This document shows, in pieces, positions 1-64,000 of a DNA stretch of 64,000 nucleotides. Position 1 is the first letter of the stretch. The number at the start of each line of letters is the position of its first letter. Below the pieces are notes generated by a model. The model was not told where the DNA came from. It searched no databases and was given only the letters and a program-made list of their open reading frames with translations. The DNA comes from Octopus vulgaris (Eukaryota): NCBI GenBank assembly GCA_951406725.2, contig OX597828.1, forward strand, positions 32,426,001 to 32,490,000. The letters are read 5' to 3'. The position numbers and the translations under genes are program-made.

Positions 1-994
1 TATAACAATCACGAACGAGACAGATAACATCTGCAAAAAAAAAAGAATCTTCTACATTAATTAACCCAGCCTTCGTAAGTAGGATAACATTTAATTGTAT
101 ATGTGTGTGTGTGTGTACATATAGATAAAGACAGAGAGCCAGACAGATAGATAGAGAGAGTCAACCAGACAGAGAGAAGAGAAGGTTATGCATTTACTCA
201 CATGTAATACTAATGAACTCATCGATGTCCAATTAATTCAACACTTCTATTCCAGGCCAGCACATTTCTCTATGGGAACTGTTTTGTAATATTCTGAGGC
301 CAAGTTGTACATATATGCCATATTAAACATAACACATATAATGCGCTTACATTGTTTTATGCGTTTAAGATTTCATATATAGTTTTACCAAATGGTTGCT
401 AACGTTTTGTAACAGCGAGTTCCTCCCATAAGATCGTCGGCTCTTGCTAAAAATTTGAAATCATCTTCTTGATAAGACACGCTGGCATAATTGTTAGCGT
501 CCCCGGCAAAGAAAAAAAAAATAGCAGCATTTCTTCTGTCTTTTTGTTCTGAGTTCGAATGACGCTGAGGTCAAATTTGCCTTTCAAATTTTTCAAGATC
601 GATAAAATACGCACGATAACAGAATAAGCCTATAACAGAAAAGAATATTTTGTTGGATTAAAATAGATGTATTTACCAAAGTCTTCTTTAATAATAGAAA
701 TTATATCGTTGAATATGATCCTATTTACAATGTTTGAGTTAATTAACGTAGTAGATTCTTTTTGCGAATGTTTTCTGCCACGTCCTTGATTGTTATAATT
801 AGGTTCTTGTGCGATTTTTATCTAACATATATCTCAGTCAGTGGCTATTTTCAAGTCTTCTATTTCAATCTTGATAGTTATCTTACAAAGCATTACTTGT
901 ATGTTTCGTTGATGTTGACCTGAAGACACACATACAAGCACACACAAACACACACACAGTCACACAGTCACGCATAAAACTATATATATATATA

Positions 995-1520
995 CGTGTG
1001 TCTGTGCGTCTAGGTTTGTGTGTCTGTGTTTGTCACCACTTCATCGCTTGGCAACCGATAGAATAAGCGCTAGGTTTACAAAGAATAAGTCCTGAGGTCC
1101 ACTTGTTCGACTACAGAATATACATATATATATATATATGCAGTTTCTTCGCCAAGAATCTCCTACTACAACATCGAGCAGACCAAAGCCTTGAGTGGAT
1201 TTGGTAGACGGAAAAGGAAAGAAGCCCGTCTAATGTATGTATATATGCATTTGTGTATATGTGTTTGTTCTCCTACCAACATTTGACAACCGGTGGTGGT
1301 GTGTTTACGATACCGTAACCTAGCGGTTCGACAAAATGGACGGATAGAATAAGTATTACTCTTACAAAGAATAAGTCCTGGGATAGATTTGTTCGACTAA
1401 TGGTGGTGCTCCATCTTGGCCGCAGTCAAACAACTGAAACAAGTAAATGAATAAAAGAATATACATATAAGTCGGTACTCCAACATGGCCGCAATCAAAC
1501 GAGTGAAACAAGTAAAATAA
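995..1520 (+). mobile_element. SINE family 1 cluster (partial copy, truncated copy, duplicated tail)
   Basis: gaccaaagccttgagtggatttggtagacgg..., with two tails at ~1400-1460 and ~1472-1520. Confidence 0.8.
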
Positions 1521-1548
1521 TATATATATATATATATTTATATATATA

Positions 1549-2956
1549 AACTAAATCACAAAAGAAACGTCACGATTACTAAGTAGACACCGGTATATTA
1601 ACAGACTGCCATGGCATTGATTGAAGAGCGCTAGTTAAAGAAACGAGCTTTCTTAATGATAAAACGTCATTTCCTGAAATATTTGTGACGTCCTGGATCC
1701 AAAGTGATGACCACCGTTTGCGTTGATTACACCCCGACATCTTCTGTAAATTGAATGCACTAAACGATAACTGAAAGCCGTGAGAATATCAGCGCGAACT
1801 CTCTTAAAACTTGAAGAGTTGTGCCGCAGCTGTTGGCCTTAGCCGGATGTCATTTAACCCTAGGGGATTCAAGTCCACACTTAAGGTAGGCATTGCCTGT
1901 GTCTGGATATTGTGCTGCTGGAGGAATTCTGTTGTCAATCTGCCAGCATGGGCACGGCCATTGTCGTGTTAGAACACGTGATTCCGATGACGGACAAAGT
2001 ATGACATAATGTGAGATCTCAACACTTGGTCGATATAGCGAGCAGCGGTTATTCAATTGTTCCAGCCTTGGCCAATGTTTTGGAAGACCAAGATTCTGAT
2101 TAAGTGCAATCCCACTCCATATCATGATACTCTCTAATCCCCTTGAGTCCCTCTCCACCACACAGTCATCGGCATGACATTCCCCATTTTTCTCCAAACC
2201 CTAGCTCTGCCATCTGCCACAGAAATGCAATATCGTGATTCGTTAGTGAAGACTGCAGTCCTCCACTGCTGATGTCACTATTTCAGACGTTTTTGAGCCC
2301 ACCGAAGACGTACCGTTCTATCACGATTTGTAAGAATGCGGTTCCTAGCTGGACGTCGACAAGACAGATTAAATGATCTCAGCCGGAGGCGAACTGTCTC
2401 TGCATAAATGGGTCAGTGCTGAGTCACTATGGTCTGCCCAGCTGATTCCCTCTCCCTCTGGAATTGCTGTCGGTACAGGTGGCGATTTTGACGTGTAGTT
2501 GTAACACTCGGTGGACGATCATCCGTGCTGTTTCTGGCATTGTATCGTTCCCTCAGCCTCTCTATTGTTCGAATACTGCAGTTCATTAGTAATGACCCAT
2601 GGGCATTGACCAGTAAGTAGATGTTCAATGGCTCATCTCACTGATGTCGTGTTAGTCTTGGCATGCTTACTGACTCCGATAAACGAATGACAGGCTGATA
2701 AATTTGGGTGCCTTTTATAACCAATGAGTGAAAGTGCATCAGGATTTTCATAAAGATGCATTCGCGAGCGTTACCCTGTTGACGAAAAGTAAGTGATTTT
2801 CATCCCTACATGCAATCCTTGTGTTTACAAACGAGGGTCAGTGACATATTCCTAATGTAACGTTACCTAGAAATGTGATAGAATCCATATAGTTTCAATA
2901 TCGTGTGTGAAACTAATATTAGTTAAAATTCTGACGACCTCTTTTACTTAGCATAG
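1549..2956 (-). mobile_element. Decayed Tc1-family DNA transposon (transposase pseudogene, weak TIRs)
   Basis: Minus-strand frames give Tc1 motifs: HTH-like CSIRTIERLRERY..DRP, VFTNESR (FSDES), SIMIWSGI, F*HDNGRAH (QxDNAxxH) and MPTLSVDLNPL (WPxxSPDLNPIE). Length is about 1.4 kb. The ends ctaaatcacaaaagaaacgtca and rc tgctaagtaaaagaggtcgtca are only loosely similar. Confidence 0.8.
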
Positions 2957-3249
2957 ATATGTATGTGTGCACGCGTGTGTTCTTGTGACTGTATGTGTGC
3001 GAATGTGTGTCATTGAGTTTTTATAAGTTCCTCAGTAAAAATGTGACGAACAGCATTGACTTCTTTACTTCACCGTTAGCAATTCGGCAAAAGAGACTGA
3101 AAATTAAATACCAATCCAGTAGAAAAATAAAAATAGTAGTATTGTGGATGTGTTCAATGAATCCTTCAAAGCGGAGCACCGGTGTGGCTCCATTTCAATA
3201 AATAAACCAATATATATATAAATTGAGCTGAAGTTTTTTCCCGTGATTT

Positions 3250-4400
3250 GGTTGCAAAATATGCCTATAGATTTCAACGGCATTTCTTGTGGATTTTACA
3301 TGATACATGTTGTCATTTTCCTGGAAGTCGACAATACGTAAAACAATTCCGATTCTCAGAAACATGGTAGTTCCTAATTTTGGTGTTGTACCATGCACAT
3401 CAATTACTACAGGGGCAGTATACAGAAATGTGTTTTGCAATCTCTTCATCTATATGTTCTCATGCATTTCACTCTCATCAGTTTTCTTCACATCCACTCT
3501 ACTACCATATGGAATTGGACGGTCATTGATGTTGCGCTATTTTTTTCATTCTCACTTTCATTATCATATTTGCTCTCCTTGCTTCAACAATCTCTGGAGG
3601 AAACCTATACATTCCTGTGATTTTCATTCATCAGAACAAAGTAGGGCTCGTGTTCATCCTACTTTTCCACCACTTTAAATCTAGAGAATGAACTAATATC
3701 TTAACATTCTCTTTTACTCACGCACTCATCCCCCATTCATACACAAGTTATGCACGCTTGGTTCAGCTGAATAGAACGTCGTTACTTTAAACTCATTTGT
3801 TACGCATTCTTAATTTGCTCCTTATCTAATTTTTATCACACATTGTTCTTATCATTGGAATTCTAATAGCTTGTTTCTGAGCGTTTTTTAATTAGGGATT
3901 CAGTTTCTCATCTCAGCTTTTCATTTGTCAGCCGTAACCAGTGCTCTTTATTTCAGTTTACGCGCTTTCTTGTCTGAACTGGCCTAATACTTCCGCCCCG
4001 CCATCCTTTTTTACTGTTGAGATCATTATTTTAGAGACTCAATCAATATTTCTATTCACATATAATAGTATTTCCTTTCTCCACATACCTGATTATAATC
4101 TTTGCAAAAACACAAATCGAAGACTTGCTGTTGTCTTCTGCAATTAACACACCCGTGCATCCTTCCAGTCTCGGTAAAAACACTCTGTCTAAAGAACAGT
4201 TAGTATTGTTTGCCTTATGCACTATGAGCAAATTGCTACTTCCATACAAATTCTTTAACTTTAAAACAGAAGTGGAGTATATCAACATTGACAGGAACTT
4301 CATATTGATTGCCTTGATGATATTACATCACGTTTATTATGTTTCAAGTATCTTCGTAACATCTTTCTTCCAAGCTCTAGAGAATATCTCTCACATTTGC
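3250..4400 (-). mobile_element. Highly decayed 3' half of an R4/Dong-like (RLE) non-LTR retrotransposon
   Basis: Minus-strand remnants WLRL..KLR*ETESLI, VEARRANMI (IEARRPDI) and PVVIDVHGTTPK (PVVIGALG..PK) occur in the expected order. Confidence 0.6.
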
Positions 4401-4449
4401 GATTCTGTTACCTAATCATCTTATGTGTGTTCATGTCCTTGTGTAGTAG

Positions 4450-4472
4450 GTGTACATAGGTGTGTGTGTATA

Positions 4473-4534
<62 letters not shown>

Positions 4535-4600
4535 TATATATAGATACATATATATATACACTCATACATACAAACACACATATATATACATATATATATG

Positions 4601-4634
<34 letters not shown>

Positions 4635-4690
4635 TATATACATACATATATATCTGTATATATAATATATATATATAGATATAGACACTC

Positions 4691-4740
<50 letters not shown>

Positions 4741-4757
4741 TATGTATGTATGTATAC
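4450..4757. repeat. Compound (TA)n/(TAGA)n microsatellite
   Basis: Direct reading. Similar blocks lie at 8690-9185, 13100-13480, 19510-19710, 23215-23578, 33260-33530, 39195-39750, 40625-40870, 53315-53410 and 59965-60135. Confidence 0.97.
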
Positions 4758-5199
4758 AATGTTTATGTTTACCTGAAGAATTGCATTTTGTTTAGGATAT
4801 TATTTCACGCAGGGACTAACTTTAAGTATATTGAAGCGTTTGCCCCTTACTGGTCTTAGACGCCAAGATCGTTTTTGTGAATTATTTCCATTATATTTTT
4901 TGTCTTACACTAAATGAAACATGGATTTTTCTCTTTCGTAATCCACACCTAAGGAAAATCATATTGCACAACATAAAATAGCCACCAAAAATATTAATGA
5001 ACGCACGAACAAGCAAATGACAGAAAAATAAATAAATAAAAAAATCCACTTCCATATAAAGCAAAGAAAATGAATATGTTTGGCAATAACATTATCAACG
5101 GGTTGTATGTGCTTCGACAACCGCAAAATTCTCTTTCATAAAAGTTCTTATCAGCAAGAAAAGCGAAATTTGCTTTAGAAATAGCTTGAAAACTGTGAA

Positions 5200-5785
5200 C
5201 CAGAGAAACACCAGTCTCGCAAAACCTATCACTTGTGATCACACGAAGAAGAGCTGACCAACCTATGCCTTTTTCAAACCATGAATGCTCATTTTTTTCC
5301 AGTTAAGGAATACTCTACAAACACGATGGTGCCGTACGCTATGCCTACTCTTAGATGCTTGTTGTACGGCGAAACTGGCAGCAATGCTCGGGTATTTTAC
5401 GAGCAGGAGTAGACCTGCTCGTACCACACCCGAGCATTTCCGCCATGTGGAGTTATGTTGAACAGCCGCTAACACGTGTATGACAAATTCATCGCAAAGA
5501 TTTCCCCACGCCTTCCTTTGGTCAGAAAATGTAGGCAGCGTACCGCTTCTACTGATATGGAGAAAGAGGTTGTATTGGGCACGCAACCTAAAATACTAAC
5601 GACAGGCTATTCCGTTGACGGCCAAGTCCTCATCGACTTTTTTTAACATCCCGTTTGGAAAGGACGTATGCGCTGCCCCACGCATTAATATCATCAAAGG
5701 TAGATGAATGTGGCGAAGATTGTCCGTCTGAGTGGGTCTGTTCAAAGTTGGCGCTTGTAGGCTGAGGAGTAAGAAGAAGAGAAAA
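5200..5785 (+). mobile_element. Decayed RTE-clade LINE, RT C-terminal fragment
   Basis: Plus-strand LRCLLYG-ET (VLLYGxETW) and IWRKRLYWARNL (IxxRRLRWAGHL), ending in aagaagaag repeats. Confidence 0.55.
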
Positions 5786-5984
5786 GCTCTTACCATGACA
5801 CTGCAGATGAGTCGAGAGGATAGAATGGAGTTTCCCCCTTATTTAGAAATTCGTTCGCTAGCAAGGGTTTTCTTAATTGTGGTGCGACTTTTTTCTGCTG
5901 ACTTACGTGAATGAACAGTTCCTTGGTCAGTGTATTTCATACATATTTAGCGCCTCCCATTTTCATTATTAATAATATTATTAT

Positions 5985-6055
5985 CAGTAGTAGTAGCAGT
6001 AGTTGTAGTAGTATTAGTAATACCAGAAGCAGCAGCAGCAGTACTAGGTAGCAGC

Positions 6056-6123
<68 letters not shown>

Positions 6124-6133
6124 CAGCAGTAGT
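5985..6133. repeat. (TAG)n/(CAG)n trinucleotide repeat
   Basis: Direct reading; similar tracts at 17396-17489, 52658-52713 and 54694-54839. Confidence 0.97.
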
Positions 6134-6279
6134 GTTGTCGCCTTTGTTGTTGCTTTTCGTCAATCGACGCATATTTCACATCACACCCGTCAGTTTATAA
6201 ATGTGTAACTATTGCTCAAACTTATTTATTGTACATTTGATATCCTTATATAGAAAAACTAACTGGGGCCTGTTAGTAT

Positions 6280-6920
6280 GTTACTTTTTCTCCATTTGTC
6301 GCCTTTAGGGAGGTATAAGGGTGTTTGTTTAAAAAGGAAAGGCGGCGAACGAGTATTTTTCACTAAGTCACTAAGTTTAGATAAGGTGGTTGTCAGTGAG
6401 ACATTCCCATATATGGTTAATACGATATTTTTTTATCTTCCAATCAACCGGGAATGGGATCGGGTGGATCTGTGTGTTGTTCAGAAGAGCGCTGTATGTC
6501 AAGATAAGGGCCATCTTCATGAAACCAGAATGTAAGATAGTGACACTGGATGTGAACAGTAGCGATGAAGGCGCTTTTAGACCTTTGGCCGTTAATGCTC
6601 TGACAAGGGAAGACCAGCCGGATTCCTCCAAACATCTGGAAGTTTTTCTGAGAACCTCTCGACCTTTAGTGCCAAGGTATGACATGGACGCTATCTAGGA
6701 TGCACGCTTAGATTGCGAAGGCCTAGCAGTTAGTTGAGTGGGGTGCAAAAGCCAAGCAAGTTTGCTCAGACAAATTGCGAAATGCCGATCATCTGGTCTG
6801 GATAATCTTTACTTTTATATGCCAAACTTGATTGGCGGCTCTTGACAGCTATCTACAGCTGCTGGCAGCAGGGCGGACAATTTCCGACAACTGTGAGATA
6901 AGGTGCGGTGGAACTATCAT
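6280..6920 (+). mobile_element. L1/Tx1-clade LINE apurinic endonuclease (APE) fragment
   Basis: DKVVVSET..., ICVLFRR, PECKIVTLDV, AFRPLAVNA (FRLxAVYAP) and LVPRYDMDAI*D (LxxGDFNAxLD), seen in ORFs 6278..6535 and 6390..6698. Confidence 0.65.
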
Positions 6921-7560
6921 TTTCGATGATGACTTCTAGTTTAAGTTCATGCCACTTTTTTTTGCTCTGTCAACTCCATACTTGTTGCAAAGTGTCCAAT
7001 GGACGATTCTTGCTATATTGTCATGACGTCTCTTATATTCTTTCTAGAATAGTGGTATACATTGACTGGTAATATGCCATACAGTTTCACTATTTTGTCC
7101 TCTGATATTGCCCTTATCACTTTCTGATGTATTGTCTATTCTGTATTTTCTGTAATTCGTTCTTAGTGCTTGCTCTTGGGTAGCAGAGATTAGAGCCTTC
7201 GTTTCTAGTTTTAAATAACTTTTAGTCATCCATAGCCATCATTTTCTCTCTCTGTCTTATCGTCAACATCCCTATGAAATTCTCCATGCATTCTTTTCTT
7301 TATCCACCTATTTCACACTTCAAATCGTCGTAGTTGTCCAGTTTTCTTCTTCTTTCTCTTTGATCTTGTTTTCACCGGAACATGCTATGTCTGTACATTT
7401 TATTTACCACAATAATGTCTGGTTTCTGAAGTCTGCTCACGAGATCGCACTGATTCTTTGCACCCCACTGGATTTTGCAGTCTTCATTGCCGCTGACTCC
7501 TTTGGGGTTTGCTCGTACCATGATTTCCACAAAATTTCCAATGGATTTTTATGCCACATT
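6920..7560 (-). mobile_element. R4/Dong-like RLE retrotransposon fragment (zinc knuckle and RHD region)
   Basis: WMTKSYLKLETKALISATQEQALRTNY..IDNTSESDK..ETVWHITSQC..EYKRRHDNIARIVHW. It abuts an (ATT)n tract at 7570-7700. Confidence 0.8.
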
Positions 7561-7571
7561 ATCATATTGTC

Positions 7572-7599
7572 TTTATTACTATTATCATCACCATCATCA

Positions 7600-7633
<34 letters not shown>

Positions 7634-7710
7634 CATTATTATTATTATTACTATTATTATTATTATTATTATTATTATTGTTATTGTTATTGTTATTATT
7701 GTTGTTGGTG
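7572..7710. repeat. (ATT)n trinucleotide repeat
   Basis: Direct reading; (AAT)n tracts also at 25071-25215 and 51681-51733. Confidence 0.97.
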
Positions 7711-7770
7711 CCATTTTTACTATTGTTATTTTGTTGATGTCGCTGTTGTTTCTGTTGTTTGAAGTGGTAA

Positions 7771-8203
7771 CTAGTAGCAGACTTACCGAGTCAGATAAAG
7801 TTCTTAGCACTATTTCTTCCGTCCTCTTTACGTTCTAAGTTCAAATACCAACGAGGTCAGCTTTTCTTTTCATCATTTCAGGAACGATGATATAAAATTC
7901 CAGTCATAAACTGGGCCGATGTAATCAAATTACACTCTTCTCTAAAATGAGTCGAAATGTGTAACGTTTAATATCATTATTACGTTTAATCAGGTAGCGA
8001 GATGGTGGAATCGTTAGCACGCCGAGTGAGATGCTCAGCGGTATTTCGTCTGCCGTTACGTTCTGAGTTCAAATGCTGCTAAGGTCAAGTTTGCCTTTCA
8101 TCCTTTCGGGGTCGATAAATTAAGTACCATTTATACACTGGGGTCGATGTAATCGACTATCCAAATTTCAGGCCTTGTGCCTATAGTAGAAAGGATTATT
8201 ATT
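7771..8203 (+). mobile_element. Two tandem copies of tRNA-derived SINE family 2
   Basis: acgttctgagttcaaat (B box)...gcctttcatcctttcggggtcgataaattaagtacc...ggggtcgatgtaatcgact; copies at 7771-7935 and 7992-8203. Another old copy lies at ~480-610. Confidence 0.85.
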
Positions 8204-8776
8204 AGGTTTAGTAATTCTTTCTTACTCATCATCATTATAGTTTACATACCCTAAATGAATAATGAAAAGAGTGGATGTATTTCTTTGTTTGTGTGTGTGT
8301 GTTTGTGCATGTGTGTGTAAACCCATCATCTGAGAAGATTACTATTTTGTCCTTAATCAAATTTCATATGTCATTTTCCATTGATTAAGCAATAATTCGC
8401 TTGTTTATCTCCCTTGCCAATCATCGCTCAATTATTGTTCGTCTATTTCTTGAACACTTACATTGATCTACACATCCATAGATCAGAAATATTTTCATAA
8501 CGAATCGTAATGAAATAACCTACTATGGATTGGTGGTGTAAATAAAGAGCGAAGTAGCAATTAATGCAAAATCCAACCGGTCGTATGGCGTTCTTTTCGA
8601 GTTGTTGATTCGATATAAGCGCAGATATTGACGATTTGAGATACGCATTTGGACACATAATTCAGATTGAGAAGGGCAAGTTCGCATAAATATATACATA
8701 CATCCATACACACACACACCCATATATATATATACATATATAAACGCATATATATACATAATATATACATATTTAC

Positions 8777-8809
<33 letters not shown>

Positions 8810-8848
8810 CATATATATATATACAAACATATATATATATGCATATGC

Positions 8849-8934
<86 letters not shown>

Positions 8935-8971
8935 TATATACATATATATATATAAATATATATATATATGC

Positions 8972-9064
<93 letters not shown>

Positions 9065-9093
9065 TATACATATATATATATATACACACATAC

Positions 9094-9137
<44 letters not shown>

Positions 9138-10870
9138 ACGTATGTATGTATGCATGTATGTAAGTACGTATGTGTGTATGTGTGTAGGTAAGCATGCACA
9201 GATGAATAATATTAAATTCTTGTCGTAGCACTAAGGAAATAATTAACTGATAGCATATTGTTGCTTATATATTGGATTTTGCAATTTTATCATTGCAAAA
9301 GGCATCAGCAACATACAAAGAGCAGCAGAATCGGGGTGGGAGGTAATCGGTGGTAGCAGTGGCAGTAGCAGCGATGGCGGGAGGCGGCGATGATAGCAGC
9401 AGTGGAGATGATAGCTGAGTCGATGATGGTGTTGCCAGCGGCGATGCTGCTCTTGATTGAGTGGTGGTGGTGTCGGTGGTGGTGGTGTTTGTGGTGGTGG
9501 TGGCTTCGGTGGTTGCAGCATTGGCAATAGCTGAAGCCAAAGTGTTGTTGGTAGGAGCTATGTGGTCGCTATGATGTTACGTCTGTTGCTTACAACACAA
9601 TTACAGTAGTTGCAGAATCGACTGTATTACCATGAAATGAAAGTCTTACAAGATCACAGACTGTAATCACTTGTAGATCAAAAGTTTTAATGGACTCTGC
9701 TATGTATTCTCTATTTGCTAGTAGTTTCCAGTTTTGGTAGCGATATGCTGTTCAGTAGATATTTGCTATACAGTAGTGTTATGCTGACTAATTCTTTGCT
9801 GCTCAGTGGACTAGCGTATTCAGAGTTGAGGTTTCACCAATAACAAAATGGGTAATATTCAGAATAAGAGATAACAGTCATTATATATTTATTTTTTTCA
9901 GTGTCTTTTCTTCTTTTATTCTTTTAGCTTTTGTGTGTATCTTCGAAAAGTGTATAAAATGTACGTCAGCGAACGTTCGTTGTTGTGGTAGGTCATAAGT
10001 ATAACGCATTAAATTTAATCAATATTTAGATTGTAATTATTCTCCGTTCATCAAAACATCAAAGGTCAACTGTGACATCGCTGATGATTGTGTAATAACT
10101 ATGCTTGCATCAAATCTCAAATATAATTTCTATTGAAAAACCATCGTGTTCAATATCGATAAACAAATAATCATAAGATGGATCATAGTTTAGATATCAT
10201 CTGAGAATAAAAGAAACAAAATTATTCAGAAGCAAAGCAAAATCATATGAATCCTATTGCTCAACGCTACTCACAGGAGAGATATGACTATTGTAAAGAT
10301 GGCGGCTAAATTGGTATGTTCAATAAATTTCAGATAGTGTTAAAATTTTAAACATACCCATGGCGAAGGAAAATATTTATATGGATGGAATTTCTATTTC
10401 ATCCTCTTATAAATAAGCAGCAGGGATGAAATGATATTAGTTGGAACTGGTAATTGTCGGTTTTATAACCAGTTTTATAGTCAATTAACTACAAGAGTCG
10501 GAATGTTTCTATTCGTTTTGCAGAGACTATCAATAGAAATTTGGTGTTCAACTTAGCGCAGTTATTAAATTCAACAATTGTTTCGAGACAACGTTTATGA
10601 GAGTAGTCACTCAAAACGATCCAACTCAGTACATTAGAAGCAATATATTTATTGACCGAAAGAATAGAAGACAAAGTTTATGTCGGCGAAATTTGAAGTC
10701 ACTGGTAAAACAAATAAAATAAAGCGTGTCTTCCGGTGCCCTAACGGTTTTGGCAATACAACGCCCTCATCTGAACTCAATAAAACTATATCCTGATTGT
10801 CTTACTTTGAATGTTAGGGAAATGTCCCTATATACATAAAGTCCCACCTTTATATATAACTATATATACC

Positions 10871-10904
<34 letters not shown>

Positions 10905-13108
10905 GACAGACAGACAGACAGACAGACAGAGAAAGAGAAAGAGAGACACAGACGGACATCGACTCTGACAGACAGGCAGATAAACAGACGCATATGGACT
11001 AGGGCTATGCTTGGGCACCCATTTTGTATTTTTTGCAAGACTGAGACTTACTCTATAGGTCATTTATGCTGTACCACCTGGTTACGGGTACATGAACATA
11101 CTGATTGACACCCGGTAGTGGTGGCAAACACAAACATACACGTAAATAGAAATATACAAGTCGACGCTCTCACACACACACACACGTATGTGTGTGACTA
11201 GACCTCTTAATTATGGAAGACTTTACACACATTATTGTGTGAATAGGAGGTGCATATATCCCCAAATCGATCGGAATGGAAGACAAAGTGATATTGCTGC
11301 TTCGAGGAATATGGATATCACGATACAGAATATATTCAGGGAACTAAAAGGCAGATGGTCCTCCCAGACTGGAAGAATAGCGCAGGTGGTGCTTTCAGTT
11401 TAGTAGCTACCTAGGCACCGATATGGGTAGGGTAACCAGATATTTCCACGAGTATTGAGGCTTTCTTCAGATATTTCCGCTCTTTTAGTGCTTGAAGGTG
11501 GCTGGAACGCCGTCCTGTGCACATTTGGGTTGTGTGAGGACTGATGATACGCAAATGGGATGTTGAACCACTGCAAGACTTTTTCCAGACGGCGGACGTG
11601 TGCCAAATATGCCATAGCGGACATAGACAAATCGTTTCAGGTCACTCATCTGCTATCTAGAATGAGTACTCTGTAGCTCAGTAGACCAGAATAGCATAGG
11701 TTGACGACAATTACAAATGAAAGTAGTCGGCTATACAGACTCCAGACCTGGAATTTGTACGGCCGACGTAGATAGGCTTCGTAGGCAGGAACCGATCCTC
11801 TTACTACAAGCCGAGCACCAAGTTTACATATACAGCAAATAACAGATTAGATAAGCGGGCTTTAATGGAAGCATTCTTAAGAAAATCTGCTGGTTCGCCC
11901 TAAATAGTACGAATTGTGTAGAAGCAAAAAGCTTAGTGAGGATATAATGGCAGAGAAAAATAGAATAGAAAGAGATTTCGTTAAATAACGTAGAAGATAC
12001 AAGTAGGAATAGTATGACAATCGACCAGATGGCAACGAAATTAGCACTAGACCCATTCTTCAACACAGAGAAGAAAGGCCACATTGTCACAGCTTGGGCG
12101 TTTTCTCTGAGAACAAAAATATTGAAAGGTGCCTGATGGGCTCGACTGGTAGAGATGACAACGTGGTGGTGTGGCAACAAATTCACAATTCTGTCTTTGG
12201 TGGATCACATTAAAACATATTACTTGACTCCAAGAAGATATGTGTATGGTTTAGCAGCACTTTGTTCGACTGTTCGGAACCTGTGGCTTGCTGCAAAGTA
12301 GGAAGCAAACTAAAAGAATATAATGAGCTGTTTCAAGCTGGAATTATTTTGACGAAGATTTCGGAAAGGGCAATCCTTTTCAACGACAAAGTCAAAACGA
12401 AAAATAGCAAAAGCGTCAACAATATATGAGCAACGAAGGTACGTCAGTATAGAGCTTCAAAATAAAATAACCAATCCTTTGTAAGTGAATATTAACATAA
12501 GATCACCTGATAGAGTATGATAATGAGATGCATCTTTTGTAGACTCTTGCATCGATACGTTGCGTGCTAATGGAATGAGATGAAGGTATCAAATCATAAA
12601 TCAGCCAATTAATGATATATTTAGCTACAAGTAATTCGCTATCTAGAAACTCGATGATAATCAGTATAATTATTTACACAAAAGAAAAAGAAGAAAATAC
12701 CTTTATTTACGTTGAAAATAATAAGTGAAATAAAAAAAATAATACTGCTAAAATTATAGAAAATATTGTATGAAAATTGTTATTACACCATCGAAAATAC
12801 TTCACATTTATATGATTTTCAGAAAAAAATGTTTTGTTACAATTGTAGGTAAAACATGTAGAATCGTGTTAATAGAAATGCTATCGTTTGTACATCGGAA
12901 GAAAACACATAAAAACCAAACAGATTCGCGTGAAGATGATTGTAGATGTTTCAGAATTTATTTTTAATTTCATAATGGCATGTATTTTCTCTTTCTTATG
13001 ATTAATGTTTCATTTTTCTTTTTACATTTGTCTGTTTGTTTCAAACAGACTGACTCAGAAATACAACACATATGCAGAAACATCTATCCACGAACACTAA
13101 ACACACAC

Positions 13109-13180
<72 letters not shown>

Positions 13181-13211
13181 TCATACATACATACATACAT
13201 ACATATACATA

Positions 13212-13244
<33 letters not shown>

Positions 13245-13279
13245 ATCTTCTATCTATCTATCTATCTATCTATCTATCA

Positions 13280-13323
<44 letters not shown>

Positions 13324-13345
13324 CTATTCTCTCTCTCTCTCTCTC

Positions 13346-13376
<31 letters not shown>

Positions 13377-13974
13377 TACATATATACATACATATATACA
13401 TATATATATATATACATATATATGTATAAATACACACACACATATATATACATATTTAAATATATATATATAATATGTGTGTGTAAGTGTGCATATCCTC
13501 TCGTTGTTTCTCCCCATATAACATTTTAATAAACCATCTAATATATCGTTGATTTAATCTACTAGCGTTCAACATTGTCGACATCCATTTGCTATTTGTT
13601 TTCTGTTTTAAGTTTTGTAGTTAAAGAAAAAAAAATCTCTTTTTTTGCCAAACAATTCAGATCGACGTATATTATTCGATGTATTTTCATTGGTATATTT
13701 TCATGTTTTCATTCTGTTTTGCCTATATTGTTTGTTTATAATTTGTTCTTTGTGCGTTTTTTTTTGTTTTCGTTTTGTCTTTTCCATCTTAAAAACGGAA
13801 AGAAAGAAGCACCACTCACAGATACAATGTAAATATTCTGACTTATAGTCACAAAACAATGCAATAACATCAATTAGGAATCACAAAATGTTCAGTATTT
13901 TATTTTCAACTTATACAGCACAAACAACAACAACAACAATAATGTAGCAATGGCAATAAGAGTAATAATTTCAA

Positions 13975-14066
13975 TGATGATGATGATGATGATGATGATG
14001 GTGTTGACGATGATAGTTGCAACAAATAGAGTAGCAACAGCAGCAGCAGAAGCAGCGGCAGCAACG

Positions 14067-14127
<61 letters not shown>

Positions 14128-14346
14128 AAAAAGAAGAAGGAGGAGGATAAGAAGAAGAAAAAGAAGAAGAAGAAGAAGAAGAAGACGAAGCAGGAAAAGG
14201 AAAATAATAATAAGAAGAAGAAGGAAAAGAAGAAGACGAAGGTGAAGAAGAAGAGGGAGAAGAAGGAGAAGAAGAAGAAGAAGAAGAAGAAGAAGAAGAA
14301 GAAGAAGAAGAAGAAGAAGAAGAAGAAGAAGAAGAAGAAGAAGAAG
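13975..14346. repeat. Compound (GAT)n-(GCA)n-(GTA)n-(GAA)n trinucleotide array
   Basis: Direct reading; it explains the poly-S/T/A/F ORFs here. Confidence 0.97.
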
Positions 14347-15859
14347 GTTTGAGATTTTCTCTCAAGGCTACCAAATTCGTTGCTATACAGCTCCTCCTCC
14401 ACGTGGGCCAAATGTTCACTTTCGGTGCTTTTATGTTAAGGCGCACGTATGTAAAAGAACTGCTCGAAGGCCATTCTTGCCGCTAGCACGACTTTGTAAT
14501 CCCTCATTTTGTGCCACTTGTAAGTTGACTAACTATTCTCTTGTTCTCTAAGTAGCCTTTAGAAGAACTTATACCTCTAACTTATACTTCTTTATACTAG
14601 TACACTAGTATACTACAACTAGTACACTTAGCCGTTCTCTGGATCTCTCCACGCGGTCGCAGGTTCGTTCACTTTACAGTAGCGAAGACTTTACCGATTT
14701 GTATTTTCTGAGTTGATTGTAAAGGTCAAGTACTGATAACATAGACAATGAAAATTATTCCTATCTGTTAACCTGAGGAAAACTGTAATTATGAACTGGA
14801 TAACCACTGTGATTTGACCAAGTGTACACTTTCACATTAAGGAAATTGGGGAGGGGTTCTTTATTGAGAGCTTGAGGCGTCTGACAACTTTTGCAAGACT
14901 TCTGTCCCCACTCCCCCAATCGACTACTTCCTCATAATATTTGTGTACGTTCAACGTCTTCTAATCACATACAAGAACCAGTGAGCTAGATTTTCCAAAG
15001 AAGCTATTTAAACATCTAAAGAGACCTGGCTGTCTGATTCGTGCCGTAGAAAACCATCGGTCTGAAATTTCTAGCGTCACCATCATTGCCGATTACGAAC
15101 AAAACAAATAATCTACACACTGCGTCAGCGAAAAGAGTATCTACTTTTACGTTTAGGCATTTACGAAACAGCACTCCCCCGCCACTTAATCCAAGACAAC
15201 TGAGGCAGTCATCCAGGTGTAGAGCAGCGAGTCTTGGGGATGCAGTTGACTATTGCATCCAAACGTTGGAAATCTGAAATCATTGAGCAAGTATTCCTTC
15301 TTCCACACGGAATACAGGCTACGGGACTTTGTAAAACATATTTTTAATATCATCAATCCGATATGATAATGACAATACACGTAAATATTAACGCTCACTT
15401 ATCCTAGTCTTCAATCAGTCTATTTTCAAAAATTTGTCCGGACCTTCCAAAATAATTCCTTATAATAAATTTTTAAAGCCTTCCACATAATGTCGGGAAC
15501 GATTTCTCAAAACACTGTACATTGTTAGTATAGTTCTGGCCTTTGAGAGTTTTGAACAGTACGAGTACATCAGAACCCTCACGCGTTGTTAAAACGTTAT
15601 CTTAGTCAAAATCTACAATATCCATCAAATTTTGCTTATCCTCCGTATCTCTGCTTAGTAAGACATGTCTAGAAATTATCTATGATAGACCTGGACTGGA
15701 AACCCCTACGCAACAGACTAGTTACTTCGTTCATGTCGACACCCATAATCTCTCGAGAATGCCGTCACTCTTTCCTGATATTTATCCTATTGAGATTGCT
15801 AAAGTGCAAAGTCCACCGATATCATTGCCTGACTAGTAGACGGTAGTGCACGCTAGTAA

Positions 15860-15990
15860 TTATTGACCAATCATTTGCTTACAATTGTTGGGGCAACTAT
15901 TAACAGGAATGCTCTCACAAGGCATTTATGAGCACCTCGACAACTGGAAGTTACTGTCAAAAGAACAGAAAGGCTGCAGTCTAACGGAAG
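15860..15990 (+). mobile_element. R4/Dong-like RT domain fragment
   Basis: Y*PIICLQLLGQLLTGMLSQGIYEHLDNWKLLSKEQKGC matches the YRPITCL..WKLLTG...IYxHL....LLPxEQKGC motif. Confidence 0.65.
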
Positions 15991-17394
15991 TGAAATTTTT
16001 AATGAAACGTTTAACACTAGCATATATAGATTATAAAAAAGCCTAGGACAAGATCCTACACACATGGATAAATGAATGTTTGAGAATATTCAGTATTGCA
16101 GACAACAGAAAAGTGTTCATTAGATACAGCATGAAAAGGTGAAATGTAGACCTCTAATCAGGTGAGACAGCATGAGGGAAAATTTTCATCAAGAGAGGAA
16201 TTCTCCAGTGAAACTCGCTAACCTGTTCTATATTTGTGTTATGCTTAATCCCCCACCCACCTACTTCAATATTAAGAAAAGCAAATGCAGGGTATTAGTT
16301 TAGCGATAGTAAAAGAAAAGAGATAGATTTCTTAATATAGATTGTATGACTCTTCAACAAAGATATAAGGATGGAATGTGGTATAGATAAGTGCGCAATA
16401 TTAGTTACGAAAATGCGTCTGATTCTCGGTATTGAAGTTATTCACTTAGAAGCTGGCCAATCATTAACATCATTGAAAAATAGGGAGAGCTAGGATAGAT
16501 AGGAAGATTCCTGTTATTTCAGATTACTTGTTGTAGCCCCGATGTTAGGAATATTCTCCCAAAATCTAATTTGTTGCGCATAAATAAAACAAGTTTAATG
16601 TTGTTGCTGATGACGATGACGATGACGACGATGGCGATGATGATGAGGACGATGATGGTGATATTGATGATGATGAATATATTGGAACTGATATTTACAA
16701 TTCCTCCGTGTATGAAAAATTAACCGTCTATTGCAAGAAATAATAAGCCCCATATTCTATATTACATCTGATAAATATACACGGAGACGCCATACAGTAG
16801 CAAAACTGTTCGACATATGATATATGACTGTCCACTAAATTTGAAGACTTTTTCAATTATCTCTGCCAGATGTATATAAATCGTCACACGCTGTGGGATA
16901 CATGAGAAATATAGCAATATACAATGAGAATTACAAACTTCAAAATAATGTAGATATTATTAGTACACGAGAAGAATGGCTAGAATATATGCACCAAACC
17001 TCAACATAGAACCAGCGAAGGACTTTAAATTTGATTCAGAAATGAACTGAAAATACAACGAATAACATTGGTCTAGAAACTGAATTAGAATTCTTTTAGC
17101 TAAGGCGTGTGTAAAACATTCCATTAATGTTGGTATACACCAATCTGTGTAAGGCCATTCAGGGATTAGCGACAAAGAATAACAAATACCCCAATCTTTT
17201 TCAGGACATTCGGAAATAACGGCAAAAATAGGCTAAAGCACGTTCCGGATTATGATAATAAAAGGATGTGTAAATATTATTAGGATGCTTGTAAGTTATC
17301 TTTCCATATTTTTTATGCAATTTTCCGAAGTCAACGTCACATAATAATATGGATTAAAACAAGAAAAAAAGTTGATGGCAAAGAAAAATGAAAC

Positions 17395-17461
<67 letters not shown>

Positions 17462-18657
17462 CAGCAGCAGCAGCAGCAGCAGTAGTAGTTTTGTTGTTAT
17501 AGTAGATGTGATCGTGATGGGAGGAAAAGGAGAATGTTGAAGAGTAGGGCATGAGGAAACGAAAACGGATGAGAAGAAGAGAGATGGCAATGGTAGGAGA
17601 AATACAAAGAAAAAGAAAAAGAAGAAACAATATAAACAGACATAGAAGATATAAAAAGAAGGAATAAATATCTCCGTATTCAAAAGTGGCAAACGAGAAA
17701 ATGAAGAAACATCTGACAGTGAAAAGAACCGTGAATGAACTTTTTAAACGACAAATATAATCGGAAACAATGTTTATACGAATGCAAAGAAGAAAACACC
17801 AAGACGTATAGTCATCATTTCCGTACAATCGATAATGATTAAATGCATATAACCCAATACGAATATTAATTTTTCTATATATTTGCTATGCGTTACTAGC
17901 ACAAGTGCGCATGTGCATATTTACAGATATTCAAAATGGCGACTTGTAGCTCGTTGCTAAAGTTTAAGATTTATAACCGTATTCCCGTATGACAAATAAA
18001 TACCCAAACAGTATCATAAATCTACTGATACCATTACCGCTCCTTGTTCTACTAATAATAAAATAATAGCAATAATAGCAATTATTAGTATTATTGTTAT
18101 TATATTAACCACTGGGGAGCTACAAATACTCAAATAACAATTATGAAACTTAGCCAAATTATTAGTCTGTATATGCACGCACAAACAGGTCACACATAAA
18201 TACACACACATGCACGCACATGAACGTACACACACATATATTTATATGATATTAGTAATAATAAAGAGTATTGGGAATTGTGCATTCACAATTTTCTTTT
18301 ATGGTTATATACAGCATATCATAAAAACCTACACGTGTTTCTGCTACACCGACAATATTTCAAAGTTGCATTTCAAACAGTGAGTAGAGGCTGTATATGT
18401 TGTATATAACTATAAAATATATCTTCTAAATGTACAATTTTCCATATTCTTCATTATTATTAATATCAATATACATTCCAGACAATTTTTACAGCGAAAG
18501 AAGTTGGAAATACGCATCGGAAGTATTCACGGAACGACTAACAACTGAAAGTAGTCACATACGTTAGACACAGATCAATGTGGCTAGCCATTAAGTGGAA
18601 TTTAACTGAGATCTAATACTATATCCGCACGGATAACATATCCCACCAAACTCAATT

Positions 18658-18693
<36 letters not shown>

Positions 18694-18859
18694 ACAAAAT
18701 AATATATATATATATTCGAGATAATGGTGTCATTGACACCCAAAGGTTTCAGGTAGTGCTGAATAAGTGCTATAGATAGATCATAGTTAAGTTTTAGATT
18801 AGGTAATATAGCGAATAAAGGGTTCAACGTTGGTTCTAGGTCTGCGTGTGTATATATAA

Positions 18860-19241
18860 GAATTTTTTGCGTAATAAGATAAAAAAACCAAGGCTGTATA
18901 TATATATTAAAGCATTTATAGATAGAAGGTCTTACAGCTGTTTCTAGGATATTAATTTATAATATCCCTTCATCGGAGACGGTGTGAGAGGAGACTTAAT
19001 TTTTCATGAATTTTTATGACTCAATTTTTTAAATTCAGAACGGAACTGTAAATGTAACGAATAACGTTGGTCTAGACTTAATTTTTCGTAGATTTTTATG
19101 ACTTAATTTTTCCTCTCAAACCGTCTCCGATGAAGAGATATTATTTATTAATATCCTAGAAACATCTGTAAAATCTTCTATCTATAAATGCTCTAATATC
19201 TATACAGCCTTGGTTTTTTTATCTTACTACGCAAAAAATTC
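18860..19241. mobile_element. Fold-back element in (TA)n; probable Penelope-like pseudo-LTR relic with HHR
   Basis: Inverted arms 18860-18992 and 19111-19241 with several mismatches. It is flanked by TA repeats, has an HHR motif in each arm, and the spacer carries a ~38-bp direct repeat. Confidence 0.75.
18929..18980 (-). ncRNA. Minimal type I hammerhead ribozyme motif
   Basis: GUCU-CCGAUGA-A-GGGAUAUU(loop)AAUAUCCU-A-GAAA-CAGCUG-UA-AGAC. Stem I is GUCU/AGAC, stem III is palindromic, and the cleavage triplet is GUA. The + strand copy at 19123-19174 is mutated. Confidence 0.75.
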
Positions 19242-19508
19242 ATATATATATATATATATATAAAATCTTTTATTGTCACACAGTTTTCAGCCATTAGACT
19301 GCAGCTAGGACGAATCATCTCCTTGAAGTATTTAGTCAAGCATATTGACACAAATTCACATTCTGATCTGTGATTCTGTGTTTAACTGATCGGTATTTAA
19401 TCTATCGTTTTCATGTTCTTTGCTGACGTGCTCGCTCACCGGAACACACGGAGAAAACAACAGTGATGGTCAAGATGTGGTGGAGAACAAATACAAAGTT
19501 ACACTCAC

Positions 19509-19591
<83 letters not shown>

Positions 19592-21373
19592 TGTATATAT
19601 ATATATATGTATGTATGTATGTATTTATGTATGTATGTATGTGTGTGTCTATGTATGTGTGTACTCTGTGTGTGCTTGTATGTGTGAGTGTGTGTGCGTG
19701 CGTGTGTGTAAAGAAGCAGATTATAACATATAAACGGAGGGAAAGAGATTGAAAAAAGCGCACACTATGAAATGTATCACTCGTCAACCTGTTCAATCCC
19801 ACCATATGGATTATCTACTTTTAGGGAACATTTTAGCATCACTACTTTTGAGAGTAATTTCAACTTTGAGAGTTTTGAGAGTAATTTCCTTCCTCCCCCT
19901 CACCTGTTTCGAAAGATCTGGGAGGAGAATATAGATTCATAAGTACTGTCCTTCTCTTTGATTAAATACACAGGCAGACTTCGACATGTAAAACTAACAC
20001 CAGCCTCTTGATGATGTAGTGTAATCAAATCATGAATCTTGTGCTATTCCAGCGCAAGTCACAAAGCCAGTACAAACGTGAATTTCAAGTGAAAGAATTG
20101 TACCGCACTTTTAACATTTGTTAAGGGCATATTTCAGAGTTGTAAAGATTTGACAGGTGGCATGATCTGTGATTGTGTGTTTAACTGATAAAATTACAAT
20201 GGGAAATCACTGTAACTATTTAAAAACGAATAAAATCCTCTCCAATCTTCTTTGTTCATATTATAATAGTACTGTTTATTACAAATTACTTGTAAAATTG
20301 TGCAACGGCAACTGCGTGACGAAGTTTGTAATTGTTTGGAGTAGGGAATACGGTTCACATTAAAGCAAAACTAAACGAAGCAGGTCTTCAATTACTAAAA
20401 TGCATCTTCGACGATGTAATTATCGATACACGATTAATGGGTGACATACAATGTGAGTATAATCCATTATTCTATGAGTGACACGCATGATTTTTATTTG
20501 TATATAAAATTTTAACACGCATTGACAGATATTGTTTATGTATCTTGTTCTCTAGCACCATTAAAGTGTTGTTTGCGATCTGGAGGAAAAACTAATATAG
20601 ATGAGGAAACGTACATAGAATCGTAACAATACTTTTAATGAAACATGTCCAAAGGATACTTGGATAAAATAATAAACAAAAAATGATATATATATTTTTT
20701 TTAATATTGATGTCTTACCATCGCAAATAAAATAAGGTGAACAAGACGAAATAATCCAAAGTTGTGAGAAGACGTGTAAATATAATGAAAGCAAACATAA
20801 AGTGATGATACGATAAACAATAGAGATGAAATATGACAGACGTGTCTGAATACACATCGACAAGAGCATATTTTTGATAATACAAAGCAGCAAATATCCG
20901 AATATAACACAGTGCAAGAGGATAAAACGAAACAATCGAGAAAAATAATAGTAATATACAATATGAATGCTGACCATAGCAAACCAATTGCCAGGGAACA
21001 AATGAAATGCGTTACCAAGCAGAGAATAAACAAATATTAGCTAAGTACAAGCAGGTTTATTGAGAAATGTGCTTCCAAATAAACACATACGAACGTTGAT
21101 GTACTGAAGAATCTAATTTACTCAGGATTTATGGCTGCATTGAAAGAAAACAGGCTCGACCCTTACATAATAAGTCACAAACCATCATAAAAAATTATGT
21201 GGAAAGGAAACAAAACATAAAATCGAGAAGAAAAAAAAGACCGGAAAGAAAATCCAATATTCGCATAGAGATGGAAAGGAGGGGGGGCTATACAGGATCG
21301 AAAGGAAACAACACACACACACATATATTTGTGTGTATGTAATGTATGTGTACATGTATTTATATACATATAA

Positions 21374-21421
<48 letters not shown>

Positions 21422-22010
21422 TACATATGCATATATATACATAGAAATGTATATATGTGTGTGGTAAATGGTGGAGGGGCATATATGTAAATTTAAAGTA
21501 AAATTAAATGAAACATTACTGTGATAGCTTGGAAAAAGTCAGTTTTTCTTCAAAGGGTATTGGTATTAAGCAAATACTAAAGTACTAAACAACTGAATGC
21601 AGACCACAATAAAAAATATACAAGGCTGCATTAGAAGATGAACTGAATAACGAAATAAATCTAATGTAATGGAAGATGATATGGAGCCAAAGTATAGAAC
21701 AAAACGAAACGAAGGACTGACGCGTTCGTCAGTAAGATAATGATTACTTTCGAAATTAATAAACTGATCCATTTCTGGTTAATATATTTAGACTGGTATC
21801 AGCGATGCTGTAGCAACAATTTAAATGTGTTACAGGAAAAAAAGCGCCCAATAACGTATTACATAGCGTGGAAAAACAACGTCACTGCTTGAAAAAAAAA
21901 AAAAATGTATCCAATGAGTATCCACCAATGTCCTGTTTCTAAGCACGCAGGCACACGCACACACGCGCACACATACATACAAACAGCTATATTTTAATAA
22001 AAAATGTTTA

Positions 22011-22054
<44 letters not shown>

Positions 22055-22084
22055 TCAAAATAAAAACATGATGCCAAGGATTCA

Positions 22085-22162
22085 GCGGTACATATGTTTC
22101 GGGCCTCTATTAGACGGATTTATAACAATGCATAATGTGTGTCTATGGCCTTCTTCAGCCGC
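22085..22162 (-). ncRNA. Minimal type I hammerhead ribozyme motif (mirror copy)
   Basis: Exact reverse complement of 22198-22275. Confidence 0.8.
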
Positions 22163-22197
22163 GCACAATTACTACGTCCTTGAGGTAGTAATTGTGC

Positions 22198-22275
22198 GCG
22201 GCTGAAGAAGGCCATAGACACACATTATGCATTGTTATAAATCCGTCTAATAGAGGCCCGAAACATATGTACCGC
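22198..22275 (+). ncRNA. Minimal type I hammerhead ribozyme motif
   Basis: GCGG-CUGAAGA-A-GGCC...GGCC-C-GAAA-CAUAUG-UA-CCGC; predicted cleavage after 22271. Confidence 0.8.
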
Positions 22276-22309
22276 TGAATCCTGGCATCATGTTTTTATT
22301 TTGATTAAT

Positions 22310-22358
<49 letters not shown>

Positions 22359-22365
<7 letters not shown>

Positions 22366-22654
22366 ATCACGTGACCGACCCGTCCATCAGATGTAGTTAC
22401 ATATCGCTGGTTCGCATTGTTTTAGCCTTCGCGTGACGCCACCCCGCTGGCTAAGCGAGCAGGCCAACAGAAGAAAGAGTGGGAGAAAGAGTGGTGAAAG
22501 AATACAGCAGTGTCACCCCCCCCCCCTGCCGGAGCCTCGTGGAGCTTTTAGGTGTTTTCGCTCAATGAACACTCACAACGCCCGGTCTGGGAATCGAAAC
22601 CGCGATCCTACGACCGCGAGTCCGCTGCCCTAACCACTGAGTCATTCCGCCTCC
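22359..22654 (-). mobile_element. tRNA-derived SINE family 3
   Basis: Minus-strand head tgactcagtggttagggcagcggac...ggtttcgattccc (A and B boxes); highly similar to 48156-48447. Confidence 0.88.
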
Positions 22655-22745
22655 TTAAAAAACACCCCCCAGGATATCATACAGTGAGATTGAACCTGGA
22701 AACACTAACTGCGTTGCGAGCTTCTTCTCCACAAGGCGACGCACG

Positions 22746-22797
<52 letters not shown>

Positions 22798-23231
22798 GAT
22801 ATATTCAAATACATATATAAGAATACATAATTACACACACATATGTATACATATATGACCTTGAGTTTGTGGGCATTTGCGGGTGTTGATACCCGCACAT
22901 ATGTACGTGTGCATGCACATGTATAAAAGCGTGTGGGTATATATAACCCCTATATATTCACAGATGAGCACGTTGGTCGCCTGCCTACAAAATATTTTCA
23001 GAAAAAGTGACGGATGACTGAATGAGCAGCATGGATGTAAAGTTCAGCTATTGTTAATCCGAGCAGTAGTTGACAAAATGAAGGAGGAAAAATACAGGAA
23101 GTTCTGTATAGATTGATTATTGAAAAAAACTTCTTGAGTAAAACACCCTTTTAGGTATTAGAAAACTCGTGCATCAAAATTGCTTTCAATAAATTAGCAG
23201 CCATGCTATGCCAAATGTGTGTGTGTCTTTC

Positions 23232-23364
<133 letters not shown>

Positions 23365-23373
23365 TATGTATAT

Positions 23374-23411
<38 letters not shown>

Positions 23412-23498
23412 GTATATATTTATATATATGTATGTATCTATATATAATATATATACATACATATATGTATATATGTATATATGCACATATACATATAT

Positions 23499-23568
<70 letters not shown>

Positions 23569-24104
23569 GTGTGTGTAAATATAAAGCAGGAATACGAAGA
23601 GATGGAATTTAAGCATTCCTATACCCAAATGAGGAAGAATTACTCAGGAGACGTCTTTTTTCAAGCTTCTAATTCATGCATAAATCTCTCGAAGCAAAAC
23701 ACTAATCCTTCTCGACATTATTAACACATTCTCAAGGATTCGCTCTCGGGGAATTACGCATAATTATAGTAAATAACTCCGCTGAGAAAACGAAAGAAGT
23801 TGTAAATGTAAACAGCAACAACATCAAAATATTTGAGATTAACCAATTGTGCCAAAGCTTTCCTACAAAAAAGTAAATCAACTAGAATGCAAAGCTGTAT
23901 TTATAGATCCTGGGATTTCAGAAAATAAAAGCGGACTGTCGACACAAGGAAGAAAAATACGGGAAAAGAATAACAGATATAACGACAAACCATCTTAAGA
24001 ACCCAAGGGCTAACTAAAATTTCATTATACTGGATACCGATTTGAAGGAAGGGATTAGCTTAGAATTTATTAGAAAAAATGTTTAATGTTAATCTGCTAG
24101 AGCA

Positions 24105-24490
24105 CACCTGTGTGATTAAGAATTTTAGTTTGCAGTTTGATAGGGAGGGGGGTTCAGTCCCACAGCGTAGCAGTTTGAGTATTGCTTTTAATTATAGCTC
24201 TGAACTGACCAATGCATTGTGAGTAAATTTGGTCGACGGACGCGTCGCGGACACCCGTTACTTTTGTGTGCGTGTGTTTGTGTGTATGTGTTGTTGAGCT
24301 GTGTGTGCATGTGCATTGTGTGTGAGAGAGTCGCTATGCAGATTTGACAACCGGTGTTGGTTTGTTTATGCCTACGTAACTCAATTCAGGAAATACCATA
24401 TTTTGAAAAAAGTAGTTATGGAGTCAATTCGCACGATGAAAGTACTTCCAGCACCACTGCCCGACTACTGTCCAATCATTGAACCCACTT
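24105..24490 (+). mobile_element. SINE family 1, old copy
   Basis: ggttcagtcccacagcg..., ttgtgagtaaatttggtcgacgga and ttgacaaccggtgttgg. Confidence 0.7.
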
Positions 24491-25068
24491 CAGCAGAAAA
24501 TGTAATAACACTGGAGGAATTCTGAACAATATTAAATATAGATAGAGTTAAAGATGGTATAAGCAGAGTTAATAAAAAGTGAAATTTAGAGCATAAAAAC
24601 ATAATTTGAAATAAAGAAAACAGAACGCACCCAAATTATTTCTCTATATATTTATTCAAAACATGATCCAATTTGAAAGGTTTAACGCAATCATTTTACC
24701 TGCTAGAAACAAGTGCCTGATCTCACGCAAATCACCTCTTTTCAAATACGTATCGACACAGGTATCGCGTGCGTATATATACAGAAACATATATATGCAA
24801 ATGTACGTATGAATATACATATATATATACAGAGAGAGAGAGAGAGTGAGAGGGAGAGATACATAGATAAATAGATAGATGTTTAGATTGATAAATAGAT
24901 ATACATATATGTGTGTGTGTGTGTGCATATTTATATATATATGGATATATATATATATATATACATATATATAGACACAGACACACACATATATATGTGT
25001 GTGTGTCTGTGCGTGTGTGTATACATATACATGGATAAATAAACATATATTTATATATATATATGTGT

Positions 25069-25156
<88 letters not shown>

Positions 25157-25688
25157 CAACAACAACAACAACAACGACGACGACGATGACGATGATGATG
25201 ATGAGGATGATAATAAATACAATATAAAATTAGCAGAAAAGGGAGAAAACTTTTTATCAACATACAATTTGACCAGCATCGGTTAATTATATTTTAATAC
25301 AAAACAGGACATTGCTTAGAAACGTTTCGGTTACCATTGTCAGTCGGTGCCTCCAAAGAAATTTATGAGAATAATATTCGTCATTTTTTTAGCAAATCTG
25401 ATCTACTACATCGTGCTTCATCAGAGTGAATACAAATACATAAATTAAAAGAAGAGAAGAGGGAAGAGGAAACAACAGGGCCTCGATATGAGCTGGTCAA
25501 TTTGTATGATGATCAAAAGATTTACCATTTTCTGCTTACTTTAAATTTGATTCCTGATAGACTTTTGTTTGTTCTGTTATTACTTGTATCCTATGAGCAT
25601 AGTGTCCTAGCATAACTATGCCCAGGGTGAACATGGATAATTCATAGCGGTAGTGATAACGGACATTCTTATTCCTTAGACGGTATCT

Positions 25689-25795
<107 letters not shown>

Positions 25796-25806
25796 ATATA
25801 TATATA

Positions 25807-26300
25807 CTAGCACTATGACCCGGCGTTGCCAGGTTATAGTGCTAGTGCATGCATATACAGCTGCATGCGTGCACACATACACGTATGTATATAAGATCTA
25901 TATAAAAGTTTGTATATAGATCTTATATACAAACTTTTATATAAATCTTATATGCATATATACAAACTTTTATATAGATCTTATATGCATATATACAGCT
26001 GCATGTGTGCGCACATACATGTGAGTACTGTCCAAATCTCCGACCAATCACATAGAGCTAGCTGGCATTCAATTGGTGTATCAAGTTTTGGGCATTTTGA
26101 TTGGGTTTTGGATAGAAAATTCACAAAAGAAGTCACTTCTATTGATTTTTTAATGGTCTTGCAGGGTGACTGGGGAAATGTAAAGATGTGCACGACGACC
26201 CTTGGACAGTATGACCATAGAAAGTGCGAGCCCTCTAACTGAAAAATTGTGGATTTGTATAAAGAACACACACACAGACATTTTACCGTTTATATATATA
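25807..26300 (-). mobile_element. Non-autonomous Helitron
   Basis: Minus-strand 3' end cctggcaacgccgggtcatagtgCTAG|T (GC hairpin plus CTAG). The 5' end tatatatataaacggtaaaatgtctgtgtg is typical of invertebrate Helitrons. Confidence 0.75.
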
Positions 26301-27140
26301 CTAGCAGAATTGCCCGGCGTTGCTCGGGGCTGAATTGCTTGAAAGTACTGTTAATGATTGCACTGAATTATGATGATTATTCAGGCAAATATTGATATAA
26401 GTTTACGGTGGGAGATAAGGACTTAACGATCAAACGTGTGCCATTGCATTGTTTTGGGGGAACCAAATTTCTGATGAGCATTATAGGGGCACCAACTTTA
26501 AGTTTGAGAAAGTGTGGTGGTAGTCCGGGGTGCTCAAAGGAATTGAGTACCTCTATTGGATAGTTGATGACGTCCTCTGGGTCAGGAGTTGTATCGATAG
26601 ACTGATATACATAGACTTCCCCAGGAATGAGTTTTAGCATTTCATCATTAATATGGTGAACAGTTTTATTCCTCGGGGCCAGTATAGCCTTTTTGCCAAT
26701 CCAATCCATATTCTGATAATTAGCTTGTAGATCTGGGAACACTGCATCTCTGAGATCAGAAGGCGTCTTAACAATGTTACAAATGGAATCGATGGCAATA
26801 TTACCATTTTCATCCCCTGGTATTTTGCCTTCGCCAAGTGCAAGGAGGGTGTGAAGAAATGCTGCTGATGTGATATTACGTCGCATATGAGCACGCATAT
26901 TGGTGTGAAGTTTGAGAGTTACTTCCCTTTATTGAAAAAATATGCATTAAAATGGAAAAAAATGATGGTAAATTATTTGTAAAATCATAGACTCATCGTA
27001 GACGCGCGCTAATACCCAGAAGGGCTCGATATGAATCACGACTATAAGATACCCGGTTTTAGTTAAACTGCATCGCAAAATGTGGGAGTAGTTAGGAATC
27101 TAAATCGGAGTAGACAGACACACAACCTTTCTTTTATATG
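26301..27140 (-). mobile_element. Internally deleted Helitron with Pif1-type helicase fragment
   Basis: 3' end ccccgagcaacgccgggcaattctgCTAG|T. Positions 26940-27127 match the Helitron copy at 38312-38592 in reverse orientation. Confidence 0.85.
26377..26920 (-). pseudogene. Helitron RepHel Pif1-like helicase fragment
   Basis: ORF 26377..26898 has KAILAPRNKTVHHIND and GLPPHFLKLKVGAPIMLIRNL...CNGTRLIV, which are hallmark Pif1/Helitron helicase motifs; upstream reads L..NMRA. Confidence 0.9.
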
Positions 27141-27256
27141 AAAATATTTTCGTCCTAAAAAACTTTGTATGGATTGAATGGTTACCTCTATGGAAATATA
27201 TACACGTACATTATACATACATGTGTGTATAGATGAATATATAAATACATTTAAAT

Positions 27257-27850
27257 ATCTATATACACTTTTGGGCGATCTTTCTGTTTCTTAGAGATAA
27301 CTTTATCCCGTCCGATTCGCTCCAAAATTTACAGGGACATGTAGAATGAGGTGACGATGCTCGTGGGCTACCTTAGAAATCCCTATCTTAAAAGGTGTGG
27401 TTGGTAGGGGCCATCTTCCTCACTCACCCTATTTCCTCCAGTACCCTTTCACTCCTCTTCATCTGACAAGCCACTACGGTTATTTAATGTAAAGTCTTCC
27501 TCAAATCACTCTCTCGCTATTTACTCTCTTCCAAGAACATTTTCAGTCACTCTTATCTCTTAGCTTCCCATACATTTTACTCATGTATCTATCAGCGTCA
27601 TAGACAGAAACAAATATTACATCGCCATCGCCATCGCCATCGCATTCTATTGTCTACCTGTCAACACACACACAGTGAATTACTTTCACTTTATTCGTTG
27701 CACACTGTGTGTGTGCGTGTGCGTGTGCTGTAGACCACACTAAGAGAAGCATTTGACTCATACAGCACAATGTGAGTTTTCTCTAAATTTTGCTTAATTG
27801 GGGTTGAAATTTTAAAAAGTGGACCTGGCAAAACCCGATGCATTCTACTC
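27257..27850 (+). mobile_element. Possible old non-autonomous Helitron
   Basis: Starts ATCTATATA, has internal ccgattcgctccaaaattt, and ends with a degenerate cctggcaaaacccgatgcattctact resembling the Helitron 3' hairpin. Confidence 0.3.
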
Positions 27851-30275
27851 TTAAAAATGCTAGGTAAATTGTAATTGAAGAAATCCTATATTGTAGATTT
27901 CTATAAGAGACAAAGGGAGGCAGATAAAATCTGCCTTTTATAACAAGAGATATATATGTACAGGATGTCCCGAAGGGCTTAAATAACATCGGGTAGATAA
28001 AGAACAAAAAGCAAAATAGAAAACAGGACAGATAAACGCAGAGAAAGAACCCTTCATCAGTTGTCATCCGTCTATCTACTCCTCATTTCGAGCATTCAAC
28101 GACAATATGAGTCCAGAGAAAGTTGCTCTGTAATAAAATTGAGGATTTATGGAAGTCAAAGTTGGGAACAAAAAGATGACAGTGGATATATACAAGGAAA
28201 CCGAACGAAAACAAACATGGAGGGTCGTTAGACCAGAACGAGGAGAAAATAGTCAACGCTGGGAGAAATATGTTGTTTTGGAAAAAGAAAAGATAGAAGA
28301 GAGAGAGAAAAATACGTCCGTTCTAGCAGAGAAAGATGGCCGCATGAGGAAAATAAAGATAGATGTTCAAGTTTGAGCAACGAAGGAGAGAGAGAAAAAG
28401 GGAAAGATGGGGAGAGGGAGGGACGGATAGAAAACGGTGCAGGAGAGAGAGAGGAGAAAAAGTGAATTAGATAAGGATGGAGAAAGAAATGCGCCAGTTC
28501 ATTGTAGAAAAGGTTTCAATTCTGAGTTGTCAATATTAGATTACTTTCGCCATTCCTAGTATTTGGAACTACACGTATTACAATGATTCAGTATTTCCGC
28601 ATGAAAATTATATGGCATTAGTTTATAATCGAATAACCTGAAAAGAATAAAGCCTGAGCCATTGTCAGCATTAATTTTTTTTTTTCTTTTGTATTATTTT
28701 GTTTCGATTCTTACAATAGTATTTTATATATAGTAATCCAAAACATATATTAGTTTTTCTGATAAGGCGTTTACAGTTTGGAGATGAAAATTTCATCTTC
28801 CTAACACAAACTGAACTAGTGGTATATTGCAAATCAATTCTAATCTTAATGGTTTAACAGATAAAAGGCTGAAACACTACAACTTAATAAATCATGGTTT
28901 TTATCACTATTTTCATTTGTTCTTTTAACTTTTCGATCTCAAAGTTGCTTTTCAAAAACAAATCCCCCGATTTTCTGAATTTTCAGAAGGCCAACTAAAA
29001 TATTAAATCATTGAAGTAACAGCAACATGTCAAAAGCACTGCTAATCTGCGCAGTTTGTATTATCTGACAGCCCTCGACGACGGCCCTCTCCGTGCGTAG
29101 ATAAATAATTTGGTTTAGGAAAAACTACGTTGCTTTTCTTTTCTTTTTTCTTGTGAGGATCATAAGAGCATTCATTTCAATAAGATAATATGTATACATC
29201 AGAAACATGAAACTTCATAAATTTTATACAAAATTGTGTGAGGTTATCAAACAGCCTTAAATAAGGAATATTTTCCTAAACTGCACATTTTGGTTTTCTA
29301 TTGTTTTAAAATATCGTTAGCATAACGCATCAAGATAACATCATAAACAGTGTTTAATAATAATTAATAATACTAATTAAATAGTGTCGTTCACTTAACT
29401 TACTTTTATCAATGATTCAGAATAATTAATAATTTTATAATGAATTGCGAAAAAAGGTGAAAATATATGAGCATTAAAATATTTTTGCAATATCCTAATC
29501 GCAATCAAATGTCCTCAGTGAAGAATAATAATTACCTCGCAGATTCGCCAGAGAATTTAAATATGAGCAAGTTTGAACATTTATATTTATTATATCGTGT
29601 ATTTTTAGAATCTTATGTGTAAATATTTCGTTTCGCAAATTTGAGGGCGACATATTCGTTGTTTACAACATTAGTTGTCACGAAGACTGCTGTTAGTAAC
29701 AGTTTGCAACTTGTCACACCTACGTTTTTCATGTTCGGCGTTAGTCACATACGCTGTCTCTTCCATTCACACGCATACAGACATACTGTTAACACGGTTT
29801 TGAACTTTTAAGAATCACATGCTAAGCACGCATCGTCTACAAATAACCTCAGTAGCTTCTATTAGAACAGAATTGCCTGTTTGCATTGATAAATCTAAAA
29901 CGTCTATGAATGCAGTCTTGCTATTGACATCAAAAGCAAAATGCTTACAAATTTCCAGTAAACAAAGAAAAAAAAAGTCAACAGCAAAACTAGCTTCGTC
30001 AGAAAGACTGCTACAGCATGAAAACTCTACAGGTTAGCACTAATGATATCAGACTATATCTACATATACTGTCATAAAAATTTATTAAAATAACAACTGC
30101 TACGTCTGTCAGAATCAAGCATTGAGATACACAGACAAACCAATCACACGTTTCTGTAGCTTAATTGTAATTTTTTTTTCAGGAATCTGTCTGCCAATAC
30201 TACGTTCAATGTATCAGCTGAGTTATCTTCCGCTTTGTTTGCACTCTCTTTCTCCTCTCTCCCGCGCTCTCCCCA

Positions 30276-30329
<54 letters not shown>

Positions 30330-30332
<3 letters not shown>

Positions 30333-31320
30333 CTTTATTCTTTTATATATTTCATCCCTGAGGTTGCAGCCATGCTGGGGCATCGCCAATGTAATCACCT
30401 TTTAATTGGCCAATTCTATGAGACTTTGGTGAAGGAGGGAGTTCGATACCGCTGCCCGCTTTCACTTTCCTGCCCTGATATCGGTTCATCTGGGATCTTG
30501 GATAGCAAGAGGTCAAGTTGTTTCTTGATAACATCTACTCCTACTCCATGGAGATCTCTCAGATATTTTGGCAATGAGTTAAATATATGTGGGCTCTTGA
30601 ATCGCAAGCTATTGCAGTATATGGTCCTCGCCTTAGATGAGGCAGCTCCGATTTTGCAACAGTGCAGTGACTTCCACTCCGAGGTCTGGTATAACTCTTA
30701 ACTCCAAAGTTTTGTGCCAGCCCCTCCAGTATCTTCCACACGTATGCCACTGCATACTTCTCCCGTCTTTGCTCCAGAGATTACAGTCGTAGGTATTTCA
30801 GCCTCTCCGAGTAGTTCAACTGTTTCTTTGATGCAATCTTCCTCGTGTAGTATCGCTATTATCGTGTAGCTCTTCTATTAATCCTACAGTGTAACCACGG
30901 TTGAGAGCAGTACTCCAGACGGCATAGGATCAGAATAGTTTCCTGATCCCTCGTTCTAAATGTTCTAAGAATCCATCCGACCATTCCCTTGCACACTGCC
31001 ACCATATTGGTGATATGCATGTGAAACGAGGCGTTGTTAATCATATCAATCCCAAGATCACTACCATATGTGATGCTAGGAGTACCGCTCATTTTGGTCC
31101 AAACTATTGTTGTTGGGATTTCTGAGGACCAATTAGCTGCTTGTAATTTGCGTGCATTAAATTGCATGTTGTTGTCTTCAGCCCATTTAGAGATGGCATT
31201 TAGGTCATTCTGTAGTAGATTCGTATTGTCTTTGAGAGTTTGCACTATTTTTGTGTCGTCAGCATAGCTACTAAGTGCTGCTGTCTTTTTAACTGATGGC
31301 ATGTCTGTAAGAGCCATGAT
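30330..31320 (-). mobile_element. 5'-truncated CR1-group LINE (RT C-terminus plus 3' tail)
   Basis: YADDTKI..LQNDLNAISKWAEDNNMQFN, RLEYCSQPW, YVWKILEG and FNSLPKYLRD..KKQLDLLLSKIPDEP, with frameshifts. The 3' tail lies at 30330-30390. Confidence 0.88.
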
Positions 31321-31861
31321 ATAAATATATATATATAATTAAATTAAATGGTAGTTCGATCCGAATGAAGCTAGTACTGAAAGTTGGTAATCTTTGAGCA
31401 TACACACAGCTAGTATAGGTGACAAAAAATAAAGAAAGTTTAATAAATGTTGTATGTTATAGAATTCTTCCCATGTGGGAATAAGTGTAAGCTTCAGTAA
31501 GATGACCGTCACTATACAACCCATGGTTTAGCAATAAACTTGTCCAAATATGCAGCAAATTCCAACTGTGTTAGGAATGGAATAATAAATCAAGATCTCA
31601 CTTGTTTCACAGCTAATCAAAATGTGTTAGACGATTGTAGCAAGCACAAAACCCGTTTAACTAAAAGTCATGTCCGATTACTCTTTTGTTGTGCACCTCC
31701 TCGTGTGGAGACCAGTAAATGATTATTTTAGCCACAGTACAAATGGCAAGTTGAACAAATAAAACCAAACAGCCAATAAGGTTAAATAATATTAGCATAC
31801 AAGTAATCATACACATACACATATATATAGGAGCGTGTGTATAGTTTAATAAAATACAGAA

Positions 31862-32249
31862 TTGCTGTGTGGTAAATAGCTTGCTTACCAACCACATTGT
31901 TCCGGGTTCAGTCCCACTACGTGGAACATTCGACGAGTTTCTTCTACTATAGCCTCGAGCCAACCAAAGCCTTGTGAGTGGATCTGGTAGAGGGAAACTG
32001 AAAGAAGCCCGTCTTATATATATGTGTGTTAGTATGTGTTTGTGAGTCTGTTTCACAACCATCGTTTGACAACCGTTGTTGGTGTGCTTACGTCCCCGTA
32101 ACTTATTCTATCGGCACAAGAGACCGATAGAATAAGTGCTAGGTTTAACAAAGAATAAGCGGGGTCTATTTATTCGACAACAGGCAATAATCCAGCATGG
32201 CCGCAGTCAAATGACAGAAACAAGTAAAAGAATAGAAGAATAAAAGAAT
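31862..32249 (+). mobile_element. SINE family 1, near full-length copy
   Basis: Colinear with 44589-44988. Confidence 0.88.
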
Positions 32250-32394
32250 GCCTTTATATGTGCATGCATACGTTCATACATAGATATATACATACATACA
32301 TACACACATACATCTCTGAGCTTCCATCTCGTGTACGATACTACAAAGTATCATTGAGTCCGGCGAAAGTTTTGCACATTCTATTACTTATAAA

Positions 32395-32508
32395 CATACA
32401 AAAAAAAATATCCTGTTGTTGATGCTGAAATTCCAATGAAGGAACCATGTATCTAGGTTAAAAACCGGTTTGTTCTCTTTTAGCAAGAAATCTTGAAATA
32501 AACTGAAT
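32395..32508 (+). mobile_element. 3' UTR fragment of the same (CATA)n-associated RLE element
   Basis: cctgttgttgatgctgaaattccaatgaaggaacc...aataaactgaa followed by (TACA)n. Confidence 0.75.
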
Positions 32509-32929
32509 ACATACATACATACATACATACATACATACATACATACATAGAGACAGACAGACAGACGGACAGACAGATAGACAGACAAATAGACAGAGAG
32601 ACAGGCATGGGAAGGTGGATAACTGGTGGGGATATTAAAAGGAGGAGTTCGATTCTATGGATACGTATTCGGCCGTCATATCCAAGTGGATTTCAAGTTA
32701 CAACAGTATGTATTATATTATCTAATATATGTAATTTACTTCTTAAAATTATAAAGCCATAATTTGATTCAAAACAACATTTTGTATTCTATTCAAGAAA
32801 AATAAAAAGAGAACAGGCCGTAAGTAAAACTAAACAGCGATAACTAATATATTGTTTACAGCATTTGAATTACCATAAATAGCACAAGAGATTTTCAGAC
32901 TTCTTTAGGTCTAGCGAAAATTTCTCTCG

Positions 32930-32983
<54 letters not shown>

Positions 32984-32990
32984 CAAAAAT

Positions 32991-33021
<31 letters not shown>

Positions 33022-33059
33022 GTCAAAAATTGTGAAGCATGACTGTCAACACTACTACA

Positions 33060-33104
33060 TGAACCCGAAGATTGCAGAATTCAATGCATGAAAGTACTAG
33101 TTCA
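33060..33104 (+). ncRNA. Minimal type I hammerhead ribozyme motif
   Basis: UGAAC-CCGAAGA-U-UGCA(gaauucaa)UGCA-U-GAAA-GUAC-UA-GUUCA. It has a 5-bp stem I and a palindromic AGUACU stem III, and lies about 40 bp from a (TA)n tract. Confidence 0.7.
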
Positions 33105-33284
33105 ATCAGAATGAATATTTAACATTCTACTATTTCATTTTATTTTATTCAATTATAATATATTATCTTATAATATATCATTATAAGATTGTAAATAAAA
33201 CGTGAAAATCAGACAAGGTTGGAATTCTTTTTATTAATATATTCTTCTATACACAAACACACACACCCATATATATATCTATCT

Positions 33285-33389
<105 letters not shown>

Positions 33390-33529
33390 GTATATATATG
33401 TATATATATATGTGTGTATATATATATGTGTATATATGTATGTATGTATATATATATATATATAATATATATATCCAAACATACATATATACATACATAT
33501 AAATATATATACACACATATATATATATA

Positions 33530-33845
33530 TTCTTGTAGTTGTCTCAGTCATTTCAGTGCGGCCATACCGGAGCACCTCATTGAACATTTAGTGGAAAGTA
33601 TCAATCCCAGTACTTTTCCTTTTGCGCCTGGTACTTACTCTATATTTTGCCGAACCGCTAAGTTACGGGGACGTAAGCCCACCACCATCGGTAGTCAAGC
33701 AATGGTGGGGGACAAATACAAGCAGAAAGATACATCCTCACGCTCGCGCACACGCACACACACAGATACAGAAACACATATACATATATACAGACATATA
33801 TAGGACGGACTTCATTCAGTATCCGTTTACCAAATTTACTTCCAT
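33530..33845 (-). mobile_element. SINE family 1, reverse copy
   Basis: Reverse complement of tail and body. Similar reverse copies lie at ~11040-11135, ~19270-19500, 34166-34370 and 62740-62930. Confidence 0.75.
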
Positions 33846-34165
33846 GGATATACAGCAGAACGCCATAAAACGAGAGTATTTCTCTTGATAAAGGACCTCG
33901 TCTAGGGGTATAGTGCTAAATAACACAGAAATGTATCTGTAGCAGACGAAATTTGGGAATATATATGCATCGGTTCGTGCGAGCGCGATTGCGCGGGTAT
34001 GTGTGCTTGTGTGCTCGTGCGTGTGTTCTTATGTGTATGTGTGTTCTTACGTGTATCTCACTTAACGTGTGTGTTTATATTCCTGGAACGGAACGTGGGG
34101 CTTAGAAAAATCTATAGATACTATTTTTGTGTGTGTATGTATCTATGTATGTATGTGTGTATCTC

Positions 34166-34370
34166 CTTTACTTGTTTCAGTCACCAGATTGCGGCCATGC
34201 TCGAACACCACCTTGAAGTATATTCGGTCGAATAAATCGACTCCTATACACATTTTTGAAAGTCTCGTATTTATTTTCTCGTCGTTATCTGGCATACGGC
34301 TAGGTTTACAGGAACATAACCACACCAGCATAGGTTGTCAAGCAATGGAGGGGTGACAAACACACAGGCA
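34166..34370 (-). mobile_element. SINE family 1, reverse 3' half
   Basis: cttttacttgtttcagtcaccagattgcggccatgctcgaacacc. Confidence 0.75.
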
Positions 34371-34400
34371 CACACACACACACAGATATATACAAATATA

Positions 34401-34479
<79 letters not shown>

Positions 34480-34740
34480 TATATATATATATTTAAGTAG
34501 GTGAATGGATTATCCTAGCATGGAAAATTCGGTTAACCGATACCTGGGTAGTAAATTCACGTCAGAAAACAAAATTTGTGTTCGTCTTGTGGCTGAAAGA
34601 GGCTCCTTATCTTTCCTGATGAGAAGATGGCATAATGCACCATTTATCCCTTCGGAATTAAATCAAAGCCGTCTTCGAAACATGTGTCGGGAGTAAAGGA
34701 ATTTTCTTAAAATCTTCGTTCGACTCCATTCTTTCATTTA

Positions 34741-34804
<64 letters not shown>

Positions 34805-34807
<3 letters not shown>

Positions 34808-35363
34808 AATAATAAAAGGGTAAAATCAATTAATTATTGATTAATAATTTTACCAAGTAGTGTTCAGTATGTAAAAAGACCATTTACGGTATATTAAAAA
34901 CATTACGTTATATAATTAGGGTTCAGTAAAATAATTTACTTTACCACACACCGAACGTTTAGAAATTGCAGTCGTGGGTGGACGAGGGATGATACAAAGC
35001 ATCATTCGTACTTTTTGAATTCGTTAGTACTGCCGGTCGAAGATGGTTTGTCTGGGATTACTCATATCAGACGGGTATGTTCGATTTTTAGTGCTCTCAA
35101 ATTCAAACCTAAAGAAACCTGGGGCTGATGACGGAAATGTTGATCTCTATATCCAACTAATCCAGAAACGGTGTTCTCAAGTAATCGATGCACGTGTGAT
35201 CTTTCGTTATTTTTCCCTCTATACCTGCGTGAATTATTTTTGAGTATACATTGTCTGGGAGACTTTTCTTATAGTAGAGGAAATAGCTAAAATTTTTTTA
35301 CTGCCGAAAAGTTCGGTGTGTGGTAAAGTAAATTATTTTACTGAACCCTAATTATATAACGTA
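34805..35363 (+). mobile_element. Penelope-like relic with inverted terminal segment and degenerate HHR
   Basis: Perfect 53-bp inverted repeat at 34904-34956 and 35311-35363. It starts at (TA)n. Internal uGGGG-CUGAUGA-C-GGA...UCC-A-GAAAC-ggu-GUU-CUCA at 35120-35180. Confidence 0.65.
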
Positions 35364-35913
35364 TCTGGGGCCGGCGTCTTTCTTGGGTTTCTCCTACGCC
35401 TGCCACCGCGGGACAACTTTTCCATCTTTCCCTCAGTTGCAGTTTGTTTCCTTAATACCCCCCTTTTGTACACACACGCACACACATACATACACCCACT
35501 CCCACGCACTCACACACACACTGGCACGTTACATACGCCCCCACGCATTCCCTCCTTCCTCCTTTTACCACTGACCACTCACTTGAGACTGCTATGTCAA
35601 CTACCTTTCGCCCTACGTACACACACTTACATACAGACGCACGCACTAACATATACATATATTTTTTTTATCTCGCCTCACACACACACATACACACAGG
35701 CACACGTACACACTCACACATACATACACATTATTCTTCCTATTCATCGAGTTGTTACCAACCTTCCTTTCTCCGCTCTTTTGTCTTTAAAAACCAGCCC
35801 CTGTTATCCAAAACTTCCGGCCTTTCAGCATGTTTACTTCGTAAAAACCAGTCGCGTTTTTTTTTTCTCCCTCCGTTTGCCCACATCGGCATCTTTCTTT
35901 CTTCCTTCTGTTA

Positions 35914-35949
35914 TGTTTCCGACGAAGAGCTCCGCTCGAAACGTCATAC
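35914..35949 (+). ncRNA. Minimal type I hammerhead ribozyme motif (weak stem I) in a probable PLE 3' end (~35364-36040)
   Basis: guuu-CCGACGA-A-GAGC(ucc)GCUC-GAAA-CG-UC-auac, followed about 90 bp later by (TA)n. Confidence 0.6.
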
Positions 35950-36035
35950 CCTCCTTCTTCCCTTTTTCCTGAGCGCCTAATAATAATACTTTAATTGTTC
36001 CACGTGTTGTTTTTTCTGTTTTCCCGTTTGGATTA

Positions 36036-36100
<65 letters not shown>

Positions 36101-36678
36101 ATATTTGCATTGGGAAAGCACTCCACATCGACAACCGGTGACTGTCACACGTTCATGACGTATCAATACCCACAAAGCCAGGTCCGTGTGCATCACGTCA
36201 GGCTGAAGATGGGATGGATGACTTCGCTTTGCAAATACTCATAAGGCAAAGAAAATGTGTCAATAGCCAGATGGAGGATGTGTCTACCTGGGCTGCAAGC
36301 TGCATTAACATCCAATTTGCATCACATTTACGTGACAAATATATTTCACGATGTGGTGCAGCTATGGTTTATTTATATATATATATATATATATATTTAA
36401 ATGTAAGGTGATTAAAGTCAAAAAATCAATAATGATAGCCAGAAGTAATGCAGTATGATCGTGCCATGCATGAATACTTGATGTGGTTTTAGAGTCAAGT
36501 TTTGACTACTCTCTCTAGCATGGAGGTATCCTTTAGATACCCATAAGTATAATTTTAATAATACATATTACATATATCGTATTTATTCCCATCCTGGCCA
36601 CTTGATATGATCGGTATTTTAAATCACGATCTTATCCTTATTAATATAAATTTATATATATTCACATTATACATACAT

Positions 36679-36764
<86 letters not shown>

Positions 36765-38133
36765 TGTGCTTTCGCACTCATATACACACACATACAAACA
36801 TTCGTATGCTGGTATGTATGTATATAAGGCAAAAATAACGCTTAGTTTCCATAAAGGATTGAGCGACTAGGAAGCTAGGAAATGACAGAGTTACTGTAAC
36901 AAATCGTATTATTCTTGATAAAGTCGAGGAAAAGCTTTACTAGGGATTAGAATATATTGTAAGCGGATGAAATCTTATCAATTTTAGAGGAGTATGCAGA
37001 ATATCTTAAATAATACTTCGGAAATTGAGCTTATCTTTGGAATATACATTGTCACAAAATTCGAAGTAATATCTTTAGTAAAGCTCTAATTTTATTCTGC
37101 TCTGTTATATTAATACATTTTATTTCGATAATTTGTAAAGGGAGGTCTTTTATATTATTCAATTTGTATGATTTTAAATAATTTAATTAGAAGTAACCAC
37201 TTAGAAAACGTTATACAAATATTTCAGATTTCACATGAAAGCGGTCTGCTAAACTTTTCATATTGCTGGTGTCAAGTTAATAGTTTATTTACCAGAATAT
37301 CCACAATACTTGGTTCAATTACGGATTTTTAAAAATAATTTCTATTATCTGGCTTTGCCACTGTTCATCTCCATCGTATCATTTCAGCAGCGTCTCTTCC
37401 CTTTCAATTAGCAACAATCTTTCACTAAGATTAGTCCTCATACTCAATTCTACCCAGGGCCGAATCGTTACATGTTTCCAGGCATTTAGCAAGAGTTTTG
37501 TGAATTTAGACTTAATAAGACTGCACTTAAACCGTTTTACTACAAAACAAATAAATCCTTCGAAAGTCTGTATGTTAATATCTATTTATGCACAACACGG
37601 CAAAAATCGGATTTGGGAACAATTTAACATTATAGAGAGACTAAATGAGAATAATAATGTGAACAGATTATTTCGATGTGATTGCGGTGCTGAAAAAGAG
37701 GAGCGAGTCTCCTGAGAGAACTTGTGTGTTCGTGTGTGCGCGCGAGAATTGAAAACGGTCATTAGAAATGACTAGTGCAGCTTATAGAATGCATTTGAAT
37801 AAAGATAAATATGATATATTATATAAAGAAAAATCAGATGCATTAGAGAGTCTTTTAGATTATCTCCACCTCTAAAACAATCACCTGGAAGCCATTTCGA
37901 TCTTCTTCAGAAGAGATTTCAATCTCAAAAATCAAGAACTCCATAAAATCTCATGTGAGTATGGAAGAAGTTCGCCTGATTGCCTAAAAACACGTTAATC
38001 TGTGGAACCTTGCTTTGACTTAACGTCCGATGCTGGCGTTAAAAGCACACAACATTTTTATAAACTTATAAACTCACAAACTTTTAATTATTAAAGAGAA
38101 AATATTAACAGAAAAGACATTTCTATTTTTTTC

Positions 38134-38200
<67 letters not shown>

Positions 38201-38311
38201 TAGCACAGTTCACCAAAAACTCCGGATCTAAATGTAGGAACAAAGACTAAATATTCCAATATCATATCGAGAATTATATCATCATGCGACGTTTAAACTG
38301 AAGGTAAAAAC

Positions 38312-38592
38312 TCTTTATATATACATGTGAAGTTGTGTGTCTGTCTCCTACGGTTTAAATTCCTAACTACTCCCACAGTTTAACCAAAACCGGGTATCTT
38401 ATAGTCGTGATTCATATCGAGCCCTTCTGGGTATTAGCGCGCGTCTACGATGAGTCTACGATTTTAAAAAAATTATCATCATTTTTTTTCCATTTTAGTG
38501 CATTTTTTTGCTATTTTTGGCTATAACACTCTAAAAATGCTTATATAGTTATTTCCCTTACAAACCCGAGCAACGCCGGGCGATACTGCTAG
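38312..38592 (+). mobile_element. Non-autonomous Helitron (same family as 26301-27140)
   Basis: 5' TCtttatatata; 3' cccgagcaacgccgggcgatactgCTAG|T; shares the gagcccttctgggtattagcgcgcgtctacgatgagtc block. Confidence 0.85.
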
Positions 38593-39326
38593 TGAAATAT
38601 AAGAGAGAGAAATTTGAAAGGAGATTTATGAAAACTGAAAAGTAAGGAAATCGCCAAAGTATATAACATTTTAGCGATAATAGTTTGAGTTCGAAGCAAC
38701 GATAGAAGTGTGTGGCTGACCAAATCGTAGAAGACTGACAAAAACTTTTGGCATTTCATAATACATTGTACTATTCAGATAGAAAAGAAAAGCGAATATA
38801 AAAGTTAATGTGCTTCTGAAATGGATACGATGAATCTACTCCGGCGATACTGTTTCTGTTTCAACACACAGATTCAGATAATATCACTTACCAAACAACT
38901 ACAAGTCTCAAATATAAATTATAAAGTTATAAATGTATACAATATACAATGACTTTCCGGTTTCAAGCATTACATTATACAATAAAATACATCTTATTGT
39001 AAGTAGTTTCTCCCTCCCTATTTTCCACTTTATTCACTATATATTATAACTTTTTTTCTATTAACTCTAATGTTTTATTTATATCCCTGGTTTTATTTTT
39101 TATTCAAGTTTTTCCCATAACTGTACCCAATCTATTTGTCGAATTCGTTCAGCTCTTATTCTGTTTTATTCCATACGTTCCTCTATACGCATTCATGTAT
39201 GTGTGTATGTATGTAAGTATGTATGTATGTATGTACGTATGTATGTCTGTATGTATGTATGTATGTATATATATATATATATGTATTTATAGATAGATAG
39301 ATAGTTATATATATATATATATATAT

Positions 39327-39440
<114 letters not shown>

Positions 39441-39581
39441 CGATCGGTAATGATTTAGAATGAAATCTAATATATTTCAACAAACTTCCCTGTTGAAAAT
39501 CCAATTCATACTTATATATACATACATATACCAATAGATACATACATACATACATACATACACACACAAACACACACACAT

Positions 39582-39652
<71 letters not shown>

Positions 39653-39655
39653 CAG

Positions 39656-39700
<45 letters not shown>

Positions 39701-40730
39701 TATATATATATATGTGTGTGTACGTTTGTATGCATGTATATACATGTATATATGTCGATAAATTGATACGTTTATTCACATACATATGTGCATAAATACT
39801 CTCATATACACATTATTCATAACTCTTTCTCTCATTCTTTTGCCCTCATCTTTACTTTCTTCCTTCTTTCACCTCACTGCTCTTCCTATTTCCATTCTAT
39901 TTTCATTTCTTTTCCTCCAAATTTCAATATATCTCATGCAAAACCCATCTTCTTACAATTATCTATATTACGTTAGAATACATTCACAATGCCGGATTCC
40001 CATACACTCCATATCTCCTTTAGAATTGAATATTTTAAACATACACTGTGTAACTAAGACAAGCACATACACCTACGTGAAACTACACAGTACATATTAT
40101 CTTTTTATACACATTTCCTAAAAATTCTAGACATATTGTTTAATTCTCACCTTTTCAGATATTTTCGTTTTCTGTTCTGCTTTCTCTGTTTATTTATATC
40201 AGGCTTTTGTGAATATATATTATTTGTTTTAAATTTCCATTCCTCGCTATTAACGTAAACATTTTTTCACGAAAACATTCTGTGTTCAAAGTCATTCTCT
40301 CTCACCCTCTCTCATACAAACAAATATAAAAGCAATTAATATTGGTGTGTGGTAGAAAAGAAAAAAAACGAAGATGTGTTAGCAGGAGTGCTGCGTACCC
40401 GATACAGGTATCGTCTGTGTGTGATTATAGAGTGGAAGGTACCATCAGACAAATGTAACAGAATTTTGCCCTAGACAAACGAATGTAACTAGAGACACTT
40501 TGCTTCGAATAAAAAAAATATTTCTGCTAACTCAGCAGTGAAGAAAGTGAAATACCCGCTGCACAGGTTGTTATGTGTGTTTACAAATTTTCTTCGAGAA
40601 TGAGGTTTTCGAACACGCACACACGAACACACACACACACACATACACACACACACAAATATGTATAGATAAATATAGATAGATAGATAGATAGATAGAG
40701 ACAGACAGACATATATATATATATATATAT

Positions 40731-40775
<45 letters not shown>

Positions 40776-40802
40776 CAGACAGATATATATATATATATAT
40801 AT

Positions 40803-40855
<53 letters not shown>

Positions 40856-40958
40856 CATACAGATAGATAGAAAGGTGCAGGTGTAGTTGTACTATAGCCT
40901 CAGGCCGAGCAGAGCATTGTGAGTGGATTTTGTAGACGGAAATTGAAAGACATCCTAC

Positions 40959-41010
<52 letters not shown>

Positions 41011-41014
<4 letters not shown>

Positions 41015-41390
41015 AATATTAGGGAATAAATCCAAATTTACAGGGAAAAAATCAGATTTAGGATTAAATCCAATTTTATAGTAAAATATTATAAAATATT
41101 ATTAGAGACAAAACCACTATTTTGCAAAACAAACAAAGAAACACTTAATCAATACATAAAATTTTAATAAATAGTCAAAAAAACCGCCACTACAATTGTT
41201 TCTTGTCTTGATCGACAATCTTCAGGTGGACTTCCAATAAGTCAGTTTAAATTATGAAGATTGTCGATCAAGACAAGAAACAATTGTAGTGGCGGTTTTT
41301 TTGACTATTTATTAAAATTTTATGTATTGATTAAGTCTTTCTTTGTTTGTTTTGCAAAAATAGTGGTTTTGTCTCTAATAATATTTTATA
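41011..41390. mobile_element. Fold-back element in (TA)n with HHR; probable Penelope-like pseudo-LTR relic
   Basis: Inverted arms 41090-41224 and 41255-41390 (about 3 differences) with a 30-nt spacer, an ~80-nt extension on the left, and (TA)n flanks. Confidence 0.85.
41187..41229 (-). ncRNA. Minimal type I hammerhead ribozyme motif (canonical core)
   Basis: CCAC-CUGAAGA-UUGUC(gaucaa)GACAA-GAAA-CAAUUG-UA-GUGG; all three stems pair perfectly. Confidence 0.85.
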
Positions 41391-41440
41391 TATATATATA
41401 TATATATACATATACATGTGTGTGTATGTGTGTGTGTGAT

Positions 41441-41483
<43 letters not shown>

Positions 41484-41609
41484 GTGTGTGTGTGTGTCTG
41501 TGTGTGATTGTATATATATATATATATATATATATAACGTATAAGTATATATATTTATATATACTTACATATCTACCTATCTACTTACTAACGTATGTAA
41601 GTATATCAC

Positions 41610-42886
41610 TATACGTCTCAACACCAAAAAGTGAAGAAGGATAGTGAAGTGGTGTTTGGAGATAGTATAAAATGGACGCTCAATTGCAAACTGACGATTC
41701 TGAAACAGGATCTAAAAGCTGTCAATGAGAAACTGTGTCGTCAGAAACAATAAGTGAGAAGAAAACAATAAACACAAAAATTTAGCGGAAACAGGTTGCA
41801 GTGCACAGTGGCATGAGAGGAGAAGCAATATTCTATGTCTTCACAAGAAGACAGAATATTTCTGGAAGAAAATTTAGAGCGAGTAAATGGAGTTTAAACA
41901 AGGTGTCTGTGACTGGAAGAAATTCGAAGAAGTTATTGTCTTTGCGTCACACACAAGGCAAATAGCATTGATGCTGATACACCTATGACTCTCAATCCAG
42001 AAACTTCAAGATGTAAAAGTACTTGGAAGAGATTTGATTGTTGTACAAGAAGCTAGCCTTCTGCCGACCATATGTTATCAACCTGTAGCAGCAAGCTCTC
42101 AATGGGAATAATAGCATACCAGATTGGCTAGCAATTGCAGACCCACATCGTAAGCAGTTGTCCGAAAATGTCTTCACGGTACTATCTACCGATGAGACAT
42201 AATGTAGCTAGGATATTTTGTAACGGAATCTGTCAGAAGGATAACCCCGAGGACAAAGAAAAAAGAACTCACAGTATGGTGGAAGCCATAGCCGCTCTTA
42301 ATAAAAAGGCGTACTGGTGGAATGTGTCCGAGAAAACCTCAATAATAAATAGTAAACACAATAGAGTTGACATAATGATTTGTGGTAGAAAAGAGAAATT
42401 GTGTACAGTTGTGGAAATCAGCTGCCCACCTGAAGATCAGTGAAAAAGAAAATACCTACGCCGAACTATTGATAAATTTGCAGTTACTCTATCCAGAATA
42501 CATATTCAAGTATTGTAATTATTGGGGCACTGAGATATGTAAAACACTGCCTAAATACCAATCTTCAGAAATTAGGCATTTGCAAAACAGAAAGGGGAAA
42601 ATTGATTCGAAGACTGCGGATGAAGTCTATCACTGGAACTCTAAAAATCAAAAAAAAGAAATTACAGAAGTTTATCAATGAAATTGACATGAACATGACT
42701 AGATACGCAACTGCATGCAGCGTTCAGCATACAAACATAAAACAAAGCATACAAATCTTCACGTATACATACATAGGAAATGTCCTGTTAATGCTGTTCA
42801 AATTCCAAGGAAGGAGCCTTAGATCTAGGTTGGAAACTGGCTCTTTCTCTATTTGCAAGCGATCTTGAAATAAAACTGAATATTGA
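41610..42886 (+). mobile_element. Internally deleted R4/Dong-like RLE retrotransposon ending in (CATA)n
   Basis: PDWLA joined to HIVSSCPKMSSRYYLPMRHNVA, then KHNRVDIMI..TVVEISCP, KISEKENTYAEL and VIIGALRY. The 3' UTR runs into (CATA)n. Confidence 0.8.
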
Positions 42887-42912
42887 CATACATACATACA
42901 TACATACATACA

Positions 42913-42943
<31 letters not shown>

Positions 42944-43019
42944 GTACATATATACATATATACATACGCACACACTCATGCATACGTGCATACATACATA
43001 TATGCATGCATCAGCTATA

Positions 43020-43440
43020 TAGCTGTAATTCTTCGGGCCCTGCGTTATGTAACACACTGCGTAAATACCAATCTTGCGGAATTAGGCTTCTCAAAATCAG
43101 AGAGAAGAAAGCTAATTCGAAGACTATAGACCCAATCCATCACTGGAACTGTAAAGTCTGTAAAACATTCCAGTTTATCATTTAGATATATATGATATGA
43201 TCATGTCTAGATATGCAGCTATATGCATGAGATTACATACATACATACTTACATATATACATAAATGCATGCATACGTACGTACATAGATACATAGATAC
43301 ATACATACATACGTACCTACATACATACATACAAAAATACCCTGTTGTTGATGTTGAAATTCCAATGAAGGAGTCTTGGATCTAAGTTAGAAACCGGTTC
43401 TTTCTCTATTGGCAAGGAATCTTAAAATAAACTGAATGAC
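43020..43440 (+). mobile_element. Second 5'-truncated copy of the same RLE element 3' end
   Basis: Aligns by eye with 42514-42886 (gtaatt..gggc.ctg.g.tatgtaa.acactgc..taaataccaatctt; ...gaaattccaatgaaggag...aaactgaa), flanked by (CATA)n-type repeats. Confidence 0.8.
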
Positions 43441-43739
43441 ATACATACATACATACATATGCACACACACACGTAGGCTAGAAATAGTATTCACGAACTC
43501 GTTACTTGTCACACTAGCTAATTTATTTCCTTTTAACATATTTACGGTTAACATTCCTTTGCTATAATGTTTGTCTGGTATTGATTACTCTCTTAACCAT
43601 TGTTGTCTGCTTTTTGTAACGCAGGTAATATAAATATGCGTGTGCTAGTGTGTATGTGTGTGCCCGAGTGTGAGATGGGAGTATGATTATGTCCTTTAAT
43701 CTTTTGATTAATACCGTTCATACAACAACTTTATGTTAC

Positions 43740-44511
43740 TTTGTTTGCATGCGCAGTGAGCTAGCAGTGACCTTCATGAGGGCGTTGCCGAGTGACATTG
43801 CTGTGTATACTTCACAATTTGTGAAATTTGTGCTTTTGTGATTTCGTCTATGTGGTAGTCTGTGATTTTGTCATGGACAGGAACAAAGAGCATGCTTTGG
43901 CAAGCTTACGGAGACGATGCATTAATTTGTACGCAAGGTTTCGAGTAGCACGGGAGCTTCAGAAACGGAAGATGATGAGTGATCTGGAATGCCTAACACG
44001 AAGGTCACCTCCGAAAATGTGAATTTAGGCATCGAAAATTCGTCCCCCCATGGCCAGACCGTCAGTCGAGAGTTCTACTGCGATATGTTGAAGCATTTGT
44101 GGGAGAACATTTGGCGAAAGCGAATGGATCTGTAGAGCGCGAAGAATTGAAGTCTTTACGAGGAAAATACAGCCTATCATCGAGTTATCCTCAATCGTGA
44201 GTATTGCTTCCACACCCGTCCTCTTCGCCAGATTTAGCACCTGTGGACTTCAATCTCATCCACAAGATGAAAATGCAGCTCAAAGGTGGCCGTTGTGGCA
44301 CCATTGTCGAGATCTAGAGTGAATCGCAGAAAGGGCTGACTCGCTTAAGAAAATCGACTTCCAGGCCGGATTCCAAAAGTGGAAGGCACGCTGCGACCGG
44401 TGTATTGGTGTACAAGGTGCCCATTTAGTAGGAGATGAGGTCAAAACAGAAGTGAATAAGTTATTTCCTATTAAATATAACTAGTGCGAGAACTCTTTTA
44501 TACCATTTAGT
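43740..44511 (+). mobile_element. Decayed mariner (DD34D-type) transposon remnant
   Basis: HPSSSPDLAPVDF..IHKMKMQLKG (YSPDLAPxDF), an ETEDDE*SGMP remnant of DDERSGRP, and a right-end TIR-like tagtgcgagaactcttttataccatttagTA. Confidence 0.75.
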
Positions 44512-44588
44512 ATGGACATTTGAATGAATGCTTGTTTAGATTACCCAAAAGCGTAGATAACGTGGAGCGAGATATTCTCATAGAAATT

Positions 44589-44988
44589 AGGAGTGGCTGT
44601 TTGGTAAGTAGCTTGCTAACCAACCACATGGTTCCGGGTTCAGTCCCACTGCGTGGCATCTTGGGCAAGTGTCTTCTGCTATAGCCCCGGGCCGACCAAT
44701 GCCTTGTGAGTGGATTTGGTAGACGGAAACTGAAAGAAGCCTGTCGTATATATGTATATATATATAAGTGTGTGTTCCCCTGTGTTTGTTCCCCTAGCAT
44801 TGCTTGACAACCGATGCTGGTGTGTTTACGTCCCCGTCACTTAGCGGTTCGGCAAAAGAGACCGATATAATAAGTACTGGGCTTACAAAGAATAAGTCCC
44901 GGGTTCGATTTGCTCGACTAAAGGCGGTGCTCCAGCATGGCCGCAGTCAAATGACTGAAACAAGTAAAAAGAGTAAAAGAGTAAGAAT
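44589..44988 (+). mobile_element. tRNA-derived SINE family 1, full-length copy
   Basis: A-box-like gtggctgtttggt, B-box ggttcagtccc, CORE-like cttgggcaagtg, internal microsatellite, tail ccagcatggccgcagtcaaatgactgaaacaagtaaaa; more than 10 related copies in the window. Confidence 0.9.
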
Positions 44989-45532
44989 ATTTATACTTGT
45001 GATAGATTTCAGAGATGAAATCTATATTACCCTGTAGTGACAGGGACATTCTTATGAGTAGACAGCAGTAATAATATATGAGGAAGAGTCATAGTTCTAA
45101 AGTTACAAAATGTAGAGAAAATTATTTTCGTTTTATTAAATTAGAGAATTTATTTTTATTTAATCAAAGAAAGATGTTTTAATGTACAATAATTATAGTA
45201 TTTCAGTGATGATAGTCAATAGTAATTTAATACAATAAGACATTAAAAATGCAGGTGATGTGTAATTCGTGATGAATAAAGAAAAGTTTGGTTTGTATAA
45301 AGAAAATTAAACACGTAGCTTGATTCGTCTGTATGTAATATACTAATGGGAAAAGAATATTAATACATTTCTTCGTTTTAATTTTTTATTTTAAGATTGA
45401 GAATTTGTATGATAATATATGTCGTTTATGCGATAGAATATGGCAGAGTATATAAGCTAATATATATTAAGATAGATTATAGAAGTAAATATCTATGAGA
45501 TAGTTGAAAACTCCAAATAACATAATTGTCAC

Positions 45533-45570
<38 letters not shown>

Positions 45571-45891
45571 CATACACATACACACATGCACACATATATG
45601 TATGCATACATGTATACATATATATGCATACATATGTATACACACACACACACATATATATATATATACAATTTGTATATGGACACAGTGAATTGGTAGT
45701 GTATGTAGGGGCTTGTCAATCTGGAATTATCCAATTATAACCACACTAAACGGCCTTTATTAAATGAAATAAACTCTTTCGTGACAACGAATGACATCTC
45801 AGAATTAAGTTTTCATGAACGTGCTGAGTGTAAATATACACAGCTTGATTTTTTAAAGTCATTATATTTTGCTTCGACAGATTTATATATA

Positions 45892-47210
45892 CAGGGTTCC
45901 CCCAAAACATGTACTCAATCTTTGACTTCCCAGCACTAATGTATTTTGTGTTCAAGCAGATGGTTATTGATATACATACAATCCTAAATATCTAAATTAA
46001 ATTCAGGAAAATATATTCGTGTAGAAACGATTATTTATTGTCATTTAGAATTATTTAATGTTCTCTCTCCTTCCTGCGAGTTCGCAAATGTTCAAACTGC
46101 TTTTCTTTATTTTCCAAACAAAGCTAACGTCCAACAATGGATTCGACAACATTGTCAAACATTGCATTTGGAATTGCAAGGCATTGTATTCGAATTTCAT
46201 TTTTCAAATCATCAATTGTCACAGGTTTTACAGCGTAAACTTTATCTTTGAGATGTCCTCATAAAAATAAAAACCCATTGCCGTGAGGTCTAGAGAACGT
46301 GCAGGAAATTCAAGGCTACCTCTTCTCTCAATCTATTTGTTTGGATTTGTTGCATCGAGGTAAGCCCGTACATCCCGATGGTAGTGAGGGGGAGCTCCAT
46401 CTTGCTGGAAGTAAATCTCCTCGCCCCCAAACATCTCTTCAATTCGTGGACCGACATTTTCCACCAGTAAGTTTCAGTAAACTGGGCCACTGACAGTTTG
46501 GTAAAAAAAGAAATTGGCCCAACGATACCCAATGTTGACATCCCATACCATACTGTTACGCCTAGTAAGTTCAGATGGTGCTCCTTAGTAAAATGTGGAT
46601 TTTCACGGGTCCAGTGTGTACAATTTTGTCGGTTGACTGAACCATTTAACTTGAAAGTGGTCCCATCGCTCCATAAGATTTTCTCAGGAAACGTTGCATC
46701 CTCTGCGAATTAGTTCAGATACCATTTGCAAAATTGAAATCAGGATCATCTTCATTGAGAGCTTAAATTGAAGTTGGAACGTAACTTTTCCAATGAGCTC
46801 GTTTCAATATCCGATGAACTCTCGATTTGGGGATTCCTATCTCACGACTCAATTGTCTTACGAATTTCTTTGGGGATCGGGAAAGCGTTTCCATTAATTG
46901 GGGGTGTCTATTGGGACTGGTGGATGTTCGTAGCCTTCCAGAACTTTCTTAACAGTTCCGTACGCTTCAAATGTATCTCTGATGCAAGCAATAGTGCGTC
47001 GTATTGGTGGTTTCTTGTGAAACTGTCTGTTAAGTTGCGTTTGCACTTCAGTGACATTTTCGTGCTTCCAGTAGCAATTTAATATATTTTTCCCTCAAAG
47101 CTTGGTTGTGCATTTGCAATTGTGAAGGGTTCATTGTGTTTGAAATAAGAAAATACAATGCATTAGCAATCGTGTGTCAAAGAATGAATACATCTTATTG
47201 GGACACCCCG
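45892..47210 (-). mobile_element. Full-length decayed Tc1/mariner-superfamily transposon (rosa/DD41D- or maT-like) with TIRs and TA target duplication
   Basis: TIRs TA|cagggttcccccaaaacatgtactcaatctttgac and rc TA|cggggtgtcccaataagatgtattcattctttgac. Motifs [36 protein letters not shown] and [17 protein letters not shown]. Confidence 0.88.
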
Positions 47211-47454
47211 TATAAAATATATATATATATATATAGGCATAATTAAATCTCAGAATGAGATTGAAACAGTAATCGCTCGATAATGTAAAGTATAGAAGCC
47301 ATCTTATCATGGCTAACCACATTGGGGAGGGGGTGTTACTGTAGCTTTATAGCCCCAAGAGATGTTCGTCTCTAGCTGGCTTTAGACACAATATGTGTGT
47401 CCTTGGAGTATTTGCAAAGGGAGGCCATGCCTTCCTCGCAAGCCTGAGTGATAC

Positions 47455-47495
47455 GCTCGAACTAGTTTCGGGATTGTTGTCCCTCGTCAACGGGC
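47455..47495 (-). ncRNA. Degenerate minimal type I hammerhead motif in a probable PLE 3' end (~47236-47590)
   Basis: GCCCG-UUGACGA-GGGA(caacaa)UCCC-GAAA-CUAG-UU-CGAGC, with a C3U change and one stem I mismatch. The element runs into (TA)n at ~47235. Confidence 0.6.
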
Positions 47496-47593
47496 GGTAA
47501 CCACCAGGTCGCGATGAAAGTGAAGGCTGCTTTGCAAACATATATAAGTTTTTCTAATGGCGTCTGCCACTGATGTCGAAAAACGAACAGTAA

Positions 47594-47772
47594 GCCTCGG
47601 GCCGACCAAAGCCTTGTGAGTGGATTTGGTAGACGGAAACTGAAAGAAGCCCGTCGTATATATGAATGTATATATACACGTGTGTGTGCTTGTGTGTCTG
47701 TGTTTTTCCCCCTAGCATTGCTTGACAACCGATGCTGGTGTGTTTATGTCCCCGTTACTTAGCGGTTCGGCA
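47594..47772 (+). mobile_element. SINE family 1, internal fragment
   Basis: Nearly identical to 44684-44853. Confidence 0.85.
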
Positions 47773-48155
47773 AGTGTGTGCGAGTGTCTGGGTGTGTGCG
47801 TGTGTGTAAGAAAACTGTGTGTTGTCATTTATGTATTGTTTGCATATATGTGTAAGTGACACTCTACTCGATCTCTCTTTCTTTCACACACATTATCTTT
47901 CATATAAACGTACATAAATACATATGCATACATTTTTTTGTATATGTATATGTAAGTGTGTGCCCCCCGTAGTTGGTCGCTTATCGACTTTTATTGAAAT
48001 CCAGTTAGACTATAATTGAACTGCATGTTAGTTCAACATGTATACAAGGTTTGGTGAAGAGTGTTTCCCTGGTTTGGGCAGCAAGATGGTAACAGTCAGA
48101 CGCACAGACAGAATTTGCCATTTATATATATATATATATATATATAATATAAATA

Positions 48156-48447
48156 TCACGTGATCACGTGACCGACCAGACCATCAGCTGTTGTTACACA
48201 TCGCTGGTCACAATGCGTTCGCATTGTTTTAGCCTTCGAATGACACCACCCCGCTGGCTAAGCGAGCAGGCCAACAGAAGAAAGAGTGGGAGAACGAGTG
48301 GTGAAAGAGTACAGCAGGGATCACCACCCCCTGCCGGAGCGTCGTGGAGCTTTTAGGTGTTTTCGCTCAATAAACACTCACAACGCCCGGTCTGGGAATC
48401 GAAACCGCGAGTCCGCTGCTCTAACCACTAGGCCAGTGCGCCTCCAC
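48156..48447 (-). mobile_element. tRNA-derived SINE family 3
   Basis: Head tggcctagtggttagagcagcgg...ggtttcgattccc; 3' end cacgtgatcacgtga then (TA)n. Confidence 0.88.
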
Positions 48448-49624
48448 ACACACACATATATATATATATATATCAGATATATATAGTGATGTGTATTTAC
48501 ATATATAGTAAAGTGGAACATATTTAATTCAGTAATTGTTGAAGTGAGATTGGAAATTATATTAGCTGTTTACTACTACACTACCCAAGATACATTTCCC
48601 AATCATGGAATAATCGTGGAATTGTACGTGTTCATTCTTCAGTTCTTAATTAAGAACTGAGCTCTAACTATTATTAATACATACTATCAGCACTAATGTA
48701 ATATGGTTTCTTTGCACATTAAAATATATTACAATTAGAGAACCCATTGATACTTCTTACACAGCCTTACATAATGAATTAACAAGCACAGAACCTGCTT
48801 TGTCTTATATCACAACAATAAGAATAATGCATTTCATGGTATTCAGTGTCGTCTCAATCGTTAATTTGGAATACATTTAAAAGTTTTTTTATTGGGAGAT
48901 ACTAGATTGTAAAGATTGAACCAGAATGTCACTGAAGTTCAGTGACATTTGCCACCCTGAGATTCATCATTTATTAACTAATAAATGTATACATTTAAGA
49001 AACTTGTTGTTCCATTTAGGTCTAACTTTCAAAGTCAGTGGGAACTTAATTAGTGACTATAGTAACACACGGTCAAAAACTATTGATCAATTAAGACGCT
49101 TATCAATCCATAACGCAACAGTGAGTTTCAGTTAAAGAAATGTGTTTTTCTGAAGATAACATTTAATGTCCCTTGCTAGATAATGAGAAGCAATGAGGAC
49201 AGAGAGAAACTGGTGATTAAAAATAGTTTGGTATGATTAATAAATTATGGTTTGTTTAATTTTTTGAATTATTTGGGATTTTACGCTTCAGTTACACTAA
49301 TAACTTGATGTTTATTTTCTGCATTTTGAAATGCTCTCGTTCCGTGGTATTGTGAAGTGTGTTTAGACGCAATTAATCTAAAACAGAGAGTCTTATGTAT
49401 TCCTTTTATATTTTATATTAACCAAATTCACGTTTTAGTTGTTTAAATATTTCCACAGGATTTTGGAAGTTAGTAATGTGATTTGCTTAGATTCAAGTTA
49501 AAATTCCAAATATATTGTAAATGTTAATTAGTAAAACCTAACAGATTATGTCTGTTTGACAATTAGATATGCTTAGATATTTTAAAACATAGTTTATAAT
49601 ATTCGTCATGAATATAGATACATG

Positions 49625-49743
49625 TTCATTTCATCCTTTCGGGCTCCATCAATTAAATACCTGTTGCGTACGGGAGGGGGGCTCTAATCGACTGACCTCC
49701 TCCCCAAAAATTTCGGGCCTTGTGCCTAGAGTAGAAAAGATTA
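49625..49743 (+). mobile_element. SINE family 2, 3' fragment
   Basis: tttcatcctttcggg...aaatttcgggccttgtgcctagagtagaaaagatta. Confidence 0.7.
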
Positions 49744-51680
49744 TAGATACATGTTGCTTCTTCTCCGTAGAGAAATACGAAGTTTGTAAAGCGTCATTGG
49801 ATGCCAGCGTTATCTTAATAAGCAATCGCCCATTGCGTAGAAAGACGGGTAACAAAACATATTTTCTCTTCGGCCTTTCCTTTGTTCCAGTCATTGAACT
49901 ATCATCATGTTGTGCACAATCCTGAAGGGATTAATCGAATAAATCGACCTTACTAATTTATTTAAAGCCTTGTACTTAGGCTATCGATCGCTTTTGCAGA
50001 ACAAACACAAAAACACACTTGCTCGCTCAAACGCGCGCGTGTACACGCACATACGGGTATATACACCCCAACCCAACACACACACATACATATATAATGG
50101 CTTCAAAAGTTTGGCACAAGACCGAGAAATTTTGTGCGTAGCGGAGTCGATTGCACTGACTCCAGAATTCAAACAAATATTTACTTCATCGACTCTGAAA
50201 CATGAATCCGGAAAAAATGCTTCGAAGCACTATGCCCAACGTGTTTCACCCCTACCTTCTCCATCCTTGATTCTGCCAGTTAAACACTAATTCTCAGAAT
50301 AAATACTGCTTTCATACCTTATAGAGATTTTTCCTAACTAGCGAGTTCGCTAGTTGCAATATCAGAGCTATGCATCACTTATTTTCAATATATTGAGTTT
50401 TCAAACCTCTCATAAATATTTACTTCTATAATCTATATTAATACATATTGCGCTATTTCTGACGGATGAGTATACATCACCGAGGATCACCATAAGAAGG
50501 TCGAGGCTGTACATTTCTGTTATAGTTGCAGTACTTGACGTAGGATTTTCCTGCTTATATTTTGGATTTCTGTTTTCCTGCAATCTTTTCATTTATATTC
50601 TGAACCGGAAGAATATCCTCGTGTTTGCACTGGACCATTGAGTGTTTTGGGGCCAGTGCCTCTGTGAGGAACCTCACTTCCGCATTTCCTCGTGTGAGGA
50701 AATCAATCAGTCCAAATGTACTTCAAGCATTTTTCTACTTGGATGTGTGACGCATAGAAATTTTTCCTCTCGTTAGCGACATACATCTGTGTATGATCGT
50801 CCTTCTGGTCGTCTTCTCCATCAAACTTGGGATAGCAATCTTGGTTTTCCTATCTCCTCTGTTGAGGAGTTTTTCTACTTCACTCAGGTAGGCATGTTTA
50901 CCGTCCAAGGGAGATTTGCTCCTGTAATCTTGTTACTCCTGCTAAGGAGTTGTTTATATCGTTTCTATAATTGTTGGTGTTGACTACATCGTTTCTGCTA
51001 ATGATGCTGTTCCTGTCGTTGTTAGTGTTACTCGGAACAAAAGCGGCGCTTTTCTTTGTGGTGATGCTCATATCATCGACCGAAGTAGACAAGCTACTTG
51101 CTAACGAGGGGAAATAATTTATATCGTACCTGTGCTGCATACCTTCCTCTCCCGGCAAAGATGTTACTGTTGTTATCGTTACTGCTGCTATTGTTGTTGT
51201 TGTTGATGCTACTGCTGTTGCTGTTTTTGTTGCTGTTCGTAGAGGTAGTGGCAGAGGTGATGATGACGGTCAGTGGTGTAAGCCTGGCTGTTGCTTGTGA
51301 TTGGGATGGTCATCTTGTTTTGCCTCAACAGGCGAATAACTGTCACCCCCTCTCATTTTTGTAGCAAGACAATTCTCTGTCTTTCCCCTCTCTCATTGAC
51401 GACTGAAACTCGCTCGAAACTATTTGTTGCTGCCATTGAGCAAAAATTCTAAATTCTTCCACGTAGAATAACATATGGAATAACTTCGATATGTCCCCCA
51501 AGAAACAGGGGGAGTTTTAATAAAACAGGAACTCACCAGCAGAAAATGGATCTCTTATTGTCGACCCTGGTGGAAAATGACAGGAAAGCACCGCTATTTT
51601 CCGGAGAACACTGACGATTTTCGGAAATGAAACAAGGAAGCAAGGTCAAGCGTGTCTTCCTCGACTGGCGGCCATAATGC

Positions 51681-51734
<54 letters not shown>

Positions 51735-52563
51735 CCTGGTGCAGTACCAGTCATTGACCCTCATAGCTCTTGATCTTTACTGATTCGAAGTGTTATCACG
51801 TACATGGTTTGTTTTGACAGCAAATATTCTGCCCAATAAGATTTACTTGTCTGTTGTTTGACCTTAACCAGTTGAGAATTCCCTTGCCGGTTGGCGATAT
51901 GTGCATCTCTGATCACGAGCAGAAATAGTAGGGGAGCATCATAGCCATGTTTTCAGGAGTATGATTTGGGGTTTGAATAATTCATCTCTGGAAACATAGG
52001 AGTTTCGTTCAACATCCTTATAGAACCTTTAAGCACGACTTGAATAAAAATCTAACTGGGCCCCAGTTGTGAGATCATGTGCTGTTTATCTTCGAATAAC
52101 ATCGCCATGTCGCACACATGGCTGTGATTTATGTGCCTTGTGTACCTTTATGAGACGTGCAGTCATAATGTATATGCTGGGCTTCATATATTTTACCTCA
52201 GTTTCACTTTTGAATTGCATACGCTGCTCCCACACTCAATAATGATATTTTTCTCCGCGTTAATGAAATTTAAAAGGGGTAAGTTTCACAGATGACATAT
52301 TGTTTAAGTTGCAGTGATGCCGTTACCAATATAAATTTGAAAATGTTACTTCGGCAACGAATGTTTAACGCAATTTTCCAGCACTTGCGCTGCAGTCGTT
52401 CCAAACTTAATATGAATACTTTTAAAAGTCAATAAATATATAACATGAAACAAAATACAATTCAGTAATTTTACTTTGAGCCATAAGACACTCACAACAC
52501 ATGAAAATGTGCTTTTGTGTGATATAAAATATAAATTGTTATAAATTGACCTGAGGCAAAAGT

Positions 52564-52628
<65 letters not shown>

Positions 52629-52657
52629 TGTGTGTGGGTGTGAATACTTATAAATAT

Positions 52658-52714
<57 letters not shown>

Positions 52715-53312
52715 TGAATGTGCTATTTACAGCGGAATCCAGCTTGTTTAGATTATAGGTTTATAAAAAAAAAGGAATCTGGACAAACATCAAAGGAAAT
52801 AGGAATCTAAGCTTTCTGTATATCCAACTTTAAGCAGTAACGCATCTATGTTTCCTGTTAGATTTTGCAATGGGAGGAGCATGAAGTAAACCTAATTTTA
52901 TATATTGTACACATTGATAACTTCTATTTTTCTGTTGAACTGAAATACCATTTCCTTTCGTGATTGTTAGGCATTACAGGGCAGAAACGTGAGTAATTCT
53001 GCTTGACAATTCTATTTCTGATCTTCCAAACACTACGCATGCAATAGGTCACGCATTTCTATTTTAAGGAAAGAAATTGTGACATGAACACACGATATAA
53101 CACATATATTTACAGGGGTATATGTTCTGTCTTCAATATCTATGTATTTGCCTGTCTTTCTATCTAACAATTTATCTATGTTTCTATCTGTTATTTCTCT
53201 TTCTCTCTCTCTCTCTCTCTGAATATATATATATATATAAACACTTCGCAAACTAATCCTAATATTGATTTCTGAGATGTACATATTTTGCTTATACAAG
53301 TGATCATACCTA

Positions 53313-53416
<104 letters not shown>

Positions 53417-53596
53417 TAAAACACTTCCATAACCCACGCTGACTCTCTCCGTCTCACCTCTTCTCTTTCCCTCTCCTTCTCTCCCTGTCTCTGTATATAC
53501 ATTGCTATATTGATAGAGACAGACAGATAGATAAACAGAGACAGAGTGAGAGAGAGGGAGAAAGAGGTAGGGACGTTAATATAATACATGCATAGG

Positions 53597-53782
53597 ACGG
53601 CGGTATTTTTCTGCCGCTACGTTCTGAGTTCAAATTCCGCCGAGGTCGACTTTGTCTTTCAACATTTCGGGGTCGATGAATTAAGTACCAGTTACGCACT
53701 GGGGTCGATACAGTCGAATTAATGCGTTAGTCTGTCCTTGTTTGTCCCCGCTATGTTTGCCCACTGTGGGCAATAAAGAAAT
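53597..53782 (+). mobile_element. SINE family 2
   Basis: Same body as 7992-8160, with the alternative tail gtctgtccttgtttgtcccc...gggcaataaagaaata. Confidence 0.85.
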
Positions 53783-53810
53783 ACATATATATACATGCAT
53801 TCTTTTGTAA

Positions 53811-53854
<44 letters not shown>

Positions 53855-54693
53855 ATATACATATGTATGTATATACTTTCCGCGCGCACGTACGTATAGA
53901 CGTGTGTGTGTGTATGTGTTTGTTTCTCGGTGTGTATTTTAGTCCGTTAGTCGATGGCTTCTTGATTGTAAGATTATATATTTCTAACTTATTAACTCTA
54001 CGTATATGCATCACTATTATTTGGCTGAATCTGCCTTGGCGATTGCATGTTACGTATATTATCGAAAACAAATGTAATTTGAAATGCAATCGAAAAAAGC
54101 TTTGGTATCTGATAATTTATATCTCCTGGATATTCACCTATATCACCAAACAACATACACAATTCCATGACATTATATATTATGGAATGATGGCGATATT
54201 CTTGTAAGTTTGTAATATGCATTTCAGCTAATATAGAGTCATTGAAAGCTGATTTCTTCAAGTCAAATTACACGTTACATAACTCTGATGGATATTCTAA
54301 TTGTCACGGTCAGCTTTATGATGTTCTACTATTCGCAAAATTTCTATTTCCGCTGCATGTAGATACATACGAGCTAAGGATATACAGCCAATCAGTGTCG
54401 CATATATTTATTTATCAACGGTTTGATCAACTATCCACATATACACAATAACACTATTATATACCTCGTCACAGTTATATGGGGAAATATATGCATGTAT
54501 ATCAATAAATAAATCTCTCTGCACACATACTCACACACAAACACATATACGCACACAAAAACACACAAATACACGCAAGCACACACAAACACACACCCAC
54601 ATATAGGCTGCAATGGGTAAACTGACGTTGAAATTAGTCAAATTAGGACACATATATCTCATGGTAGACCAAATGAAAACACCAACAATTCAG

Positions 54694-54802
<109 letters not shown>

Positions 54803-54837
54803 TTGATGTTGTTGTTGTTGTTGTTATTATTATTATT

Positions 54838-55231
54838 ATATGTTTGGCTTTTGCCTTGTATGTGTAGAACTTGACCCCAAGTCTTACCCAGAGACACCAA
54901 GAGACAACAATTTAGAAGTTCAAGTTGGTGTTATGACTAGAGTGCCATATATTTGGTTTTGCACAGAGTATTGCTCTAGAGAACGTCTGTCAGAACATAA
55001 GTAAATTAGAAGTTTGTTTTAAAAGTAATTTGATTATAAGATGATTGTCAGATGTTAAGATAACAAAAAAAGGTATTTGCTGTTATGTACATTTAAAAGT
55101 ATTTTCACACTATTTACAGATTAAAATATTGGGGGGGATTATATAGACAGTATTTAAACGTAGGATATGGACAGTCCCCATGGTCATTTGTTTTTAAAAT
55201 TTATTCCAATTCTGGATTTCCTGGTATCTGA
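54838..55231 (-). mobile_element. 3' end of a Dong-like RLE retrotransposon in a (TAA)n tract
   Basis: Minus-strand AQIPGNP..MGTVHILR C-terminus; 3' UTR ctgggtaagacttgggg...aaaagccaaacat followed by (TAA)n. Confidence 0.75.
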
Positions 55232-55450
55232 GCTGAGTAGCAGTCAGCCACTTTTACTTGGACTGCTAACAATTCTGCTAGCCCAGCACCTGTTCATGCT
55301 CTGCGTTCAAATTCCGCCGCTTTGCCGTCAGTTCTGCTTTTATCCTTTCGGGGTGGATAAAATAAGTACCAGTTGTGTGCTGGGCTGAATGTAATCGACT
55401 TACTCCTTTCCTCGAAATCGCTGACCTTGTGCCAAAATTTGAAACCATTA
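55228..55450 (+). mobile_element. SINE family 2
   Basis: gttcaaattccgccgc...tcctttcggggtggataaaataagtaccag. Confidence 0.75.
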
Positions 55451-55559
55451 CTGTTATTTTCACTGTCGTGGTGGTGGCTGTTGGTGTTGTTGTTGCTGTT
55501 TCGAGTGAGTCTATTGAGAGATTTCAAGAGGTTTGCTGCTAGAAAGAAAAGCAAAAAAA

Positions 55560-55810
55560 TTGCATTTAAAGTAATTGTCTTGATGAGGTAATGGAAGAAC
55601 GGAGCAGATTGAACGGCGTGAAAGCGTAGTACCGGAAGCACAAGTTCCACAGAGACGGACATGTCGAAAGCGAATACCTGTCGTTGCCGAGCGGTATTCA
55701 AGACATCAGAACGGGCCACTCAAAAAGCCTGCACGACGATGGGAAGCTGATTTAGTTAAAGGAATTGGTTAAAAGCCCAAGATGGAATTGAAAGTTGCCA
55801 TCAAGAAATA
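55560..55810 (+). mobile_element. Decayed RTE-clade LINE 3' fragment
   Basis: GHV...RPLKKPARRWEADL resembles the RTE WxGHVxR...RxxGRPxxRWxDD motif. Confidence 0.5.
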
Positions 55811-55945
55811 ATTAGAAGTACATTGAGATTAGTGGTGTATGCCAACATCCGATAGTCAGGACGAATCAGGGAGAAACTGCTGAGGCAAACTTGTACATTT
55901 TGAGAAAACAAGAAAATGTAATGTAAAGATTTTATTTCAATTTCT

Positions 55946-56350
55946 TATTTCTTTATTGGCCACAAGGGGCTAAATATAGAGGGGAAAAACAAGGACAGAC
56001 AAAGTGATAAAGTCGATCACATCGACCCCACTGTGTAACTGGTACTTATTTAATTGACCCCGAAAAGATGAAATGCAAAGTCGACCTCGGCGGAATTTGA
56101 ACTCAGAACTTAAAGACAGACGAAATGCATATTTCTTTACTACCCACAAGGGGCTAAATACAGAGTGTGCAAACAAGGACAGACAAACGGATTATGTCGG
56201 TTATATCGATCCCAGTGCGTAACTGGTACTTATTTAATCGACCCCGAAAGGATGAAAGGCAAAGTCGACCTCGGCGGAATTTGAACTCAGAACGTAGCGG
56301 CAGACGAAACACCACTAAGCATTTCGTGCTGCGTGCTAACATTTCTGCCG
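55946..56350 (-). mobile_element. Two head-to-tail reverse copies of SINE family 2
   Basis: Copies at 55946-56125 and 56132-56350, both containing aagtcgacctcggcggaatttgaactcagaac. Confidence 0.88.
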
Positions 56351-58306
56351 CTTATTTTTATTTCGTACATCTTCAGGAAGCTTAAATTGAACCTTCTTCA
56401 GATTTGCAGAGATGAAACAGTTATGACTGAATCGGCATCACAGGACCAACTCAAAATATGTTAAGTACCGTTTTTAGGTTATTTGTCCAAAATATATTAA
56501 ATTCGTAAGACTGTATTTACGTTACATCCGGCCAATGATTGCTGCTAGTGTGTACACACAGACAAACATTATTGTGTGTATGCGTGATTATCACATGGAG
56601 GTACGTGTACGCATGTTTATGTGTGCGTTGTCTGTTTAAATGTGCTTTAGCTTATGTGTATTTGAGCGTATAGTGGTGATGAACCGGTCGCTTATGTGCG
56701 TGCGAGTGATAGCTTGAGAAACAGATTGGAAGTGAGAGGCGAAACAGAAAGAGATTGCTAATGTGTTTGTGAACACACGTGACAGCGTGGTCTCATTGTA
56801 ATTGTATAACCAACTACATCTCAGACGAAAACAAAGATATAAATGTATTTCCTGTTAATCTATTTTTCAATTGATTTCGCTTTCTTCTGGGAATATCCTA
56901 TAAAGGTGAAAATGAAACTATATTCACAAATATTTGTATAGTTCGTAAGGAACAGACTTCTATATTTTTAGTCTAACATTACTACGATTTTATTCAACAT
57001 TGCTGAATACATTACAATTCATGAACAGAAATAATTCAAGTAAAAATATTATATTTCTAAAAATGGAGATATATTTGTATTAAATTATATAATTTTACAA
57101 AATTCTTGCGCTTAGCAATTCAACCATTTTGAATAAATGTTGAGAAAACATTCCTGTTTGTTTTTTATATGTGTGTGTGTGTATGTGTGTGTATGTGTGT
57201 GTGTAACAGTGTGCTATTTGCTTTTTAAATCTTTAAGATTTCTGTATTTTAAAAATTATCGATAGGAAGGGTACTCATATACTAGTAGTAGTGGTAGTTG
57301 TGGTGGTGTTGCTGGTGGTGGTGGTGTTGTTGTTGGTGGTGGTATTGGTGATGGTGGTGGAGGTGGGGCGGGTGTGGTGTTGTTATGAGCAGGATGAAGG
57401 AAATGTGAATATTTATATATTTATTTATACCTAATATGCATAACAATAAAAAGAAAATCATGGTTTAATCAAATAATTAATGCTGTTTATTTCATCGATT
57501 GATACCGGTTGCTTTTGTTCTTCTACAAACAACGAGGCAATTGCATTTTCGAAGAGAATCTTTTTAAAATTTCATGATGAATAATATTGTAAAGCTCAAA
57601 GATCACACAACTACTTTGTAGAATGTTGACTCCATTTATTGTAAACTTTGAAACGCATAAAGAAGGAACAAAGTGTCAATTTGGCCTTGAATACTGGGAT
57701 ATGTGGCTCTTCGGTCATCGTGCCCAGTCTAAGTAGGCATGAGAAGAATTTTCTTCAATGTATTCACTTTTAAATAAAGTATACTTCAACGTCCGTTAAC
57801 CCAGATGGGCTGCATTGTAACATCTCAAAACTACAAGGAAAAGAAAACTAAAACAAAATGAAATAAAGGAGTATAGCATTGCTAGTTTTGTAATTGGTAC
57901 GGATAGAGCTTGTATTATAAAAGTAGCAGGCTTGAGTGTTGCAACAACCGTTGGACGGAAATTCGATCAAAACACTTACCTTTCGTTTTACTGATTAGAT
58001 ATGTATGAAGGACAAATTTGTTCCCAGCAATGTAGAATAACGTGGAATAACAGATTCGTTAACACGCCAAACGAAACATATTCCACTATAGTTTTCAGCT
58101 TCTAAAATTCCGAGCACGACCTAGCTCTTCGTTTTTCTGAGGGCATCGGGTTGGCGGTATCTTCAGAGTATTAGATGGTATGTCTTGTAGTAGTTTTGCA
58201 ACATATTTTATCGAAAGTTCAATCAGCAGGAGTGAATGACTCACTCCGTCGCGCATTTCAACTCGGTGATACTTAGCTATATGTATCTAAGTTCATTTTA
58301 TTTCAG

Positions 58307-58448
58307 GATTACGGACCAGACCTTAAGGTTGAAGACACCGTCTTTACATTTGATCGCCATCCATCCCCGCCTCCAGACCCTGAAGCACTGGAAAGGGTCA
58401 TTGGCATGCTTTTCTCTTGATTAACCGAAAGCCACATTTGAAAACCTG
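58307..58448 (+). other. Candidate 142-nt spliced exon of an unidentified host transcript
   Basis: Strong acceptor ttcattttatttcag|G and donor CTG|gtaagt bracket a GC-richer unique segment. All three frames hit a stop. Confidence 0.35.
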
Positions 58449-58496
58449 GTAAGTTCAGATTATATTTTTCTCATCGATGCATAGCAACAAATACCT

Positions 58497-58726
58497 ATTT
58501 TTTTACTACCCACAAGGGGCTAAACACAGAGGGGACAAACAAGGACAGACAAACGGATCAAGTCGATTAGATCGACCCCATTGCGTAACTGGTACTTATT
58601 TAATCGACCCCGAAAGGATGAAAGGAAAAGTCGACCTCGGTGGAATTTGAACTCAGAACGTAGCGGCAGACGAAATACTGCTAAGCATTTCGCCCGGCGT
58701 CTTTAACGTTTCTGCCAGCTCGCCGC
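58497..58726 (-). mobile_element. SINE family 2, full-length reverse copy
   Basis: Head rc gcggcgagctggcagaaacgttaa..., B box gagttcaaattcc, same tail as 56132. Confidence 0.9.
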
Positions 58727-59237
58727 TCGCTATAGCAACAAATACCGTTTGAAGGTTACTGCTGAGACGAATAACCGAGATAAAATTGGATTTATTTAGC
58801 GTTCAGGTAAGGATTGAGAATCGTGCTTACCATACAGAAGCACATACATACATATATACATACATATATGCATCTATTTATCGTTGTCTGTATATATATA
58901 TTCTTTAAAGCAAAAATTAAAAACAAAGACAAATAATGATGTTCGTGCATCACACACACATACCTGTTGCCGATCCCTGCGCTGTCACCTCAAATCCTAC
59001 CAATCGTATACTTACTTTTAATCACTGCGGAGTATCAACAACACAGCAACTCATTGATGGCGAAACTTTAAATATTCTTTTTTATGTGGACTTTCCAATT
59101 TTCTGTAGTTTTGAAATATTCTCCAAATTTCGTTGTGTATTTTTCAAAAGACACAAAAAAATTGTTCCGCCAATGCAATGTTTGATAAAGTATCAGATTC
59201 ATGTCGATAAAGGCGTTTTTAACTTACACTATATAAA

Positions 59238-59285
59238 GATTTAAGACTTAAGATTTAAGATTTAAGATTTAAGAGATTTATAAGA
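59238..59285. repeat. 7-bp tandem repeat (GATTTAA)n
   Basis: gatttaagacttaagatttaagatttaagatttaagagattta. Confidence 0.85.
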
Positions 59286-59435
59286 CTGCTCCTTCATATT
59301 CTCCACTTTTAAGAATTCCTTCCAAAATTTTATCTCACATAATAGTTTCGTATTTTTTAAAATATGTATCGTGCGAATCATAAGCAGTCAAAATCATAGG
59401 AAATTAAGGTACACAAAATTTGGCAAGACGCAGTA

Positions 59436-59762
59436 AAAGACCCCCTTCGGTCATGAATGACCATGGGATTGCACCTAGAAAGTTACCCTCCTAGACACAA
59501 GTCCGGGCAAGGTTGTTTATGGAAGACCAGCAGTCGCCCATGCATACCGGCCTCCCCTCTCCACGCCACCAGTGTTATCCAAGGGAAAGACAAAGGCCAA
59601 TACAGCTTGGCACCTGTGACGTCGCAACTCATTTCTACAGTTGAGTGAACTGGAGCAACGTGAAATAAAGTGCCTTGCTCAAGAACACAACACGCAGCCC
59701 GGTCCGGGATTCGAGCTCACAACCTCACGATCGTAAGCTCGACGCTCTAACCACTGAGCCAT
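59436..59762 (-). mobile_element. tRNA-derived CORE-like SINE family 4
   Basis: Head tggctcagtggttagagcg...gagctcgaatccc, then CORE-like gtgttcttgagcaaggcacttt...ctgtagaaatgagt. Confidence 0.8.
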
Positions 59763-60018
59763 ATACTAAATAAAAACAGTGAAATATAGAAATGCTCACA
59801 GCAGGTTTTAATAACATTGCCTTGCGGCAACACTTTTCACTAATACAAACAAACCTTTATCTACGAACAATCGCTCAAAATTAATTCATGTTTCTTTTAT
59901 TCAGGGATGATTAATTATCGAACGAAACATTGCCCTAATCAGAAATATTGTATGCCTGTATATGCCACACACACACACACACACTCTTACATACACACGC
60001 ATATATGTACATACATAT

Positions 60019-60074
<56 letters not shown>

Positions 60075-61101
60075 ATACATATACGCACACAGAAACACAC
60101 ACATACATATACGCACACACATATATATATATACACAACATGTATTTACTGTAACTGAATGCCACATTCCTGATTAATTACGTTCTAAACAATTGATTTT
60201 CGGTGTTACATTGTTCAATCAAGGTCCAATGTACTTTCTATTTTTTTAAAAAAAGATGAGGATACGTTTCGGAGGCGTATGAAATCATAATGTTCGACTA
60301 ATCTATGTTCAAATAGCTTTTTCTGAGACTGAATTAGATTTTCTAATGATAACATGAGTAAAAAAAAAAATGAAAAGAAAAAATTAGAACATCACAAGGC
60401 TCCGAAATGTATATTGGTCTGTTGCCTTTGAACATTTATTATGTTGTCCTTTATTAATTGTGTACTGAAGTGCAAGTAAATATCTGTAAAGAAAAGGGAA
60501 CAAAAAAAGAGGAAAAACATAACAGGATTTGGACAAGAGATACATTCGGGGAAGGAAGAGAGGATATAATAGGGAAGGATGGTTAAGATAAACATGGCAT
60601 TTACATTTAAATAGCGAAATAAATACGAAATACATATTCAAACAATTTCCGAAACTCGCATGCGAAATTCCGGTACAATGCAGATATTTAGACGTAAACA
60701 GATTTCTATTCACGCATATATACACGGCCACACGTACACTCATACGTAGGTTTGTGTATGTATGAATATATACGTGTGTGTGTGTGTGAGAGTGAGTTTG
60801 TATATGTGTGTGTCTATGTGTGTAAGTGTGTATGCGTTTGTGAATGCATGTGCATTTGTGTATGCATGTATGCATCTATCAGAGAGAGAGAGAGAGAGGA
60901 GGGAGTGATGTGAGAGATTTTGTGCATGTCTTTATGTATAACGATATCGTTCAAGTTTTATAAAATCTCATTTACAATAGTTCACATACGACATCCTACA
61001 CACATTCTAACTCACACACAAACGTATATATTATATATGTGTCTGTGTGCGTCTGCCTGTCCACGCTTATATATATATGTTTGTGTGTATGTATGTGTGT
61101 T

Positions 61102-61133
<32 letters not shown>

Positions 61134-62739
61134 CATACATACATACATACATACGTACATACATGTTTGTGCGTACATGTGCAAGGATTGTCCGATTATT
61201 TGCGCTTTCCTGCGTATATACAAACACCTCTCTTTTTCTGTTTGGCAACGAAAGCTGATTTAATTATGGATGTAAGTGACCAACGTAGTTGGAGGATGAG
61301 AAGAACTAAAAGAAATAATCACTAATAAGATCTCAGAAGATATGATCGTGAAAATGTAACAAATATTTAAGAACGTTATCTACACTCCTACAAACACATT
61401 CGAGAAACTGATTGTTTTCTTGACGAGCATCCAGTGTTGTCAAGTAGTAACTGAAGAAACCTCGCCTATTTAAGCAGTTTTCTCAGCAGGTTGCTTACAG
61501 CAATGAGATAATTAACTGACATCAATAGAAGATTGAAAGCACGTCTTCCGTGGTGATATATTGAAAGTAAATTAAAAGTGGTAATTTGATATTAGGACAG
61601 GCTACATCCTGCTAGTAGATTTTCATCTTATGTAGTTAGTCACGTCGATCATAAATTTGCGTCACTTTACAAGACACTTCGACTTTTTGTCGTATAGAAA
61701 GCATGAACATACTCTAAAGTATCTCTACAGCCACAAATCTTATTTGAAGTTATATCATAGGTACAGAAGCAAATAAATTAATAAACAAAATTAAGAGAAA
61801 TTTTTCAAAAGTTTAGACAAGAATTCTGAAGATTTAAATGCAACCAGATCTTGTTTTCCAAATAGACACTAGTTGTATCCTCGGGAGTTCACATTTCTTT
61901 GATATTGTTTTTCGTTGTTGCCAGACCACATCTCTCTAGCACTAAATAATCTCTATAAAGTTGTAGCTTTCGTGCCATAAACTACTGTTCCGTTAACACA
62001 AAATACACAGATTAGTATCAACACGAAATTATTCGATGACTTTAGACAAACAATCTTCAGATGTAAAGTAATAAATATTTAAGTCAGTTTTGTTTTCTTG
62101 TCACACGGGTTTAGTGGTCAAATGCTGAGAAGTTTACCTCTCTGTTACGCAGATTTTTTTTTCTCAAGCAATGTTACGTTGTAATTTATTATAGTGTTTG
62201 TCTAATCATACACAGGCCCTATAGGGTGTTCCTGATTATCGTCGCAAATAGCATTGATAAATCTTTTGTGAATATGTTAGTATTATTAGGAAATATCCAC
62301 ATATACCAGACACGAATTCAACAGAAGTAATTTCTCAAACATCAAGAAACAAAAGAAACACATAGTAAACAACAGGCGTCTTCTTTTGATAACAACGATT
62401 CATTAAAATTCATAAATTTTTCTAGTTCATAATTTAAAAAAAAAATCTTTGAATTGTCCAAAATAATTGGCTGCCATAATCGCTACGAATTTCTCCTTTG
62501 TACAACTCAATATGTGATCTTTATACTTTGCTGGGAAATATAGTGTGTTGGAGATATATACAAGTGTTTTGATAAAATAATATACAATTAGTCAGTTGTA
62601 CTGAACCAAATCAATAAATTATATTATAAAAGGTTAGACGAGGTGTTAGAGATGGTAGCCGTATAATACACACATATCCAAATACTATTAAAGAAAGAAA
62701 ACGGTACGCTGGCGGATTAGGCTTTTATCATTTGATTTT

Positions 62740-62930
62740 AATTGCTGTAGTCATTTCAGTGCGGCCATACTGGAACAAAGTTTTGAAAAACTTTTAGTCG
62801 AAAGAATCGAGCCCAGCACTTCTTAAAGTCTGGTGCTTAATATGTCAGTCTCTTTTGCACAAAAGATTGTTGACGGAGACGTAAAAAAATCAACACCGGT
62901 TGCCGAGCGGTGAAGAGGGGAACAACACAG
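62740..62930 (-). mobile_element. SINE family 1, reverse 3' half
   Basis: gtcatttcagtgcggccatactggaac...caacaccggttgccgagcggtg. Confidence 0.7.
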
Positions 62931-62949
62931 GCAAATACACACACAAAAG

Positions 62950-63023
<74 letters not shown>

Positions 63024-64000
63024 CTATATATTTATATATATGTGTATAGGTATGTATGTATATATATATATATATGTGTGTATAAATATTTATTTATATA
63101 TATTTATATATATATATATATATATATATTATTTATAATTGCGTACCATTTCGCCGTTTTCTTCTTTTCGTCCTTGTTTTCGTATACATTCGCTTGCTTT
63201 CTTCCAAAGAATCTGGTGCTGCGGTTGCTGCTGTACGTTGTGTCTTAATACGGGAGTTGATATCTCACCAGGTGGTGAAACTGACTTTTAAGTGTTTCGA
63301 TCGCTTCTGCCGTCAATTCACAGCTACCTTCGATCCCCCACCGCTATAAACGACAAAGCACTCATAAAACACCAGATTTGTTGAGTCAAATGCTGCAATT
63401 TTGGGCCAGATGTTTGTATCGACCTCAGTGCCCATTCTTGCCGCCCCACTCGTGCTTGAGCCAGATGTAATGACTTACTTTCTAAGTGCCAAGTGATAAT
63501 TTTGTGACCCCTTCGTAATTAATCAAAGACTCTAAGTATTAAGTTAGCCCTTGGGTTCTGATAAACGTATGGGTTTATAAATTCTAGGAAATTATACTAA
63601 ATATAAGATGAAAAGTTGGTGTTACTTGTATGTTTTAAAGAGGAAATGTTAAAAATTATGTCTCTGTAAATGAACCTCTATGCCCCTTTTTGATGAAGAC
63701 CAACTGAAATCATTTCAAAAGCTTAAAAAACATTTAGATTCCCATTGGATGAAAATGGTCAACGGCCTTTTGAAACAGCGCGTGAAAAGATTTCTAGTGT
63801 GAGACGAATTACGAAATACTAGAATAAATGACAGAATGAAGTAAAAGAAACAAATTCATTTAAAAAGTATTGAAATGAAAGGAAAATAGTCAATGAATAT
63901 AATATTTAAAATATCATGTCTAAAATCGCCATCATGGCTACAGGAGTACTAAATAAAAATTTGAATCTTTGACGTATTGTGCAACATAAAATGGAATATG

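Follow-up and report, generated by a model that had tools for sequence, protein, structure and literature searches.

A near-perfect palindrome in the Octopus vulgaris genome is probably a recent head-to-head insertion of two truncated, hammerhead-bearing repeat ends

The palindrome at positions 22051-22308 of the 64-kb stretch of Octopus vulgaris DNA analysed here (the window) most likely consists of two 5'-truncated copies of the hammerhead end of an abundant repeat. They lie head-to-head in a (TA)n tract and were probably laid down in one recent Penelope-type (PLE) insertion, a reading to which we assign a probability of roughly 0.78. Its identity as a product of PLE-type insertion, whether the parent was autonomous or not, can be asserted with somewhat greater confidence, and the joining route proposed below, by nick priming and a template jump, stands at about even odds. 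Inverted PLE-type insertions are a known pattern, and 22051-22308 is an ordinary further instance of it.

The palindrome is present in the assembly and spans 258 nt. Alignment of its arms (125 and 124 nt) gave 124 identities, no mismatches and one gap, so that the arms differ by a single indel around a 9-nt loop (22176-22184), as an earlier note on this DNA had described; folding placed two weak pairs inside the loop. The same note had set the element within (TA)n, which was borne out by TRF runs at 22014-22051 (100% matches) and 22308-22359, and the part of the left run at 22014-22050 is the likely target. The symmetry ends at (TA)n, and the outer flanks are unrelated to each other. No ORF was found in the 258 nt. 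Both arms stop at the same position of the family and the tail is absent, and no target-site duplication is readable; any would be hidden by the (TA)n runs. The palindrome occurs only once within the window, which is AT-rich (GC of 0.29-0.41 per 2-kb bin) and dense in microsatellites (105 TRF rows). Directly behind the right (TA)n run begins a separate repeat (22360-22654), which recurs at 48157-48445 with 84% identity. Both of these copies open with a 14-nt palindrome directly behind (TA)n, and their 3' part resembles a tRNA-like SINE segment that is also found at 59677-59762 (71%).

The composition of the palindrome was read from public contigs of the repeat family. Contigs from four runs were compared with 22146-22307, comprising two deep DNA runs (X9 and X3), one small DNA run (X1) and one presumed RNA run (X5); 482, 230, 9 and 18 contigs aligned, respectively, with subfamily variants present. 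Part of the palindrome was found in 21 of the 24 listed runs, covering 10 studies, and none of these 21 was listed as RNA. Among the loose ends listed, at least 13 (X9), at least 12 (X3), at least 3 (X1) and at least 2 (X5) contigs left the family upstream at 22176 and entered non-mirror sequence with a nearly identical consensus in all four runs, and these counts apply to the listed contigs, beyond which 25 more loose ends and 708 more contig pieces exist. One X1 contig reached 250 nt upstream of 22176. Since contigs run through the loop into non-mirror sequence, the loop is the start of a 133-nt 5'-truncated copy. Its nine bases (22176-22184, + strand) are native family sequence and the first bases of the longer, direct copy, which starts at 22176, 26 nt upstream of the hammerhead core, and has its remainder at 22185-22308 (+). 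The left arm (22051-22175, - strand) is a second copy, an inverted family 3' end whose truncation lies 9 nt deeper, at 17 nt upstream of the core. The loop is therefore merely the offset between two truncation points.

At the other end, the family continued behind 22305 in at least 5 (X9), at least 1 (X1) and at least 1 (X5) contigs, with AC-rich sequence in X1, so the outer ends of the palindrome are not family termini. Both outer ends correspond to the family point about 38 nt behind the hammerhead cut site. Two single bases tell more about the arms. An extra T behind 22282 was present in 26 (X9), 16 (X3), 1 (X1) and 3 (X5) family contigs and is kept in the left arm, so it is the right arm (22185-22308, +), ending without a tail at the left arm's family position, that lost one base. 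At 22253 (+) both arms hold G, with the mirror C at 22107, where the family contigs read A in more than 99.9% of the summed depth in both deep runs (G share of 0.00033 in X9 and 0.00013 in X3). Depth was 0 over 22146-22169 in all four runs with no joint listed, a hole that proves nothing about the junction, and was 11.2 at 22170-22175 in X3. Contig building may drop single-copy links inside a high-copy repeat, and the hole is weighed neither in favour of an artefact nor against a fixed hairpin. Every run contained less than half of the palindrome's words; the best share, 0.42, is near the fraction of its 31-mers (0.49) that avoid locus-private sites, and it is given no weight as evidence. A rise of depth just upstream of the core was considered as a truncation cluster and rejected as an edge effect, depth not being copy number. 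Pattern scans of metagenome, viral and prokaryote collections returned no match in any of them, and no literature on this repeat family was found within the limited set searched.

By descriptor match, each strand carries a minimal type I hammerhead motif with a predicted cut site, at 22198-22275 (+) and 22085-22162 (-); the hammerhead read earlier on both strands is thus recovered at motif level. On the + strand, helix I has 4 bp (22198-22201/22272-22275), the core segments CUGAAGA and GAAA occupy 22202-22208 and 22260-22263, and helix II has 4 bp (22210-22213/22255-22258) with a 41-nt interrupted insert. Helix III (22263-22270) is an 8-nt palindrome, ACAUAUGU, with a self-duplex of -7.0 kcal/mol. 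Positions C3-A9, G12-A14, A15.1-U16.1 and H17 of the core are intact in the descriptor match, and the G10.1-C11.1 pair is ambiguous, with two registers possible. The cut is predicted between 22271 and 22272 on the + strand, in agreement with the ribozyme 5' end that the note had put at 22272, and between 22089 and 22088 on the - strand, and the predicted site lies about 38 nt from the (TA)n junction.

Such motifs are far more frequent in the window than in shuffled sequence. The strict descriptor, which had been tightened after the first hits had been viewed, found 4 motifs in the window versus a mean of 0.04 (maximum 1) over 100 dinucleotide shuffles made block by block; when C was also accepted at core position 4, the figures were 6 motifs versus 0.02 in shuffles. 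The minimum-energy fold of the isolated 78-nt motif is a three-way junction, and it is not more stable than shuffles (z 0.43). None of the 9 listed variable places of the family fell within the 13 core positions, an outcome compatible with chance (P 0.25). Rfam reported no family at its gathering score for the whole window, no hammerhead family among 40 matches up to E=10 for 21900-22800, and no match for the isolated hammerhead motif. The MIR538 and MIR396 matches in 21900-22800 were rejected, since they fall far short of the gathering score and are due to the hairpin. The six hammerhead motifs of the window could not be aligned with MAFFT, and a 15-nt upstream motif had no match within the window.

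The fold of the transcript was then computed for the full element and for shorter RNAs. For the 258 nt as a whole, the computed structure is a rod (-229.9 kcal/mol). When helices I and II were enforced and the core was kept unpaired, the probability of the hammerhead fold was 5e-91 for the full RNA, 2e-7 for RNA from 22160, 0.003 for RNA from 22176 and 0.26 for the bare 78 nt. The antisense arm is transcribed first, whichever the direction, and in five of five growing prefixes all nucleotides of the ribozyme arm were computed to pair with it. With the antisense arm ahead of the ribozyme arm in synthesis and a probability of about 1e-90 for the hammerhead fold, a two-state switch is not predicted; in read-through RNA the mirror arm would smother the ribozyme. 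The earlier proposal that the RNA can fold either as a rod or as a hammerhead therefore finds no support in these computations. The full element is a plausible substrate of ADAR and Dicer. Minimal PLE hammerheads have been described as inactive in cleavage when present singly and as weakly cleaving in tandem dimers (PMC4209133), and an inverted pair presumably cannot make a tandem dimer in cis.

The layout was compared with PLE insertions as described in the literature. PLE insertions show strong 5' truncation, and many come with an inverted truncated copy alongside and with a tail at one end; they are biased to (TA)n, and with the exception of Naiad and most Chlamys elements their pLTRs contain hammerheads (PMC8557442). 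Head-to-head inverted pLTRs are the commonest arrangement, with self-priming proposed as the origin of the head-to-head junctions (PMC3846280), and the one-sided tail is optional (PMC3846280, PMC8557442). Like the inverted insertions of Craig et al. 2021 (PMC8557442) and Arkhipova et al. 2013 (PMC3846280), 22051-22308 combines an inverted 3'-end copy, 5' truncation and (TA)n, and it carries a hammerhead, which in theirs lies in the terminal repeat. Unlike the insertions in those accounts, it has no ORF, no direct second pLTR, no tail and no junction palindrome. A check of traits found a hammerhead near the repeat 3' end, 5' truncation, an inverted further-truncated copy and a (TA)n target at 22051-22308, and of the optional one-sided tail no trace. 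The family sequence past both ends, together with the truncated inverted copy and (TA)n, supports a recent inverted PLE-type insertion, one of two options that the note had left standing. A Neptune, Hydra or Poseidon parent would be likelier than Naiad, since Naiads are reported to be without canonical hammerheads (PMC8557442).

The motif itself points in the same direction. Minimal PLE hammerheads have a 4-bp helix I, a short palindromic helix III and an extra base after position 9; pairs on opposite strands 100-700 bp apart have already been reported, and most such motifs were attributed to truncated PLEs (PMC4209133). The motif at 22198-22275 resembles the metazoan PLE hammerheads of Cervera and de la Pena 2014 (PMC4209133) in its intact core, 4-bp helix I, palindromic helix III and extra A after position 9. 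It differs from them in helix II, which has 4 bp and the 41-nt interrupted insert instead of 7-8 bp. The hammerhead motifs of the window were not found in one supplementary table of PMC8557442.

Protein searches were directed at 81 reading frames of the window, among which Pfam gave no PLE family match; it returned only Pif1 and RVT_1 remnants and three weak unrelated matches. No RT or GIY-YIG sequence could thus be tied to the family from these frames, which counts against the PLE reading, as do the missing tail, the unreadable target-site duplication, the 4-bp helix II and the ambiguous G10.1-C11.1 register. The Pif1 remnant (26380-26928, -; helicase 2B domain, PF21530, E 3e-15) is probably a Helitron-type fragment. 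The decayed reverse transcriptase fragment at 30862-31338 (-) matched RVT_1 with E 8e-5, below the curated cut-off, and is LINE-like by eye. A reading frame at 46293-46709 (-) had no Pfam match and by eye looks like what we take to be a decayed Tc1/mariner transposase. The protein-like extension at 18705-18881, part of the neighbouring insertion described below, had one match, to an unrelated repetitive protein, and no real homologue.

Further insertions of the same build lie in the window. Between its (TA)n blocks lie 35 segments that measure 60-1500 nt. Three of these are long head-to-head repeats, all three with a hammerhead motif, and their spacers measure 9, 30 and 118 nt. The insertion at 18715-19242 is older (121/131 identities, 118-nt spacer with internal direct repeats), with a hammerhead carrying C at core position 4 in both arms and a left extension of about 145 nt. 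The insertion at 41012-41386 is young and of another family (130/131 identities, 30-nt spacer); its hammerhead is complete on one arm and truncated inside the core on the other, and an extension of about 75 nt is present on the left side only. A fourth head-to-head insertion (34805-35363) has arms of 57 nt and is extended by 99 nt on one side; at 35125, on one side only, it shows a loose hammerhead-like motif. The four are mutually unrelated in sequence, lie in or beside (TA)n and all have their 3' ends facing the flanks; the three neighbours have longer spacers than 22051-22308 and a one-sided extension, which 22051-22308 lacks. Two more hammerheads (33065 and 34616) sit in non-inverted stubs behind (TA)n. 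The stub at 33022-33270 has C at position 4 of its hammerhead at 33065, a core variant thereby seen in two unrelated families of the window. The solo stub at 34492-34744 lies between (TA)n runs, has a 9-bp helix II with a long insert, and adjoins 34805-35363. The sequence of helix III varies among the window families, yet it is palindromic or nearly so. These comparisons place 22051-22308 at the young, short-spacer end of a common head-to-head pattern, with the variability of the fold-back centre seen across families only and not within its own.

Other repeats of the window were also recorded. A degenerate 57-nt inverted repeat at 25221-25547, beside a (TAA)n array, had no hammerhead motif in a loose search, and a short imperfect palindrome (80% over 70 nt) lies outside (TA)n at 5376-5445. 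A tandem pair of a 184-nt repeat at 55946-56309, presumably an octopus SINE by its resemblance, recurs around 53600, 58490 and 8000.

In the route that we propose, the PLE protein would nick both strands of (TA)n, and from each nick reverse transcription would begin at one shared internal site, some 38 nt past the hammerhead cut site. The two cDNAs would halt early, just upstream of the hammerhead, and one would then jump onto the end of the other, copy it and seal the hairpin. A purified PLE protein, for which a dimer is predicted, prefers AT-rich DNA, of which it cuts and extends both strands; its reverse transcription starts at internal sites in an AC-rich stem-loop, the same sites on both strands, the tail is the stretch between two start sites, and hammerhead cleavage is unnecessary for insertion in vitro (PMC11167929). 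The product at 22051-22308 is likely a dead stub, with no ORF and with the ribozyme predicted to be masked by the antisense arm. L1-type twin priming joins adjacent segments and was rejected, as both arms here are the same 3' segment.

A different course of events is possible, if rather doubtful. Only one truncated copy would have been inserted, and its mirror arm would stem from one cDNA or antisense template that primed itself, or later conversion within the hairpin would have made the arms alike. The shared G at 22253 implies one RNA, a rare source locus or later arm-to-arm conversion. Both arms hold a base that makes up less than 0.04% of family depth, which a single template would explain at once, and two cDNAs primed separately account for the G no better than a twice-copied template or later conversion does. 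Self-priming has moreover been proposed for head-to-head PLE junctions (PMC3846280). The junctions there carry palindromes of 18 and 38 bp, however, whereas the loop of 22051-22308 offers a 2-bp stem with a terminal mismatch, a poor snap-back primer, and snap-back is less favoured for this reason. The 30- and 118-nt spacers and one-sided extensions of the neighbours also fit two separately primed ends better.

The change at 22253 admits a bolder reading, in which both arms were copied from one RNA whose A had been edited to inosine and in which very abundant PLE families, making a new perfect hairpin at many insertions, are a main source of the long dsRNA behind the extreme A-to-I editing reported for octopus; we consider this improbable as a whole. 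A sense-strand A-to-G change would agree with editing of the template, but one transition is insufficient to show editing. Palindromic repeats rank among the best substrates of ADAR, the dsRNA load of octopus is exceptional, and Penelope is heavily edited in lizard (PMC5625713). The palindromic Harbinger repeats of Xenopus (Porath et al. 2017, PMC5625713) are likewise self-folding units of about 200-260 nt that need no neighbouring inverted copy. They belong to a DNA transposon with a palindromic consensus, unlike the family of 22051-22308, which is non-palindromic and whose hairpin was made at insertion.

That the palindrome is a fold-back artefact, made between two (TA)n runs by a chimeric read or by the assembler, appears quite unlikely. 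In its favour, the nearly identical arms differ only by a T lost from TT, an error often made in sequencing, and assemblies are known to have difficulty with the inverted structures of PLEs (PMC8557442). Against an artefact, the symmetry stops at (TA)n between unrelated outer flanks, and the two arms have distinct truncation points separated by native sequence. Neighbours of like build have diverged arms (121/131 and 130/131), so such structures exist and age in the Octopus vulgaris genome.

Very unlikely, finally, is the other option of the earlier note, a self-contained, palindromic, non-coding MITE- or retrozyme-like element whose replicating form is a fixed hairpin bearing ribozymes on both strands. 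The near-perfect symmetry, the matching outer ends, the missing tail and a core intact on either strand agree with it, and a small subfamily could hide among the 25 loose ends and 708 pieces beyond those listed. Yet the loop belongs to the family's own sequence, every listed loose end at 22176 enters non-mirror sequence (at least 30 contigs, from 4 runs), the window has the element just once, and the full unit is predicted never to adopt the hammerhead fold (5e-91). Nor can inverted copies form the tandem dimer that minimal hammerheads need (PMC4209133). A MITE would have fixed termini and a fixed palindromic consensus; this family extends past the 3' end, and upstream without mirroring. Retrozymes are head-to-tail tandems (PMC7229834; 10.64898/2026.07.22.740005), with units of 150-450 bp, unlike the head-to-head pair of partial copies at 22051-22308, which is single-copy in the window and has no circle-forming layout at the locus. 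The likeness to non-LTR retrozymes (Cervera and de la Pena 2020, PMC7229834; Li et al. 2026, 10.64898/2026.07.22.740005) lies in being non-coding, in the type I hammerhead and in a presumed dependence on PLE protein, and the parent of 22051-22308 could be non-autonomous.

Taken alone, the palindrome is of little weight, as it is likely retroelement debris of a described pattern. Read as an inverted PLE-type insertion, it is a clean, young example for a question left open in PMC8557442, the origin of PLE inverted insertions. Its identical outer ends, 9-nt inner offset, lack of junction homology and shared rare change can be counted over many copies, and such counts would separate two-ended priming from self-priming. 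The case also indicates that, where an animal genome has ribozymes on both strands, they can be a by-product that silences itself; if transcribed, such stubs would provide dsRNA without further steps. If the edited-template reading were true, the hairpin would be a record of PLE integration in which an ADAR edit was written into DNA twice.
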